In this document: positions 1 through 54,797 of the stretch, piece after piece
Layout of the letters: the number at the start of each line of letters is the position of its first letter
Position numbering within the stretch: position 1 is the stretch's first letter
The notes under the pieces: generated by a model
What the model saw: the letters and a program-made list of their open reading frames with translations, nothing else
Databases searched by the model: none
Told to the model about the DNA's origin: nothing
Source of the DNA: a virus
Taxonomy: Duplodnaviria > Caudoviricetes
Virus record (IMG/VR): IMGVR_UViG_3300020599_000094
Location: 1 to 54,797 of that record
Reading direction: 5' to 3' (one strand)
Length of the DNA stretch: 54,797 bases
Translations under genes and position numbers: made by a program

Positions 1-3000
1 CGCATCAGGCCTTCGCGCGCCAGCGCCTCCAGGACCAGCAGCTTGCGCAGCGGCAGATCGTTCGTGGGCGCCCATCGATGCCGCGCTATGCGGCCCTGCG
101 CGAAATTCAGCAGGCCTTGCCGCATGGATTCCCGCGCCCCCTCGGGCATGGCGAAATCCAAGCCCAGGGAGCGGGCTTCATGGCTGGCCGCCAGCAGGTA
201 GGCCGTAAGCACTTCGCTGCCCTGCCGCGCCCCCGGGAAATAAGACGCCAGGCCATCTTCATCGAGATAGTCGGGCAGCCTGCGCATGAGATCGCGCCAC
301 TGTTCCATGCTGCGCATCCCTATGGCGCGCGAACCCAGTTGCTCCAGGCAGGTGTATTCATAGTCCTTGAACCACTGCACCACGCCCGGCAGGCTGCCGC
401 CCAGGGACGATTGCAGGTAGACCTCCAGCCCGCCCCGCGGCGCGCCGTCGCCCAGCCGCAGCGCCCCTTGCGGAGCCGCGAACGAAAGATGCATCGGGTT
501 CGATTCGTCGACGGCCTGCAGGGCCGCCTGATGCACGGCAATGGGAACGCTGGGCGCCAGCGCCTGATGCACCACCAGCCTGTCGCCCGCGCCCTCGCCT
601 TCCACCTCGCTGGCTTCCAGCGTCCACGTCAGCTCGGCGTCCGAATCGGGCTGTTCGGCCTGCGGCGCGGTCAGCTCCCAGAACAGCGTCTCGGCCTTGC
701 CGGCCGCCACGGGGACCGTGCGAGGCTCCAGCGTACCGTCCGGCAGCCCGCTTCCCGCGTAACCGGCCTGCACCCGCAGCCGCATGTCGCGCTCGGTGGT
801 GTTGCGCACGGTGACCGAGGCGCGATAGCGGTCGCCTTCGCGCACCAGCGCGGGCAGGCCCGAAATCACCTGCACATCCTGTGTCGTGGCAATCGTGGCC
901 TGGCCTTCGCCAAAGCGGGCGACGCCTTCGTCGGCCAGGGCCACCAGCCGGAAAGAGGTGATGGCGTCGTTCAGAGGCACGACGAGGCTGGCCCGGCCCT
1001 GGGCGTCCAGTTGCACATCGGGCTGCCACAGCAGCAAGGTGTCCAGCAGCTCGCGCGTCGGGCTCTTGCCGCCCCCGCCGCCGGCGGGCAGCGCCTTGCG
1101 CCCGTAATGGCGGCGGCCCACCACCTGGCTCTGGCCGGTCGCGGTCTGGACACCGTAGCTGCGGCGCGGATGCATGGCCTCGAGCAGCTTCCAGCTGTCG
1201 TTGGCGGCCAACTCGAGCAAAGCCTCGTCCACGGCGGCGAAAGCCACTTGGCCATGCGCCGCCGGCGTGCCGTCGGCCGTGGTCACCTGGATGTCCACCT
1301 TCGCCTCGTCCCGGACCTGATAGCGCCGCTTGTCCGGCTTCACCTCGACCTTGAGGCCGCCGCCACCGTCATTGACGCGGATCTCGGCCAGGCCGAAGCG
1401 GAAAGCGGGCTTGGAAAGGTCGATCAGCGCCGACGGGGCCTGATACTCCCTGCCCTCCTGGAAGGCGCTGAACCAGGCCGAGGGCTGCTTCCAGCCCCAC
1501 GAGAAAAACGAATACCACGGCACCTCGTGCAAGCGGCCGCGCAACACCAGCACCGACACATAGACGTTGGGCCTCCACTCGGCGCGCACCGGGACGCGGA
1601 TGCGCGGATCGCTGCCTTCCAGCTCCACCACGCTGGACGACAGCACCCCTTCGCGCTCGACGGCCACCAGCGCGGTTGCATGGCGGAAGGGCATGCGCAC
1701 CTGAAACTCGGCCGTTTCACCCGGTTCATAGACTTTCTTGCCCGGAATGACGTCGATGCGGTCGTCGTTGCCCGCGTCGAACCACAGGTCTTCGCCTCCC
1801 ATGACCCAGACCGTCGTCGCGGCCTCGCTATGCCGGCCCTCGTCGTCTGCTACGCTCGCGATCAGTTCGATCGACCCGGACCGGTCGAAGCTCGTTTCGC
1901 ATCGCAAGAGCCCCTGCTTGTCCGTCTTTCCTTCGCACACCTGGCCGAGATCGGTCGAACGCGTGTGATGCTCATAGCTGTAGAAGCCGCCCACCATGCG
2001 CTGGCGAGTGGAGTAAGTGGTGCGCGCCACGGCGCGGATGCTGACAGGCATGCCGGCCTGCGGCCGTCCGTCCGGAGAAAGCGCCACCGCATCCACCGAG
2101 ACCGGCTTGCCTTGCTGCGCCCAGCTTCCGCCGCGCACGCCGGCCACGATACTCGCCGGCCAAGCCGTGACGGCCTGGCTGAGGGTCTGGACCTGTCCGT
2201 TCGGGTCGGCAAAGCTGGCTTCGAAGCGCAATTCACTGGCGCGCGAAATCTCGGGTATGGCGTCGAGCTTCACGCGCGCCGCGCCCTGTTCGTCCAGCGT
2301 CACGGCCTGCTTGTCGAGGAACAGGCGCTGGTCGGCGTCCTCGGGTGAATCGGACGTCCCGCCTTCCGCGCCGGAGGGAGGCGCGAAGGAGTAGTCGTCG
2401 TAGTCGCCATAGCTCAGATACTTGTCCCGCCGCACCGCCGAAAGGCTGACGGGCAGCTTGGCCGCCGGACCGCCCGACACGTAGCCGATCTGCAGATCGG
2501 CGTTCAGCACTGTCGGCGCCACGAGCTGGGAAGCGCCATCTCCCCGGCTGATCTTCAGGCTGCCCGCCAATACCGGCAGCTTGAACTCCTCGACCCGGAA
2601 GCTGCCGTCGGGCATCGCGTAGTCATCGCCTTTTTGCAAGGTGACGCTGTAGTCGCCCAGCTTGGCTGAGCGCGTCAATTGGAATTCGCTGCGGGCGCTC
2701 AGGCCGCCCGAGGGCGTTTTCTCCCAAGTGAGTTTCTCTTCGTGGCTTTGACCCGAGCCCTCATGCACGATGACCAGCTTGTCCGGCAGCTGGTCCGGAT
2801 CGGGCAATGCCAGGCCGTCACGCGTCTGCACCCGCGCGAAGTGCTTCATCGAGACCGTTTCGCCCGCCCGGAACAGACTGCGGTCGAACACCGTATGGGT
2901 GACCACCGTGGGCGCCGGCTGCATGTCGGTCGGGACATTGAAGCGCCACGACTCCATGCCTGCATTCCAGTCGGACAGCACAAAGGCGAAGTCGTCCTTG

Positions 3001-4832
3001 CCGCGCGCCAGCTCGTGCTCCTTCGGAATGCGGGCGGATACATACAGGCCGCTCAAGCCTGTATCGCTGCAATAATCGGGACTGTCCAGCGCGCCTTCAT
3101 GGTGCCAGAGCCCGGCGGCGTCGGTACGGCCCTCGGCCAGAAGCCGGCCCGAACAATCCAGGACGCGAATCTCGGCATCGCGCACGACCCGCCCTTCGTC
3201 CAGGGTGCTTACCCACACCAGTGCATCGTCGCGCCCCTGCTTCAGATGCACGCCCAGATTGGTGACCAGCACCGCGCTGCGCACGTACATGGGCCGTTCG
3301 TCGCCCAGCAGAGCCCCGCCCAGCCGCGCGGACTCGACCTCCAGCACATGAAAGCCAGGCTCGGCGACCGGTACGCCGATCACTTCCAACGGCCGGTCAT
3401 CGCCCTGCTGGGCGCCGGGCAGCGTCAGGGCGCGCACGCCGTCGCGGTCGCGCAGCACCGAATAGCCTCGCACGTCCAGCGCATCGTCGCCGCCCTCGCC
3501 CGGTTCGTCTCCGTCCAGAATCCGGCCTATCTGCTGCCTGGTCCATCGCCCCCCATCCAGGCGCTGAAGACCGGCATACCAGCGCAGGACTTCCTCGTCG
3601 TCGCCCGGCACATAGTCCCGCACCGTTCCCAACGGCCTGGACAGGTCCCTGGCCAGCAGTTCCCGCTCGACATTGCGGACGGTGAGCGGCACCGTGGGCG
3701 AATGATCGTCTTCGTCGACACCGGGCGGCACGTTGGCAAAACGCTCGATGGTGCCGAAGGTGCCGGACGAGAACTTGACCAAAGAGGGATAGGCGGCCGT
3801 CCGCAGCGACAAGGGCAATTGATCCGTATTGCCCAGCGGCCGGCCGGCGTCGTCCCGAAGGTCGTCCGGCAGCACGAGCTGCAATTCGGACTCCGGTTCG
3901 AAGGGGCCCGAAAACACCAGGCGCTGCGTGCTGGTTTGCGCGTCTCCTTCGTCCGGCCGATCGGGTTCGATTTCCTTGCCTGCACTGCGCAGTCGCACGC
4001 GGCTTGCCAGCTCGGCCGGCACCGGCGCGTTGAACAGCACCACGATCGGCAGCACCGGCGTGCAGGGCGCATTGGCGTTCTCCCGCTGGCAGCTGGTCGA
4101 CACCTGGAACGGTGGACGCACCTTGAAATCGAAAGTCTGCGCCTGCGTGGACGCCACGCCGCTCGATGCCGCCACCCCTTTTCCGATCACCAGCCGAAGC
4201 CGTGCTTCGGCCGGCAGCAAGCGTTTGCATTGCAGCAGTTGAACCGCCTGATCGTCCATCGAATCGCCCATGTAGGCCGCCTCGAGGATGGCCTTGCGTT
4301 GCGCCGGGTCATCCACCAGGCGCACGGGAACGGCCTCGCCCAGGCCTTCGACCGTGCAGTGCGCATTGGCCTGCAATGTTTGCGTGTCGACCGCCCCGTT
4401 GAATTGCAGCAGAAAGACCTGGTCCTCGTCGACGGTGTCGCCATAGGGCCGCCTGGACACGACATGCGGCCCGCCGGTTGCAAAAGTGAAGGAAGTCTTG
4501 CCCGTGACGGCTTGGCCGCCCAGCGTGCGAAAGCCCGCATCGACGCTGGCGGTGCATGTGACTCCCGGCCCCGGCGCCGTCCTGAATACATAGGTCCAGT
4601 TCTTGGCGTCGGTCCATCGTCCGTCGCCGACCAGGGACTCGTCGTCGCATGCGACGCGCAGCGGCGCCGGCGCGGCGGCGTCTCCGAAGGCGACCACGTC
4701 CTGATCGAACGTGGCCTTGACGCTTTCTATCGTTGCAACCGTGCCCTGAGGAGAAAAATGCGAGATGTGCGCCGCATGGACCGGCACCGCCATCGACAAC
4801 AGCCACAACGCTATCACGCCACGTCCCTTCAT
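1..4832 (-). CDS. Bacterial alpha-2-macroglobulin family protein (host; 3' end runs off the window)
   Basis: Read manually: ATG at 4832 gives MKGRGVIALWLLSMAVPVHAA (signal peptide). The same frame is in register at the window start, and YEYTCLEQL (CxEQ thioester motif) lies near 339-350. Absent from the ORF track because there is no stop in the window. Confidence 0.9.
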   Translation of the reverse strand, partial: MKGRGVIALWLLSMAVPVHAAHISHFSPQGTVATIESVKATFDQDVVAFGDAAAPAPLRVACDDESLVGDGRWTDAKNWTYVFRTAPGPGVTCTASVDAGFRTLGGQAVTGKTSFTFATGGPHVVSRRPYGDTVDEDQVFLLQFNGAVDTQTLQANAHCTVEGLGEAVPVRLVDDPAQRKAILEAAYMGDSMDDQAVQLLQCKRLLPAEARLRLVIGKGVAASSGVASTQAQTFDFKVRPPFQVSTSCQRENANAPCTPVLPIVVLFNAPVPAELASRVRLRSAGKEIEPDRPDEGDAQTSTQRLVFSGPFEPESELQLVLPDDLRDDAGRPLGNTDQLPLSLRTAAYPSLVKFSSGTFGTIERFANVPPGVDEDDHSPTVPLTVRNVERELLARDLSRPLGTVRDYVPGDDEEVLRWYAGLQRLDGGRWTRQQIGRILDGDEPGEGGDDALDVRGYSVLRDRDGVRALTLPGAQQGDDRPLEVIGVPVAEPGFHVLEVESARLGGALLGDERPMYVRSAVLVTNLGVHLKQGRDDALVWVSTLDEGRVVRDAEIRVLDCSGRLLAEGRTDAAGLWHHEGALDSPDYCSDTGLSGLYVSARIPKEHELARGKDDFAFVLSDWNAGMESWRFNVPTDMQPAPTVVTHTVFDRSLFRAGETVSMKHFARVQTRDGLALPDPDQLPDKLVIVHEGSGQSHEEKLTWEKTPSGGLSARSEFQLTRSAKLGDYSVTLQKGDDYAMPDGSFRVEEFKLPVLAGSLKISRGDGASQLVAPTVLNADLQIGYVSGGPAAKLPVSLSAVRRDKYLSYGDYDDYSFAPPSGAEGGTSDSPEDADQRLFLDKQAVTLDEQGAARVKLDAIPEISRASELRFEASFADPNGQVQTLSQAVTAWPASIVAGVRGGSWAQQGKPVSVDAVALSPDGRPQAGMPVSIRAVARTTYSTRQRMVGGFYSYEHHTRSTDLGQVCEGKTDKQGLLRCETSFDRSGSIELIASVADDEGRHSEAATTVWVMGGEDLWFDAGNDDRIDVIPGKKVYEPGETAEFQVRMPFRHATALVAVEREGVLSSSVVELEGSDPRIRVPVRAEWRPNVYVSVLVLRGRLHEVPWYSFFSWGWKQPSAWFSAFQEGREYQAPSALIDLSKPAFRFGLAEIRVNDGGGGLKVEVKPDKRRYQVRDEAKVDIQVTTADGTPAAHGQVAFAAVDEALLELAANDSWKLLEAMHPRRSYGVQTATGQSQVVGRRHYGRKALPAGGGGGKSPTRELLDTLLLWQPDVQLDAQGRASLVVPLNDAITSFRLVALADEGVARFGEGQATIATTQDVQVISGLPALVREGDRYRASVTVRNTTERDMRLRVQAGYAGSGLPDGTLEPRTVPVAAGKAETLFWELTAPQAEQPDSDAELTWTLEASEVEGEGAGDRLVVHQALAPSVPIAVHQAALQAVDESNPMHLSFAAPQGALRLGDGAPRGGLEVYLQSSLGGSLPGVVQWFKDYEYTCLEQLGSRAIGMRSMEQWRDLMRRLPDYLDEDGLASYFPGARQGSEVLTAYLLAASHEARSLGLDFAMPEGARESMRQGLLNFAQGRIARHRWAPTNDLPLRKLLVLEALAREGLM

Positions 4833-5041
4833 GATCTTCCTTTGGTAGTGAGCAATGGACACATCGCAGTGTACTCAAAGCAGTTCCCGGGAAGAAGGGT
4901 CGGCACCCAGCGGAACGCGGCATGGAAGCAAGCCGCCTCCAATCCTTACCCAAGGTAACATTTCATCGGTTGGCGGCGTTGTACCGTAAAAAGAAGTGCG
5001 GCCGGCATCCCGCCGCCGCAGGGGATAATAAGGAAAGAGCC

Positions 5042-5482
5042 ATGAACATTTTCGAAGCCCTTCGCCAAAGCCACGAACTTCAACGCGATCTTGCGGCGCA
5101 ATTGCTGAAGACCAGTGGCGAATCTCCCGAGCGCTCCAACCTCTTCGACAACTACAAGACCGTGCTGACCGCGCACGCCACCGCCGAAGAGCGCCACTTC
5201 TACATTCCCATCATGGACGACGACTCCGGCGTGGAGGTCGCCCGCCACGGCATCGCCGAACACCACGAGATAGACGAACTGATAGAGCAGCTGGAAGAGA
5301 CCGAGCCTTCCAGTCCGTCATGGCTGTCGCTGGCCAAGAAACTGGCCGACAAGGTGCATCATCATCTGGACGAGGAAGAACAGCGTTTTTTCCAGATGGC
5401 CGGCAAGATCCTGAGCGAAAAACAAAAGAAAGCCCTGGTCGAACCGTATCTGGAGGAGTATCAAAAAGGCCTCGAAGCCTGA
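5042..5482 (+). CDS. Hemerythrin/HHE cation-binding domain protein (host)
   Basis: HxxxEE and EHHEID/HHLDEEE motifs; AAGGA RBS before ATG 5042. Confidence 0.85.
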   Translation: MNIFEALRQSHELQRDLAAQLLKTSGESPERSNLFDNYKTVLTAHATAEERHFYIPIMDDDSGVEVARHGIAEHHEIDELIEQLEETEPSSPSWLSLAKKLADKVHHHLDEEEQRFFQMAGKILSEKQKKALVEPYLEEYQKGLEA

Positions 5483-5490
5483 CCGCCGCC

Positions 5491-5694
5491 TCAGGGCCGT
5501 TCGCCCTCGTCGTACTCGGTATCGCTGAACATCTCGCGCAGCGTGCGGGGCCTGTCCTCGTGCTCGGGCAGCGACGTCAGGCGCAATTGGCCCAAGGCGG
5601 ATTCGTCATCCTCGCTCAAGGGCTGGGGCAGCAGCCAAAAAACGCTCATGCGCCGCTGATGCAGCTGCTGTGCATGAAAAAGCAGTCGTCTCAA
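5491..5694 (-). CDS. Small hypothetical protein (host)
   Basis: 67 aa, TTG start with AAGGAG upstream; converges on the hemerythrin gene. Confidence 0.4.
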   Translation of the reverse strand: MRRLLFHAQQLHQRRMSVFWLLPQPLSEDDESALGQLRLTSLPEHEDRPRTLREMFSDTEYDEGERP

Positions 5695-5803
5695 ATCGGA
5701 TTCTCCTTATATTGATGCCCATACCGTAGCACATGACGATGACAGACTGCCTTACCTGCGGGTATGCCGTCGCATCAGATAAAGAGTGTCTGCAGCAGAC
5801 GAC

Positions 5804-5830
5804 AAAAAGGCCAACCCCGAAGAGCTGGCC
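5804..5830 (-). terminator. Rho-independent terminator, original host tRNA terminator left behind after integration
   Basis: Minus strand GGCCAGCTC-TTCG-GGGTTGGCC-TTTTT just downstream of the displaced tRNA 3' fragment. Confidence 0.8.
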
Positions 5831-5847
5831 CAAATGCCCGATATGAC

Positions 5848-5894
5848 TGGTGCCCCCCCCGTGAGTCGAACACGGCACCAACGGATTATGAGTC
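5848..5894. repeat. att core, left copy (displaced tRNA 3' fragment)
   Basis: TGGTGCCCCCCCCGTGAGTCGAACACGGCACCAACGGATTATGAGTC, identical to 54671-54717. Confidence 0.97.
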
Positions 5895-5932
5895 TTGCCC
5901 TCTATAAAAAGGCATAAATACAATCCCTTTTA

Positions 5933-5945
5933 AATCAATCGATTA
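5933..5945 (+). promoter_or_regulatory. IHF-binding site in the att arm
   Basis: AATCAATCGATTA matches WATCARNNNNTTR. Confidence 0.6.
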
Positions 5946-6010
5946 CAGCGCCAGCCAGTACTGTATCACATCACCAAATCGATCTTTTTACCCCTTTTTC
6001 TGCCTTCTTG

Positions 6011-6028
6011 TGACACAAATCTGGCACA
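6011..6028 (+). repeat. Putative integrase arm-type sites
   Basis: TGACACAAATCTGGCACA is 16/18 identical to TGTCACAATTCTGGCACA at 54585-54602; each is a tandem TGNCACA. Confidence 0.7.
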
Positions 6029-6054
6029 AGGAATTGAGCCGTTGCTACATTCTC

Positions 6055-6078
6055 GCCCGCCACCGAGCGGGCTTTTTT
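6055..6078 (+). terminator. Rho-independent terminator
   Basis: GCCCGC-CACCGA-GCGGGC-TTTTTT. Confidence 0.75.
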
Positions 6079-6090
6079 GGGTTATAAATA

Positions 6091-6106
6091 CTGTACATAT
6101 ATACAG
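6091..6106. promoter_or_regulatory. LexA (SOS) box
   Basis: CTGTACATATATACAG, a near-consensus CTGT-N8-ACAG, 12 nt upstream of ATG 6119. Confidence 0.9.
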
Positions 6107-6118
6107 TTTATCGGCACC

Positions 6119-6424
6119 ATGAAAGTCACTATTGTCCGCACCCATCGCCTCGGCCAGCTACTCCCGGAACGTGAATGGGGCCCTCCCGTTCCAGGTCCAG
6201 TTCTAATGTATTGGATGCGACACCCAGAACTGAACAGGGGCCCTGGCCGCCTGAAGGTCATTCGCCGCGGACATTTCGGGAAGGATGAGGAGTCGCCGAT
6301 CCCAGAGCTACACGATCCGGAAATGCTGGCGTTCATGAGCGACCGCGTTCTGTCGGTAAGGGGTTTTGAGGAAATTGAGGGCCGCCGTTATTATCAGACT
6401 TGGAGAATCTTCTTCGGGGATTGA
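6119..6424 (+). CDS. Hypothetical protein, SOS-regulated, first gene of the SRAP operon
   Basis: 101 aa ORF directly after the LexA box and 2 nt before the SRAP start. Confidence 0.7.
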   Translation: MKVTIVRTHRLGQLLPEREWGPPVPGPVLMYWMRHPELNRGPGRLKVIRRGHFGKDEESPIPELHDPEMLAFMSDRVLSVRGFEEIEGRRYYQTWRIFFGD

Positions 6425-6426
6425 TC

Positions 6427-7098
6427 ATGTGCGGACGGATCAAGCAAGAACGCTCGGCATTCGACTACATGGAGACGCTGCGCACCAACGTGGGCACGAT
6501 TCTCGATCCAGAGCCTGGCCTGAAATACAACGTGCCGCCCGGCACCAGGCCTATGGTCTTGCATCGGCTCGCCGATGGTGCTCAGGGAGTTAACCGGCTG
6601 TTCTGGGGCTACAAGCCGCCCTGGTACAAGCGGGGCCCGGCCTCGAATGCCCGCCTGGATACTGTTCTCAAGGGCTCGTCCTTCTGGAAGCCCCTGCTCT
6701 CTCGGCGAATCATAGTGCCCGCGGACGGCTGGTACGAATGGACCGGCGAAAAGGGCGACAAGCAGCCCTGGTACATCAACCCCAAGGACGGCGAGCCGAT
6801 CCTTATGGCTGGCCTCACCGCTTGGCTTCCTGGGCGTGAGGTGCTCGCCGAGAACGGCTTCGCGGTCGTCACAGACGATGCTGCGGGCGGCATGATCGAT
6901 ATCCACGACCGGCGCCCTATTTGCCTCACGCCTGACGATGCGCGGGCGTGGATTGATCCTGACGTGTCGGTCGACGAGGCGCTCCAGCTACTGTCAACGC
7001 CAAGGCCCGAATCGGCCTTTCAATGGTGGGCGGTGACGCGGAAGATGGGTAGCAGCAAGTATCAACTGCCGGATGCAAGCGAACCGGTAGGTTTATGA
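6427..7098 (+). CDS. SOS response-associated peptidase (SRAP/YedK/HMCES-like abasic-site crosslinking protein)
   Basis: N-terminal MCGR (catalytic Cys2), NAR, GWYEW and IHDRRP motifs. Confidence 0.92.
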   Translation: MCGRIKQERSAFDYMETLRTNVGTILDPEPGLKYNVPPGTRPMVLHRLADGAQGVNRLFWGYKPPWYKRGPASNARLDTVLKGSSFWKPLLSRRIIVPADGWYEWTGEKGDKQPWYINPKDGEPILMAGLTAWLPGREVLAENGFAVVTDDAAGGMIDIHDRRPICLTPDDARAWIDPDVSVDEALQLLSTPRPESAFQWWAVTRKMGSSKYQLPDASEPVGL

Positions 7099-7111
7099 TC
7101 GCCCCGCAGAC

Positions 7112-7321
7112 TTAGGCTGCGTCGAGCGTTCGTTCCTTGTGCAGTTGTTGCATCGCCTCAAGACTTGCACCACTGCCGACCAGCCGCGAAGGATCGCCGC
7201 TCTGCCACAGCTCATAATGCCACGTGCCCTGCAGCTTGACACGACAGATCGTCCAGCCAGGAGGACCGATCCAGTAATAGTCGTTCATTGGGCGCCAATC
7301 CGAATTGGCCATCTTGCACAC
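7112..7321 (-). CDS. Small hypothetical protein
   Basis: Trp-rich 66-69 aa ORF following the ligase on the same strand. Confidence 0.55.
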   Translation of the reverse strand: MCKMANSDWRPMNDYYWIGPPGWTICRVKLQGTWHYELWQSGDPSRLVGSGASLEAMQQLHKERTLDAA

Positions 7322-7347
7322 CTTGTTCGTATCGCTTGGCTCGGATT

Positions 7348-8301
7348 TTAGCGTGAAGACGAGGGCTTTTCGCGACGGATCTGGCGTGCCGGCTTATCCG
7401 CCCTCAGGCCTCGGAAGGTGGAATGCCGGATGTGTCCCGACGGCGTCCATTCCCCGAACGACACTTCGGCAACCATCTTCGGCTCTACCCAGTGCACGCC
7501 CTTCTTGGGAATCTTCGTCGATGCCGGGAATGGCTTTTTCGTCGTCTCGATAGAATCCAACTTGGCACGCAGGTCTACCAGCAGCTCTGTGTCAAAACCC
7601 GTCCCCACGTTGCCCGCATACTGCAGTTCGCCAGCTTTATCGAAGACGCCCAGCAGCAAAGAGCCAAAGCCGGACCGTGAGCCTTCTGGATCGGTGAATC
7701 CGCCGATCACAAATTCCTGCCGGAGGCTGCATTTAAGCTTGATCCAGTCGTCCGAGCGCCGCGACACGTAGCGCGACCCTTTGCGCTTGCCGATGATGCC
7801 CTCCAGGCCCAACTCACACGCGGAGCCGATCAAATCGTGGATGTCTCCATCCAGCGCCGCGCTGAAACGCACGGCATCCGAACCGTCGCCCAGCACGTCG
7901 GCCAGCCTGGCCCTGCGCTCGATGAGTGGCAGGCCCCGCAAGTCCTCGCCGGCACAATATGGCACATCGAACAGATAATAGATGATGCTGCGCGGCTTAC
8001 TGACATCAAAAGCCAGCTGCAGCAGATTGAAGCTCGGCTTTCCCTCGTCGTTCAGCACGACGATTTCACCGTCGTACCAGCCGTCGGGCAGCTTCAGGGC
8101 GCGCAGTTCTTTCTCGAGCGGGCGCAGCCTGGCCGTCCAGTCGTTTCCGTTGCGGGTGAAAAGCTGGGCCGCCTTGCGCTCAATGCGCGCAAGCAGTCGA
8201 TAGCCGTCGAATTTGATCTCGTACAGCCAATCGTCGCCGGCGGGCGGCCGAGCTACTAGGGTGGCGAGCTCGGGTTTGAGCGTCGCCGGAAGTGCGATCA
8301 T
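7348..8301 (-). CDS. ATP-dependent DNA ligase, stand-alone LigD-type ligase domain
   Basis: EIKFDGYR (KxDG adenylation motif), DGEIV, FDVPY, EGIIGK, WIKLK and a C-terminal OB fold; no polymerase or phosphoesterase domain. Confidence 0.93.
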   Translation of the reverse strand: MIALPATLKPELATLVARPPAGDDWLYEIKFDGYRLLARIERKAAQLFTRNGNDWTARLRPLEKELRALKLPDGWYDGEIVVLNDEGKPSFNLLQLAFDVSKPRSIIYYLFDVPYCAGEDLRGLPLIERRARLADVLGDGSDAVRFSAALDGDIHDLIGSACELGLEGIIGKRKGSRYVSRRSDDWIKLKCSLRQEFVIGGFTDPEGSRSGFGSLLLGVFDKAGELQYAGNVGTGFDTELLVDLRAKLDSIETTKKPFPASTKIPKKGVHWVEPKMVAEVSFGEWTPSGHIRHSTFRGLRADKPARQIRREKPSSSR

Positions 8302-8483
8302 TGCCGAATACCACTTAGGTACTTCTCAACGTCTTCCGCGTAGGTTCCGGCTGCTTGCACCGCGGCCTTGAGCTCGTCACGGCTACAACCAAATTTTTCG
8401 CTCCAGTAGCGCAGCTCCCAGTCTTGGCTGACGTCGATGCGGTTACGGTCCTGGCCGCCGCGGTCTTGTAGGTTGTCGCTCAT
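8298..8483 (-). CDS. DUF3606-like small protein
   Basis: MSDNLQDRGGQDRNRIDVSQDWELRYWSEKFG pattern; ATGA coupling to the ligase. Confidence 0.8.
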   Translation of the reverse strand: MSDNLQDRGGQDRNRIDVSQDWELRYWSEKFGCSRDELKAAVQAAGTYAEDVEKYLSGIRQ

Positions 8484-8519
8484 GTCTGCGCTCTCCAGAA
8501 TTTAGGGTGGCATGCAGCC

Positions 8520-8535
8520 AGCAAACTTTGTTCCT
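8520..8535 (-). promoter_or_regulatory. Candidate sigma-54 promoter for DUF3606-ligase
   Basis: Minus strand AGGAACAAAGTTTGCT = GG-N10-GC with AC and TTGC, about 37 nt before ATG 8483. Confidence 0.4.
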
Positions 8536-8809
8536 ACCCCGGCCACGCGCCGACCACAGACTGATGTCGCGCCTTGCACTGGGCATACAGGAAAGCTAGG
8601 TCAATATAAGCCTCGGCAAGCGCATCCCAGTCATGAGAAGCAAACGCCGGAATATCAGGGCACGGCGCGGACAGATTGGCCGGCAGTTCTGGCGCGCTCG
8701 ATGCCGTCCTGTATTGTGCGCAGCCGCCCATCGTCAATACGACAGTCAGCAGGCAAAGGAGCCTCGACAGCCTTGGTTCGGTATTCGGTAATAACTTGCG
8801 GCTTGGCAC
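8534..8809 (-). CDS. o-spanin (Rz1-like lipoprotein)
   Basis: Overlaps the i-spanin in another frame; hydrophobic stretch with lipobox TMGG-C, then a Pro-rich region; GTG start with GGAG RBS. Confidence 0.75.
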   Translation of the reverse strand: MPSRKLLPNTEPRLSRLLCLLTVVLTMGGCAQYRTASSAPELPANLSAPCPDIPAFASHDWDALAEAYIDLAFLYAQCKARHQSVVGAWPG

Positions 8810-9026
8810 TTTCCAGCTCCTCAATGTAATCCTGCAGGATTGCGATGCTGTCATTGACCCGCTTGATATCAGCCTTGTATTGCTCGGCGGCGGCCAACTG
8901 GGCGGCCGTTTCGGTGTCCTTTACGCCCTGGGCATACTGGTAGCGGCCATAACCCCAGATGGCAGCCACCAGCAAAGCCAGCCCGGCGGCGCCCAATAAG
9001 TACTTGTTGACCAGCAGATTGATCAT
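8655..9026 (-). CDS. i-spanin (Rz-like)
   Basis: N-terminal TM helix, coiled coil, C-terminal Cys; position in the lysis cassette. Confidence 0.8.
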   Translation of the reverse strand: MINLLVNKYLLGAAGLALLVAAIWGYGRYQYAQGVKDTETAAQLAAAEQYKADIKRVNDSIAILQDYIEELESAKPQVITEYRTKAVEAPLPADCRIDDGRLRTIQDGIERARTAGQSVRAVP

Positions 9027-9448
9027 TCCAGCCTCAAATTCTTCACCGGCTTGACTTCGGTTATCTTGATGTTGGCCTGAGCCGCGTTCTTGGCGGCACC
9101 CTGGGCCGTTGTCGCCGCTGTGCGGGCCGTAGTGGCAGCGGTCTTGGCCGTCTGGGAGGCTTCCTCGGCTACGGAAAGCAGCCGCCCAAGCGCGTCGGAG
9201 ATCTCGTCCATGTCCTGAGCAAGCACCTCAAGCTTCTGGCGATTTATGCCGCGCTCACGGCTGACGTCCGCCTCCAGGCGGGACACCTGACGCTCGTAGG
9301 CCTTTTGCTGGCGCGAAAGCGAAGAGTCGTAGTGCCAGGAGCCATATCCCATTCCCAGCAGCGCGCCGGACAGGAAAATGCCCGCTACGGCGAAAATGAA
9401 CTTGTACCGTCCGGCTAGATGCCGGAGTCTGCAGATGGTTTCACGCAT
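9023..9448 (-). CDS. Single-TM coiled-coil lysis-region protein
   Basis: TM segment followed by a long Ala-rich helix; translationally coupled on both sides. Confidence 0.65.
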   Translation of the reverse strand: MRETICRLRHLAGRYKFIFAVAGIFLSGALLGMGYGSWHYDSSLSRQQKAYERQVSRLEADVSRERGINRQKLEVLAQDMDEISDALGRLLSVAEEASQTAKTAATTARTAATTAQGAAKNAAQANIKITEVKPVKNLRLE

Positions 9449-9791
9449 TGCGCTCTCCTGCCATGGCGTTTATCTGGTTGGTCAACGCCTCAATCTTGGC
9501 GTTGGCTACCTCCAACTGGTAGGCCATGACCGTCAGCTGCGCCTTTACGTCGGCCAGCTCCTTAAACAGTGCATCGGCCCGGTCTTCGGCGTCGTCGGCC
9601 CTCTTCAAGGCCCGGTCACGCTCGACCATTACCTGTGCCAGCAAGCCAGATTCGGTCCGCCCTTGGACCACCTGTGTGTCCACCGACTGTTTCATCAGTG
9701 GCCACAGCAGTCGAATGGCGAAGAAGCCCACAGGCACGCCAATGACGTACATCCATGTTGGTATTCCTTCCAGTGCTTCCGGCATCTTCAC
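9441..9791 (-). CDS. Putative holin with Met-Lys-Met dual start
   Basis: Begins MKMPE, one TM segment, coupled to the endolysin stop. Confidence 0.5.
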   Translation of the reverse strand: MKMPEALEGIPTWMYVIGVPVGFFAIRLLWPLMKQSVDTQVVQGRTESGLLAQVMVERDRALKRADDAEDRADALFKELADVKAQLTVMAYQLEVANAKIEALTNQINAMAGERNA

Positions 9792-10315
9792 CCCAGTTCC
9801 TTGATTGCTAGTTCGTATCGACGCTGGCGGTCTGCCATGCCGTTGTATCCACCGTTCACGCGTCGCGTGACCGCTCGAAAGTCGCCTGTATCGGCCAGCT
9901 CATTCAATCCATTGTTCGCCCACCACCAGGCCGAAGCCCGCGCCGCATATTCCGGCTCTTCAAGCAACTGAGGATGGCTCACGAAATCCACCCCAAGCCC
10001 TTTGGAGACAGCTTCGTAGTTGGCTCGTCCCGTGATCTGTATCAACCCTCGCCCTCGATACCGGGATCCGTCGCCGGGCCGGGTATTGCCCAGATCGGCC
10101 CTGCCCTCGTAACGCTGCTGCGCTGGCGTCGGCCCCCAAATCTCCCGGGCGTGCACGAAATCGCCTGATTCGTGCCCGATGGTGGCCAGGAACATCGCCG
10201 ATCGGTACGGCGAGACGATGGCGAACTCGAACATGGCGCGCTCGACGGGGTCGTACCATCGGTCCGCCAAGGCCGTACTGAGCCCGGTGGCCGCTCTGAA
10301 TTGGTCTTTGGTCAT
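9788..10315 (-). CDS. Endolysin, glycoside hydrolase family 19
   Basis: FLATIGHESG, YRGRGLIQITGRANY and TRRVNGG motifs. Confidence 0.92.
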   Translation of the reverse strand: MTKDQFRAATGLSTALADRWYDPVERAMFEFAIVSPYRSAMFLATIGHESGDFVHAREIWGPTPAQQRYEGRADLGNTRPGDGSRYRGRGLIQITGRANYEAVSKGLGVDFVSHPQLLEEPEYAARASAWWWANNGLNELADTGDFRAVTRRVNGGYNGMADRQRRYELAIKELG

Positions 10316-10326
10316 GGGCTATACGT

Positions 10327-10348
10327 AAAAAAGCCCTCCGGAGAGGGC
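10327..10348 (-). terminator. Terminator immediately upstream of the endolysin
   Basis: Minus strand GCCCTC-TCCG-GAGGGC-TTTTTT. Confidence 0.65.
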
Positions 10349-10462
10349 GGCTTTCAGGATTAGCGCGGTGGTGTCAAGGCGGTGATGCGCAAAATCGATG
10401 TATCTCTTAAAATTCTGGACACAAAATAAAACAAGGGCGGCGCATCGCTGTGTCGACGAGAA

Positions 10463-11938
10463 GTGTTATTTAGCTCTTACGAATATATTTTTCTTTTTCT
10501 GCCGATCACTTTTTTCGCATACTTCGGGCTTAACCGCCTGGGGCTGGAAATTATCGGCAAGGTATGGCTCGTCGCTGCAAGCCTTTTTTTTTACGCGTGG
10601 TTCAACATTTACTATCTGCCAATTCTGTTGGGCACTGTAATAGTCAATTTTGGATTCGGAATAGCCTTATCGAAAGCTAATTGGAGGTCATCAACGCGCA
10701 AACTGGTCTTGATATTGGGCATCGTTTTTAATATTGCTTTGCTCGGGTACTTCAAGTACGCCGACTTTCTCATCAAGAACTACAACGCGCTGACGGGGAG
10801 TAGCGTACCTCTACTGCATATCCTCCTTCCGCTCGCCTTGAGTTTTGTAACTTTTCAGATGATCGCGTTCTTGGTCGACAGCTACAACCATAAAGTTAAG
10901 GAATACAGCCCTCTCACGTTTACCCTATTTGCGTCGTTCTTCCCCCAGCAAATCGCCGGGCCAATCGTTCACCACTCCGAGATGATGCCGCAGTTCGCGT
11001 CGCGGCAGAACCTTCGTCTGAATTACGACAATATCGCCTTGGGTCTGTTTATCTTCAGCCTCGGGCTTTTCAAGAAGGTGATGATCGCGGACACATTTGC
11101 GATCTGGGCCGATTCCGGGTTTGGCCACGCTGGAGAGTTTGGCTTCCACCAAGCATGGGTAACCAGCCTTTCGTACACTTTCCAACTTTACTTTGACTTC
11201 AGCGGTTATACGGACATGGCGATCGGTTCAGCCCTGCTCTTCAATATCCGATTGCCAATTAACTTCAACTCGCCTTATAAGGCCCTAGACATCCAAGATT
11301 TTTGGCGGCGGTGGCACATCACCCTGAGCCGCTTCCTGCGCGACTACATATACATCCCGTTCGGCGGAAACAGAAACGGGGAACTCCGGACCTATGCGAA
11401 TCTGTTCGCCACCTTCTTAATTGGCGGGCTGTGGCATGGGGCCAGCTGGATGTTCGTCATATGGGGCGCCCTTCATGGGACTGCGCTTATCATCCATCGC
11501 GTCTGGTCGAAAACTGGGTTCAGGCTACCCGGTCCGTTGGCGTGGTTGCTGACCTTCAACTTCGTCAACATTGCATGGGTGTTCTTCCGGGCGCCCGACC
11601 TAGATACAGCGGAGCGACTGCTGTACGGGATGGTTAAGTTCACAGGGGCGTTTTCATCCGACCTATCAATCCTCCCCACTGCGTCACTGGCAGCCTTAGG
11701 ATTCATGGCAGACTATTTTGCCGAGTACCTAGGCACCTCCGGCGTCATATATGCTGTTCAAATTACCGCAATACTTTGCAGCTTTGTCTTAATCAGCCTT
11801 AAAAACACATCGCAAATTTACCTGGAAGCCCGTCCCTTAAGTTGGTGCCGAGTGTTTTTAGGTGGGACGGCTGCGGGCACCGCCGCGATAGCTTCGTTGA
11901 CCTCCACGTCTGCCGTGTTTCTTTACTTCAATTTTTGA
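10463..11938 (+). CDS. MBOAT O-acyltransferase (AlgI/PatA/DltB-like)
   Basis: Multi-TM protein with LYFDFSGYTD, NFNSPY, FWRRWHITLSRFLRDY, GLWHGA (catalytic His) and C-terminal FLYFNF. Confidence 0.95.
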   Translation: MLFSSYEYIFLFLPITFFAYFGLNRLGLEIIGKVWLVAASLFFYAWFNIYYLPILLGTVIVNFGFGIALSKANWRSSTRKLVLILGIVFNIALLGYFKYADFLIKNYNALTGSSVPLLHILLPLALSFVTFQMIAFLVDSYNHKVKEYSPLTFTLFASFFPQQIAGPIVHHSEMMPQFASRQNLRLNYDNIALGLFIFSLGLFKKVMIADTFAIWADSGFGHAGEFGFHQAWVTSLSYTFQLYFDFSGYTDMAIGSALLFNIRLPINFNSPYKALDIQDFWRRWHITLSRFLRDYIYIPFGGNRNGELRTYANLFATFLIGGLWHGASWMFVIWGALHGTALIIHRVWSKTGFRLPGPLAWLLTFNFVNIAWVFFRAPDLDTAERLLYGMVKFTGAFSSDLSILPTASLAALGFMADYFAEYLGTSGVIYAVQITAILCSFVLISLKNTSQIYLEARPLSWCRVFLGGTAAGTAAIASLTSTSAVFLYFNF

Positions 11939-11946
11939 GCGGATGC

Positions 11947-13032
11947 ATGAAAACAAAATCGCTCGCCTTGATCGCTGTCGCCCTTGTGGTTGCCCTAACG
12001 CTGCCTATCATCAATCTCGTCAATGGGGATATAAAGCATTCGGACATACGGACATTTAGAGGCGCAGTGCAAGCCGCATACCGAGCCGACCACGTGTCTG
12101 GAGTGCCGAATTTCGCTCTTTCGCTAGTCGGCTATAGCTCAGCCCCTGACGACGTCGTAGTCGGAAAGGACGGGTGGCTTTTTCTGGGCGATCGCTATGC
12201 CAGCAGCGTAAGCGTAAAACGAGGCTTGATCTTTCCGTCTGAGCAGAGGTTCGAAAGGGCGCGGGGCTATAGAGCCAACATCCGAGACTATGCCCGCTCA
12301 GCCGGGGCACTAGACGCCTATTTCGTCATTGTCCCGAATAAGGCGGATGTTTATCCGGAATACCTTCCGGGCTGGATGAGCACGCACGACAAGCCAAACT
12401 TTACCGACCGACTGCTAAAAGAGCGCGATCACACGCTGATTAATCTCCTTCCCGCAATGCTCGAAAGCAAGGCGTCCGGGGAACTGTATTATCGTACAGA
12501 TAGCCATTGGAACACGCTGGGAGCGTGGCTCGCTTACAGGCACATCGCTGAGGTCATCGGCACAGATCACCCCAAGATCAAATTTCTAACAGGAAATGAT
12601 GTACGCGTTGATATGCATCGTCAAAAACGCGGAGGGGATCTCGCAGCTTTTCTGTTCATTAAGAATTTCAGGGACGATGCAGACCCTTCTGTCGAATTGG
12701 GCAATACCTTGGCCATAGAGACGAAGAATCTCAAGACGCGGGAAACCACATACTCGGGCGTCAACATGCGCTTGCACGCATTACGTGACCCCACTTTAGT
12801 GCGTAGTGATCAGGCGTTAAACAATATGCGCGTCATATGGCTTCGCGACTCGTTCGGGAACGCGCTTTCGCCTTTTATGGCGGCAACGTTCTCTGAGGTC
12901 TATCAGCAACACTGGCTGGAGGTGTTGTTAGATGGCGACAAGCTGAGAAAACTCATAGACGAATATCATCCGGATCTCCTACTTGTCACTATTGCGGGTC
13001 GCTCCTATGTAGACGTCGTCCGTCAATCGTAG
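11947..13032 (+). CDS. AlgJ/AlgX-like SGNH O-acetyltransferase
   Basis: N-terminal anchor, VVVGKDGWLFL, VPNK, YYRTDSHWN (DxH) and RDSFG (catalytic Ser). Confidence 0.88.
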   Translation: MKTKSLALIAVALVVALTLPIINLVNGDIKHSDIRTFRGAVQAAYRADHVSGVPNFALSLVGYSSAPDDVVVGKDGWLFLGDRYASSVSVKRGLIFPSEQRFERARGYRANIRDYARSAGALDAYFVIVPNKADVYPEYLPGWMSTHDKPNFTDRLLKERDHTLINLLPAMLESKASGELYYRTDSHWNTLGAWLAYRHIAEVIGTDHPKIKFLTGNDVRVDMHRQKRGGDLAAFLFIKNFRDDADPSVELGNTLAIETKNLKTRETTYSGVNMRLHALRDPTLVRSDQALNNMRVIWLRDSFGNALSPFMAATFSEVYQQHWLEVLLDGDKLRKLIDEYHPDLLLVTIAGRSYVDVVRQS

Positions 13033-13054
13033 CGACCTCGATCCAAGCGCAACA

Positions 13055-14860
13055 CTACCTGTGAAAAGCACGAACGGTCGCTGCCGAAACCCCGCCTGTC
13101 CAATTAACCCACACTGATTCGCCGGGCAGCAATATAACCGAAAGGACATCGGATCCGGTGCCGCCTCCATTCGGGTGCGCGACGCTGCCAAGTGTGTACT
13201 CCGCTCCCGAGGAATGCCGCGTCTTAATTTCGAAATAGGACGCAGCGGATGCCGTATTGTACGGAAGCTGAATATAAAGGATTACGTCCCTTTGCGTCTT
13301 GTTTTGATACCATGTGGCTGCGGCCATAGGGCTAGGAAACATGCCCGATGGTGTAGTGTACGGGGCACCGACACCTCGTTGATAAGGGGTTAATCCCCCC
13401 GTTCCATTCGTGTCGTTCTCGGACGTATTGTCGGCGAAGTAGCTCGTCGTATAAGAGCTTGCCACGTAGGGCCTATCGCATTCAGCAAAGAGACTGCTCA
13501 CAACGCTGACATTTCCCTCAATGGCACCACTAGCGTGTCCTCGAAGCATCATCCCTATCAGCTCGACCGGCACCGTTGACTTGATAAATTTCGCGGAGTT
13601 AGAGCCCGTTCCGATTGCCAACCCGGTGTCGGTGGATCCTCCAAGGATGCGCAACCCTCGGTTGGTCCCGCCGGTAACGTCAATAGCGAAGTCTTCTGTC
13701 AACGCCCAATCGCACCCTATAAAGTCGAGGCCGTGCGGTGCTGTTACGGTCATGGAGACCGATTCAAACTTGCAACCTATGAAGTGTGTGCTGCGCTGTC
13801 CTGTTACTGTTGAGGCGCCGCTATTCTCGAAGCGACACGCCACGAACTTAATAGCATTGGTCCTATTTATAACTCCGGTTCCATCGACTGATTTAGCGTT
13901 GATATCAAGGGGCTTTCCCACAAAGCGAATTTCCACGTCCTCAATGAGCATGTCTTGAGTATCGCCTGTCTTTAGCGCAGTCCCGCCGATGTTATAGATA
14001 TGCACCCGCTTCAGACCACATTGCTTCTCAAAGCCCTCAATATTCATCCCGCCCACATTTGGCTTAGACGAAGCCGGCACACTTACATTCCTGCTCGGAG
14101 AGATGGTAATTTCTGAAACATGAATTCCCTTCGGCCTATCCGTAGGGTTCTGCAAATCGAATATGAAGCCGGTTGTCCCTTCCGCCGGCACAAGGAAGAC
14201 GCTTTGGGCCGAGTAACCCGCGAGCGATACGTACCCGCGCCATATCAGATTGCCTACAAGATAGTCGCCCGGAGGGAAGAACACTGTCCCGCCATATCCA
14301 AGGGGGTTGTCGTAGCCTGTGCTGGAATCCAAGCGCTCGGCGAGGTAGTCCATTGCCGCCTGAATGGCGGCAGTATCGTTGGCCACTCCGTCGCCCACCG
14401 CGCCGAAGTCCGTGACGCTCACTATCTCTCTCAGCTTGTTTTCGGCAGTACGCGCCACAGCTGCAGCGCCATTTTGCTTGAAACCCACCATTGCCGCGCC
14501 TTGATCCGAGTCAGCTAACTGCTGGCGTAGCGCAGCATCGCCCACAGACACAAACGCACCACCCTCTGGAAGCCCCGCCCCAGTCGTCACATACGGCAGC
14601 GTCGTGCCCGCCGCAGCGCGCCAAAACTCACCATCCGGCCCGAGAATGATCTGATTGAACGACGTAACAGTGATGCCGGCCTCATAATCGCCGAGCAGGT
14701 CATACCCGGTGGAACCGGCCCAGGATCGCCGGGTTTTGCCAAGCCGGTCTACCCAGGTCGTCTCTGGGGTGTGCATGGCGATGTCCAGGTTTTCAGCGTT
14801 GTCGTATATATCCTGAACAGCCGTCGAGCCGATGGGGTTGCCAGTGTTGTAGGTCGTCAT
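13055..14860 (-). CDS. Tailspike / receptor-binding protein with pectin-lyase-like beta-helix
   Basis: Phage N-terminal anchor (MTTYNTGNPIGS...DNAENLD), SVTDFGAVGDGVANDTAAIQAA, FFPPGDY, then a beta-helix-like body. Confidence 0.88.
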   Translation of the reverse strand: MTTYNTGNPIGSTAVQDIYDNAENLDIAMHTPETTWVDRLGKTRRSWAGSTGYDLLGDYEAGITVTSFNQIILGPDGEFWRAAAGTTLPYVTTGAGLPEGGAFVSVGDAALRQQLADSDQGAAMVGFKQNGAAAVARTAENKLREIVSVTDFGAVGDGVANDTAAIQAAMDYLAERLDSSTGYDNPLGYGGTVFFPPGDYLVGNLIWRGYVSLAGYSAQSVFLVPAEGTTGFIFDLQNPTDRPKGIHVSEITISPSRNVSVPASSKPNVGGMNIEGFEKQCGLKRVHIYNIGGTALKTGDTQDMLIEDVEIRFVGKPLDINAKSVDGTGVINRTNAIKFVACRFENSGASTVTGQRSTHFIGCKFESVSMTVTAPHGLDFIGCDWALTEDFAIDVTGGTNRGLRILGGSTDTGLAIGTGSNSAKFIKSTVPVELIGMMLRGHASGAIEGNVSVVSSLFAECDRPYVASSYTTSYFADNTSENDTNGTGGLTPYQRGVGAPYTTPSGMFPSPMAAATWYQNKTQRDVILYIQLPYNTASAASYFEIKTRHSSGAEYTLGSVAHPNGGGTGSDVLSVILLPGESVWVNWTGGVSAATVRAFHR

Positions 14861-14871
14861 TGCGTTGCCTC

Positions 14872-14900
14872 AAAAGAAGAAGCCCGCGCTGTGGCGGGCT
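14872..14900 (-). terminator. Terminator between the tail tip gene and tailspike
   Basis: Minus strand AGCCCGC-CACAGC-GCGGGCT-TCTTCTTTT. Confidence 0.6.
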
Positions 14901-14922
14901 GTACGGTGTTGAATGGATTCGA

Positions 14923-17601
14923 TTATTCGGTTGGGGTGTTGTTATCGTCGGCGTACACTGCATCCGAGTAGTTGACCGCCGACACACTGGCCCGCTCTGT
15001 GCCTCGTGGGTTGATCTCGGTAATCAGTGCCGGGAAGCACCAGTTTTCGACTGTTCCCACGTAGACGTGGGGCGATTCAAGCTTGAGTGAGACGGTGGGC
15101 CGTTCGGCGGCAGGAATCGGCGCGATGATGCTGTATTCGTCCGGACCGGGCATAGCCGACCAGGGCCCAGCGAGTGTGCCGTCCGCTCTTCGATAGGCCA
15201 CAACGTGGCTTTGTCCTGCCTCCCAGCGCACCGGCTCGGTGATGCGCAGGATGGCGTTGCCGCCAGCCGGCGTTACATGCTCGAGCAGCGCAGACTGCCC
15301 GTACCCTGGAACGTCATCGAGCAACGGCACATAGGACAGGTACTCGCTGTTCAGCGCATCCATTTCGGTTTCGAAGCTGTAATCCCAATTTCGGTATCGC
15401 TGCTGCCTTGCTCGCCGCATGCCGATGCGCCAGGCCCGCGTGCGGTTCGTCACGCCTTGAAGCTTGACCTTTTCGAGCTTGAGGCGCTGGCTGCCGGGCA
15501 ATGAGCAAATGACCGTCTGTTTCGTCCACGTCTCGCCGTCTATGTACTCGACCTCGACTCCATCCGGGTCATCATGACGGCGGGCACGGAAGGTTCTGCG
15601 CAGCAGGCCGGTCATGTTCTGCGGGCTGTATCCTGACTCAAACTGCGTGCGAGGCTCGTCCCGTACTGGCTTGATCAGCCCGTGGGCGATGGTCAATTCG
15701 GCCATCCCGGCGCCCAGCGTCGTGTTCATCGCCTCTTTCACAGTCGTAAGGTCGAAAACATGGTCCATTGTCTCGCCACGGCCTGTCCAAATGGCATGCA
15801 GGCGCTGAAGCTCTTCCATGTCGAGATCGCCATCGGCGTAGCCGATCGACTGGGCGATGTATCGCAGGAAGGCGGATATGTCTCGGGTAGGCTGCGCAGC
15901 GCCCCAAGACCCGTTCGGTTGCAGGGTCGGCAAGATGCGCGTAGCCACGACATTAATCTGGTTTTCCGATTGTGCCGCCAGCCTTCCCCCGCTTCGCAGC
16001 TTGACCGACATCGTGGTCCAATTCGGATAGCTCGTGCGCGTTTTCAGGCGGGATTTCAGGCCGTACCAATGTATGGTGTCGCGCACATTGGTTTCGGTGC
16101 CCTCGGCACTGACGCGGCGCACCCGGAATGCCGCTCGCATCGTTGGCGTCGTGAGTCGTTCGGTCACGCCGATCTGGTCGAGCGTGTTGTCTGAGTACGA
16201 TTTGAAGATCGTGGTCGACGCGCCCCCGGAGACGTCCCGGTACTGAATCTCGACCTCTACGGTTCTGCCGGACAGCGAGCCATCATCGTTGATGTAGGCC
16301 AGCCCGCCAGGGAAGAACACGTCGATTTCGTAGGTGTTTGCTGTTTCATTGCCAGGGCATGCCACGAATTCGCTCGTCCACTCCCCATAGACACGTCCAC
16401 CCGCATACGCCACAGTGGCGCCGCTCACCGTAGCCACTTCAAAGCCCAGGCCGGCCAGCGTCAGCGACGTTTCGGTCATCGACGCTATCGAGCGGGCCAC
16501 GCTCGAGCCGAACATCAGAATTTCGCTCGGAGACGCCGGGACCACCACCGGAGCCAGAGCGGGCGGGCTTCCCGTCATTTGCATGAAACGGACCTTGTAT
16601 ATGCCACCGCCCACAGCCGTAGACGCATGCACGACGTATTCGGTTTCGCTGCCACGAGGCCCGACCATGACCGAAGCGTTGGGCGTCACATCCACATGCC
16701 CGAAATATCCCTCGAATTCGGATATGCTGGCAGGAAACCCGCCAATCGTTTCGGTTTGGGTCGTGATTGCGTATGGCCTAGGGTACTCAACCGACACGGT
16801 AGTCAGCGCGCCCCAGGCAGGCGGAAACTGACCGCTTGAGCGGGCTATGGTCAGGCCGTCAAAGTCGTAAGAGGCTGGGTCCGAGTTCACCCGGTTGCCG
16901 ATCTCGGTGCTGAGCTCAAGGCCCGCCGTGCCGGAGGACGTGCCGCCCACCTCGTCGACCGTATGCCAGTGCTCATGCGTGGAGACGGTCGATAGATTCG
17001 CGCCGGGCCCGAACAACTGATAGGAGCCGTCCGCGCCCAGCGACGAAAACGGCGTATCGCCCACCTTCACGTCGGCGGCATCGATCTGGTAGCTGCCGGG
17101 CCCGATACACGCATGGAACTCCAGCCATTGCTCCCGTCGATTGATGAAATGGCGGCGCGGCGGAGTTAGGTAATCTGGGTACCGGATGAATCTGCCTGCC
17201 AGCTCGGGCACTACATCACCCAACTTGGCGCGGTTGGCCTTTCCCTCGGAGGCCTCCAGTTGCCTACCTTGCGCTGGGCTTTGGTAATCATCACCACCAT
17301 TCCGGGGGAACAGCCAGCCAAAGACGGCATTAAAAAGCTTGCCGATGATATTGGCAATGCCCTTGAAGACTCCGCCGTGGGGCAGCGGGCGGATCTCGAC
17401 GTTATCGGAATCGGCTAGGCCAAATTCTGCCCACAGATCCACCTCCAGGGCCACACCATTCACCGTCACACTGATGGGCTGGTGCTCGTGCGCTTGGTAG
17501 TCGATGCCCTTGGATTCGAGCCAGCCGGCAAACGTACCAGCCCAGTCGTGCGTTTCCATGGGCTCCCCGGGCATCAGGCTCGGATAGACCTTAATTGTCA
17601 T
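14923..17601 (-). CDS. Tail tip / host-specificity protein (TipJ-like, with N-terminal ubiquitin-like I domain)
   Basis: 892 aa; position after NlpC/P60; C-terminal VEYIDGETW...AWRIGMRRAR pattern. Confidence 0.8.
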   Translation of the reverse strand: MTIKVYPSLMPGEPMETHDWAGTFAGWLESKGIDYQAHEHQPISVTVNGVALEVDLWAEFGLADSDNVEIRPLPHGGVFKGIANIIGKLFNAVFGWLFPRNGGDDYQSPAQGRQLEASEGKANRAKLGDVVPELAGRFIRYPDYLTPPRRHFINRREQWLEFHACIGPGSYQIDAADVKVGDTPFSSLGADGSYQLFGPGANLSTVSTHEHWHTVDEVGGTSSGTAGLELSTEIGNRVNSDPASYDFDGLTIARSSGQFPPAWGALTTVSVEYPRPYAITTQTETIGGFPASISEFEGYFGHVDVTPNASVMVGPRGSETEYVVHASTAVGGGIYKVRFMQMTGSPPALAPVVVPASPSEILMFGSSVARSIASMTETSLTLAGLGFEVATVSGATVAYAGGRVYGEWTSEFVACPGNETANTYEIDVFFPGGLAYINDDGSLSGRTVEVEIQYRDVSGGASTTIFKSYSDNTLDQIGVTERLTTPTMRAAFRVRRVSAEGTETNVRDTIHWYGLKSRLKTRTSYPNWTTMSVKLRSGGRLAAQSENQINVVATRILPTLQPNGSWGAAQPTRDISAFLRYIAQSIGYADGDLDMEELQRLHAIWTGRGETMDHVFDLTTVKEAMNTTLGAGMAELTIAHGLIKPVRDEPRTQFESGYSPQNMTGLLRRTFRARRHDDPDGVEVEYIDGETWTKQTVICSLPGSQRLKLEKVKLQGVTNRTRAWRIGMRRARQQRYRNWDYSFETEMDALNSEYLSYVPLLDDVPGYGQSALLEHVTPAGGNAILRITEPVRWEAGQSHVVAYRRADGTLAGPWSAMPGPDEYSIIAPIPAAERPTVSLKLESPHVYVGTVENWCFPALITEINPRGTERASVSAVNYSDAVYADDNNTPTE

Positions 17602-17983
17602 AGTAGATAACCTTCGAGTACCTACGCTCGAAATTGGCCGGGCGAATCAGCCCTGGGCCTGTGCCCTCGTCCGTCTCCAACACCCATAACCTACCGTCGG
17701 CCTCAACCACGATGCCCACATGGACGCACAGGCGCGCGCGCCAGGCCGTTGCAATCGCACCTGGCCGAATGCCGACCTCCACAAACCTGCCCTGCTCCCG
17801 AGCTTCAAATGCAGCATTGGTCAGTCCTGCTTTGTCCTGCGGGTCAATCTGCACGAAGCTGGGCAGCCAGTCGAGCCCGAATAGATCGGCGCGCGCCACC
17901 CTGACCAACCCCCAACAGTCGAACTCGTCCGGCCCGCGCCCGTATTTCACGTAGCGGGTTTTCAATAGATCGTCTAGGGTCAT
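17591..17983 (-). CDS. NlpC/P60 tail tip assembly protein (K-like)
   Basis: GRGPDEFDCWGLV and HVGIV motifs. Confidence 0.85.
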   Translation of the reverse strand: MTLDDLLKTRYVKYGRGPDEFDCWGLVRVARADLFGLDWLPSFVQIDPQDKAGLTNAAFEAREQGRFVEVGIRPGAIATAWRARLCVHVGIVVEADGRLWVLETDEGTGPGLIRPANFERRYSKVIYYDN

Positions 17984-18462
17984 AGATACTGGATACCTGG
18001 GGCCGTCTCGATCGTGTAGCGTTCACGGGGCCAGGCGCTGTTCAGAAGATCGTAGTAACTGCCCTCGAACGTTGCGTCTCCGCCCTCAAAAGCCCCGCCA
18101 ACTACTGTCAAGACACGCGGCCTTTCCGCTGGCGCTGTCTTGTCACTGATTAAGTACATGCGATAGATCATCGTGACGACTTCGCCGGAGGCCAGAGCGT
18201 CATCAACATAGCGCTGCGCAACACCATTCACGCCAGAAATCCCGAAGCGCAGCGTTTGCTGGCCGGTCGTGTTCTTAGCGGGCAGCGCAACAGAAAGCGG
18301 CCCGGCCTCGAAGAAACGCATCACGCCATCCACACCCAGCCAGTGATCTTCAAAGTCGCTGCAGACGCGAATCGGCTCTCTCCCGGGCACTTGAATTTCT
18401 ATGGTTGCGATGGCGACCTCATCAGTGGGTCGGCTCGCATACCAAACAGCTACTTGTGTCAT
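17980..18462 (-). CDS. Minor tail protein (DUF1833-like)
   Basis: 160 aa ending WPRERYT..APGI; synteny. Confidence 0.75.
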   Translation of the reverse strand: MTQVAVWYASRPTDEVAIATIEIQVPGREPIRVCSDFEDHWLGVDGVMRFFEAGPLSVALPAKNTTGQQTLRFGISGVNGVAQRYVDDALASGEVVTMIYRMYLISDKTAPAERPRVLTVVGGAFEGGDATFEGSYYDLLNSAWPRERYTIETAPGIQYL

Positions 18463-18653
18463 GATTCAGGCCACGCTCTATTCAGGGCAAAGTCAAGGAT
18501 TGCGTCATCGTCATAGGCCTGGATGTGGAAAACCTTCCAAGCGCCGCCGACATTGATGTGACCGGAAAAAACGCGGTGCCATTCGCCTTCATCGCGGACG
18601 TAAATTTCCTGGGTCTGTTTCCATGACCCGCCATCGTTGACGCTCTGAGGCAT
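18459..18653 (-). CDS. Small fibre-associated protein
   Basis: MPQSVNDGGSWK...GEW...GGAWK repeats; ATGA coupling to the next gene. Confidence 0.55.
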   Translation of the reverse strand: MPQSVNDGGSWKQTQEIYVRDEGEWHRVFSGHINVGGAWKVFHIQAYDDDAILDFALNRAWPES

Positions 18654-18657
18654 ATCA

Positions 18658-18879
18658 TCATTCCACCCGGTAATGGATATCGCCGTCCTGTCCACCAGAA
18701 GGTGGTGCGGTGCTTACGGTTCGATTGCCCAGGGCATTGGTAGGCACATCGGAGAGATCGACGAAACTTCCCGACTTCGACACGGCGGCCAAGTCCGCAT
18801 CGTTTGCCTTGCCGGCTGTCAGCGCCTTAATGTCTGCGCCTATGGCGGACACCAAGGCAGATATCTTTGCAACGAGCAT
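18658..18879 (-). CDS. Short fibre-like virion protein
   Basis: AIGADIKAL N-terminus, LAAVSKSGSFVDLSDVP fibre repeat, STAPPSGGQDGDI end. Confidence 0.6.
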   Translation of the reverse strand: MLVAKISALVSAIGADIKALTAGKANDADLAAVSKSGSFVDLSDVPTNALGNRTVSTAPPSGGQDGDIHYRVE

Positions 18880-18881
18880 GG

Positions 18882-19361
18882 CTAAGCCTTCGCCGCAACA
18901 TACTCGGCCTCAAAATCAGTCGTCGGGTCGCCAATACCGATGTTCTCGCACGCCTGTATCTGCTGCTGCTCGGTCAGGGTCTGGGGTTCGTTGAACTTCA
19001 CCCGGTAGCTAAGCGCAGTCGTGATCGTGCCCATAGCGGTCTGATCGCTGGCGATGTAGTCGGCGATTTCCTTGAGCGTATCGAACGTGGCGGGCGCGCC
19101 GTCCACCAGAGCGGCAATCGCAGCCGTAATAGCGGCATTGATCTTCGTCGACGAGTAAGTAGTCGAGGACGAAGCATTGTCGTCGTCTATGGCCGCCCCA
19201 GCCGAGCCGATCAATGTCTTGACCTCGTTCAGAGCAGCAACGAGGTTGCCCTTCTGTGTGGTCGTGAGCGAGGCCAGATTGCCCTGGTTCGCTAACAGTG
19301 CCTTCACATCCAGGCCGATTGCCTGGAACACCGCGATCAGATTTGCCTCTTGAGTTGCCAT
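18882..19361 (-). CDS. Fibre-like virion protein
   Basis: TTTQKGNLVAALNEV, TYSSTKI, LVDGAPATFDTLKEIA and QTLTEQQQIQACENIG fibre motifs. Confidence 0.7.
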   Translation of the reverse strand: MATQEANLIAVFQAIGLDVKALLANQGNLASLTTTQKGNLVAALNEVKTLIGSAGAAIDDDNASSSTTYSSTKINAAITAAIAALVDGAPATFDTLKEIADYIASDQTAMGTITTALSYRVKFNEPQTLTEQQQIQACENIGIGDPTTDFEAEYVAAKA

Positions 19362-19362
19362 G

Positions 19363-20061
19363 TCAATCCTTTGAAATGCCGTAGTAAAAGGCGTAGTTAG
19401 TGTCGTCGGACTTAGAGATGTCGGATGCTCTGCTCTTTTTCGTGACACCCGATTGCACAACCGGGATGTACTCGTTCCCGGTCAGCGGCTGAGCCAAGGG
19501 AAGCTGCGAGATTTTCACCGCCTCGGTGCCGGAGCTCTCCAGAAGCATGAAGAGACCCTCTTCGGACAGAAGCTCAATCTCCGGGGCGCCGGCGGCGTGC
19601 GCAGGCCATTCCCGGTTCATAGCAAGGTCGAAGATACTGGCCCCCGTGACGAACCACGGGAATTCGCCCCACCCAGGCGGCATAAGCGGGCGCTCCCACA
19701 CTTCCAGAGGGCAGGAATAGCGCCATGAGCTGCGCCCCACCAACGTAGGGCCGCTGTACATAGACGTGAATCGACACACCAGCTTGATCAGGCCCAAAGG
19801 CGTCTTGCGCTCGATGTTGAACCAATCGGCCCCGTCGTGGATGGCGTCTCGAAACCAGGCCTCGAAAGCTGCGGCCTGGACGTCAGTCTTGAATAGAAAG
19901 TCGAACGTTCCGAGGGTCGGCACGCTTGTAAACTGACGGCGCTGCACCGCCCTTCCCGATGCCATCCCCGTGCGCAGAAACGGCTGCGCCGGGTTAAGCG
20001 TATGGCCCTCGCGCAACGGGTTGGGAAGGCCCTCCGGATAGTCGATATCAGTCTCGATCAT
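19363..20061 (-). CDS. Distal tail protein with C-terminal extension
   Basis: Directly follows the tape measure gene; about 155 aa core then a VKISQLP...IPVVQSGVTKK module. Confidence 0.7.
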   Translation of the reverse strand: MIETDIDYPEGLPNPLREGHTLNPAQPFLRTGMASGRAVQRRQFTSVPTLGTFDFLFKTDVQAAAFEAWFRDAIHDGADWFNIERKTPLGLIKLVCRFTSMYSGPTLVGRSSWRYSCPLEVWERPLMPPGWGEFPWFVTGASIFDLAMNREWPAHAAGAPEIELLSEEGLFMLLESSGTEAVKISQLPLAQPLTGNEYIPVVQSGVTKKSRASDISKSDDTNYAFYYGISKD

Positions 20062-22982
20062 CTGCCTTGCCTTCTCATTCCATACGTCGACTCAAGTGCT
20101 CGGGACGCCTTGCCCCCGCCTCGGATATCCGCGACGAACACATCGATGATTTCCTCTTGCTCGCCGCCCTGGCGCTGCTCGATTTCGCCGCCTCGCGATG
20201 CGTCTTCAATGAGGTTGACCGTAACGCGGGGAGCCATGCCGTCGCCGCCCAAAGTGGCGTCCTTGTTGCTGACCACCTGGCCGCGGGTGTTAGGCAGCAA
20301 GTACTGCCTGCCGCTAGCCGTGTTCAGTACCTCGGGCGCGCCGGTTTCGTTGATGCGGTACATCTTGCCGGCACCCACGCCGCCGCCGTACTGCTTTCCA
20401 CCGCCCAGGCTAAGCCCGACGGCCTGAATATTGCTTACCAGTCCGGCGGTTGCGGCCGCCACGCTCGCCATAGCTGCCAAATTGAGCGGCCAGGGCTGCG
20501 CCGCAGCTTGTGCAATGCCCTGCTGGATGGCAATGATGGACTGGGCAATGGCGAATGCCTTGGAGGCCGCAAACATCGCCTTGTAGAGCGCCGACTGCTC
20601 GCCCTTAGCCTGGCGCATTGTGTCGGCCAGCGCCGCGAAGCCCTCTTCGCCCGACTTGAGCAGGACCATGTTGCGGGCCTGGTCGATCTGCTCCATGCGG
20701 TCGGCATGGGTCTGCTGCAGGTCTTCGAAGATCGAGTAGTACTCTTGATAGGTGACCTTCTGCGCCTCAAGCGCTTCGCGCAGCCGCTCCAGTTGGGCCG
20801 TATAGCGCTCTTCCTCGGCCTGGGCCTCTGCTTGGTAGCGGGCGGCCTGCTCGTCGAACATGCCGCCAGAGAGCGGGGAGACGTCGCCGAGTATGTATTC
20901 CTGCGGCTTATCACCGACCTTCTTCTGCAACTCTTTCAAGCGTTCAAGCGCATAAAGTTGCTCGGCCAGGGCCTTGACGGTCGCAACCTCCTCCGGCGTA
21001 GCAAACTGATTCAGCTTCGATAGTTCGCGAGCCTTAGCCAGCTCCAGCCCTGACAGCGCGGCAAGGCCCAGCTCTTCGCGAAGGTTCGCTATGACACGGG
21101 CGTTTTCCTTATCGTTCTTGGTAGAGTCCTTGGAAGCCCCGGATGCCTTCTTCTGGGCCTCTTCCAACTCAAATATCTGCGTAGCTAGGCGTTCAGCCTC
21201 TTCTCGCTCCTCCTTCGTGGCGTTGGCGCCCAGATCCTGAATCGCTTTTAATCGCGCTCGAGCAGCGCCGCTAAGCTTGACGAGCTCCAGTTCGTCGCGC
21301 ATGCTCTGAAGGCGCTTGGCTACTTCCGGGTCAGCCTGCGCAGCGCCGCTGCCCGATCTAGCCTGTTCGCGGCGCTCGGTCGTGCTCCTGATTTCTTCGG
21401 CCCGCTTTTTCAGGACATCAAGCTGCTTCTGGGCTTCCCCGTAGGCCGCGCCCCATCCTTCCATTTGGCGAATGATGCCTTGGGCCGCAGCGGAGCCAGG
21501 CACTTCCTTGGCCAACTGTGCCTGTAGCTGCTGCACCTTATCTTGCGCATTGACCGCCAGACGGGCAGCCTCTTCAATGCGACCTTCAATGGACCGCGCG
21601 GCCGAGGTCAGCCCGGCACGGTCGAGCTGATCGAGTGATGCCGTAAGGCCATCCACGGCGCCTGAGAGGCCATCCACGTTGCCCGCAGCGGTTTTAGAGT
21701 CTCTGCCGAACGTCAATGCCGCCACCGCGGCAGATGCCAGGAGCGCAATGATGCCAACCGGACCGCCTAGTGCGCCCATGAGCAACCGACTGGCGCCCAC
21801 CATGGCCGACTGTGCCGCCTGGGCCCGAGCGACTGCAGCCGCATGAGCAGTAGCGGCTGCTGCGGCCTGGCCGTGCGAGCCGACCAACCCTACATTAGCA
21901 GCGGCTTGTTGCGCGGCGGCCTGCGTGGCGACGCGATGCGCCTGGGCCAGTCGGAGTTCTTCGGCTGCCTGAGCCCTGGCAGCGAGCACGGCCCGGCCCG
22001 ACGCGACAACAGAGGCCCCGAGCTGGGCAATATACTTGGCCAAGGCTCCCGCCCCCGCCACAAGCAGCAGGTTGACAACCGTCTCGATGTTCTCGCCCAG
22101 CGCGATTAAGGCGCTGGAGATAAGCTGCGTCGATCCGTGCGCGCGGTTGGCCTCGCCAATGAAGACACTCAGGTTGTTGGACAGGTTGCGAAAGCCGTCG
22201 CGAACGGTCGTCGCCATACCATCCGCGGCTTTCTTGTTCTCGTCCAGCGCAGCCAGGAGAGATTCGGAAAGCTCGCGGCCGGCCAGCTTCCCCTGTGCCC
22301 CCAGGCTCAGAACCTCCTGCGTAGTGCGCCCGGTCGCCCTGGCGATGTCGTCGACGATGGTCGGAATGGCGGCCAGAATCGTCTGCCAGCCGTCCGCCTC
22401 GATCTTGCCTTTGTTAAGGGCCTTTGTGACCGCATCAACCGTCGTCTTCGCCCGGTCGGTAGCGGTCGCGTTCTTCACGAAGGCATAGGACAGCGAATCG
22501 ACGATATCTAGCGATTCCTTGGTTTCATAGCCGAGGCCCTTCAGGGTGCTGGCTGTCAGCACATAGAGTTCTTGCGCCTCTTGGAGCGGGCGATATGTCG
22601 CATTGGCCGTTGCCAGGATGCGCTGCTGGACGTACTCGTACTCCTTGGCGCCGTTGGTCGCCATGGCGATGCGCTCGGCCATCTCGTTGTAGGCGTCCGC
22701 CATGTCGATCAGGCCCTGCGCGGCGCGCAGCGACACCAGGCCGGCAAGAGCGCCGTACAGACCCGAAACGCTCGAGCGCGTAGCGACAGACTCGCGCCCC
22801 AGTCCTTTGACGGCCTGCGCCGTCTTGGTCATCTGATTCTGCGTGCCATGGGCCACGCGATCGGTTTGAGCAAACGTCTTGTTCAGACGATTCAGGGACG
22901 CATCAACAGAGGTGGAGCTATCCACCAGCTTGCTGGTGTCGGCCTCAACAGTATAGAAAATGCCGCCAACTGACTCAGCCAT
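20058..22982 (-). CDS. Tail tape measure protein
   Basis: 974 aa, Ala-rich and helical, tape-measure N-terminal domain, C-terminal YRINETGAPE motif. Confidence 0.93.
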   Translation of the reverse strand: MAESVGGIFYTVEADTSKLVDSSTSVDASLNRLNKTFAQTDRVAHGTQNQMTKTAQAVKGLGRESVATRSSVSGLYGALAGLVSLRAAQGLIDMADAYNEMAERIAMATNGAKEYEYVQQRILATANATYRPLQEAQELYVLTASTLKGLGYETKESLDIVDSLSYAFVKNATATDRAKTTVDAVTKALNKGKIEADGWQTILAAIPTIVDDIARATGRTTQEVLSLGAQGKLAGRELSESLLAALDENKKAADGMATTVRDGFRNLSNNLSVFIGEANRAHGSTQLISSALIALGENIETVVNLLLVAGAGALAKYIAQLGASVVASGRAVLAARAQAAEELRLAQAHRVATQAAAQQAAANVGLVGSHGQAAAAATAHAAAVARAQAAQSAMVGASRLLMGALGGPVGIIALLASAAVAALTFGRDSKTAAGNVDGLSGAVDGLTASLDQLDRAGLTSAARSIEGRIEEAARLAVNAQDKVQQLQAQLAKEVPGSAAAQGIIRQMEGWGAAYGEAQKQLDVLKKRAEEIRSTTERREQARSGSGAAQADPEVAKRLQSMRDELELVKLSGAARARLKAIQDLGANATKEEREEAERLATQIFELEEAQKKASGASKDSTKNDKENARVIANLREELGLAALSGLELAKARELSKLNQFATPEEVATVKALAEQLYALERLKELQKKVGDKPQEYILGDVSPLSGGMFDEQAARYQAEAQAEEERYTAQLERLREALEAQKVTYQEYYSIFEDLQQTHADRMEQIDQARNMVLLKSGEEGFAALADTMRQAKGEQSALYKAMFAASKAFAIAQSIIAIQQGIAQAAAQPWPLNLAAMASVAAATAGLVSNIQAVGLSLGGGKQYGGGVGAGKMYRINETGAPEVLNTASGRQYLLPNTRGQVVSNKDATLGGDGMAPRVTVNLIEDASRGGEIEQRQGGEQEEIIDVFVADIRGGGKASRALESTYGMRRQGR

Positions 22983-23590
22983 CAGTGCGCCCCTTGATTC
23001 TGCTTGCGAGCTGCCTCGACGCGCTCGTACCACTCCATGGTGGCGTTATGCTCTTCTGCCGTTGGGGCCCGTGCACCCGGCGCGTTACTCTCGACTGGCG
23101 GAAACTTTGCCCTCAATGCCCCGACGAGCTCAGTCATGGTCAATTGCCACGCCTCGGCGCTTGACATGCCCAAGTGCGCGATAGCCAGGGACACATGGGC
23201 CCGAGCATCGAACTCTTTCACGTACTCCGGCTCTTGGCCGGCCTTGCGCGGCAATTCGGGCAACGCACCCGTGATCCCATGTTTCATCAAGCAGCGGGCC
23301 AGGGGCAAAACATGCTCAGCCGGGGCCAAACCGGGTACGTACTTCAGCCCGCCCTCGGTGACCCCGTGGCCGCCGTAGAGTTCGGCAAGATCGTCTTCCG
23401 AGCAGGCGTAGATCACGGCCAGGGCATCGTCAAACTGCTCGGCATGAGGTTGTTCCGACATCACGCTGGCGTATACCCTGACGATCTCTACCGGCTCGCC
23501 GATCTGCGTCATGGCGTAAAGCGACGGGCGCAACTTGTACTCACGGCCTTCAAAACTGATGCCGATCTCGCCAATTTGGGTTAAAACCAT
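22982..23590 (-). CDS. Tail assembly chaperone (DUF6246-like)
   Basis: Immediately upstream of the tape measure gene with TGATG overlap. Confidence 0.65.
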   Translation of the reverse strand: MVLTQIGEIGISFEGREYKLRPSLYAMTQIGEPVEIVRVYASVMSEQPHAEQFDDALAVIYACSEDDLAELYGGHGVTEGGLKYVPGLAPAEHVLPLARCLMKHGITGALPELPRKAGQEPEYVKEFDARAHVSLAIAHLGMSSAEAWQLTMTELVGALRAKFPPVESNAPGARAPTAEEHNATMEWYERVEAARKQNQGAH

Positions 23591-23595
23591 CGCTT

Positions 23596-24234
23596 ATGGA
23601 CTCACTTGTTTCCACTGCCCACACCATCGAATCAGCCTTCGATCCGGCTCAATGGATGGTTGTCGTCGCCTTCCCGAAAAGCACCTCGAAGCAATTCCCT
23701 GCCGCCCTGGAACTGGCTCAGCAGGCAGGCCGCTATGAGGTCATTCCTTTCGGCGGCACCCCCATGCATGTGGCGGGCTTCGCTCCCACAGAGGCTGGCG
23801 CCCGCCTCGCCCTCGCCCTACTCGATATCGTCAGCGGCTGGAAAGGCGTTTTCACGTTCAGCAAAGGCGATCAGGTCCGCAACAAATGGACATTGATCGA
23901 GGTCCTGCGTTGCTACCTGACATCTTGCCGCTGCGAAGACCCGACCGCGCATTGCTTTACGATGATCGATGACCCCAGCTTTGTACCGGTCAAGTCGTTC
24001 TCGATGCGCATTTCTGTCGAATACGTCGATACAACGAGACCGGTTGAGATCGACCGCTACGTCTTCCCCTGTCGCTTGCTCAGCCAGGATATGAAGTTCG
24101 AGGCCGATCACCCCGCAAGCCTGCGCAGCCAGGTACAAGCGGCTGCCGTGAATCATGGGTGCTGGATATGCCCCCGCTTCGACCCCGACAATCTCAAGAA
24201 AGTCGGGGTCGCCACGTATCGGGTTGAGGCTTAG
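23596..24234 (+). CDS. Cys-rich hypothetical protein, moron antisense to the tail operon
   Basis: 212 aa ORF that exactly fills the gap between the major tail and chaperone genes. Confidence 0.75.
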   Translation: MDSLVSTAHTIESAFDPAQWMVVVAFPKSTSKQFPAALELAQQAGRYEVIPFGGTPMHVAGFAPTEAGARLALALLDIVSGWKGVFTFSKGDQVRNKWTLIEVLRCYLTSCRCEDPTAHCFTMIDDPSFVPVKSFSMRISVEYVDTTRPVEIDRYVFPCRLLSQDMKFEADHPASLRSQVQAAAVNHGCWICPRFDPDNLKKVGVATYRVEA

Positions 24235-24974
24235 GTCACCGTCACCACGCACGTTCCCGACTTGGTATTGTCAGACGTGCTCGTGGCAGTGATGGTTGCG
24301 GTCGTCGCCGTGGTCGTCAGGGCCGTCACGACGCCCGTGTACGCATTGACCGACACTTCGGTCGGCTCGTCGCTGGTCCACGTCACGCCCTGAGGCGCAT
24401 TCGTGGGCAGGACAACGGCCTCGATATCGTAGGTGTCGCCCACATCAAGGCTCAGCGTAGCGGGGACCACAGACACGCCAGTAATGACTGCATCCGGGTT
24501 GGGCGTATCCTCGACGATCAGGCCGAAGTCGCTGGCAGTGGCCGAAGCTTCGAAGCTGTAGGTCACCACATCATCGAACGGGGCCGAACGACTCATGTTC
24601 GTCACGATCATGAAGGCCGTGAAGGTCAGATCGGGGAACGTCATGCGTACCCAGGCGACAGGCTGGCCGCTGGTGGCCGCAGGGTTGGCGACGTGCTTGG
24701 TCAACTCAATCAGGTTCGCTGCGCCAGCGCCAGCCGCCTTCACCACGCCGTCTCCGGAGATGGATAGCGTCTGGAACGTCGCCAGGTTCTCACGCAGGGC
24801 GCCGATGGAGTCATCGGCAGTCGCGTCCGTCGTTTCCCATTCGAGCGTAAATTCCTTGGTTCGCATCGAGCCGAACCGCTTCCAATCATTGGCGCCCGGC
24901 AATTCGTCGCCGCAGCCAATGAAATACTCCATGACGACATCGCGCCCGACAAACTTCTGTTTTTCGCAAGCCAT
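24231..24974 (-). CDS. Major tail tube protein with C-terminal Ig-like (Big_2) domain
   Basis: Tube core followed by ITGVSVVPATLSLDVG...VTWTSD...ATITATS...CVVTVT. Confidence 0.88.
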   Translation of the reverse strand: MACEKQKFVGRDVVMEYFIGCGDELPGANDWKRFGSMRTKEFTLEWETTDATADDSIGALRENLATFQTLSISGDGVVKAAGAGAANLIELTKHVANPAATSGQPVAWVRMTFPDLTFTAFMIVTNMSRSAPFDDVVTYSFEASATASDFGLIVEDTPNPDAVITGVSVVPATLSLDVGDTYDIEAVVLPTNAPQGVTWTSDEPTEVSVNAYTGVVTALTTTATTATITATSTSDNTKSGTCVVTVT

Positions 24975-24984
24975 GTTGGCCTCC

Positions 24985-25350
24985 TTAAAAAATCACTTCA
25001 AAATCGACCTGTATCCAGGCCCGGTTCTCAGTTGTGTATCCAGGCCCGGACGGCTCGCCCATCGCCCGTACATTCGCCGCCCCGCAGGGCAGTGAATCTC
25101 CCATGCCAGCCACGATCAGCGCATTTGCGGCATCAATGAGTTGTTGCGCGTCTTCGCGATGATTTCGGCGCCCCAGCAGAATCACGCGAAAGCGCGGATA
25201 GCGCGTGTCAACGACCGGCGCCGGGCCGCCCGCAGCCTGAACGACGCAATACCAATTGCTGTCAATGGCCGAAGCCTCGACCCATTGGCCGTAGGCAAAG
25301 GCGTAGCCGGTAATGACCGTGCCTACCCAGTTGCGAAATTCAACGAGCAT
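24985..25350 (-). CDS. Tail terminator-like protein
   Basis: Size and synteny upstream of the tube gene. Confidence 0.6.
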   Translation of the reverse strand: MLVEFRNWVGTVITGYAFAYGQWVEASAIDSNWYCVVQAAGGPAPVVDTRYPRFRVILLGRRNHREDAQQLIDAANALIVAGMGDSLPCGAANVRAMGEPSGPGYTTENRAWIQVDFEVIF

Positions 25351-25735
25351 ATGCAGCCTTCAGAATGGCGGGAATGGACGGCTTGATTTGCTCGAAGCCT
25401 TTGGCCAGAAACTGAGGCTCGGCGTTCGGATCCCAGTACTGGCCGTTGCCGCTCGGGCGCGGCACGCCTTTTAGCTTTCCAGGCGCGTCGTGCACTGCGC
25501 CCGCGTAGCTCGCCGTGTATCCGACATGCCCTATGGTCTTGCCCGGCTGGCGGCTGATCTGAGGCGCGTATCGGCTGTTGATGAGCGTGCTGGTATCTAC
25601 TGGCGTCATCGTGTCCGACATGGCCGCGCCTTGGCTCAGTACGGCATAGACCGCCTTGTCGGTGCGCTGGCCGTCGATCTCCTCGACTTTAAGGCGATAA
25701 GCACGCCTGACTCGTTCAATTCCCTTAACCGGCAT
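25340..25735 (-). CDS. Tail completion / neck protein
   Basis: TPVDTSTLINS and YTASYAGAVH motifs of the HK97 gp10-like class. Confidence 0.65.
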   Translation of the reverse strand: MPVKGIERVRRAYRLKVEEIDGQRTDKAVYAVLSQGAAMSDTMTPVDTSTLINSRYAPQISRQPGKTIGHVGYTASYAGAVHDAPGKLKGVPRPSGNGQYWDPNAEPQFLAKGFEQIKPSIPAILKAAYAR

Positions 25736-26058
25736 CACGTCACCAATTTGTAGTCGGGCGTTTCGCCAAAGAAGCTCATATCCCACCAGGTACGGCTGCG
25801 AATCTCTTGCCATTCGGCATCGCCCTCCAACTGGATCATGTCCAACATCTTCGGGCGCGCATCCTCGGTGAAAATCTCGAAGCGGCTTACGAACTCTGCG
25901 CCGTTGTCATCGCGTTGCTGCTGCGATACGGCCGTCCAAGTGCAGGCGATGGTGTATTCCGGTCCATATGACGTCCCGCCCCACTCGCTCATGCCCAAGA
26001 AGGGTTTTACGGTAGCTGTGTTGGTGTAGCTCCAGTTAGCTGTGCTCGACACGATCAA
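25735..26058 (-). CDS. Head closure protein
   Basis: Size and synteny. Confidence 0.55.
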   Translation of the reverse strand: MIVSSTANWSYTNTATVKPFLGMSEWGGTSYGPEYTIACTWTAVSQQQRDDNGAEFVSRFEIFTEDARPKMLDMIQLEGDAEWQEIRSRTWWDMSFFGETPDYKLVT

Positions 26059-26453
26059 CCCTCACAACAGAACTTGCCACCTCTTCCGATCCAGATGCCG
26101 CCATGAGCGGTTACCGTTGGGTCGGGCGGAACAAGACCGGTCGTACAGCCATACTTATCAAGGCCTCGCAGCAAGCCCAACAAGCCCTTCCATCGGTCCG
26201 CAAAAGCGAGGTAGCGAAAGGACCGCGACGCGCCAGAGGGCGCCGTCTGGCTGGAGATATATTTGTCGCCCTGCGCGAGCCCCATCAGACCCAGCAGATA
26301 GCACTGGATGAGCAGCGCCACCGCGGGCGAGTAGTGCTCGGCCAGGCAGTCGTTAATGGTGTTGACCTGCTCCACGAGCGCGGTCAGAAGGAAATCAGGC
26401 AGATTGACGCCGACAGAGTCAAGGTACTCGCGGGCCTGTTCGACTGTGATCAT
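26055..26453 (-). CDS. Head-tail adaptor
   Basis: MITVEQAREYL start, SQTAPSGASRSF motif; synteny. Confidence 0.6.
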   Translation of the reverse strand: MITVEQAREYLDSVGVNLPDFLLTALVEQVNTINDCLAEHYSPAVALLIQCYLLGLMGLAQGDKYISSQTAPSGASRSFRYLAFADRWKGLLGLLRGLDKYGCTTGLVPPDPTVTAHGGIWIGRGGKFCCEG

Positions 26454-26500
26454 GTCTGATTCCGGAAATAGATACGCCCCGCCACGAATGGCAGGGCGTT

Positions 26501-26523
26501 AAAAAAGCCGCTCGGGGCGGCTT
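26501..26523 (-). terminator. Terminator after the capsid gene cluster
   Basis: Minus strand AAGCCGCCCCGAGCGGCTTTTTT. Confidence 0.7.
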
Positions 26524-26812
26524 ACTCGGTTGCGGGTTTCAGCGGATCGCCGTCAGGAAGCAGCTCGGCGAGTTCTTCGGCGCTCTTGCGGCCGTCGAAA
26601 TCGATGTCGAGTTCCTTCAGGCGCTTGGCGATCTCGCCCTTGGTGGGCTTCTTGCCGCCAGCCGGGGCGCTGGGCGTGGCCGGCACCAGTTCGGCAGCTT
26701 GGCCACGCAGAGGGCGCACGTTGGCTTTCAGAGCAGGGTGAAGCTGTTTCAACTCCACAACGTCGCCACGGCTGACGCCATGCCAGGGGCGGATGACTTC
26801 GTACTTTGCCAT
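26522..26812 (-). CDS. Small post-capsid protein with C-terminal helix-extension-helix-like motif
   Basis: KGEIAKRLKELDIDFDGRKSAEELAELL. Confidence 0.65.
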   Translation of the reverse strand: MAKYEVIRPWHGVSRGDVVELKQLHPALKANVRPLRGQAAELVPATPSAPAGGKKPTKGEIAKRLKELDIDFDGRKSAEELAELLPDGDPLKPATE

Positions 26813-26822
26813 GTCGTTCCCC

Positions 26823-27914
26823 TTAGTCCAGGTTGGCGCCGTAGATCACGCCCGACTTGCCCTCGCCATCCTTCTTCACTTGCAGACCCATCGCAGCCAT
26901 GATCTGGTAGTTGTAGTTGGACTGAGGCATGGGGCGCGGCAGAGGAACAACCCCTGTAGCCATGCCCACCAGCGGAGACACGACATCTTGACGGCGCTGG
27001 TATGCGATGAACTCGTTGCCCGACAGCGCGAACGTCTGACGAATCGACCCAGCCGGAATGTACTGAGTGATAAGCTGCAGCACTGTTCCGCCCGCCAGAA
27101 GCGTCGAGCCTCCGATAGCAACGGTTGCGGGCTTCATCAGGTTGGCCATGATTTGAGGCGACACCCAAAGAACATCGTAAGCCGCAACGAAGTTATCGCG
27201 AGCCGCCTGGCCGAACGCGCCAGAGGTAAAGAACGTGGCGATTTCTGTCTGGCTGGCCGTGGTCAGATCGATATTCGCCCCGCCCGAGCCGCTTCCCAGA
27301 TTGATCTTGATGGTGTTGCGGTGGTTCCGCAGGCCCTGGGCTGGGTAGCTCTGCACCTGAATGGTGGCGTCGCCGTCCAGCACGTAAGACACTAGGCGCT
27401 TGTGGAACTTGCGCATCTTGGCCGCCTGGCTATCCAGCACCAAGTCAATGCCGACAGTTTGCAAGCCGGCAGCGTGGCGCCAGTTGACGCCATATCCGGC
27501 AGTGAAAACCGGGATAGGATCGCCGTCCGAGTCGTACTCGGTGTGGTCGAAGCTGTAGGGCGGCTGGCCGTCCATGCTGATCGACACGTCGTCAGCGATG
27601 TCGCCGGTCACGTTGTACAGCTTTGCCGTCTTACCAATGGGCAGCACGGTCTGGACGGTCAGCAGATCATTGACGATCTCCATGCCGGTCTCTTGGTCGC
27701 GCATTTGGATAACCTGACGGTCGATCTCGGCCCAGAAGTCGCGACCATATCCGTCAACGGCATTCGCCGCCAGCATTTCCGGCGTCATAACGGCGCGGTT
27801 GGCTTCAATCATGGCCGCATTCTGGCGATTCCAGATATTGCGGTTCGCCCACAGTTCGTTCCAGTGGCCGCGCAGGCGGCTATTTGCCGCCAGGGTTTCG
27901 GGGGTAAAAAACAT
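26823..27914 (-). CDS. Major capsid protein
   Basis: 363 aa, strong AAGGAG RBS, follows the protease and decoration genes. Confidence 0.85.
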   Translation of the reverse strand: MFFTPETLAANSRLRGHWNELWANRNIWNRQNAAMIEANRAVMTPEMLAANAVDGYGRDFWAEIDRQVIQMRDQETGMEIVNDLLTVQTVLPIGKTAKLYNVTGDIADDVSISMDGQPPYSFDHTEYDSDGDPIPVFTAGYGVNWRHAAGLQTVGIDLVLDSQAAKMRKFHKRLVSYVLDGDATIQVQSYPAQGLRNHRNTIKINLGSGSGGANIDLTTASQTEIATFFTSGAFGQAARDNFVAAYDVLWVSPQIMANLMKPATVAIGGSTLLAGGTVLQLITQYIPAGSIRQTFALSGNEFIAYQRRQDVVSPLVGMATGVVPLPRPMPQSNYNYQIMAAMGLQVKKDGEGKSGVIYGANLD

Positions 27915-27931
27915 GTTGTATTCTCCTTGGC

Positions 27932-28390
27932 TTATTCGCCGTCAGCATCACCGGCGGCCACAGTGCCGACGCGGAAACGAACGCGGATGAAGTCGGTTTG
28001 ACCGCTGGCGATAACAGCATCGTCCTGGCTGTAGCCAAGCACGGTGTCGGTATCATCGGCGGCAATGGCGCCCTGACCGCTGGCCCCCAACTTGATGGGC
28101 GTGTCTTTGGCGTAAGTGCCGGCCGGGCACAGGATGGCCAGTTCGCGGCCTTCCTCTACGTAGTTGCCAACGGCTGAGTCACCAGCAGGCACGGCGTCAC
28201 GAATGCCAAGGCCTTGGTGATAGGCGCACTCGATCACGTACAGGCGGCCGACGGTTTCAGCAGCCTGGGCGAACTCGTTGTCGCCATCTATGACAGCGAA
28301 GGTGCCGGGCAGAATGTTTGCTGCGGCAACGCGGGTCTCAGTCTTGTAAAGCGACTGCCCGTCAATATTGACTCGACGATAGCGGCTCAT
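27932..28390 (-). CDS. Head decoration protein
   Basis: 152 aa, Gly/Ala-rich, between the protease and capsid genes. Confidence 0.65.
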   Translation of the reverse strand: MSRYRRVNIDGQSLYKTETRVAAANILPGTFAVIDGDNEFAQAAETVGRLYVIECAYHQGLGIRDAVPAGDSAVGNYVEEGRELAILCPAGTYAKDTPIKLGASGQGAIAADDTDTVLGYSQDDAVIASGQTDFIRVRFRVGTVAAGDADGE

Positions 28391-29706
28391 TACTTGGCAC
28401 CTCCAAAGTAGGTTGCAGGATCAGGCGCGTCGGTTTCAGCCTGCGACTGCCCGGAATTGGTGCCCAACGGCGCGGGCTCGCCCAGCGACTTGTACATGGC
28501 ATCCAGAGCTTCGCCGGACAGCGCATTGGCGACGACCTCACCATGCTTCTCGGCCACGGCCTTGCGCTTGTCGGCCTCTTCGGCCTTCTGGTTCGCGGTC
28601 AGGGTGTCGGACAGCGCTTGGTGGTTGGCCTGCAGCGCCGACACGGCGTCCGTCAGGGGCTTGAGTTGTTCGGCCACGTTCGCGGCCACGGTATCGCTGG
28701 TTTCCTTGACCAATGCGGCCCGTTCTTCAGGGGTCAGAGGCATATCGCCCTCCTTATTGACTGCAGGCCGGGCCTGCGGGTTGAAAATCTTTTTGATGCT
28801 GTTGGCGACCATGGCGACCCAGGATTCCTGGCGCACGACAGGCGTGCCGGTGTCCTCGAAAGCGATCTTGCCGCCCTCAGTGGTGTATCCGTAAACCTCG
28901 GCAGCGCCGCCGTTGCGAACGATGATGGCCTGGGTATCGGTGAAATCCGCCACCCACGCATACTCGTTGTCACCGGGCGCGAATCGCTCCTTGGCGGCTC
29001 GGTCCAAGCGTTGTTCTTTCTCGCGGAAGGACTCGCCCACCAGGGCGCCGGAGTTCGCCTGTAAGGGCTTGGCCTGGTCGGCGTTGACCATGAGGCCTAC
29101 GCCCTGTTCTGGCGTGGCCGCACCGGCTTCGTGTAGGAGGATGGCGTCGTGGTCCATTTCGTGGATCTTGGCGACCCAGTTGGCCCCCGCTGCCTTCTGC
29201 TCTTCGTTGGGCTCCAGCTCTTCGAGGAACACGGCCACGCTGGTGTGGATCGGTGGTACGTCGTCTTCACGCGCCAGGGCCTCGACGCGTTCCAGCAGTT
29301 CCCGGCCTTCTTCAGTGCGCTTGGCCACCTCCACATCCACCCACTTTTCCAGGTAGATGCGGTTGCCTGACTTCTTGACGTTCCTGTTGTAGGCACCATG
29401 GTGTCCGACATTGATGCCTTCAGGACTGAACGCAGATACGAACTTGCCGTCAACCGTCGGATGGCCCAATGGGGCAAGGGTTCCTTCCAGCCCCTGATAG
29501 TGCGCGTCGATCTCACTGGCAGGGTACAGGCCGCCGTTCATGATCACGTTCGCCGGCAGGGTGTAACTGGGCAGTACCCAATGCTCGCGCCCGTTGTGCG
29601 TCACTTTGCGGATCTGCTTGGCGTTGACCTGGGTAGTGACGTTGACCTGGACCTGACCCGACTCGGCACGGTTGGCTCTCAGCACGATATTTCGCTTCAT
29701 GCTCAT
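28390..29706 (-). CDS. Prohead protease/scaffold (DUF2213-like)
   Basis: APLGHP, DHDAILLHEAGA, helical C-terminal scaffold. Confidence 0.75.
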   Translation of the reverse strand: MSMKRNIVLRANRAESGQVQVNVTTQVNAKQIRKVTHNGREHWVLPSYTLPANVIMNGGLYPASEIDAHYQGLEGTLAPLGHPTVDGKFVSAFSPEGINVGHHGAYNRNVKKSGNRIYLEKWVDVEVAKRTEEGRELLERVEALAREDDVPPIHTSVAVFLEELEPNEEQKAAGANWVAKIHEMDHDAILLHEAGAATPEQGVGLMVNADQAKPLQANSGALVGESFREKEQRLDRAAKERFAPGDNEYAWVADFTDTQAIIVRNGGAAEVYGYTTEGGKIAFEDTGTPVVRQESWVAMVANSIKKIFNPQARPAVNKEGDMPLTPEERAALVKETSDTVAANVAEQLKPLTDAVSALQANHQALSDTLTANQKAEEADKRKAVAEKHGEVVANALSGEALDAMYKSLGEPAPLGTNSGQSQAETDAPDPATYFGGAK

Positions 29707-30629
29707 TCCTTTGCCCAGGTATAACCCCGGGCCTCCATTTTCTGTTTGGTCTGCTTGGCACGCGCCACGATTCCTGGCACGATGGGCTTGCCGTCGTCAT
29801 CGACCATGACGCTGGTGGTGCTACATTTGCAGTTCACGCTGTTCCCGTCCTTCGACCACCATTCGCGCACCTCTTCTATCGTGTAGAGCCGGCCGTGGCG
29901 TGCCGCGTGCGTGGCCCTGGTTGTCGGACTGAGCGCCGAAATGTGCATTTCTTTGGTCTTCAGGCCATACAGCTCCTGTGCCTCTTCCGTTTCATCCCAC
30001 CGAGCTCGTCGCAGCGCTGTCGTGACTTCTGACCTGGCAATCCGATGTGCGCGGCGCGACTCAATGCCGGCCTGATCGGTCAAATCCCTAGCAATCTCGC
30101 GGGGGTTTCTGCCCCGCCCTACTCCATCGGTCAGAACTCGGGCCATGTCGGCCTTCACCCCGCCTGACAGCCCCTTCATTTCCTCAAACACCCGGGCTCG
30201 TACCAGGGCCATGCGTCGCCGGTACGCTTCGCTGCGCAAGATGTTCTGCACCGACTCGCGGCCTGCTCGGTATGCCGGCGACTGCTGCGATAGGTTCGCG
30301 AAGGCCTGCGCCGTGCCCCTGGTAGCCGCTACCTCGACATATTGATCAAAGAACCATAGGTTCCCGTCCTGGTCACCGAAGATGATGTTGTCAACGGCCT
30401 GGTCCAGCTCACCCAGCAGCATCGACAGCAAGAACTGATCAAGTTGGTAGCTGTACCGGCGATTCACCGCTGGGCCTGCGGGGATACGCCCCAGTGCAGC
30501 CTTGTAGGCTTTCAGCACCTTACGCATGCGCCGGTCAAACTCCCGCATGGCGCCGCGTTCCAGTCGATCAATGCCGGTCGGATCGACGGGGTTACTCGGT
30601 AGGATCGGCGGTCTCGTCTTCGTCGCCAT
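29703..30629 (-). CDS. Minor head morphogenesis protein (SPP1 gp7/MuF-like)
   Basis: RIARSE, TRATHAARHG and NCKC motifs. Confidence 0.85.
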   Translation of the reverse strand: MATKTRPPILPSNPVDPTGIDRLERGAMREFDRRMRKVLKAYKAALGRIPAGPAVNRRYSYQLDQFLLSMLLGELDQAVDNIIFGDQDGNLWFFDQYVEVAATRGTAQAFANLSQQSPAYRAGRESVQNILRSEAYRRRMALVRARVFEEMKGLSGGVKADMARVLTDGVGRGRNPREIARDLTDQAGIESRRAHRIARSEVTTALRRARWDETEEAQELYGLKTKEMHISALSPTTRATHAARHGRLYTIEEVREWWSKDGNSVNCKCSTTSVMVDDDGKPIVPGIVARAKQTKQKMEARGYTWAKE

Positions 30630-31962
30630 CCTCGTCCTCGTCGTCCCCAGTCTCGCCCAGCGCGATTCCGCCGTTCGGGTCGTAGCCCGCCGCGGTACGG
30701 ATCTCGTCGTTGGCGAAAACTACTTCCCCAGTGGCGATGGCCGTGCTATTGATTTCGCTCATGGTCTTGGCGCTGTCCAGCTTCTCGACGGACGTCTGCT
30801 CGTTCAGGTCGTCCCACATGACGGTCTTCTCGCCCACGGGCTTCAGGACGCCAATGCGGGCCAGGTGATCTACGAAGTCCTCGATCTCGAAAGATAGATC
30901 CTTGCGGCGTGATTGGCAGCGCGTATTGAAATACTTCTGGTCCTCGGTGCTGGCCCGCTCGCCCTGCTGGTTACCCACGAGGACACGGCTCGGAATGTCC
31001 AGGGCGGCGGACACGGTCTGCAAGTTGACGTCGTAGGTGGGCCGGGGATCAGCGACGGCGGTTACCAGAGGCGTCACCGTAGCGCCCTGGGTCGGCATTA
31101 CAACGTCATTGCCGCGGTTTAGCTCGACGGCTGCTTCGTTGAACTTCTCCTGCAGCTCCTGTACGGATACGTTGTACATGCTGGCCAGGCTGTCGAAGTT
31201 GATCTCTTTGTCGAAATTGATATTCAGTTGCCGGGCGGCGTTCTTCAGGAAGGACTCGCCCGACCCGCCCTCGACCTTTTCCAGGCTCACGAAAGCGTTG
31301 TAGGCGGGCTCAAGCCACCCGATGGCGTCACCCGACCAGTCGCCCAGGATAAACACGCGATCAGGGTGAATCTTGACCCGGCGCCCAATGGTTCCGGCCT
31401 CCCTGCTCTCCTGGTACTGCCACTCGGTCGGCTGCCCGTAGGTGGGCGAATTCTCGTCAGTGTCAAATTTCGACGGCGTGAGCGCCCCGGCCCAGGCTGG
31501 CGTGACCTTGACCAGCGCCTTTCCCTTAGCGACTGGCTGGTTCCATGCCTTGCCGTCATTGACGTGCAGCAGCAGACCCGCGTACCGTCCAACGAGCCGG
31601 CGGCGATCGCCTTCGGCAAAGGCACGCCAGATTCGAGCGGAAAGTTCTTTCTTGGTGGCAGCTTCCCAGCGGGTTTCCCGCTTGGACTCGTCTAGCTCAT
31701 CGCCCTCGATCAGCCAGGGGTTTGTCTTCCAGCAGGCTCCGATGACCTTGTTCACGGCACCATGCGCCAGACCTCCGCGCCGATACAGGCCGAACAGCAT
31801 CTCATACGTGACGTCTGGCGGCCAACCATATTCAGCCCAGGCGCTGCACTTGCGCTTGTCATCCAGCCCATAGCCGCCCAGCAGCCCCATGCGGGCACGC
31901 GCAATTCTGGCGTCATTGATGGCGTGGTTCACTGCCATCGTCAGCTTGTCAGATTGCGCCAT
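30592..31962 (-). CDS. Portal protein (DUF1073-like)
   Basis: 456 aa after terL; IHPDRV, IPSRVLVGNQQGERASTED, acidic tail. Confidence 0.85.
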   Translation of the reverse strand: MAQSDKLTMAVNHAINDARIARARMGLLGGYGLDDKRKCSAWAEYGWPPDVTYEMLFGLYRRGGLAHGAVNKVIGACWKTNPWLIEGDELDESKRETRWEAATKKELSARIWRAFAEGDRRRLVGRYAGLLLHVNDGKAWNQPVAKGKALVKVTPAWAGALTPSKFDTDENSPTYGQPTEWQYQESREAGTIGRRVKIHPDRVFILGDWSGDAIGWLEPAYNAFVSLEKVEGGSGESFLKNAARQLNINFDKEINFDSLASMYNVSVQELQEKFNEAAVELNRGNDVVMPTQGATVTPLVTAVADPRPTYDVNLQTVSAALDIPSRVLVGNQQGERASTEDQKYFNTRCQSRRKDLSFEIEDFVDHLARIGVLKPVGEKTVMWDDLNEQTSVEKLDSAKTMSEINSTAIATGEVVFANDEIRTAAGYDPNGGIALGETGDDEDEDGDEDETADPTE

Positions 31963-32176
31963 GTTCTATCCGTTCCAGTAACTCGCTGCGGCCCTCTGCC
32001 GGGTGTCCGCATGGGTCTCGTACAAGCTCAACCGTCGAATGCTCTCGGCTGGCCCAGGTGCGCGTACCTTCCGGCCCTGCGTTGGCCGTGGCTACTTGTC
32101 GCGCACACGTCAGGCAGCGAGCGCGCACGAGCATGCTCACGCCGCCGTCTAGCGCGCTTACCTTGAAAATTGCCAT
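31949..32176 (-). CDS. Small CxxC protein between terL and portal
   Basis: 75 aa, abuts the terL stop and overlaps the portal start. Confidence 0.6.
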   Translation of the reverse strand: MAIFKVSALDGGVSMLVRARCLTCARQVATANAGPEGTRTWASREHSTVELVRDPCGHPAEGRSELLERIEHGAI

Positions 32177-33655
32177 TTATCGTCTGCCTTGCAGGCGCTT
32201 GGGGAGCATCACGCCCATTGGCTGTGCGCCACCCAGTTCTGTAAGCGCATAGACCATTGCATCCAGCCGGTCGGGCGATTTCTTCGCTGTTGTCGGCACG
32301 TATTCCATCAGCTGGTTTTCCAGCACGTAGAGCGCGCCGCGGTGCGAGACGCGGCCCTGCTCATAGAGCGCAGATATCGGCTCAGCTCGCGCAAACTTGC
32401 CCTTCTTGGCATGCACCCGGATGATGCGGCCTTTGAACCCGGCGTTCCTCAGCGTTTCCTCTGCCATGTCGCCACCCTGGTTCGTCTCGATGACGATGGC
32501 GTCAGCCTGGTGCTGGGTTACAGCCGTCATAGCCTTCTGTGCCCAGGCGTGAGGCTTATATGTCCCGCTGTAGTCGCCGTCTACCGAGAACTGGCGACTA
32601 TCTCCCGCCCCGTAAGCGCTCGCCGCCACAATTCCAGTTTCGTCGCTTTCCTCGTCCGCCGTGGTGGCTGGATCGATGGCAATCACCGTTCGAACCAGCT
32701 CATGCCGGATATTCAGGGCATGAGCGTTGGCAATCAGCGCCTCAGTCCACAAAGCGCCCTCAGCATTGAACCGGCGAGGCCGCTGCATGTACTGCGCTTC
32801 TGCTGTTCTGCGGTGCGAGAAGAGCGCCGTGCGATGCGATTCGTTGTGTTTGTAGGGCCAGAGCCAGCCATCAGGCAGGCCATGGTCAATCTCGATCCCG
32901 TGAGTGTTTTCCTTCGGGTATGCCTGGGTGTTGTCGATCAATACGGGCAAGCACAGATGGTGCCATTTCTCCCCCGACCCGCCGCGCAAGAGGTAGCCGC
33001 TTAGGTCGCTGTAGTGGATGCGCTGCATGATGACGATCATTGGTGTTGTCTCGAGCGCGAGCCTGGACTTAATCGTCTCGTTGAAACGATCATTCACGCC
33101 ATCGCGCACCGTTTCGCTATGCGCGTCATCAGGCTTGACCGGATCGTCAATAATCAATGCCCCCTGCCATCCGGGCTCCATATGCCCAGCCCGAAAGCCT
33201 GTCACCTGCCCGGCTGCCGATGAGGCATACACGCCGCCGCCGTGTTCCGTCCACCACATGGCCTTACTGTCGGCATCGTCCCGCAGCGACATCGGCCACA
33301 TAGACTGATAGGCCCAGGACTTAACGATATTTCGGGCCGTGCTGGAATTCAGCAGCGCCAGGTTGTGCGAATACGACAGGTGCATAAACCTGGCGCGGTT
33401 ATTCAGCGCCAGGCCGCGCCCAATCATATTGATCGTCGCCAGCTCGGTTTTGGTATACCCGGGCGGCACATTGATGATCAGGCGAGTGATCTCCCCGTCT
33501 ATCACCCGCTGCAATGTGTCCTGGATGACTTTGTGGTGGGGTGCCACAATCATCTTCGAGGTCATGCGCTGCTTAAAGAAGTAACGGGCGAAATACAGCC
33601 CATCCTCTTCACACTCTATGCGCCGGGCGAGTGTCCGTTGGTCAGCAGTCGTCAT
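32177..33655 (-). CDS. Terminase large subunit
   Basis: PPGYTKT Walker A, IIDDP Walker B, IAIDPA...DETGI and DRLDA nuclease motifs. Confidence 0.95.
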   Translation of the reverse strand: MTTADQRTLARRIECEEDGLYFARYFFKQRMTSKMIVAPHHKVIQDTLQRVIDGEITRLIINVPPGYTKTELATINMIGRGLALNNRARFMHLSYSHNLALLNSSTARNIVKSWAYQSMWPMSLRDDADSKAMWWTEHGGGVYASSAAGQVTGFRAGHMEPGWQGALIIDDPVKPDDAHSETVRDGVNDRFNETIKSRLALETTPMIVIMQRIHYSDLSGYLLRGGSGEKWHHLCLPVLIDNTQAYPKENTHGIEIDHGLPDGWLWPYKHNESHRTALFSHRRTAEAQYMQRPRRFNAEGALWTEALIANAHALNIRHELVRTVIAIDPATTADEESDETGIVAASAYGAGDSRQFSVDGDYSGTYKPHAWAQKAMTAVTQHQADAIVIETNQGGDMAEETLRNAGFKGRIIRVHAKKGKFARAEPISALYEQGRVSHRGALYVLENQLMEYVPTTAKKSPDRLDAMVYALTELGGAQPMGVMLPKRLQGRR

Positions 33656-34208
33656 CGGCCAGCATTTCCTGGCGGGCTTGCTTGTACTCTTCCTTGCTCA
33701 AGGCGGCAATTTCGACTGGCCCACCGTTCTTGCCTGTATGCTCGACGCGCTCCTTGAATGCCTGTACGCCCACATGACGCCCAAGCAGTTCCAAATTCTT
33801 CACTTTGTCGGGCCACTTGATCTTTTTCAAGATGCCGACCATTTCGCGCTCATCGCCGGAGCCCTCGAACATCTCGGCCAGATCGAAACCAGATAGGTAC
33901 TGGCGCCAGATCTTCGGCCACTCGCTGACCGGCTTGAGGCTCATGCTCTCAGTCATGATGTCGAGCACATCCATCTGGTCGATCTCGACGAGTCGATGCA
34001 ACACGTAATCAGCGTCAATCTCGACCCGTTTCGCTCTATCGGCTTGAGCCGCGTGAATGGCGGCTGCGATTTGAGGTTTTTTAAGGTTCTCGTCGCCGAT
34101 CTGACCGGCGGTTTTCTTTGAGTACCCCGCCCTGATCGCCGCTTGCGTGGCGTTCAAGTCCACTAGGTACTCTTCCACGAAGCGGCGCTGTTTTGCTGTC
34201 AGCGCCAT
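33642..34208 (-). CDS. Terminase small subunit
   Basis: LTAKQRRFVEEYLVDLNATQAAIRAGYS. Confidence 0.95.
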   Translation of the reverse strand: MALTAKQRRFVEEYLVDLNATQAAIRAGYSKKTAGQIGDENLKKPQIAAAIHAAQADRAKRVEIDADYVLHRLVEIDQMDVLDIMTESMSLKPVSEWPKIWRQYLSGFDLAEMFEGSGDEREMVGILKKIKWPDKVKNLELLGRHVGVQAFKERVEHTGKNGGPVEIAALSKEEYKQARQEMLADDDC

Positions 34209-34224
34209 TCTTGATTCCTCAATT

Positions 34225-34250
34225 AAAAAGCCCCGCACATGGCGAGGCTC
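34225..34250 (-). terminator. Terminator before the late genes (possible Q-antiterminated site)
   Basis: Minus strand AGCCTCGC-CATGT-GCGGGGCT-TTTT. Confidence 0.65.
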
Positions 34251-34255
34251 GAAAT

Positions 34256-34546
34256 TCAGGGCGCAAAAGCCCTGCCGATATTGTCGCGGTTTCTGTCGTG
34301 CTTCTCAAGAACTTGATGTCTCACTTTCCACGCGTACCGGGCAAAGCCGCCTGCCTCGGCTGCAGGCTGGATCTCTACCTGTCCATGCTCTTCTAGCGAC
34401 TTCAGCACCCGCAGCACACCCTTGTGCACTCGCTGGCGAGCTACCCCGCTGGCCTGGGGCTCAACATACCGGACAATCTCGGCCATTCGGAACTGCCGGC
34501 CAGGGTATGGAGCCAGCAGGTCGATCACCTCGTGCGCATATTTCAC
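34256..34546 (-). CDS. Putative winged-helix DNA-binding protein
   Basis: 96 aa, coupled to the Q-like gene. Confidence 0.55.
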   Translation of the reverse strand: MKYAHEVIDLLAPYPGRQFRMAEIVRYVEPQASGVARQRVHKGVLRVLKSLEEHGQVEIQPAAEAGGFARYAWKVRHQVLEKHDRNRDNIGRAFAP

Positions 34547-34899
34547 AGAAGTTGCCTCCCGACCGCATCCTTGAAGAATCCCAGGTAAAGCTTGTATTCG
34601 TGCTCAGTGAGCCATATACCAGTAACCTGCCCGATCCAGCGCCGAGCTGATTCTTGACGCGCCCTGGCGTGCAACTCCGAAAACAGGGCATTCTTTTGCG
34701 GATACTCGGCCGTGATGACCATTCCTTCGTGGTGCGGAAGTCCGCGATGCATCTCATCGACGATCTGGGCATGTTCGTGATTTATCGGGCGGGGATCGTC
34801 CTCCCAGGAGACATAAGGCGTCATGTTGCCGACCGTCTCGCCCGACCAGCACCAGCGCGCCCAGTTCCATAGGAGGTCGTCGGCGGTCATCTCGCGCAT
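34543..34899 (-). CDS. Late antiterminator Q-like protein
   Basis: DDLLWNWARW N-terminus; position upstream of terS. Confidence 0.6.
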   Translation of the reverse strand: MREMTADDLLWNWARWCWSGETVGNMTPYVSWEDDPRPINHEHAQIVDEMHRGLPHHEGMVITAEYPQKNALFSELHARARQESARRWIGQVTGIWLTEHEYKLYLGFFKDAVGRQLL

Positions 34900-35249
34900 T
34901 AACGCTTCCTCCCGTTGCCCATCATGTAATGCGTGTACTGGTTCCAGTTTCCCGTCCCGGCTGGCGTCATCATCGGCGGCTGGGCGCGCTCGATATCGGC
35001 CAGGCGTGGGTGCGGGCGTAACTCCATCTCCCGGAAAGTCGGTCGGTATGGCGCAGCAACCACATTAGCGGGCGCGTCGCTCTTGATCCCCAGGTAATCG
35101 CGCAGGATCTGAGCCGGGGTCAGCCCGCCCTTCGGATGACGTCCGATGGCCCTGCAGATATCGAGCATGACGGCGGTCGATGGCAACTTCTTGCCGGTGG
35201 TCGCGTGCAGTTTCTCGATGGCTGCTTTCTTGAGTTCGTAGCTGTTCAT
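34899..35249 (-). CDS. Hypothetical protein
   Basis: AGGAG RBS, coupled to both neighbours. Confidence 0.6.
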   Translation of the reverse strand: MNSYELKKAAIEKLHATTGKKLPSTAVMLDICRAIGRHPKGGLTPAQILRDYLGIKSDAPANVVAAPYRPTFREMELRPHPRLADIERAQPPMMTPAGTGNWNQYTHYMMGNGRKR

Positions 35250-35632
35250 TGGTTCTCCTGCTTTGCAATGAGCCTGTCCAGGTACCAACGAGCCTTTCTG
35301 AGGTCTTCGACGCCGTTCTTTTGCTTCCAGCGCCATAGGTACTTGATGGCGTTTGCCGTGCAGACAGCCTCGACGCCGGTCAAATTGACCGTGGCAGCCT
35401 CCAAGGCATCGATGCATTCGACCTTGCCGGCCGTGTAGTGGGATGGATGATTTACGGCGTCTGCCGCTTGATTGACGCTCAATTTCGCTTCCTTCTTTTT
35501 GTCGCTGCGCTTAGATGCTGTGTTGATTACGCCGTACCAGATCACAAAGGCCAGCACGATTCCGGTTCCCGTCGTCGCCCCGCCCAGGAGGTTGTTCAGT
35601 ACGGGAAGCCAGTTGATTTCGATTCCGCTCAT
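35246..35632 (-). CDS. DUF3310 family protein with N-terminal TM segment
   Basis: VNHPSHYTAGKVECID...NAIKYLWR..KNGVEDLRKARWYL. Confidence 0.85.
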   Translation of the reverse strand: MSGIEINWLPVLNNLLGGATTGTGIVLAFVIWYGVINTASKRSDKKKEAKLSVNQAADAVNHPSHYTAGKVECIDALEAATVNLTGVEAVCTANAIKYLWRWKQKNGVEDLRKARWYLDRLIAKQENQ

Positions 35633-36027
35633 ACTTCCCTCACAGTAATGCCGTGTTCCTTGAGCATCAGTTTTCTCTTGATGATGTAATCTGGCGTCCG
35701 AAAGCCTTTCGTGTCCTCGACTACGAATTGGCCGTTCTCCCGGTACATGAAGTCGCCCACGTAGACCACGGGACGCTCTGCTTTGCCGTCGGCATTGCGC
35801 TGGCTTGGGATGAGCGTGAATTTTGGCTGCAAGGTCAGGGTGTCGATGCAACCGGTGCGCTCCATTAACTTGAGCTCGCTATACCGGATCGCCTCTTTCT
35901 TTGAGTCAAACGTGATGCCATCGACTACCGTCTTTTTGTTCCGGTACTTTGGCGCCTTCTTCCGGTCGTCCAAAGCCGCGATCTGCTGCTTGATGGTGGG
36001 CGGGAATGCCAGGTCTTGCATGCTCAT
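35629..36027 (-). CDS. DUF1064 family putative endonuclease/resolvase
   Basis: KYRNKKTVVDGITFDSKKEA...YVGDF...VEDTKG. Confidence 0.85.
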   Translation of the reverse strand: MSMQDLAFPPTIKQQIAALDDRKKAPKYRNKKTVVDGITFDSKKEAIRYSELKLMERTGCIDTLTLQPKFTLIPSQRNADGKAERPVVYVGDFMYRENGQFVVEDTKGFRTPDYIIKRKLMLKEHGITVREV

Positions 36028-36257
36028 ACTCCTCTAACCTCCCTCGCGAATTTCAGACGCTCCCCTTCCAGCCAGCCGCGGCGGTTGATAGAAGTCTCGC
36101 TGTCGACGCGCTGATGCTCGCGGCATTGGCGCTCGAAATCGGCGCTCTCGAAGGAGCTCTTGCTTCTCTGCAGGTCGCAGTGGCCATATCCCTGGCGCAC
36201 CATCTTGCCGGCGTCTCGCAGGCTGAAGTGCTGGCAGTCTATGCACTGGACGGTCAT
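36024..36257 (-). CDS. Small Cys-rich protein
   Basis: CIDCQHF...GHC...C. Confidence 0.6.
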   Translation of the reverse strand: MTVQCIDCQHFSLRDAGKMVRQGYGHCDLQRSKSSFESADFERQCREHQRVDSETSINRRGWLEGERLKFAREVRGV

Positions 36258-37003
36258 GCTGCGCGCTTCCTGTAGCTGGGCCAGTCGAACACCACTAGCT
36301 TTCCTCCGCCCTCGCGCAGGCGATCGACAACGCGCTCGCCCAGGTAGCTCGTCAGCGCATCCATGGCCAGGTTGCTGATCAGGATCGTCGAACGACGGTT
36401 TTCGTAGCGGCCGTTGATGATTTCGAACAGAATCAGTTTTTCGGTATCGCTGCCGAACTGCACGCCCACCTCGTCCAGAATGAGCAGGTCCGGCTCAATC
36501 AGGTTCTGCAGCGCTTCGCGCTCGCTGATGTCGCTGTCGCGCCAGGTCTCCTTCACGCTGCGCACGGCGCCCATGACCGACATGAACAGGGCTGACCGAT
36601 AGCCGCGCATGATCTGCTTGGCAATGCCGATGGCCAGGTGCGTTTTCCCGGAACCCACGCCACCGCAAAAGATCAGGCTTACGCCTTCGTTCTCGTCGAA
36701 TGTGTCGGCGTACTGCTTGGCGATCTGCAGGGCCTTGACCTGGCCGTCCAGCTCGGTGGCGTAGTTCCCCAGACTGCGATCCTCGAACCGTGGCGGGATG
36801 GCGGCTCGGTTGAACAGGTTCTGCAGCCGGGCCCGCTCCCAGTCGGCCTGCTGCTGGCGGGTTGCCTCCTCTTGCTCGGCGCGCTGCCTTGCTTCCATGC
36901 AAGCCATGCAGCCAGTCCAGCCGTAGCGATATTTCTTGGCCACGTAGGCGCCATGCGTATCGCAGGTGCGCTCTTCGGTATCCAGCACGTCAAAAACTCC
37001 CAT
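36254..37003 (-). CDS. DnaC/IstB-like helicase loader ATPase
   Basis: CxxH/CxxC Zn site, GGVGSGKT, LLILDEVG, ISNL, RVVDRL. Confidence 0.92.
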   Translation of the reverse strand: MGVFDVLDTEERTCDTHGAYVAKKYRYGWTGCMACMEARQRAEQEEATRQQQADWERARLQNLFNRAAIPPRFEDRSLGNYATELDGQVKALQIAKQYADTFDENEGVSLIFCGGVGSGKTHLAIGIAKQIMRGYRSALFMSVMGAVRSVKETWRDSDISEREALQNLIEPDLLILDEVGVQFGSDTEKLILFEIINGRYENRRSTILISNLAMDALTSYLGERVVDRLREGGGKLVVFDWPSYRKRAA

Positions 37004-37775
37004 CTGCCCCAACCCCCGCGTGGTAGTCTTGTTGTGAGAAATTTCCATGGATAGATGCTCCTTGTGGCATAGGGACATCGGGCAGACCGTCCTCCCAGCG
37101 TCGTTGGTTCAGGTAGGTCAAGGTCGTAGGCTCGTATCCGTCCCGCCATTGGCGTGTCTTCGTCATGGCCTGCACGTGCTCGATGATTTCGTCGGTAACG
37201 GAATCGAGCTTCTTCACCTTCCAGAGGTCGCGGCATTTAGCCTTGGCTATACGCCTCGCTGTGTTCGGATAGGCAGACCAGAATTCATCAAACCCCGGGG
37301 CGGACGGTTCTATCGTCTCCGGAGCCGCGTCCGGGTCGGCATATGATGGTTCTTTGATGGTTGATGATGGTTCATGACGGTTATATGCGGGTGCAAAAGC
37401 TTTGCACCCTTTCATGTCGTCGTTTGCACCCTTTATGTCGCCAGTTGCACCCTTTTCTGCTTCGTTTTGCACCCTTTTTAGCTGCGCAAAATCTGCACCC
37501 TTTAGCCATTCGGGGTTGATTTGGTACTCATTGGGCTGGCCTCGCCCACCATTCCCCGCGCTCACCAAAATCAGCCAGCCAGCGTCCTCCATGCGGCGCA
37601 GTTGGTACTGAACGGCGCGCACTGATTGGCGCGTCTTCTCCGCCAGCGACTTAACGAACGGGAATACCTTGGATCCATCATCATGGGCATGGTCTGCCAG
37701 CGCGAGCGCCAGGATCATTTCGCCGCCGCCGTTCGGGTAGCGTTCGAAAACGGCCGTCATCACCTTGACGCTCAT
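36990..37775 (-). CDS. Replication initiator (O-like)
   Basis: LALALADHAHDDG HTH, internal iterons, FDEFWSAYP...TYLNQRRWED. Confidence 0.88.
   Translation of the reverse strand: MSVKVMTAVFERYPNGGGEMILALALADHAHDDGSKVFPFVKSLAEKTRQSVRAVQYQLRRMEDAGWLILVSAGNGGRGQPNEYQINPEWLKGADFAQLKRVQNEAEKGATGDIKGANDDMKGCKAFAPAYNRHEPSSTIKEPSYADPDAAPETIEPSAPGFDEFWSAYPNTARRIAKAKCRDLWKVKKLDSVTDEIIEHVQAMTKTRQWRDGYEPTTLTYLNQRRWEDGLPDVPMPQGASIHGNFSQQDYHAGVGADGSF
37389..37503. repeat. Replication origin iterons
   Basis: TGCACCCTTT at 37403, 37425, 37446, 37468 and 37494, plus an inverted GGGTGCA at 37389. Confidence 0.85.
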
Positions 37776-38098
37776 CTCTGCCCTCCCACAAACACCCGCA
37801 CAGGATGCCCATGCGTTCCAGGGCTGCGCGCTGGCCGGAACTCGCCCGTAGGTTTCAGAAGCCCGCGGGCAATCCCCAGGCGGCTGATCGCGCCCCACGC
37901 ATTCGGGCTGGGCGGCAGGAGGTCTTCGTGGCAGGCGACGATATGAAAGCGGAAATCCTCAAACGCGAAAGGCTCACGCTGGCGTGGCGCCCACTCTTCG
38001 AGGCAAGCTAGAACCTGCTCCGTCCAGTTCAAAGTGAAAGCCTCGGCGTGCTGCCGGGCTGTTTCGATGCCGATGTCGGCTAAGTGTTGCCCGTTCAT
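37772..38098 (-). CDS. Hypothetical protein
   Basis: Coupled ATGA overlaps; PPSPNAWGA motif. Confidence 0.65.
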   Translation of the reverse strand: MNGQHLADIGIETARQHAEAFTLNWTEQVLACLEEWAPRQREPFAFEDFRFHIVACHEDLLPPSPNAWGAISRLGIARGLLKPTGEFRPARSPGTHGHPVRVFVGGQR

Positions 38099-38448
38099 GC
38101 GACCTCCAATCCGGCGGCTTCCAGGGCCTCGGAAGGCAACTGAAAGCCGCGGTCAATGAGAATCTGGACGCTCTCGGCCAGCAAGTCGGTCTGTCGACCG
38201 TATGCGGTCTCGAAGCGTGTCTTCCAAGGGTGAACCGCAACGACTCCAGGAATGCCCGCGTCCTGATGGTGAGGGCCGCATAGGGGCAGCACTTTGAAGT
38301 GCGCCAGGGGCTTTGTGCGGCCGTCGATGTGGTGAATGCTTACGTAGCTCGTGAAGATGCCCAGCTTGGCGCAGGCGACGCAGCCTATTTCTTGGGCAAG
38401 CAGATCGTGGAAGCGCTTCTGTGCGGCGTTGGTAGAGCGGCCTTTCAT
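38095..38448 (-). CDS. Ref-like HNH nuclease (recombination enhancement function)
   Basis: GCVAC...IHHIDG...VLPLCGPHH. Confidence 0.8.
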   Translation of the reverse strand: MKGRSTNAAQKRFHDLLAQEIGCVACAKLGIFTSYVSIHHIDGRTKPLAHFKVLPLCGPHHQDAGIPGVVAVHPWKTRFETAYGRQTDLLAESVQILIDRGFQLPSEALEAAGLEVA

Positions 38449-38858
38449 GCATCCCTCCCCAGGCTTGTGGCCGACCACTCAACGCCCCGTTGCGTCCCGA
38501 ACGCATGCGCCAATTCGATAAGCTCCGTCATCTGCCGGACCGTCATCTTGCTGGTGCGCTGGCCCAGCAGGACCATGCCGCCGTCAATACCCATCGCCAT
38601 CCGGGTCTCCCGGCGCAGGCCTGCCGTGAGAATGTCCTTCACCTCTTCGGGCGACACCTTGACCAGGGCGCCATTGACGACGAATTCCACTTGGCGGCTG
38701 ATGTCAGTAAGAATCGACCAAAGCATGTCGTTTTGCGCCAATGAGCGAGTGCGCGGCTTGATTTCGCAGCGGTATCCGTCGGGCGCGTTGGCAATCGCAT
38801 GGGCGGCATTTCGGCGCACGTTTGGGCTTATCAGCTGGAATACCTGGCGTTCCATCAC
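38445..38858 (-). CDS. ninB: NinB/Orf recombination protein
   Basis: RSLAQNDMLWSILTDISRQV...TSKMTVRQMTELIE. Confidence 0.88.
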   Translation of the reverse strand: MMERQVFQLISPNVRRNAAHAIANAPDGYRCEIKPRTRSLAQNDMLWSILTDISRQVEFVVNGALVKVSPEEVKDILTAGLRRETRMAMGIDGGMVLLGQRTSKMTVRQMTELIELAHAFGTQRGVEWSATSLGRDA

Positions 38859-39373
38859 TCCCCCTTCGCCGCCCGAAGCGCATTGCGCTCCATGCGGTGC
38901 AGAATGACGCGGGCATCACGCAGCAGCGGCACAAGCTTGTCGGCCTCGGCCTGGTTGATGGTGCCGTCAGCAACTGCTTCGGACGTCACGCCAGCGATCT
39001 GGCCAATGAGCATGCTGATGTCGAGGAACTTGGATTGCAGTGCCGCCGCCTCGCACTTCCAGCCACCGGCCGGCGCGGGCGGAACCGAATCCACATGCAG
39101 GCCCTCAGAGGCGCAAAGGGCTTGCATCCAGTCTCGGGCATAGGCGGAACCACCATCCTGCTCGTCCATCCACTCGGAGAGCATGCGCGCCATTTCGACG
39201 TCCATGGATTCGCCTTCGGCGCCGCGCAGCTTCTTGCGCAGGCGTTCCGGGTGAATCGTCGTCTCACGCCGTTCAGTCAGGAACGCAGCTGCGGCATTGA
39301 TCCCGCCCGGCGTCTTGCGCACGCAGTTGTATAGGACGTCGCGCCAATCAGTGTTGGTGTATCGACAAGTCAT
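38855..39373 (-). CDS. Phage regulatory CII-family protein
   Basis: PGGINAAA..L, LRKKL and AVADGTINQAEAD patterns; position after cro. Confidence 0.6.
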   Translation of the reverse strand: MTCRYTNTDWRDVLYNCVRKTPGGINAAAAFLTERRETTIHPERLRKKLRGAEGESMDVEMARMLSEWMDEQDGGSAYARDWMQALCASEGLHVDSVPPAPAGGWKCEAAALQSKFLDISMLIGQIAGVTSEAVADGTINQAEADKLVPLLRDARVILHRMERNALRAAKGE

Positions 39374-39672
39374 GCCGCTGAACCTCCTTCGATTTCAGCG
39401 TTCCGCAGTTGGTTGCCAGCGCGTACAGTCTCGCCATGGACAAAAACAACACTCGGAAAGTACGAATTCCCCCGCCCTTGCCGCCCGGGCACACTCTTGG
39501 GATGGACGAATTTGTGTGCGACGGCCTCTTTGAGCAGGCTGTGAATCTGGCCTATCGATCCTTTGCGGATCCGACCGACGACCACATCGAGGCGGTCTAC
39601 CATCGGCTGGTGCTTAATCACCAATGGGGAGCGGGAGACGCTGGGGCGGTGACGGTGCATTGAGCTAGGCAT
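39370..39672 (-). CDS. Hypothetical ORF coupled between cro and cII
   Basis: Overlaps the cro stop by 8 nt and the cII start (ATGA); antiparallel to 39436-39663. Confidence 0.35.
   Translation of the reverse strand: MPSSMHRHRPSVSRSPLVIKHQPMVDRLDVVVGRIRKGSIGQIHSLLKEAVAHKFVHPKSVPGRQGRGNSYFPSVVFVHGETVRAGNQLRNAEIEGGSAA
39436..39663 (+). CDS. Small hypothetical protein antisense to the early-right operon
   Basis: 75 aa; TACAGT -10-like hexamer 6 nt before ATG; stop abuts the cro stop. Confidence 0.5.
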   Translation: MDKNNTRKVRIPPPLPPGHTLGMDEFVCDGLFEQAVNLAYRSFADPTDDHIEAVYHRLVLNHQWGAGDAGAVTVH

Positions 39673-39904
39673 GAGCCCCTTCCTTGAGCTCAGGCCAGAT
39701 CTCCGACCACTCGGCCGGGTATAGATCCTTACGGGTCACCTCACCGCCAGATTCCTGCTCGATGCGGACGCTCAACTTTTCGCCGGCCTTTCTATACCCA
39801 TAAGCCACGTTGCGCATGTGTGCGAAAGTGGTTCCACATCGGGCAGCGAAGGCTTCGCGCTGGTCTGCCGGTAAGCCAAAAAGGAATGATTTGAGTTTTT
39901 CCAT
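39665..39904 (-). CDS. cro: Cro-like (YdaS-type) HTH regulator
   Basis: FAARCGTT...IEQESGGEVTRKDLYP..W..IWPEL; divergent from cI. Confidence 0.88.
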   Translation of the reverse strand: MEKLKSFLFGLPADQREAFAARCGTTFAHMRNVAYGYRKAGEKLSVRIEQESGGEVTRKDLYPAEWSEIWPELKEGAHA

Positions 39905-39910
39905 GACGCC

Positions 39911-39982
39911 ACTCTACACCGTTTGGTGAAGTCACGCAACACCGTTTAGGGAATACACCAATTGGTGATTACGTGCTGTAAT
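39911..39982. promoter_or_regulatory. OR region: three operators, PR (-) and PRM (+)
   Basis: ACACCGTTTGGTGA 39916-29, ACACCGTTTAGGGA 39939-52, ACACCAATTGGTGA 39955-68. PR is TTGCGT-N17-TAGAGT on the minus strand; PRM is an extended -10 TGcTGTAAT. Confidence 0.85.
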
Positions 39983-39988
39983 TCGCTC

Positions 39989-40699
39989 ATGAAAGATGTC
40001 GTATCTGTCCGCCGCGAAAACCTCAGGGCGCTAGTCGAGCAATTCGGGCTCACCAGCACCGGAAAACGCATGAAGCGCTCCGTCACCCAGATAAACGACA
40101 TGCTCGCGGGCAGAAAATCGTTCGGCGAAAAAGTCGCTCGAGCCATGGAGAAGGAGTGGGACGCGACATTGCCGCCTGGCTGGCTCGACAGTGAGAAATC
40201 CGCAACAGACGGAGGGGATATGAAAAGCAGCAATGTGGTCGCGCTAAAGCAAAAGCCAGTGCCCGACATCGTTCTGGAGCAGTTCGACGCTGGCGGCTCA
40301 ATGGGGCACGGCTTAGAACTCCGAGATCAGCCTGGCGTAATCCAGAGCTGGCGGGTAAACCCGGAGTGGCTGGAGCGCAACGTTCGAGCCCACACGAGCG
40401 CGAAGAATCTATGCATCGTGACAGGCTTCGGCGACTCAATGCAGCCGCTATTCAATCCTGGCGATCCGCTGCTAGTCGACACGGGCGTCGCGTCGGTCGA
40501 TTTCGATTCAATCTATTTCTTCCGAATCGACAATGACGGCTACGTCAAGAGGCTGCAAAGAATTCCGACGGAAGAGGGGCTGGTTATTCGAGCCATCTCC
40601 GAGAACCGAGACGCCTATCAAGCTTTCGACATCACCTCAAGAATGGACTTTCAAGTATTAGGTCGAGTCTTGAAGGTGTGGCGAAGCCAAGACTTCTAA
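39989..40699 (+). CDS. cI: CI-like repressor with S24 autopeptidase domain
   Basis: N-terminal HTH, AG/GG cleavage region, GDSMQP (Ser) and VKRL (Lys). Confidence 0.93.
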   Translation: MKDVVSVRRENLRALVEQFGLTSTGKRMKRSVTQINDMLAGRKSFGEKVARAMEKEWDATLPPGWLDSEKSATDGGDMKSSNVVALKQKPVPDIVLEQFDAGGSMGHGLELRDQPGVIQSWRVNPEWLERNVRAHTSAKNLCIVTGFGDSMQPLFNPGDPLLVDTGVASVDFDSIYFFRIDNDGYVKRLQRIPTEEGLVIRAISENRDAYQAFDITSRMDFQVLGRVLKVWRSQDF

Positions 40700-40746
40700 T
40701 TTTTTTCGCGCCAGTGATAAAGTTTGGTTCGATGTGAGCATAAATC

Positions 40747-41118
40747 TTGAAGGCAAATCTCGACACTCCACTTGATGAAAATTTGCAGACAGCGCAATTA
40801 GCCACCGTCGGCGATCTGGTGCATCGGCTCAGTGATCTATCAATAAGCATCGCGGCGTCCAAGAGAAATAATGAAAAACTTCTCCTGCAAATGGATGAAA
40901 TGCTGGACGCCTTCAAAGATCAGGCGTCTACACGAAAAAGATACAGTGATGCCTATGTGCACCTCGTGGACAGGGTTGTCCACTTAGCCAACCAATTGCT
41001 TCAGCTTAGCTCTGCAGGTGAGTCTGTGCCGAGCGAAGAAATTACGCAACACGTTAAGGGGATAGTCCGTAGCCTCAAAGAATCGAACCAAATAGTGAGC
41101 GGGGAATCCCATGAATAA
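40747..41118 (+). CDS. Hypothetical helical protein downstream of cI
   Basis: AT-richer ORF with uncertain start; overlaps the next gene by 8 nt. Confidence 0.5.
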   Translation: MKANLDTPLDENLQTAQLATVGDLVHRLSDLSISIAASKRNNEKLLLQMDEMLDAFKDQASTRKRYSDAYVHLVDRVVHLANQLLQLSSAGESVPSEEITQHVKGIVRSLKESNQIVSGESHE

Positions 41119-41569
41119 GGATATTGAGGAGACCCGGCGCTATCTCGAAAGCGCTTTGAGTGAGGCTCGATTAACCGAAGAGCTATTTGATGCGTCCCAA
41201 ATTTCAAAGCATAATATTCCAATGACGGACACAATCTCCCGCCCAGAACTGGATGCTAAGCTTGAAACCATCGGAGCGAAGATGGATGGACGACTAGCGC
41301 GTATTGAAGACAGATTCACTGGCCTGGAACGCCGCTTCGATAAGCTTGAAACCATGCTAGACAAGCAAAAGTACACTGCGTGGGCCGCGGCCGGCGCTAC
41401 CATAGTTGCCGTATCAGGTATTGTGTTTGCTGCTTATGCAATGGGATTCGGAGCATTCGACTCTGGCCGTGAAACGGCCAAATTAGCAGCAGACGCCCAG
41501 CATCAAACCAGCGCTGCCCTCACAGAGATTCGCCAGATAGTAGAAAGCCTGAAAGTGCCTCCCAGATAG
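41111..41569 (+). CDS. Coiled-coil, single-TM protein downstream of cI
   Basis: ISRPELDAKLE coiled coil then a hydrophobic helix; alternative start at 41222. Confidence 0.65.
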   Translation: MNKDIEETRRYLESALSEARLTEELFDASQISKHNIPMTDTISRPELDAKLETIGAKMDGRLARIEDRFTGLERRFDKLETMLDKQKYTAWAAAGATIVAVSGIVFAAYAMGFGAFDSGRETAKLAADAQHQTSAALTEIRQIVESLKVPPR

Positions 41570-41587
41570 CCAGGCCCATAACCTCGC

Positions 41588-41612
41588 AACCCGCCCAGGC
41601 GGGTTTTCTTTT
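41588..41612 (+). terminator. Immunity operon terminator
   Basis: AACCCGC-CCAG-GCGGGTT-TTCTTTT. Confidence 0.8.
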
Positions 41613-41683
41613 GTCCGTCGTTCCCTTCTTCTGCTTTAGCCCGCTTGTTCTACGTAGGGTTTTCACCAGCTAGCGAAAAATAT

Positions 41684-41725
41684 TCACCATTTGGTGTTGA
41701 CAGAACATTCACCGTTTGGTGTAAT
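41684..41725 (+). promoter_or_regulatory. PL promoter with OL operators
   Basis: TTGACA(41697)-N17-TGTAAT; operators TCACCATTTGGTGT 41684-97 and TCACCGTTTGGTGT 41709-22 match the OR sites. Confidence 0.88.
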
Positions 41726-41754
41726 ACACCTAAGCAGCACAGAACACCCTTAGG

Positions 41755-42057
41755 CAAAGCCACGGTGAAAGCGCTGCCAGCAGTACCCCCGCTTAGGCGG
41801 ATTGCAGTGAAACGTAGGCGGACAACCAGCCGCTGAGCAACACGACATTGGGCAGGTCGATAAATGCCAATGCACCCACCCGGGGTGGATAAACGTAGCG
41901 GGGAGCCGAGGAGGCCCGGAAGTTTCGGACAAGACGGCAGGCGGGATATCTAACCAGACCGCTGCAGGTATGGGCAAAGCCATGCCAGGAGCCACGAACC
42001 GGCATTGACCGGGTACAGCGTGGCGTTATCCGAAATCAGCTTGGATGCAGGCTGATT
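41755..42057 (+). ncRNA. Putative structured PL leader RNA
   Basis: No convincing ORF; nested long-range stems found by eye. Confidence 0.45.
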
Positions 42058-42079
42058 CCTGATGACAAAGGAGATAGAT

Positions 42080-42277
42080 ATGGAAAAGGAATGCGCGCCA
42101 CGCACCCACGACTACGAATTTCTAGGGAACAAAGTTTTCAAGACCGTCACGTCGGGCCCGGCGGGCGGAACAATGAAGGTCAGCGTCAATGCCGTCTACA
42201 AGTGTCGCAAGTGCAGCAAGACCCGACGCGGCCCCGGCAATGCAAATGCGCCGTGGCCTGATTTGCGGGTCGCTTGA
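42080..42277 (+). CDS. Small Zn-ribbon protein
   Basis: AAGGAG RBS; C..H and YKCRKC. Confidence 0.65.
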   Translation: MEKECAPRTHDYEFLGNKVFKTVTSGPAGGTMKVSVNAVYKCRKCSKTRRGPGNANAPWPDLRVA

Positions 42278-42364
42278 CAGCCCTTAATCCCCCTCTTACA
42301 CACGCGAGACCCCAACCCCATCGCCGCTGACACTCAGCGCTGCGATTTTCATGTGAGGACAACC

Positions 42365-42607
42365 ATGGATATTCAAGTCGGGCGCACTTACCGCGCCAAG
42401 AGGCCTCGAAACAGCGGCGGACTGGTCAATGACCGCACAGTTCTATGGGTGGACTCGTTCGGAATGATCGTTCAATACTACGGCCCGAGCGAGGCACACG
42501 GACGCCGCTATCCCAAAGTCAGTCGAGACGAATTCGAGAAATGGGCTGATCGCGACGTTACTGATGAACTGCCGAGCGGCGAGTATGCCAACTGGCCGGT
42601 CAAGTGA
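42365..42607 (+). CDS. Hypothetical protein
   Basis: GAGG RBS; 80 aa. Confidence 0.65.
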   Translation: MDIQVGRTYRAKRPRNSGGLVNDRTVLWVDSFGMIVQYYGPSEAHGRRYPKVSRDEFEKWADRDVTDELPSGEYANWPVK

Positions 42608-42633
42608 CTGCGCCAGTTGACAAGGAGAACAAG

Positions 42634-42876
42634 ATGGAACACAACGACGGCGGCCCGGCATTCCCCTGGGGCGAGCACGGCCAGATATTAGGCGGCATGT
42701 CCCTGCGTGACTACTTCGCAGCGAAGGCGATGCCGACCTTTATCGACTTGTGCGCTCCGGAAATTTGGAATCAGGCAAACGCTTACGGCGCCAAAATTGA
42801 CAACACACTGATGGCAGTGAAGGCGGCGTACTGCGTAGCTGACGCCATGCTCAAGGTCCGAGGAACCCAACCATGA
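42634..42876 (+). CDS. Conserved phage protein (GGPAFP...GMSLRDYFAAKAM family)
   Basis: Recognisable motif ending AY.VADAML. Confidence 0.8.
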   Translation: MEHNDGGPAFPWGEHGQILGGMSLRDYFAAKAMPTFIDLCAPEIWNQANAYGAKIDNTLMAVKAAYCVADAMLKVRGTQP

Positions 42877-43193
42877 CCACTGAAACCATACTGACGCCCG
42901 CGCAAATAGAAGAGCTGTCTGCGAAGCACCTTTGGGCGCATGCACAATTCGTGGGCGCCGGGGATGTGCATATCGAGGGCGACGAGGCTTTCGCTCGCGC
43001 CATCGAGCAAGCCGTCCTGCAATCTCCTGAGATACAAGCGCTACGCAACATGCTTTACGAGGCCCGGTGCCAGCTTCCCTTGGCGGCGCAGTTCTGGAAT
43101 GAAGACGATGACCAAGATCGCTCCAGGCGGAACGTGCAGCATGTCATGGGCCTGATCAAACGAATCGACTCCGCACTGGAGAAACAGCCATGA
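42873..43193 (+). CDS. Hypothetical protein
   Basis: ATGA coupling; FARAIEQAVL motif. Confidence 0.65.
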   Translation: MTTETILTPAQIEELSAKHLWAHAQFVGAGDVHIEGDEAFARAIEQAVLQSPEIQALRNMLYEARCQLPLAAQFWNEDDDQDRSRRNVQHVMGLIKRIDSALEKQP

Positions 43194-43348
43194 GCACCAC
43201 ACAAGCAATCTCGGTTTTTCTGGCTTACCCGCTCTATCTAATATTTTTGGTTAGCGCCATCTATATGGCATTCAAGGACAGGTACAGCGAAGGGTCTTTC
43301 TTCATGTTGTTCGCTGTCATGCTTTTTTTAATCGTGAGGTTGCCATGA
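43190..43348 (+). CDS. 52-aa two-TM membrane protein (not in ORF track)
   Basis: MSTTQAISVFLAYPLYLIFLVSAIYMAFKDRYSEGSFFMLFAVMLFLIVRLP; ATGA overlaps at both ends. Confidence 0.7.
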   Translation: MSTTQAISVFLAYPLYLIFLVSAIYMAFKDRYSEGSFFMLFAVMLFLIVRLP

Positions 43349-43662
43349 GCAAGGCAACGATGCCCTCCCCTTCCGCCTATCTCTACACCACCCCAAGCGG
43401 CGCCCGAGTAGTAGACCTAAAGCGCGTCGACCTCGATACACCGGGCCTGGCGATATCGGAGCTCATCACCACCACCCAAGCCGAAGCCTACGCTGATGCG
43501 GTGCGGCGCGAAGCCCTGGAGGAAGCTGCCCAAGCATGTGAGGCTCGCATTGGCACAGGCTGCCCGGGCATCGGCACCGAAGAGTACGACCAAGAGGCGC
43601 AAGAGTGCGCACAAGCCATCCGCGCTCTAATCCCACCCACCAAAAACGAGGCCGAAGAATGA
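43345..43662 (+). CDS. Hypothetical protein
   Basis: REALEEAAQACE...CAQAIRAL phage motif. Confidence 0.7.
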   Translation: MSKATMPSPSAYLYTTPSGARVVDLKRVDLDTPGLAISELITTTQAEAYADAVRREALEEAAQACEARIGTGCPGIGTEEYDQEAQECAQAIRALIPPTKNEAEE

Positions 43663-43982
43663 GCTTCTACGAATGCAAGAAATGCGGCGCCATACCCGGC
43701 GTGACGGCTTGTTGCGCAGATAAGCCCAGGGAAGTACAGCAGTGGATCAGCGTTGAGGATCGTCTGCCCGAGAAAGTCTCTAACAATTGGCCTCAGGTGC
43801 TGGCGTTTTGGCATACAAGCGATCCAGATTATGAGCCGGGAGGAATGGACGCAAGCTGGTTCGATGGTCGTCATTGGCAGGCATCCAACGGCGAGATGGA
43901 CTACCACGGCAGCCGCCGCGTGACGCACTGGATGCCCCTACCCGCCCCACCCATTCCCGGCCCGGCCAGCCAAACCAAATAG
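43659..43982 (+). CDS. DUF551 family protein
   Basis: WISVEDRLP...VTHWMPLPAPP. Confidence 0.85.
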   Translation: MSFYECKKCGAIPGVTACCADKPREVQQWISVEDRLPEKVSNNWPQVLAFWHTSDPDYEPGGMDASWFDGRHWQASNGEMDYHGSRRVTHWMPLPAPPIPGPASQTK

Positions 43983-44925
43983 AACAATTTTGCAGCACGT
44001 CCGCCCACGTTACGGGTCTATGTCGGCGTCACCCCTCCCGCCAGAAAGCAGGGGCCAGCAACCAAGGAGAAAGCCATGCTCACCGATGCATCGTAGCGGC
44101 GTAATCCGCTGAATCCCTGAGCATACGGGCGCAGAAAGCCGGGCGACATCGGCATGGGTTCAGACTTGCCCGACGGTTGGGGAGTACCCACCCCCGCTAA
44201 CCGGAAGACGGCACACATAGACTAAGGAACGCGAGCCTGGGGCAAACAACCCACGCGCACAGGCCCATGCCGGACATGGTTAAAGCCGGACTCCCCTGCT
44301 CTCGGGTCGGTTCCGAGAGTAGGGCCATCAAGTATCCACATTGTGCCGCCCGCCTAGCCGTTCCGGGAGGTAAGAGCGAAGGCTGAACCGCAAGGGGAAA
44401 ATTTCGCCGCCAGTGTGGATTCTTGATGGCGGGCAGTACGCGCAGGCGATGCGCAGACCGGTAGACGGGTGACCCGCACCCGAAAGCCGCGAGCATGACG
44501 ACGTGGTGATCATGCAAGCCGGGATCGCATCCGGCGCCATCACTTCCGCCCTGGCGAAGAGAAAGGCCAGGACCATCATCGAAGCGGCGGGCAAGGCACG
44601 CGGTCTTGTGCGGTTGAGCGAACCGAGGGGCATGGATGCTACCCGGCGATAGCGGCCCTCGGCTGGTAACCAATCCAGCCCGCTTCGATGATGGTAAACG
44701 GCACAACAGTCAACAGCCATACGCCAGCATGTTTTGCCGTTCATGCTGAGGCTCAATCGAAGCGGATGATGGCGCGGGTTGGCGTGATTCACCGCCCGCC
44801 GTAAGTACGCAACGGGATTGAATCCGTTGGGGCCAGTGCAGCTTCGCGTATGCCTCCACGATACGGGGCACCCCATTCCCAGGCCCGCGCATTCGCCGCG
44901 GCCCTCTTCCTCTTTGGAGGCTCCC
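43983..44925 (+). ncRNA. Cluster of putative structured non-coding RNAs, including tRNA-shaped units
   Basis: About 940 nt gap in an otherwise tightly coupled operon; 20-bp and 16-bp inverted repeats; repeated T-arm-like hairpins. Confidence 0.55.
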
Positions 44926-45222
44926 ATGTTGATAGAACAAGAATCCCGCCTCAATGGCGCGGGCTGGATGCCTACGCGCCCATCTACCACCGAAGAAGTC
45001 ATGCGCGTACTTGAGGGCACGGCCGTTGAAGATGGCGCCCACCGAAACGCTTGCCAGTGGTCGCTGATCCTTTTTGATTATCCCGACTTCGTCGCTGACA
45101 TGCCGATCGACGCAAAGCGCCAACTATTCGAGCTGATCGCCAACAACAAGGGCACTCGATACGAGGCGATCCGCAACTACGTCGTGGATGCGATCGATGC
45201 CATCTTGGAGGAAGACTTATGA
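44926..45222 (+). CDS. Hypothetical acidic protein
   Basis: GGAGG RBS; 98 aa. Confidence 0.65.
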   Translation: MLIEQESRLNGAGWMPTRPSTTEEVMRVLEGTAVEDGAHRNACQWSLILFDYPDFVADMPIDAKRQLFELIANNKGTRYEAIRNYVVDAIDAILEEDL

Positions 45223-45368
45223 AGCGGATCTGGCACCGCATCAGCCTCGAATGCTACCGGCAACCGGGTGATACACAGAAAGCCCCCTGGTACGTGTACC
45301 CGTTGACCGTAATTTTCATAGTCGGCGTTTATTCGTTTGTCCAGATGGCGGATGCCACTGGATTCTAA
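45219..45368 (+). CDS. 49-aa single-TM protein (not in ORF track)
   Basis: MKRIWHRISLECYRQPGDTQKAPWYVYPLTVIFIVGVYSFVQMADATGF; GGAGG RBS, ATGA overlap. Confidence 0.6.
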   Translation: MKRIWHRISLECYRQPGDTQKAPWYVYPLTVIFIVGVYSFVQMADATGF

Positions 45369-45378
45369 GGAAAAGGAC

Positions 45379-46290
45379 ATGAGCAACTCAATCGACACCA
45401 TTAGCAACTATGTCTACGGCGCCGAGGATGCTTTTTCATCCGTGCTGGTTGACCGGTCGCTGAACTTTGAGCGCGAGGCGGGATTTGCCATCCAAACGCT
45501 CACGGCCAATGACTATGCAATGGGCTTGGCCGTCAAGAACAAGCAGTCTGTCATCAATGCCGTGACTAACATCGCGGCCATCGGCATCAGCCTGAACCCG
45601 GCCAAGCGTCAAGCCTATCTTGTGCCGCGTGACGGCAAGATTTGCCTGGATATCAGCTACATGGGGCTGATGGACTTGGCCATGTCCACCGGTTCCATCT
45701 TGTGGGCGCAGGCCGAACTTGTGTATGAGCAGGACGGGTTTGCCCTAAATGGCTTCGATAAGCCGCCCACCCACCAATACAACCCATTCTCAAAGGATCG
45801 TGGGGCCATTGTTGGTGTGTATGTCGTGGTGAAAACGCCCGATGGAGACTACCTGACCGACTGCATGAGCAGGGACGAAGTAGATGCCATTATGAACCGG
45901 TCGCAGTCGGTGAAATCCGGGAAATCTTCGCCCTGGAAAACCGACTACGGCGAAATGGCAAAAAAGACTGTGGTCAAACGAGCCTACAAGTATTGGCCCA
46001 AGACCGACAGGCTCGACAAGGCCATCCATCATCTGAATACGGACGCTGGCGAAGGCCTTGCGCAGCATACAGAGAAGCCAGTGGACTACATCGACCCGAC
46101 CCCGATCATAGAAGGGCTTCGCGCAACCAAGACCGTCGAGGAAATGAAAGCGTATTGGGCCAATAAGAACGGCATGCTGGCCAACCAGCCCAAGGATCAT
46201 CAGGCGCTCAAGGATGCGTATCTGGCCCATTTGAAGCGACTCAAGGCCGCTGACGAACCAGCGCAGGAGCCGCAGACGGAGGAAGCATGA
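45379..46290 (+). CDS. recT: RecT-family single-strand annealing protein
   Basis: GISLNP...AYLVPR...ISYMGL, SPWKTDYGEMAKKTVVKRAYKYWP. Confidence 0.92.
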   Translation: MSNSIDTISNYVYGAEDAFSSVLVDRSLNFEREAGFAIQTLTANDYAMGLAVKNKQSVINAVTNIAAIGISLNPAKRQAYLVPRDGKICLDISYMGLMDLAMSTGSILWAQAELVYEQDGFALNGFDKPPTHQYNPFSKDRGAIVGVYVVVKTPDGDYLTDCMSRDEVDAIMNRSQSVKSGKSSPWKTDYGEMAKKTVVKRAYKYWPKTDRLDKAIHHLNTDAGEGLAQHTEKPVDYIDPTPIIEGLRATKTVEEMKAYWANKNGMLANQPKDHQALKDAYLAHLKRLKAADEPAQEPQTEEA

Positions 46291-46919
46291 TCTTCATCAA
46301 TTGCGAACAAGGCACGCCAGAGTGGTTTGCCGCTCGCGCTGGCGTCATAACGGCAAGCAAATTCTCAGAAGCCATCGCCACGCTGAGAAGTGGAGAGCCA
46401 AGTCAGGCCAGCAAGGATTACGCCTACAAGACAGCCATCGAGCGAATTTGCGGCGAAACCACGGAAGACACGTATCAGACGTTCGAAATGCGGCGCGGCA
46501 CGGAATTAGAGCCGCTTGCCCGCATCGCTTACGAAGCCCGCACCGGGAATCTTGCCGAGGAATCCGGCATTGTCCTGACTGACGACCGTATGTTCGGCTA
46601 CTCAACCGATGGCTTTGTCGATGAAGACGGCCTGATTGAAATTAAATGCCCCAACTCAGCCCGAAAGCTCGTGGAGATGTGGGAAACCGGCGATATATCC
46701 GAGTACGAGCATCAGATCCAGGGCGGCCTATGGATCACCGGGCGCAAGTGGTGCGATTTCATCATGTTCGCCCCCCAGCTCGAAGCCGTCGGCAAAGACT
46801 TATTCATCAAGAGGGTCATGCGTGATGACGACTTCATCGAAGACATGGAGGCCAAGCTGGTCAATTTTGCCAGCAAGGTGCAGGAGCACATCGACAGCCT
46901 GAGAAGGGAGGCCGCATGA
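46287..46919 (+). CDS. YqaJ / lambda-exonuclease family protein
   Basis: QGTPEWFAARAGVITAS, GTELEP, STDG, IEIKCP, QIQGGLW. Confidence 0.92.
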   Translation: MIFINCEQGTPEWFAARAGVITASKFSEAIATLRSGEPSQASKDYAYKTAIERICGETTEDTYQTFEMRRGTELEPLARIAYEARTGNLAEESGIVLTDDRMFGYSTDGFVDEDGLIEIKCPNSARKLVEMWETGDISEYEHQIQGGLWITGRKWCDFIMFAPQLEAVGKDLFIKRVMRDDDFIEDMEAKLVNFASKVQEHIDSLRREAA

Positions 46920-47161
46920 ACGCCTTTGACCACATCGTGCAGCAACTCGAAACCGGCCCAAAATTGCGCACGGCACCTCAACCAAAACAAAAAGCCGCGC
47001 TAATCGATTCCAACGTGTACTGGAGAGGGCCGCAGATTGAACGAATGCGCAACCAGGGCATGAAGATGATTGACATTGCCCGAGAGCTTGACCGCACCTA
47101 TGGTTACATACGCGGCGTATACAGCCAGTATCGCAAAGCAATGCGTCAGGGCGGCGCATAA
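46916..47161 (+). CDS. Small HTH protein
   Basis: MRNQGMKMIDIARELDRTYGYI. Confidence 0.65.
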   Translation: MNAFDHIVQQLETGPKLRTAPQPKQKAALIDSNVYWRGPQIERMRNQGMKMIDIARELDRTYGYIRGVYSQYRKAMRQGGA

Positions 47162-47279
47162 ATCTCGCGGCCTGGCGCCGAGAGGATTCTAGCTCTACGA
47201 CTTCCCCTCTTCCATAGAGGAAACCCCTTCCCCACCACCATGGAGCCCGGCCCCTAATAAGGGCTGGGGTTGAACACGC

Positions 47280-48683
47280 ATGAACTCGGACTACGAGGCG
47301 TTTATTAACGAAAAGCATTTCCGTCAGCCGGAGTCCGGGTTCATCTACAAATGCCCGGAGGATTCGCCGCTGCGTGACTACCAGCGGGCATCCGTTGAAT
47401 GGGCAATCGCTCGGGGCAAGGCGGCGATCTTCAAAGACACTGGCCTGGGCAAGACTTTGGATGAACTGGAATTCGGCAGTGCCGTGGTTCAACACACGCA
47501 AGGCCCTGTACTGCACCTTGCGCCGCTGGCCGTGGGCCACCAGATCAACCGGGAAGCCGCGCAGTTTGGCTACCAAACCAAGCTCATCCGCAGCATGGAT
47601 GACGTCGAGGACTGCATCTGCATCACCAACTACGAGAACCTGCACAAGATCGACTTTGAGAGGTTCGCGGGCATCGCGCTGGATGAATCCAGCATCATGA
47701 AGGGAATGCAGGGCAAGATTCGGATGCAACTTACCGAAGGCGGCTCTGTCATTCCCTACCGCCTGTCGGCCACCGCTACTCCATCCCCAAACGATTTCAT
47801 GGAGCTTGGCACACAGTCTGAATTCCTGGGCATCATGACGCAGGTCGAAATGCTCGCCACGTTCTTTATCCATGACGGCGGCGATACGGCCAAATGGCGA
47901 CTCAAAGGCCACGGCAAGCAGAAGTTTTTCGAATGGCTGGCTACGTGGTCAATCATCATGCGCGACCCGTCGGATTATGGATTTTCGCCATTGCCCGCGT
48001 TGCCGCCACTAAATATTGAGCAGGTAGAGATTGAGACGGCCCCGACTGATGGCCTATTCGCTACCGTGGCGCAGTCACTTTCCGAGCGCCTAAAGGCTCG
48101 ACGTGAAACGCTTCAGGCGCGATGCGAGAAGGCGGCAGAGATCGTCAACAGCCTGGAGGGGCCCGTCTTGGTCTGGTGCGGCCTGAACGACGAAGGCGAC
48201 CTATTAGAAAAGCTCATACCCGAAGCGGCGCAGGTTTCCGGCGCCGACAAAGACGACGACAAAGCAGGCCGAATGCTCGGGTTTTCCGCCGGCAAGCACC
48301 GAGTGCTGATCACCAAGCCGAAGCTCGCAGGCTTTGGCATGAACTGGCAGCACTGCAACCATATGGTGTTTGTCGGCCTCTCGGACTCATTCGAGCAGTA
48401 TTACCAAGCCATACGGCGATGCTGGCGGCAAGGACAAAAGCGCGACGTCAATGTATGGGTGATTACGGCCGATACCGAGGGCGCCGTAGTCGAGAACATC
48501 AGACGCAAACAAATACAGGCCGACACGATGATGGCCGAAATGGCCAAGATCGCCGCCAGCTTCTTCCAAGGATTCGACAAGGCACGGAGCGAGCTTCGAG
48601 CGTATGCGCCGAAGGTCCAGGCTCCGCTGCCCAACTTCATAAAGGTCAAGCATGCAAGTCAAGGACTACGCACAGGGACGTAA
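47280..48683 (+). CDS. SF2 (SNF2-like) helicase/ATPase
   Basis: LRDYQ, DTGLGKT, LDESS, SATATP, GFGMNWQ, QAIRRCWRQGQ. Confidence 0.88.
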   Translation: MNSDYEAFINEKHFRQPESGFIYKCPEDSPLRDYQRASVEWAIARGKAAIFKDTGLGKTLDELEFGSAVVQHTQGPVLHLAPLAVGHQINREAAQFGYQTKLIRSMDDVEDCICITNYENLHKIDFERFAGIALDESSIMKGMQGKIRMQLTEGGSVIPYRLSATATPSPNDFMELGTQSEFLGIMTQVEMLATFFIHDGGDTAKWRLKGHGKQKFFEWLATWSIIMRDPSDYGFSPLPALPPLNIEQVEIETAPTDGLFATVAQSLSERLKARRETLQARCEKAAEIVNSLEGPVLVWCGLNDEGDLLEKLIPEAAQVSGADKDDDKAGRMLGFSAGKHRVLITKPKLAGFGMNWQHCNHMVFVGLSDSFEQYYQAIRRCWRQGQKRDVNVWVITADTEGAVVENIRRKQIQADTMMAEMAKIAASFFQGFDKARSELRAYAPKVQAPLPNFIKVKHASQGLRTGT

Positions 48684-49614
48684 CTACATCGCGTACAACG
48701 CGGATTGTGTCGAAGTCGCCCGGGAGCTTGAATCCGATTCTGTCGGCTTCATTGTTTATAGCCCTCCCTTTTCCTCGCTCTACACGTACAGTAACGACGA
48801 GCGCGACATGGGCAACGCCTCCAGCGACGAGGAATTCTTTCAGCACTTCGGCTTCCTGATTACGGAAATGTACCGCGTGCTCACGCCCGGCCGGCTGATG
48901 GCAGTGCATTGTATGAATTTACCCACCAGCAAGGCCAATGACGGGTACATCGGCATCAAAGACTTCAGGGGCGATCTGATACGGTCTTTTCGCGATGCGG
49001 GGTTTATCTACCACTCGGAAGTCACGATCTGGAAAGACCCGGTAGTGGCGATGCAGCGCACCAAGGCACTTGGCCTGCTGCACAAGCAGATCAAGAAAGA
49101 CTCCAGCCTGTCGCGCCAGGGCATTGCTGACTATCTGGTGGTAATGCGCAAGCCTGGCGAAAACGAGCATCGTATAGAAGGTGAAATCGGCTACTACGTG
49201 GGAAACGAGCCGCCCGCGGGCTTCCGGGCCATTGAGCGCAGCGACGGCTCAGTGATGTGGGTCGTTAACTCTGACTCAGCCACCAACATAGACACATGGC
49301 AGAGGTATGCATCGCCGGTCTGGATGGATATCAACCAGACCCGCACCCTGCAGTACCAGAACGCCCGCGATACCGACGACGAGCGACACATTGCGCCGCT
49401 GCAGTTGGACGTTATCGAGCGAGCCATGCAGTTGTGGAGCCGCGAGGGCGATGTTGTGTTTTCCCCTTTTATGGGCATCGGCAGCGAGGGTTACGTCGCA
49501 CTGCAAATGGGCAGGAAGTTCATCGGCGCGGAGCTCAAGGAGTCCTACTTTGCGCTGGCTCGCCGGAATCTGGACGAGGCCGAGAACGTCAAGCAGTTGG
49601 AGTTGATAGCATGA
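48652..49614 (+). CDS. N4/N6 DNA methyltransferase (beta class)
   Basis: Catalytic SPPF precedes the SAM-binding motif FSPFMGIGSEG. Confidence 0.9.
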   Translation: MQVKDYAQGRNYIAYNADCVEVARELESDSVGFIVYSPPFSSLYTYSNDERDMGNASSDEEFFQHFGFLITEMYRVLTPGRLMAVHCMNLPTSKANDGYIGIKDFRGDLIRSFRDAGFIYHSEVTIWKDPVVAMQRTKALGLLHKQIKKDSSLSRQGIADYLVVMRKPGENEHRIEGEIGYYVGNEPPAGFRAIERSDGSVMWVVNSDSATNIDTWQRYASPVWMDINQTRTLQYQNARDTDDERHIAPLQLDVIERAMQLWSREGDVVFSPFMGIGSEGYVALQMGRKFIGAELKESYFALARRNLDEAENVKQLELIA

Positions 49615-49678
49615 CCGCCGTCTCCCCTTCCACCACCCCAGGGCCAGCCATCTTAACCAGCCTATATCTGGAGTCGAA

Positions 49679-49780
49679 ATGAAAATCCGCCGCCACACCC
49701 TAATCGTCCTGATGCTGGCCATGGCCTGCTTTGCCGTGGCGCTGCTGATCGAGATACTGAAGCTGGGAGGTTCGATATGA
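49679..49780 (+). CDS. 33-aa hydrophobic peptide
   Basis: MKIRRHTLIVLMLAMACFAVALLIEILKLGGSI; GGAG RBS. Confidence 0.5.
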   Translation: MKIRRHTLIVLMLAMACFAVALLIEILKLGGSI

Positions 49781-49911
49781 CCGAACACACCTATACCGAC
49801 GAGGACGGCGAGGGGGAAGCCGCGACTCTCGCAGAGAATCTAATCATGCTCGGGGCCGGGGCGCTTCTATGCGCCATCCTTGGCTTCCTGGGCTGGATCA
49901 TTTGGGGCTGA
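49777..49911 (+). CDS. 44-aa single-TM peptide
   Basis: GGAGG RBS, ATGA overlap; acidic N-terminus then a TM helix. Confidence 0.5.
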   Translation: MTEHTYTDEDGEGEAATLAENLIMLGAGALLCAILGFLGWIIWG

Positions 49912-49912
49912 T

Positions 49913-50170
49913 ATGGCTGACAACAAGGAATTGCGCCGGCTGTGTGCAGCGCGCGATGAAGCCAGACAAATCGCCCTGGATCGCGGATTTGCCCTGCTGA
50001 AGCTGCAGAAGGAAGCTCGGGCGCCGGAAGCGGATAACAAGCGGCTGCGGGAGGCGCTAACAGAACTGGTAGAACCTGCGAAGCTATACGGACTCCGTGA
50101 GGATGATTACATCATTTATCAGGCCCGCGCCGCACTTGCACTTGCACAGGAACAGGGAGGCAAAGAATGA
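49913..50170 (+). CDS. Hypothetical coiled-coil protein
   Basis: NKRLREAL...ARAAL phage motif. Confidence 0.6.
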   Translation: MADNKELRRLCAARDEARQIALDRGFALLKLQKEARAPEADNKRLREALTELVEPAKLYGLREDDYIIYQARAALALAQEQGGKE

Positions 50171-50559
50171 CATACGAAACATACCCAGGCTCCCTTTATG
50201 ACTACACGGCTGGGGCGTATTGCGGAGTGCTTGTAAAGGAGCATGTCATGCGAAAGCTTGCCGGGCTTCAGGCCAAGCACTTGGAAGAAGTAAAGCGCTT
50301 GCTTATAGATGAAGCAGATCGTGGAAATGTATTCCCTAGCATGTGGACGCTTCACTATCCGGGCGGAGAGCAAACAACAGTGAACTTTATTCCGAAAGGC
50401 GACGACGTTTATCAGCGGATTAAAAACGCCACGACTGGGGCGCAGCCAAGGCACATACCAGTGGTTTTTATAGCATCCAGCATGGAGGAAGCTAAGGCCA
50501 TGGCTGACGCGCGCCACTCGGAATTAGGGCAGGGAGAGTCACATGACAACCAAGACTGA
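50167..50559 (+). CDS. Hypothetical protein
   Basis: GGAGG RBS, coupled to neighbours. Confidence 0.65.
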   Translation: MTYETYPGSLYDYTAGAYCGVLVKEHVMRKLAGLQAKHLEEVKRLLIDEADRGNVFPSMWTLHYPGGEQTTVNFIPKGDDVYQRIKNATTGAQPRHIPVVFIASSMEEAKAMADARHSELGQGESHDNQD

Positions 50560-50746
50560 CGGCGAACTTCTCAAGCGCTTTGTATGTGACGACTGCGCCC
50601 GCCGACACGGATTTCAGGCTAAACGCCCAGCCGACAGCGGGGTTAGCTCTTGGCTTTGCGATTCATGCGGTCACTTCAATATTGGCTCTTACATGCTTTG
50701 CAAGAAGGGCCGCTGGTTGACGCTTATCCCGAAGGAATACGTATGA
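50543..50746 (+). CDS. Small Zn-finger protein
   Basis: CDDC...CDSCGH. Confidence 0.6.
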   Translation: MTTKTDGELLKRFVCDDCARRHGFQAKRPADSGVSSWLCDSCGHFNIGSYMLCKKGRWLTLIPKEYV

Positions 50747-51279
50747 ACACCAAACAACTACGCGCCGACTTCGAGGCGTGGTGGGAGACCCGCCAGCCAG
50801 TAACATCTATCAAGGAGGACGCGTTCGCTGCCTACCAAGCAGGCCGAGCCGCCCTGCAATCGCAAACAGACGCTGGGTGGAAAGAGGCTTTCAAAGCTTG
50901 GAATGTGTGTGCGTCAATCCACCGCGAGTGGGCGAAGGGAAAGGATGCAGTGTTTACGACACGGCAAGCAGATTTTGTGTGGAACGCAGAAAATGCCTTT
51001 AAGAAGGCATGTGGCGCAGCCGCCCTGCAATCGCAGGATCGGGAGGACGCGGAATGGATGACATGCGAATCCAGACTACCGTGGGTAACGAACAGCCTAA
51101 AGCAACGGGCAAACGCGCTTCGGGAGGCCGAGAAGCGGAGCCGACGCGCATTCAATAAGGACTACATGGGCGAGCCTGCGCGTTATTTCGCTGACGCTTG
51201 TGCTGAGGCTGCTGCGGTATTTGAAGCAAGGCTGAGTGCCATCGACCACGCCCGCCGCGTTGAGGGGGAACGGGAATGA
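50743..51279 (+). CDS. Mosaic hypothetical protein
   Basis: FEAWW...AYQAGRAAL; internal AALQSQ repeat. Confidence 0.7.
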   Translation: MNTKQLRADFEAWWETRQPVTSIKEDAFAAYQAGRAALQSQTDAGWKEAFKAWNVCASIHREWAKGKDAVFTTRQADFVWNAENAFKKACGAAALQSQDREDAEWMTCESRLPWVTNSLKQRANALREAEKRSRRAFNKDYMGEPARYFADACAEAAAVFEARLSAIDHARRVEGERE

Positions 51280-51791
51280 GTGATTCTCTTCTTCAATGCA
51301 AAGAGTGCAAAGCGTCCAAGCCAGCACATAGCTTTCACGTTGACAGGAAGAGCCGATCGGGGTTTCGCAGTGCGTGCAAAGAATGTGTATCGGCCTATCA
51401 CCGCGCCAACAGAGATCGCATATTGGCTAGAAAACGGGAGTTATGGCCGGAATATAGAGCCGCTAACGTCGAAGCCCGCAAGGAAAGTAGCAGGCAATAT
51501 AGGCGCGAAAACGCCGCAAAGATTGCCGCCAGAGAGGCTGAATACAAGCAGCGATACCCATTGAAATACAAAGCTAGGACTGAGGCGCATAACGCCATAA
51601 AGCTGGGAAAACTAACTCCCGAACCATGCGAGGAATGCGGCAATCCTAAGGTTGACGCACATCACGATGACTACTTGATGCCGCTTGAGGTCAGGTGGCT
51701 ATGTAGAGAGCATCACGCCCAATGGCATGCCCAAAACGGACCTGGTCAGAACGGCGACTTAACTGTTGAAGAGGTCAAGTATGGAACCTAA
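51276..51791 (+). CDS. Zn-finger / HNH-like endonuclease
   Basis: CKEC x2, PCEECG...AHHDDY..PLEVRWLCREHH. Confidence 0.75.
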   Translation: MSDSLLQCKECKASKPAHSFHVDRKSRSGFRSACKECVSAYHRANRDRILARKRELWPEYRAANVEARKESSRQYRRENAAKIAAREAEYKQRYPLKYKARTEAHNAIKLGKLTPEPCEECGNPKVDAHHDDYLMPLEVRWLCREHHAQWHAQNGPGQNGDLTVEEVKYGT

Positions 51792-52833
51792 AGACAACGC
51801 CATCGAAGCCGACCGCCAGCGCAGTGGTGAGCCGGTGGCGCTGCAGCTTATGGCAGTGTCCGAGTACGGGCAACTACGCTGGCTGACAGGTCGCAAACAT
51901 CCAAAGGGGATTGCTTCGGTAGAGCTTTACGCGATGCCTGACTTTGGTACCGCACCTACGCTCTACGCTGCCCCACAGCCCGCCGAAATGCAAGACAGCT
52001 CTGATCGCTTCCGTATAGCGTTTGAAGAGTGGCACGATAAGACGAACTTCGTCCAAGACTGGATTAAGTCCGGCAAGCTGCCCGCCAAGTACCTGGGCTG
52101 GCACCGTGCCGACGTGCTACGTGATCTGGTGGAGAACGGAGCATCACAACCCGCCGAACCGGTGAAGGCGCCGACCGGGACCCAAATCGAATCTGAGTGG
52201 AATGCATTCTATTGGTCGGCTATGGAGCTGCATGCTTGCGAGCGAAAAGCAAATCTGGACCCATTGCAGGCTCGGTTTGTGCAGTACATGCTGTCCCGCT
52301 ACGGTGCACAGCCTGCCGCGAGCGCGGAACCGTTCGAGTCCTGGGCGGCGCGGCAAGATGTTGCATGGACCCATGCAGAGAGACAAGCGGCGCAGTTGGC
52401 GTATAACGCCGCCGTTGTTGCCGCCCAGCCCCACCTCTACGACGGCGATACGCTGACAGCCGCGTATATGGCGGGGCAGGATGCTGCGAGGGTGCCGGAG
52501 GGGTGGAGGCCTATCCAAACCGCCCCGAAGGACGGCACACCCCTACTCCTGTTCGCCCGGGCGTCGTGCGCCACAGCCTCAATAGATATGTTCGGATGGT
52601 ATTCGGAGGGTCGAGGTTGGATCGCGCAGTCGATATGCGGACAAGACATCGTGGACATTGTGCCATCGCACTGGATGCCGCGGCCGCCGTTTCCTGTTGG
52701 AGAGATACCCCTCACCCACTCAACGGCAGACGAATATAGGGTAAACCCCACTGTCGAGCCCAAGCTCGATACCTTGCCCGTCACTCCCGAAGAGGAAGAA
52801 GAATGGCGCCAACTGGAGAAAAACAATGGCTGA
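51781..52833 (+). CDS. Mosaic accessory protein with C-terminal DUF551-like module
   Basis: GEPVA...LYAAPQPAE modules; WRPIQTAPKDG...PSHWMP. Confidence 0.7.
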   Translation: MEPKDNAIEADRQRSGEPVALQLMAVSEYGQLRWLTGRKHPKGIASVELYAMPDFGTAPTLYAAPQPAEMQDSSDRFRIAFEEWHDKTNFVQDWIKSGKLPAKYLGWHRADVLRDLVENGASQPAEPVKAPTGTQIESEWNAFYWSAMELHACERKANLDPLQARFVQYMLSRYGAQPAASAEPFESWAARQDVAWTHAERQAAQLAYNAAVVAAQPHLYDGDTLTAAYMAGQDAARVPEGWRPIQTAPKDGTPLLLFARASCATASIDMFGWYSEGRGWIAQSICGQDIVDIVPSHWMPRPPFPVGEIPLTHSTADEYRVNPTVEPKLDTLPVTPEEEEEWRQLEKNNG

Positions 52834-53077
52834 AATCCAAGAATTCGCGGTCGCCGCCGAGGTAGTCACGGCCACCATGACGCTGCCGCTGAGCACCGGC
52901 GAGCACTTCGGCCCACCCTTCACTATTGGCTTCTATCCCGGCCAGGCTGAAATCTGGATCGAAGGCGAACACGGCCGGCAGAACATCCCGACCGAGCATC
53001 TTAACCAGATCATCAAGCAGCTGCGGCGAGCGGCCAAGCTGGCGGCTGAGAACGCCGAAAAAGGAAGCAAGCTGTGA
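52826..53077 (+). CDS. Hypothetical protein
   Basis: GGAG RBS; 83 aa. Confidence 0.65.
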   Translation: MAEIQEFAVAAEVVTATMTLPLSTGEHFGPPFTIGFYPGQAEIWIEGEHGRQNIPTEHLNQIIKQLRRAAKLAAENAEKGSKL

Positions 53078-53079
53078 CT

Positions 53080-53274
53080 CTAGCAACTCGATCGGCAGAA
53101 CTGGACCAGCCGCTTAACCTCCGCCTGGGCCTTATCCTGGGCCGCCTCGAGCTCCGTCCAGCGTTCCAAGCATACGGGGTCCAGGATGTCGTTTTCCTCG
53201 AAATAGTCGGACATGGCATTGAAAGCCATTCGCCAGGTCCGCATCGCCTCTTGTAGGTCATTGATATCCGTCAT
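53080..53274 (-). CDS. Small acidic helical protein antisense to the early-left operon
   Basis: GGAGG RBS 5 nt before ATG; stop abuts the neighbour's stop. Confidence 0.65.
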   Translation of the reverse strand: MTDINDLQEAMRTWRMAFNAMSDYFEENDILDPVCLERWTELEAAQDKAQAEVKRLVQFCRSSC

Positions 53275-53368
53275 ATGCGCCTCCGATTTGAATTCGGTGA
53301 ACCGGCATATGGCGTGCCTGATTTAACTGATCGGCATCCTAGCGGGCGCTGATTTTTTGGGAGAAGCC

Positions 53369-53698
53369 ATGGAAAAGGCGCTGACGCTCCAGCAGGCCGC
53401 TGATCGCCTGGGCCTGTCCTACCAAACCATCTTCGCCCGCCGTCACGAGCTGGGCTTTCGCCTGCCCGGGTCCCGCGTTTGGCGGGTATGGCCTTCCCGA
53501 CTTGCAGAGATCAGCCGGCCGCGCTACAACGTGACACGGCTGGCGCTGCAATCCGACAATGGAGAATCATCACAATGTCGATCTATCAGCGCAACGGGAT
53601 CTGGCACGTCGCTATCAGCGTACCAGGCATCCCGAGAGTTAGACGCTCTACTGGGACAAACAACAGGCAAGCCGCGCAGGAATACCACGACAGGCTAA
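53369..53698 (+). CDS. xis: Excisionase-like HTH protein
   Basis: LTLQQAADRLGLSYQTI...WRV; overlaps the int 5' end. Confidence 0.75.
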   Translation: MEKALTLQQAADRLGLSYQTIFARRHELGFRLPGSRVWRVWPSRLAEISRPRYNVTRLALQSDNGESSQCRSISATGSGTSLSAYQASRELDALLGQTTGKPRRNTTTG

Positions 53699-54633
53699 AG
53701 GCTCAGCTGTGGCGCTCGGCAAAGCTTGGTGAGCAGCTTGATCGCACCTTGGACGAGGCTGCGCTACGGATGCTCAGGCTGTCGGAAGGACAGAGCGACA
53801 TCGCTTCGAAAAAGCGGCACGTCAACTACTGGCGGACCGCCCTGGGCGGCCAAACGCCCCTTCGTTCTTTAACCGCGGACCTCATTTTGGAGAGGCTGCC
53901 CACGCATACAACCCACAAACACCGAAAGCCTACGCCTGTTAGCGCGGCGACTAAAAACAGGTATTTGGCCACCATGCGGCGGATCCTGAACCTTGCCTCC
54001 GAATGGGAGTGGATCTCGAGAGTGCCTAAGATCGCTCGGTTCGAAGAGCCCAGTGAGCGAGTGCGCTGGGAGCCGCGGCCCGTCATTCTCGCGTTTGCTC
54101 AGGCGCTGTCGCTGGAGTGGATGCGAGATTTGTGCCTAGCCGCCGTAGCAACCGGAATGCGCGAAGACGAATTGCTTTCCCTGGAGCCTAAACACATTGA
54201 CCTGCCGCAAAGCAACGCGTGGGTGGTGGCAGAGAATGCAAAATCCGGTTTCGCCAGGGCGGTTCCCTTGAATGCCGACGCAAAAGCAATTTTCGAACGT
54301 CGGATCAGAACCGCCCAGCGGTATGTGTTTGAACGCCGGCCGCGAGATGGCAAAGAGGTGCGCAAGATCAGCCAGAACGACGCCAGGTGCTTTCAACGAG
54401 CCTGCGCTAAGATCGGCCTGCAGGACTTTCATTTTCACGACCTGCGCCACACCTGGGCCTCCTGGCACGTACAGAGCGGAACGCCGCTTATGGTCCTCAA
54501 GGAGCTTGGCGGCTGGGAGACCATCGAGATGGTCCAGAAGTATGCCCACCTCGCCCCCTCTCATCTGGCCCACCACGCCGAGAATGTCACAATTCTGGCA
54601 CACGAGAAGGAGAGAAGAAAAAAAGCCGCGTGA
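53575..54633 (+). CDS. int: Tyrosine integrase
   Basis: TGMR, AKSG, FHDLRH, LGGW and YAH catalytic set; arm-binding N-terminus (RRSTGT). Confidence 0.96.
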   Translation: MSIYQRNGIWHVAISVPGIPRVRRSTGTNNRQAAQEYHDRLKAQLWRSAKLGEQLDRTLDEAALRMLRLSEGQSDIASKKRHVNYWRTALGGQTPLRSLTADLILERLPTHTTHKHRKPTPVSAATKNRYLATMRRILNLASEWEWISRVPKIARFEEPSERVRWEPRPVILAFAQALSLEWMRDLCLAAVATGMREDELLSLEPKHIDLPQSNAWVVAENAKSGFARAVPLNADAKAIFERRIRTAQRYVFERRPRDGKEVRKISQNDARCFQRACAKIGLQDFHFHDLRHTWASWHVQSGTPLMVLKELGGWETIEMVQKYAHLAPSHLAHHAENVTILAHEKERRKKAA

Positions 54634-54644
54634 GAGGCGGCTTT
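54618..54644. terminator. Phage-supplied (bidirectional) terminator downstream of the tRNA and int
   Basis: A7-GCCGC-GTGAGAG-GCGGC-TTT. Confidence 0.75.
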
Positions 54645-54670
54645 AAGGTACTGATTTTATAGTGAAATTT

Positions 54671-54749
<79 letters not shown>

Positions 54750-54797
54750 AAGCCTGCGATTATTACATAAAAGTAGTTGAAACTTCCACTTGCCTGC

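What the first reader, a model, noticed from the sequence alone, without database searches (positions are those of the whole stretch)
44424..44829. Tandem tRNA-shaped RNA units with covarying kissing loops in the early-left operon
Seen: three hairpins share the form stem-GG[8-nt loop ending AT]CC-stem. They are GCCGG-GATCGCAT-CCGGC (44518-35), GCTGG-TAACCAAT-CCAGC (44662-79) and CAACGG-GATTGAAT-CCGTTG (44810-29). Each loop is complementary to a segment 50-80 nt upstream in a small D-arm-like hairpin: GCGAT in GCGC-AGGCGAT-GCGC (44440-54), GGTTG (44612-16) and CAATC in GCT-CAATCGA-AGC (44751-63). The loop sequences differ but the pairing is kept. In units 1 and 2 the 5-bp hairpin abuts a closing helix with no gap (7 bp TGATGGC/GCCATCA; 16 bp perfect), which is acceptor-plus-T-arm geometry. 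There is no TTC loop, anticodon arm or CCA. Unit 3 has a poor closing stem, and unit 2 has a competing hairpin (44611-25). Known precedent: P1 C4 and P4 CI are RNase P-processed cloverleaf phage RNAs, but these units do not look like them to me. Inference: a family of elbow-mimic scaffolds with variable middle arms, acting as sRNAs, decoys for tRNA-targeting defences, or processing signals.
Basis: partly seen in the sequence, partly recalled or inferred. Interest (0 to 1): 0.8.

Follow-up and report, generated by a model that had tools for sequence, protein, structure and literature searches.

The report
Phage array of tRNA-like RNA cassettes
A 0.9-kb gene-free stretch in a temperate phage's early operon is a string of folded RNA modules, some built like tRNAs with a private loop-to-loop "elbow", and related prophages shuffle these modules and put real tRNA-like genes in the same slots.

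Summary
The hairpins and complementarities are at the stated coordinates. They lie in a 943-nt ORF-poor gap (43983-44925) between a DUF551 gene and a small gene followed by recT and exo.

No Rfam family or tRNA matches the gap. It is nevertheless not a one-off: 26 of 151 sampled Alcaligenaceae genomes hold pieces of it, always as modules whose order and presence vary.

- **Unit 1 is confirmed as a family of 15 units.** Each has a closing helix TGATGGnn/nnCCATCA, a D-like hairpin, a variable middle, and a T-like hairpin abutting the 3' strand.
- **The D- and T-like loops covary.** There are five alleles, and 8 of 10 distinct loop pairs share at least 5 Watson-Crick bases (permutation p about 5e-5).
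- **Unit 2 is partly confirmed.** Its long helix and abutting hairpin are a second cassette type, with 21 different inner helices that all stay complementary. Its claimed loop pairing is not kept in homologues.
- **Unit 3 cannot be tested.**

In homologous arrays the same slots hold Rfam-level tRNA matches, one with the unit-1 acceptor sequence.

The best reading is an array of tRNA-mimic RNA cassettes. Function (decoy, processing signal or oligomer) is inferred, not shown. No RNA data were available.

The parts
43983..44925 (+). Whole untranslated, structured array between the DUF551 gene (43605-43982) and the 98-aa gene (44926-45222)
   Evidence: There is no codon-position GC periodicity over most of it. 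Its ORFs have no Pfam hit. The fold z-score is -3.4. Pieces occur in 26 of 151 Alcaligenaceae genomes. The close relative L002 lacks 42361-44905 altogether.
44022..44227 (+). Module M1: hairpin 44032-54, invariant AAGGAG (44064-69) plus ATG, and a 4-7-codon mini-ORF (44076-96), followed by a 3' structured domain
   Evidence: Six homologues are 76-96% identical. 5 of 33 predicted pairs show changes on both sides, and the Shine-Dalgarno sequence and ATG are invariant.
44230..44290 (+). Module H: small double-pseudoknot candidate. The loop CCGG of the CCATG/CATGG hairpin pairs with the downstream CCGG.
   Evidence: Five other loci carry it, with compensatory changes GGGG/CCCC and CCCGG/CCGGG. It stands at the 5' edge of arrays. 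This was read by eye and not scored.
44294..44324 (+). 12-bp hairpin abutting the first CCATCA
   Evidence: Inverted repeat I10; present in the MFE fold.
44324..44430 (+). Cassette U0: 20-bp closing helix (CCATCAAG.../...CTTGATGG) with a conserved U.U mismatch, a conserved interior and a variable inner hairpin
   Evidence: - Pair probability is about 1.
- Five homologues show compensatory changes at two pairs.
- Metagenome variants 44333 T>A, 44339 C>T and 44341 T>C all keep or improve pairing.
44424..44542 (+).
- Closing helix TGATGGCG/CGCCATCA.
- D-like hairpin 44440-54.
- Two middle arms.
- T-like hairpin 44518-35 with no gap to the 3' strand.
- Loop pair GCGAT 44446-50 with ATCGC 44524-28.
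   Evidence: When cut out alone it folds as described. It belongs to a family of 15 units with covarying closing helix, stems and loop pair.
44550..44571 (+). Hairpin B: CCTGGC-GAAGAGAAAG-GCCAGG, abutting ACCATCA
   Evidence: Pair probability 0.99. The same hairpin lies next to ACCATCA in L219 and L192.
44572..44695 (+).
   Evidence: - Searches show the helix and hairpin.
- Homologues keep the helix with compensatory changes while their interiors differ.
- One contig holds both strands with 139 other letters between them.
- 21 distinct helices of this type were found.
44697..44741 (+). Hairpin AACGGCACAACA/TGTTTTGCCGTT
   Evidence: Inverted repeat I13. Not examined in homologues.
44753..44873 (+). 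3' module:
- Block 5 (CAATCGAAGCGGATG, 44753-67).
- Block 6 (TGCAGCTTCGCG..CACGATACGGGG, 44837-70).
- CGAAGC 44758-63 can pair with GCTTCG 44842-47.
   Evidence: Blocks 5 and 6 are conserved in L083, L125, L126 and L188 while the spacer varies from 30 to 70 nt. The pairing never varies, so it is neither supported nor refuted.
44882..44903 (+). GC-rich hairpin followed by a CT-rich tract, just before the ribosome-binding site of the next gene
   Evidence: Read from the sequence. The terminator scan did not call it. Homology with L002 resumes at 44905.

Best explanation
The gap 43983-44925 is a transcribed but untranslated array of self-folding RNA cassettes. Temperate phages of Alcaligenaceae carry such arrays just upstream of their recombination genes.

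**Two cassette types are tRNA mimics.**
- **Type U1.** A 7-9-bp acceptor-like helix (UGAUGGnn/nnCCAUCA) stacks directly on a 5-6-bp T-like hairpin, giving 12-14 bp as in the tRNA acceptor/T minihelix. It also has a D-like hairpin, and a 5-6-bp Watson-Crick loop-loop pair stands where tRNAs have the D-loop/T-loop elbow.
- **Type U2/U0.** A longer helix, CCAUCA plus 8-14 variable pairs, encloses a variable interior. In U2 and most of its homologues a T-like hairpin abuts the 3' strand.

Cassettes are joined head to tail through the shared CCAUCA/UGAUGG strands, so neighbouring helices compete. Recombination at these short repeats shuffles, deletes and swaps cassettes. Real or near-real tRNAs can occupy the same slots.

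**Inferred mechanism.** The early transcript is cut into discrete tRNA-sized RNAs by the host's tRNA- and duplex-processing enzymes (RNase P/Z, RNase III). The mimics then occupy host factors that bind tRNA. The most likely targets are tRNA-cleaving defence nucleases, as decoys beside replacement tRNAs.

**Shown versus inferred.** Shown: structure, family, covariation, modularity, tRNA co-residence and genomic position. Inferred: transcription as RNA, processing, and the decoy role.
For: **No known family or coding signal**
- No coding signal and no known family.

**Homologues**
- 26 of 151 sampled Alcaligenaceae genomes match the gap at E <= 0.001.
- For the unit-1 region, 67 of 401 match at E <= 0.01, of which 16 have E <= 1e-4.
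- Four further IMG/VR or MAG loci carry related arrays: L083, L130, L126/L180 and L125.

**U1 family**
- 14 units were found by descriptor, plus L183.
- Closing-helix position 7 is U-A in 7 units and C-G in 7. Position 8 is G-C in 7 and A-U in 3.
- D stems vary with compensation: GCGC/GCGC, GCGAA/TTCGC, ATGCCC/GGGTAT, GCGGA/TCCGC, GCCAG/CTGGC.
- T stems vary with compensation: GCCGG, GTCGG/CCGAC, GCTGG/CCAGC, GCGGG/CCCGC.
- Loop pairs come in five alleles: GCGAT:ATCGC, GGCGA:TCGCC, GCTGA:TCAGC, GGTGAT:ATCACC and GCAAA:TTTGC.
- 8 of 10 distinct loop pairs have at least 5 complementary bases, with permutation p = 5e-5.
- Seven descriptor hits in unrelated loci reach only 2-3.
- The smallest units are 87-91 nt.

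**U2/U0 type**
- 21 distinct inner helices all stay complementary.
- The control gives 0 of 1832.

**tRNA link**
- L187 2383-2506 matches Rfam tRNA at 39.9 bits. Its acceptor is GAUGGUG/CACCAUC, and it starts right after a U2-type 3' strand.
- L184 1806-1910 matches at 46.6 bits and sits inside CATCAAT/ATTGATG.
- Both lie on the array strand.

**Modularity**
- Module order is permuted between the window and L083.
- Contig joints fall at the GCCATCA repeats, and interiors are swapped.

**Position**
- Arrays lie upstream of RecT, ERF, a PD-(D/E)XK nuclease or an AAA_24 protein in different prophages.

**Background from papers**
- tRNA-cleaving defences, and rescue by phage tRNAs, are described in PMC11464382, PMC11555353 and PMC12409363 (search listing and abstract starts).
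- PMC12445682 is similar, and adds that P2 OLD is switched on by the phage's RecBCD inhibitor (abstract and passages).
Against: - **No RNA data.** No listed sequencing run is RNA, so transcription, ends and processing are unshown.
- **Strand not settled by wobble pairs.** On the array strand the cassette helices hold 6 G.U and 5 A.C positions. The strand rests only on operon direction and on co-orientation with the tRNA and Proteo-phage-1 matches.
- **Unit-1 closing helix is outcompeted.** In the window's equilibrium fold it loses to the 20-bp U0 helix (P 0 against about 1). From the 22 nt printed upstream of each U1 unit (read by eye), 11 of 14 units share TGATGG with what looks like an upstream cassette's 3' strand. 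The script's own partner search in that call failed, so this count is not computed.
- **Loop pairing is not universal.** L083 and L199 have no loop complement beyond 3 nt, and L183 has only 4.
- **Alleles are few and related.** The permutation test does not correct for shared descent.
- **Canonical tRNA features are missing.** The units have no T-loop or D-loop motifs, no anticodon arm and no CCA, and they score nothing with the tRNA model.
- **The decoy idea has no direct support.** The window's phage encodes no canonical tRNA inside the array.
Confidence: 0.55

Rival explanations
1. The cassettes are cis-acting punctuation. Their long duplexes (U0, U2) and tRNA-like folds (U1) are RNase III and RNase P/Z cleavage signals. 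These signals cut the long early transcript, set the stability and dosage of the downstream recombination genes, and have no role as free RNAs.
For: - The array always sits inside an operon directly upstream of recombination genes.
- The 16-20-bp duplexes with a conserved U.U mismatch are of RNase III substrate size.
- The shared strands give mutually exclusive helices that could order the cleavages.
- tRNA-like processing signals are established elsewhere, for example plant mitochondrial t-elements and mascRNA (recalled, not from a call).
Against: - One processing site would suffice, whereas arrays hold many different cassettes with conserved interiors.
- Diversification of the loop pair into five alleles is not needed for a cleavage signal.
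- L002, a close relative with the same downstream gene, has no array at all.
Confidence: 0.2
2. The array, or its units, forms higher-order RNA assemblies. The covarying loop pairs are contacts between molecules or between units, as in the phage-borne ROOL and GOLLD RNAs, rather than intramolecular elbows.
For: - Covariation cannot tell pairing within a molecule from pairing between copies.
- In ROOL and GOLLD, kissing loops first inferred from covariation turned out to be bridges between chains. Those RNAs are encoded in phages and prophages, often near tRNA islands (PMC12286853, passages read).
- The gap is about 0.9 kb and densely structured.
Against: - Module order and content differ between arrays, unlike the fixed architecture of ornate RNAs.
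- There is no Rfam match to ROOL, GOLLD or any other family.
- Units as small as 87 nt carry both loops.
Confidence: 0.1
3. The units are antisense regulators of the P1 C4 / P4 CI kind. One loop is the effector and the complementary loop is a target or decoy site in the same transcript. The alleles would then define phage-specific immunity or exclusion.
For: - The loop complements come in discrete alleles while the stems stay conserved.
- The units have a cloverleaf-like shape and lie in an early operon.
- The C4/CI logic itself is recalled; only search listings were seen.
Against: - There is no match to the Rfam C4 model at E <= 10.
- Both partners are hairpin loops inside one 87-215-nt unit.
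- No third complementary site near a ribosome-binding site was identified. The window is too large for 5-7-mers to be informative, so this was not tested formally.
Confidence: 0.07
4. The complementarity matters at the DNA level or not at all. The CCATCA/TGATGG repeats are recombination junctions, and the 'cassettes' are shuffled non-functional filler or decayed tRNA genes.
For: - Deletions and swaps fall exactly at the repeats.
- Wobble counts do not favour either strand.
- A close relative lacks the region.
Against: - 21 different inner helices and five loop alleles keep complementarity while the sequences diverge beyond alignment. This needs selection on pairing.
- Orientation is constant in all 41 loci scored, so there is no inversion system.
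- Interiors such as that of U0 are conserved.
Confidence: 0.06
5. The region encodes protein: the 49-aa ORF 44503-44652 or the minus-strand ORFs of 169 and 230 aa.
For: Weak codon-position GC bias over 44400-44670 in the frame of the 49-aa ORF.
Against: - None of the ORFs has a Pfam hit.
- There is no periodicity elsewhere in the gap.
- The segment under the 49-aa ORF is replaced by unrelated sequence in homologous units, while the flanking helices are kept.
Confidence: 0.02

Closest known systems
Phage tRNA gene clusters and tRNA islands (including phage tRNAs that rescue tRNA-cleaving defences)
   Same: - Tandem, co-oriented, tRNA-sized folded units in a phage.
- An acceptor-like helix stacked on a T-like hairpin.
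- Rfam-level tRNA matches sit in the same slots of homologous arrays.
   Different: - The window's units fail both the tRNA model and ARAGORN.
- They have no anticodon arm, no T-loop or D-loop motifs and no CCA.
- Their elbow is a 5-6-bp Watson-Crick loop pair with several alleles.
- Cassettes share junction strands.
P1/P7 C4 and P4 CI antisense RNAs (Rfam C4 family; RNase P-processed cloverleaf phage RNAs; recalled)
   Same: - Small cloverleaf-like phage RNAs inside an early transcript.
- Loops complementary to other sites of the same transcript.
- Complements that differ between phages.
   Different: - No covariance-model match.
- Both complementary sites are loops within one unit.
- The units occur in arrays of several cassette types.
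- No link to an immunity gene was seen.
ROOL and GOLLD large phage RNAs
   Same: - Phage or prophage location, often near tRNAs.
- Dense structure.
- Covarying kissing loops (PMC12286853).
   Different: - No model match.
- Architecture is not fixed: modules are permuted, deleted and swapped.
tRNA-like domains of bacterial Y RNAs (YrlA) and tRNA-like processing elements such as mascRNA and plant mitochondrial t-elements (recalled)
   Same: tRNA mimicry without decoding, presumably read by tRNA-binding enzymes.
   Different: Those keep canonical T and D loops, whereas these replace them by a Watson-Crick kiss. No Rfam match was found. The context here is a phage array.
Proteo-phage-1 RNA motif (RF03044)
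   Same: It occurs downstream in the same orientation in two homologous arrays, L191 and L205.
   Different: It is absent from the window and has a different fold.

Membership tests
tRNA (RF00005 / ARAGORN) | Match to the tRNA covariance model or a cloverleaf with an anticodon arm | tested here: not met
   There is no tRNA hit in 43700-45200 even at E <= 10. ARAGORN finds only tRNA-Met at 54671-54749. No unit-1 homologue is hit at E <= 1 in 16 loci.
tRNA (RF00005 / ARAGORN) | 7-bp acceptor coaxial with a 5-bp T stem, with no gap | tested here: met
   All 14 U1 units have a 7-9-bp closing helix followed, with no gap, by a 5-7-bp hairpin stem.
tRNA (RF00005 / ARAGORN) | D-loop/T-loop tertiary contact through conserved GG and T-psi-C | tested here: not met
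   The loops lack these motifs. A variable Watson-Crick complement stands in their place. Whether it gives an L shape is not testable here.
C4 antisense RNA (P1 C4 / P4 CI) | Match to the Rfam C4 model | tested here: not met
   The only match at E <= 10 in the region is rpfG, at E 1.1.
C4 antisense RNA (P1 C4 / P4 CI) | Loops complementary to target sites upstream of a regulated gene; RNase P processing | not testable with these tools
   Complementarity exists, but between two loops of one unit. Processing and targets need experiments.
ROOL / GOLLD ornate RNAs | Match to the family model and a conserved global architecture | tested here: not met
   No hit. Module order is permuted between arrays.
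Proteo-phage-1 RNA (RF03044) | Match at the gathering score | tested here: not met
   Not in the window. Present in L191 (44.1 bits) and L205 (42.8 bits) beside related cassettes.
Invertible or site-specific DNA cassette systems (shufflon- or integron-like) | Segments found in both orientations between inverted repeats; dedicated recombinase adjacent | tested here: not met
   All module matches within a locus share one strand, and none of the 41 loci has mixed orientation. The only integrase is the phage's own, about 9 kb away.

The most novel reading that the evidence does not exclude
Alcaligenaceae temperate phages carry a cassette system of orthogonal tRNA mimics.
- Each unit has a private Watson-Crick 'elbow', so that units in one transcript fold without cross-pairing.
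- Slots are interchangeable with real tRNAs.
- The array is co-transcribed with the recombination and anti-RecBCD module because that module is what trips tRNA-cleaving abortive-infection nucleases.

The mimics would soak up or misdirect those nucleases, and the shared junction strands would let the phage population swap cassettes quickly in an arms race.
Probability: 0.2. Interest if true: 0.9.

Novelty: new variant of a known kind. Interest (0 to 1): 0.8.

Why it matters
If the units are made as RNAs, they would be a natural example of tRNA architecture rebuilt with a programmable Watson-Crick elbow. They would also be a new class of phage non-coding RNA organised as exchangeable cassettes.

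The class is absent from Rfam 15. It did not turn up in two literature searches (listings and abstract starts only).

It would give a concrete, testable candidate for RNA-based counter-defence against the growing list of tRNA-targeting immune systems. The loop alleles would also be a ready-made set of orthogonal kissing pairs for RNA design.

Even the conservative reading is useful for phage annotation. It explains a recurring 'empty' 0.6-1.3-kb gap upstream of recombination genes in a whole bacterial family's prophages.

Tried and rejected
**Searches that found nothing useful**
- blastn of the gap against 50,697 phage records found no match.
- The 81 loci fetched up to that point (L002 and 80 fetched through the DUF551 neighbour) gave no match to the gap.
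- The block-6 pattern in 401 Burkholderiales genomes matched exactly only in G001. The 8 hits with two mismatches compare with 5 control hits, so they are about chance level.
- The metagenome pattern scan gave 6 stretches: 3 duplicates of known loci and 3 chance hits in coding DNA.
- A 15-mer from block 1 hit 41 viral stretches, of which only L130 is related.
- The search of earlier findings returned nothing three times.

**Expression**
- No RNA holder is listed among the 24 runs. Parts of the gap without contig cover carry no weight.

**Covariance model**
- MAFFT alignments of the units put the D and T hairpins in the wrong register.
- I therefore built no covariance model and ran no count of structure pairs. 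Pair tallies come from my own anchor-based scripts.

**Context proteins**
- A PHROGs scan of 10 flanking ORFs gave two weak unknown-function hits only.

**Structural ideas dropped**
- Helix I3 (44076-93/44107-24) is rejected. Variants 44124 T>C, and 44121 G>A together with 44079 C>G, break it.
- Using G.U against A.C counts to fix the strand is inconclusive (6 against 5).
- My first upstream-partner script had an index error, so I read the upstream strands by eye from its printout.

**Coding**
- A coding reading of the 49-aa and minus-strand ORFs is rejected.

**Not consulted**
- Supplements of the cited papers were not consulted.
Full report
**Setting**

The window is a 54.8-kb IMG/VR virus record. 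From about 40750 onward a plus-strand operon runs through the following:
- small genes;
- a DUF551 gene (43605-43982);
- a 98-aa gene (44926-45222);
- RecT;
- a YqaJ exonuclease;
- a helicase-like protein;
- a DNA methylase;
- an integrase.

The operon ends beside tRNA-Met. The finding lies in the 943-nt gap 43983-44925.

The gap shows no codon-position GC periodicity, except for a weak signal over 44400-44670. Its ORFs have no Pfam match. It folds better than dinucleotide shuffles on both strands, with z -3.4 and -3.1. ARAGORN and Rfam, at gathering scores and at E <= 10, find nothing in it.

**Check of the observation**

The description is accurate as far as it goes. Whether it means anything had to come from relatives.

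**Finding relatives**

Several direct searches failed:
- a phage-database search;
- 80 loci fetched through the DUF551 neighbour;
- the close relative L002, which shares the downstream gene at 92% but lacks 42361-44905 entirely.

The RecT gene led to L083, an Alcaligenaceae MAG prophage with its own 1.25-kb ORF-poor gap. That gap shares four short collinear blocks with the window, and the sequence between the blocks cannot be aligned. Patterns from those blocks brought in L125, L126/L180 and L130.

The decisive step was a BLAST of the gap against a sample of the family of L083's genome. 26 of 151 genomes hold pieces of it. A second search with the unit-1 region matched 67 of 401 genomes at E <= 0.01, 16 of them at E <= 1e-4.

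In an order-wide sample of 401 genomes, the block-6 pattern matched exactly in one genome only. As far as these searches go, the element is concentrated in Alcaligenaceae.

**Modularity**

Matches are always to modules, and their order and presence differ between loci. For example, the module at 44250-44430 lies after block 1 in the window but before it in L083.

Contigs from four public DNA runs hold pieces that break at module edges:
- one joins 44318 to 44539, between the two GCCATCA repeats;
- one keeps both strands of the unit-2 helix but has 139 other letters in place of the 87 between them.

Within every locus, all modules face the same way. None of the 41 loci scored has mixed orientation.

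**Unit 1 is a real family**

A descriptor search, plus one locus from a regular-expression search, gave 15 units. Each unit has this layout:
- a closing helix TGATGGnn/nnCCATCA;
- a linker;
- a D-like hairpin;
- a variable middle of 33-164 nt;
- a T-like hairpin with no gap to the 3' strand.

When cut out alone, each folds this way. The smallest units are 87 and 91 nt.

All three helices covary. Details are:
- Closing-helix position 7 is U-A in 7 units and C-G in 7. Position 8 is G-C in 7 and A-U in 3.
- Several D and T stems differ on both sides.

The D-like and T-like loops are complementary in five different alleles. 8 of 10 distinct loop pairs share at least 5 Watson-Crick bases. Re-dealing partners reaches that in 5e-5 of trials, and shuffling letters reached it in 0 of 20000 trials.

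Outside that test:
- L197 has TGCGA/TCGCA, read by eye.
- L183, an apparent recombinant, has 4 complementary bases.
- L083 and L199 have none beyond 3.

Descriptor hits in unrelated loci reach only 2-3. These alleles are few and related by descent, so the p-value overstates their independence.

**Unit 2 is a different cassette**

Its 16-bp helix belongs to a type CCATCA-N(8-14)...N'-TGATGG, usually with a T-like hairpin abutting the 3' strand. I found 21 distinct helices of this type on the array strand. Their inner sequences differ but stay complementary.

None of 1832 CATCA/TGATG pairs in 1.35 Mb of unrelated loci reaches 12 bp, against 38 of 234 in family loci.

U0 (44324-44430) is of this type. 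Homologues and metagenome variants change its pairs compensatorily, and one variant repairs a mismatch.

L192's abutting hairpin could not be resolved.

For unit 3, the conserved parts are blocks 5 and 6, while the hairpin and its claimed partner are specific to the window. The shared form 'loop of 8 ending AT' is not conserved.

**Link to tRNAs**

Rfam scans of the homologous loci found tRNA-model matches inside the arrays, on the array strand:
- **L187 2383-2506** scores 39.9 bits. It has canonical D and T loops and the acceptor stem GAUGGUG/CACCAUC, which is the unit-1 closing helix. It begins immediately after a U2-type 3' strand.
- **L184 1806-1910** scores 46.6 bits and has a 35-nt extra arm. 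It sits inside CATCAAT/ATTGATG, in a U0/U2-type slot.

ARAGORN calls neither of these. It does call tRNA-Arg(TCT) near the L183 array and an 89-nt tRNA-Lys(CTT) in L204, which scores 27.7 bits, below Rfam's cut-off. Proteo-phage-1 RNA follows the cassettes in L191 and L205.

The slots of these arrays are therefore interchangeable between tRNA-like genes and mimics.

**Shared strands**

In the window, TGATGGC 44424-30 is both the 3' end of the 20-bp U0 helix and the 5' strand of unit 1. At equilibrium U0 wins, with P about 1 against 0.

From the upstream 22 nt printed, 11 of 14 U1 units begin on what looks like the 3' strand of an upstream cassette. This was read by eye after the script's own partner search failed through an index error.

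Unit 1 can therefore close only after cleavage, or by strand exchange. This is an open point against a simple reading. It also hints at ordered processing or switching.

**Strand**

Wobble counts do not decide the strand, with 6 G.U against 5 A.C positions. The plus strand is favoured for three reasons:
- the direction of the operon;
- the constant orientation of the modules;
- the co-oriented tRNA and Proteo-phage-1 matches.

**Position**

Arrays lie upstream of non-orthologous recombination genes in different prophages. These are RecT in the window, ERF in L213, a PD-(D/E)XK nuclease in L214 and an AAA_24 protein in L217. The window and L213 also have DUF551 upstream.

**Interpretation**

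Shown:
- a family-restricted, shuffled array of structured cassettes;
- two cassette types with tRNA-like geometry;
- covariation in the helices and in one loop-loop pair;
- tRNA co-residence.

Inferred:
- the cassettes act as RNA;
- they are excised by tRNA- and duplex-processing enzymes;
- they work as tRNA mimics.

I favour decoys or companions to replacement tRNAs against tRNA-cleaving defences. Such defences, and rescue by phage tRNAs, are well documented (PMC11464382, PMC11555353 and PMC12409363, listing and abstract starts). One of them, P2 OLD, is triggered by the phage's RecBCD inhibitor, which belongs to the same operon neighbourhood (PMC12445682, abstract and passages). This link is an analogy, not evidence.

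The rivals are:
- pure processing punctuation;
- intermolecular assembly as in ROOL and GOLLD, whose covariation-predicted kissing loops proved to be bridges between chains (PMC12286853, passages);
- C4/CI-like antisense control;
- DNA-level junk;
- protein coding.

**Novelty**

There is no Rfam 15 family for any of these cassettes. Two literature searches found no description: one search returned 0 papers, and one search returned 39 papers of which 15 were listed and seen only as titles and abstract starts.

I file this as a new variant of a known kind (phage tRNA-like RNAs and tRNA islands) rather than as categorically new.

Noticed in passing
window 44230-44290; L194, L195, L198, L202, L203 near position 1500: A roughly 55-nt motif with two candidate pseudoknots. 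The hairpin CCATG-CCGGA-CATGG has a loop that pairs with a downstream CCGG, and there are compensatory variants GGGG/CCCC and CCCGG/CCGGG. It has no Rfam match and stands at the 5' edge of arrays.
   Followed up: partly
window 44064-44096 and the homologues aligned in A6: An invariant AAGGAG plus ATG is followed by a 4-7-codon mini-ORF. The mini-ORF's sequence varies but its start and stop positions are kept (MLTDAS*, MSGDTT*, MGGDAT*, MLGS*). It may be a leader peptide or a ribosome-loading site inside the untranslated array.
   Followed up: partly
L184 1806-1910: A tRNA-model match (46.6 bits) with canonical D and T arms, a 4-bp anticodon stem, the loop TCTTTGT and a 35-nt extra arm. ARAGORN does not call it. 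It may be an aberrant Lys(UUU)-like tRNA.
   Followed up: no
Cassette helices of the CATCAAG-T-ATCC.. type (window 44333:44421, L183, L187, L221): A U.U mismatch at the tenth pair recurs in four different helix alleles, and one metagenome variant turns it into A-U. It may be a recognition feature.
   Followed up: no
L188 1073-1146 (-): A Burkholderiales-2 RNA (RF02917, 77.2 bits) lies about 350 nt from a 98% copy of window 44753-44847, on the opposite strand.
   Followed up: no
L125 1291-2121 (-): The gene downstream of the short block-5/6 module encodes a protein with a long run of 'GNA(R/Q)V(Y/S)' repeats.
   Followed up: no
window 44556-65 and 44905-10: The purine loop GAAGAG of hairpin B is complementary to CTCTTC just upstream of the next gene's ribosome-binding site. 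At 6 nt this is within chance expectation.
   Followed up: no
L083 3683-3811, L130, L180, L204 after 1801: A conserved 3' module closes several arrays just before the next gene's ribosome-binding site. It consists of TTTAAGCAGTAGCG...CGCTACTACTTAAA enclosing about 70 nt. The window lacks it.
   Followed up: no
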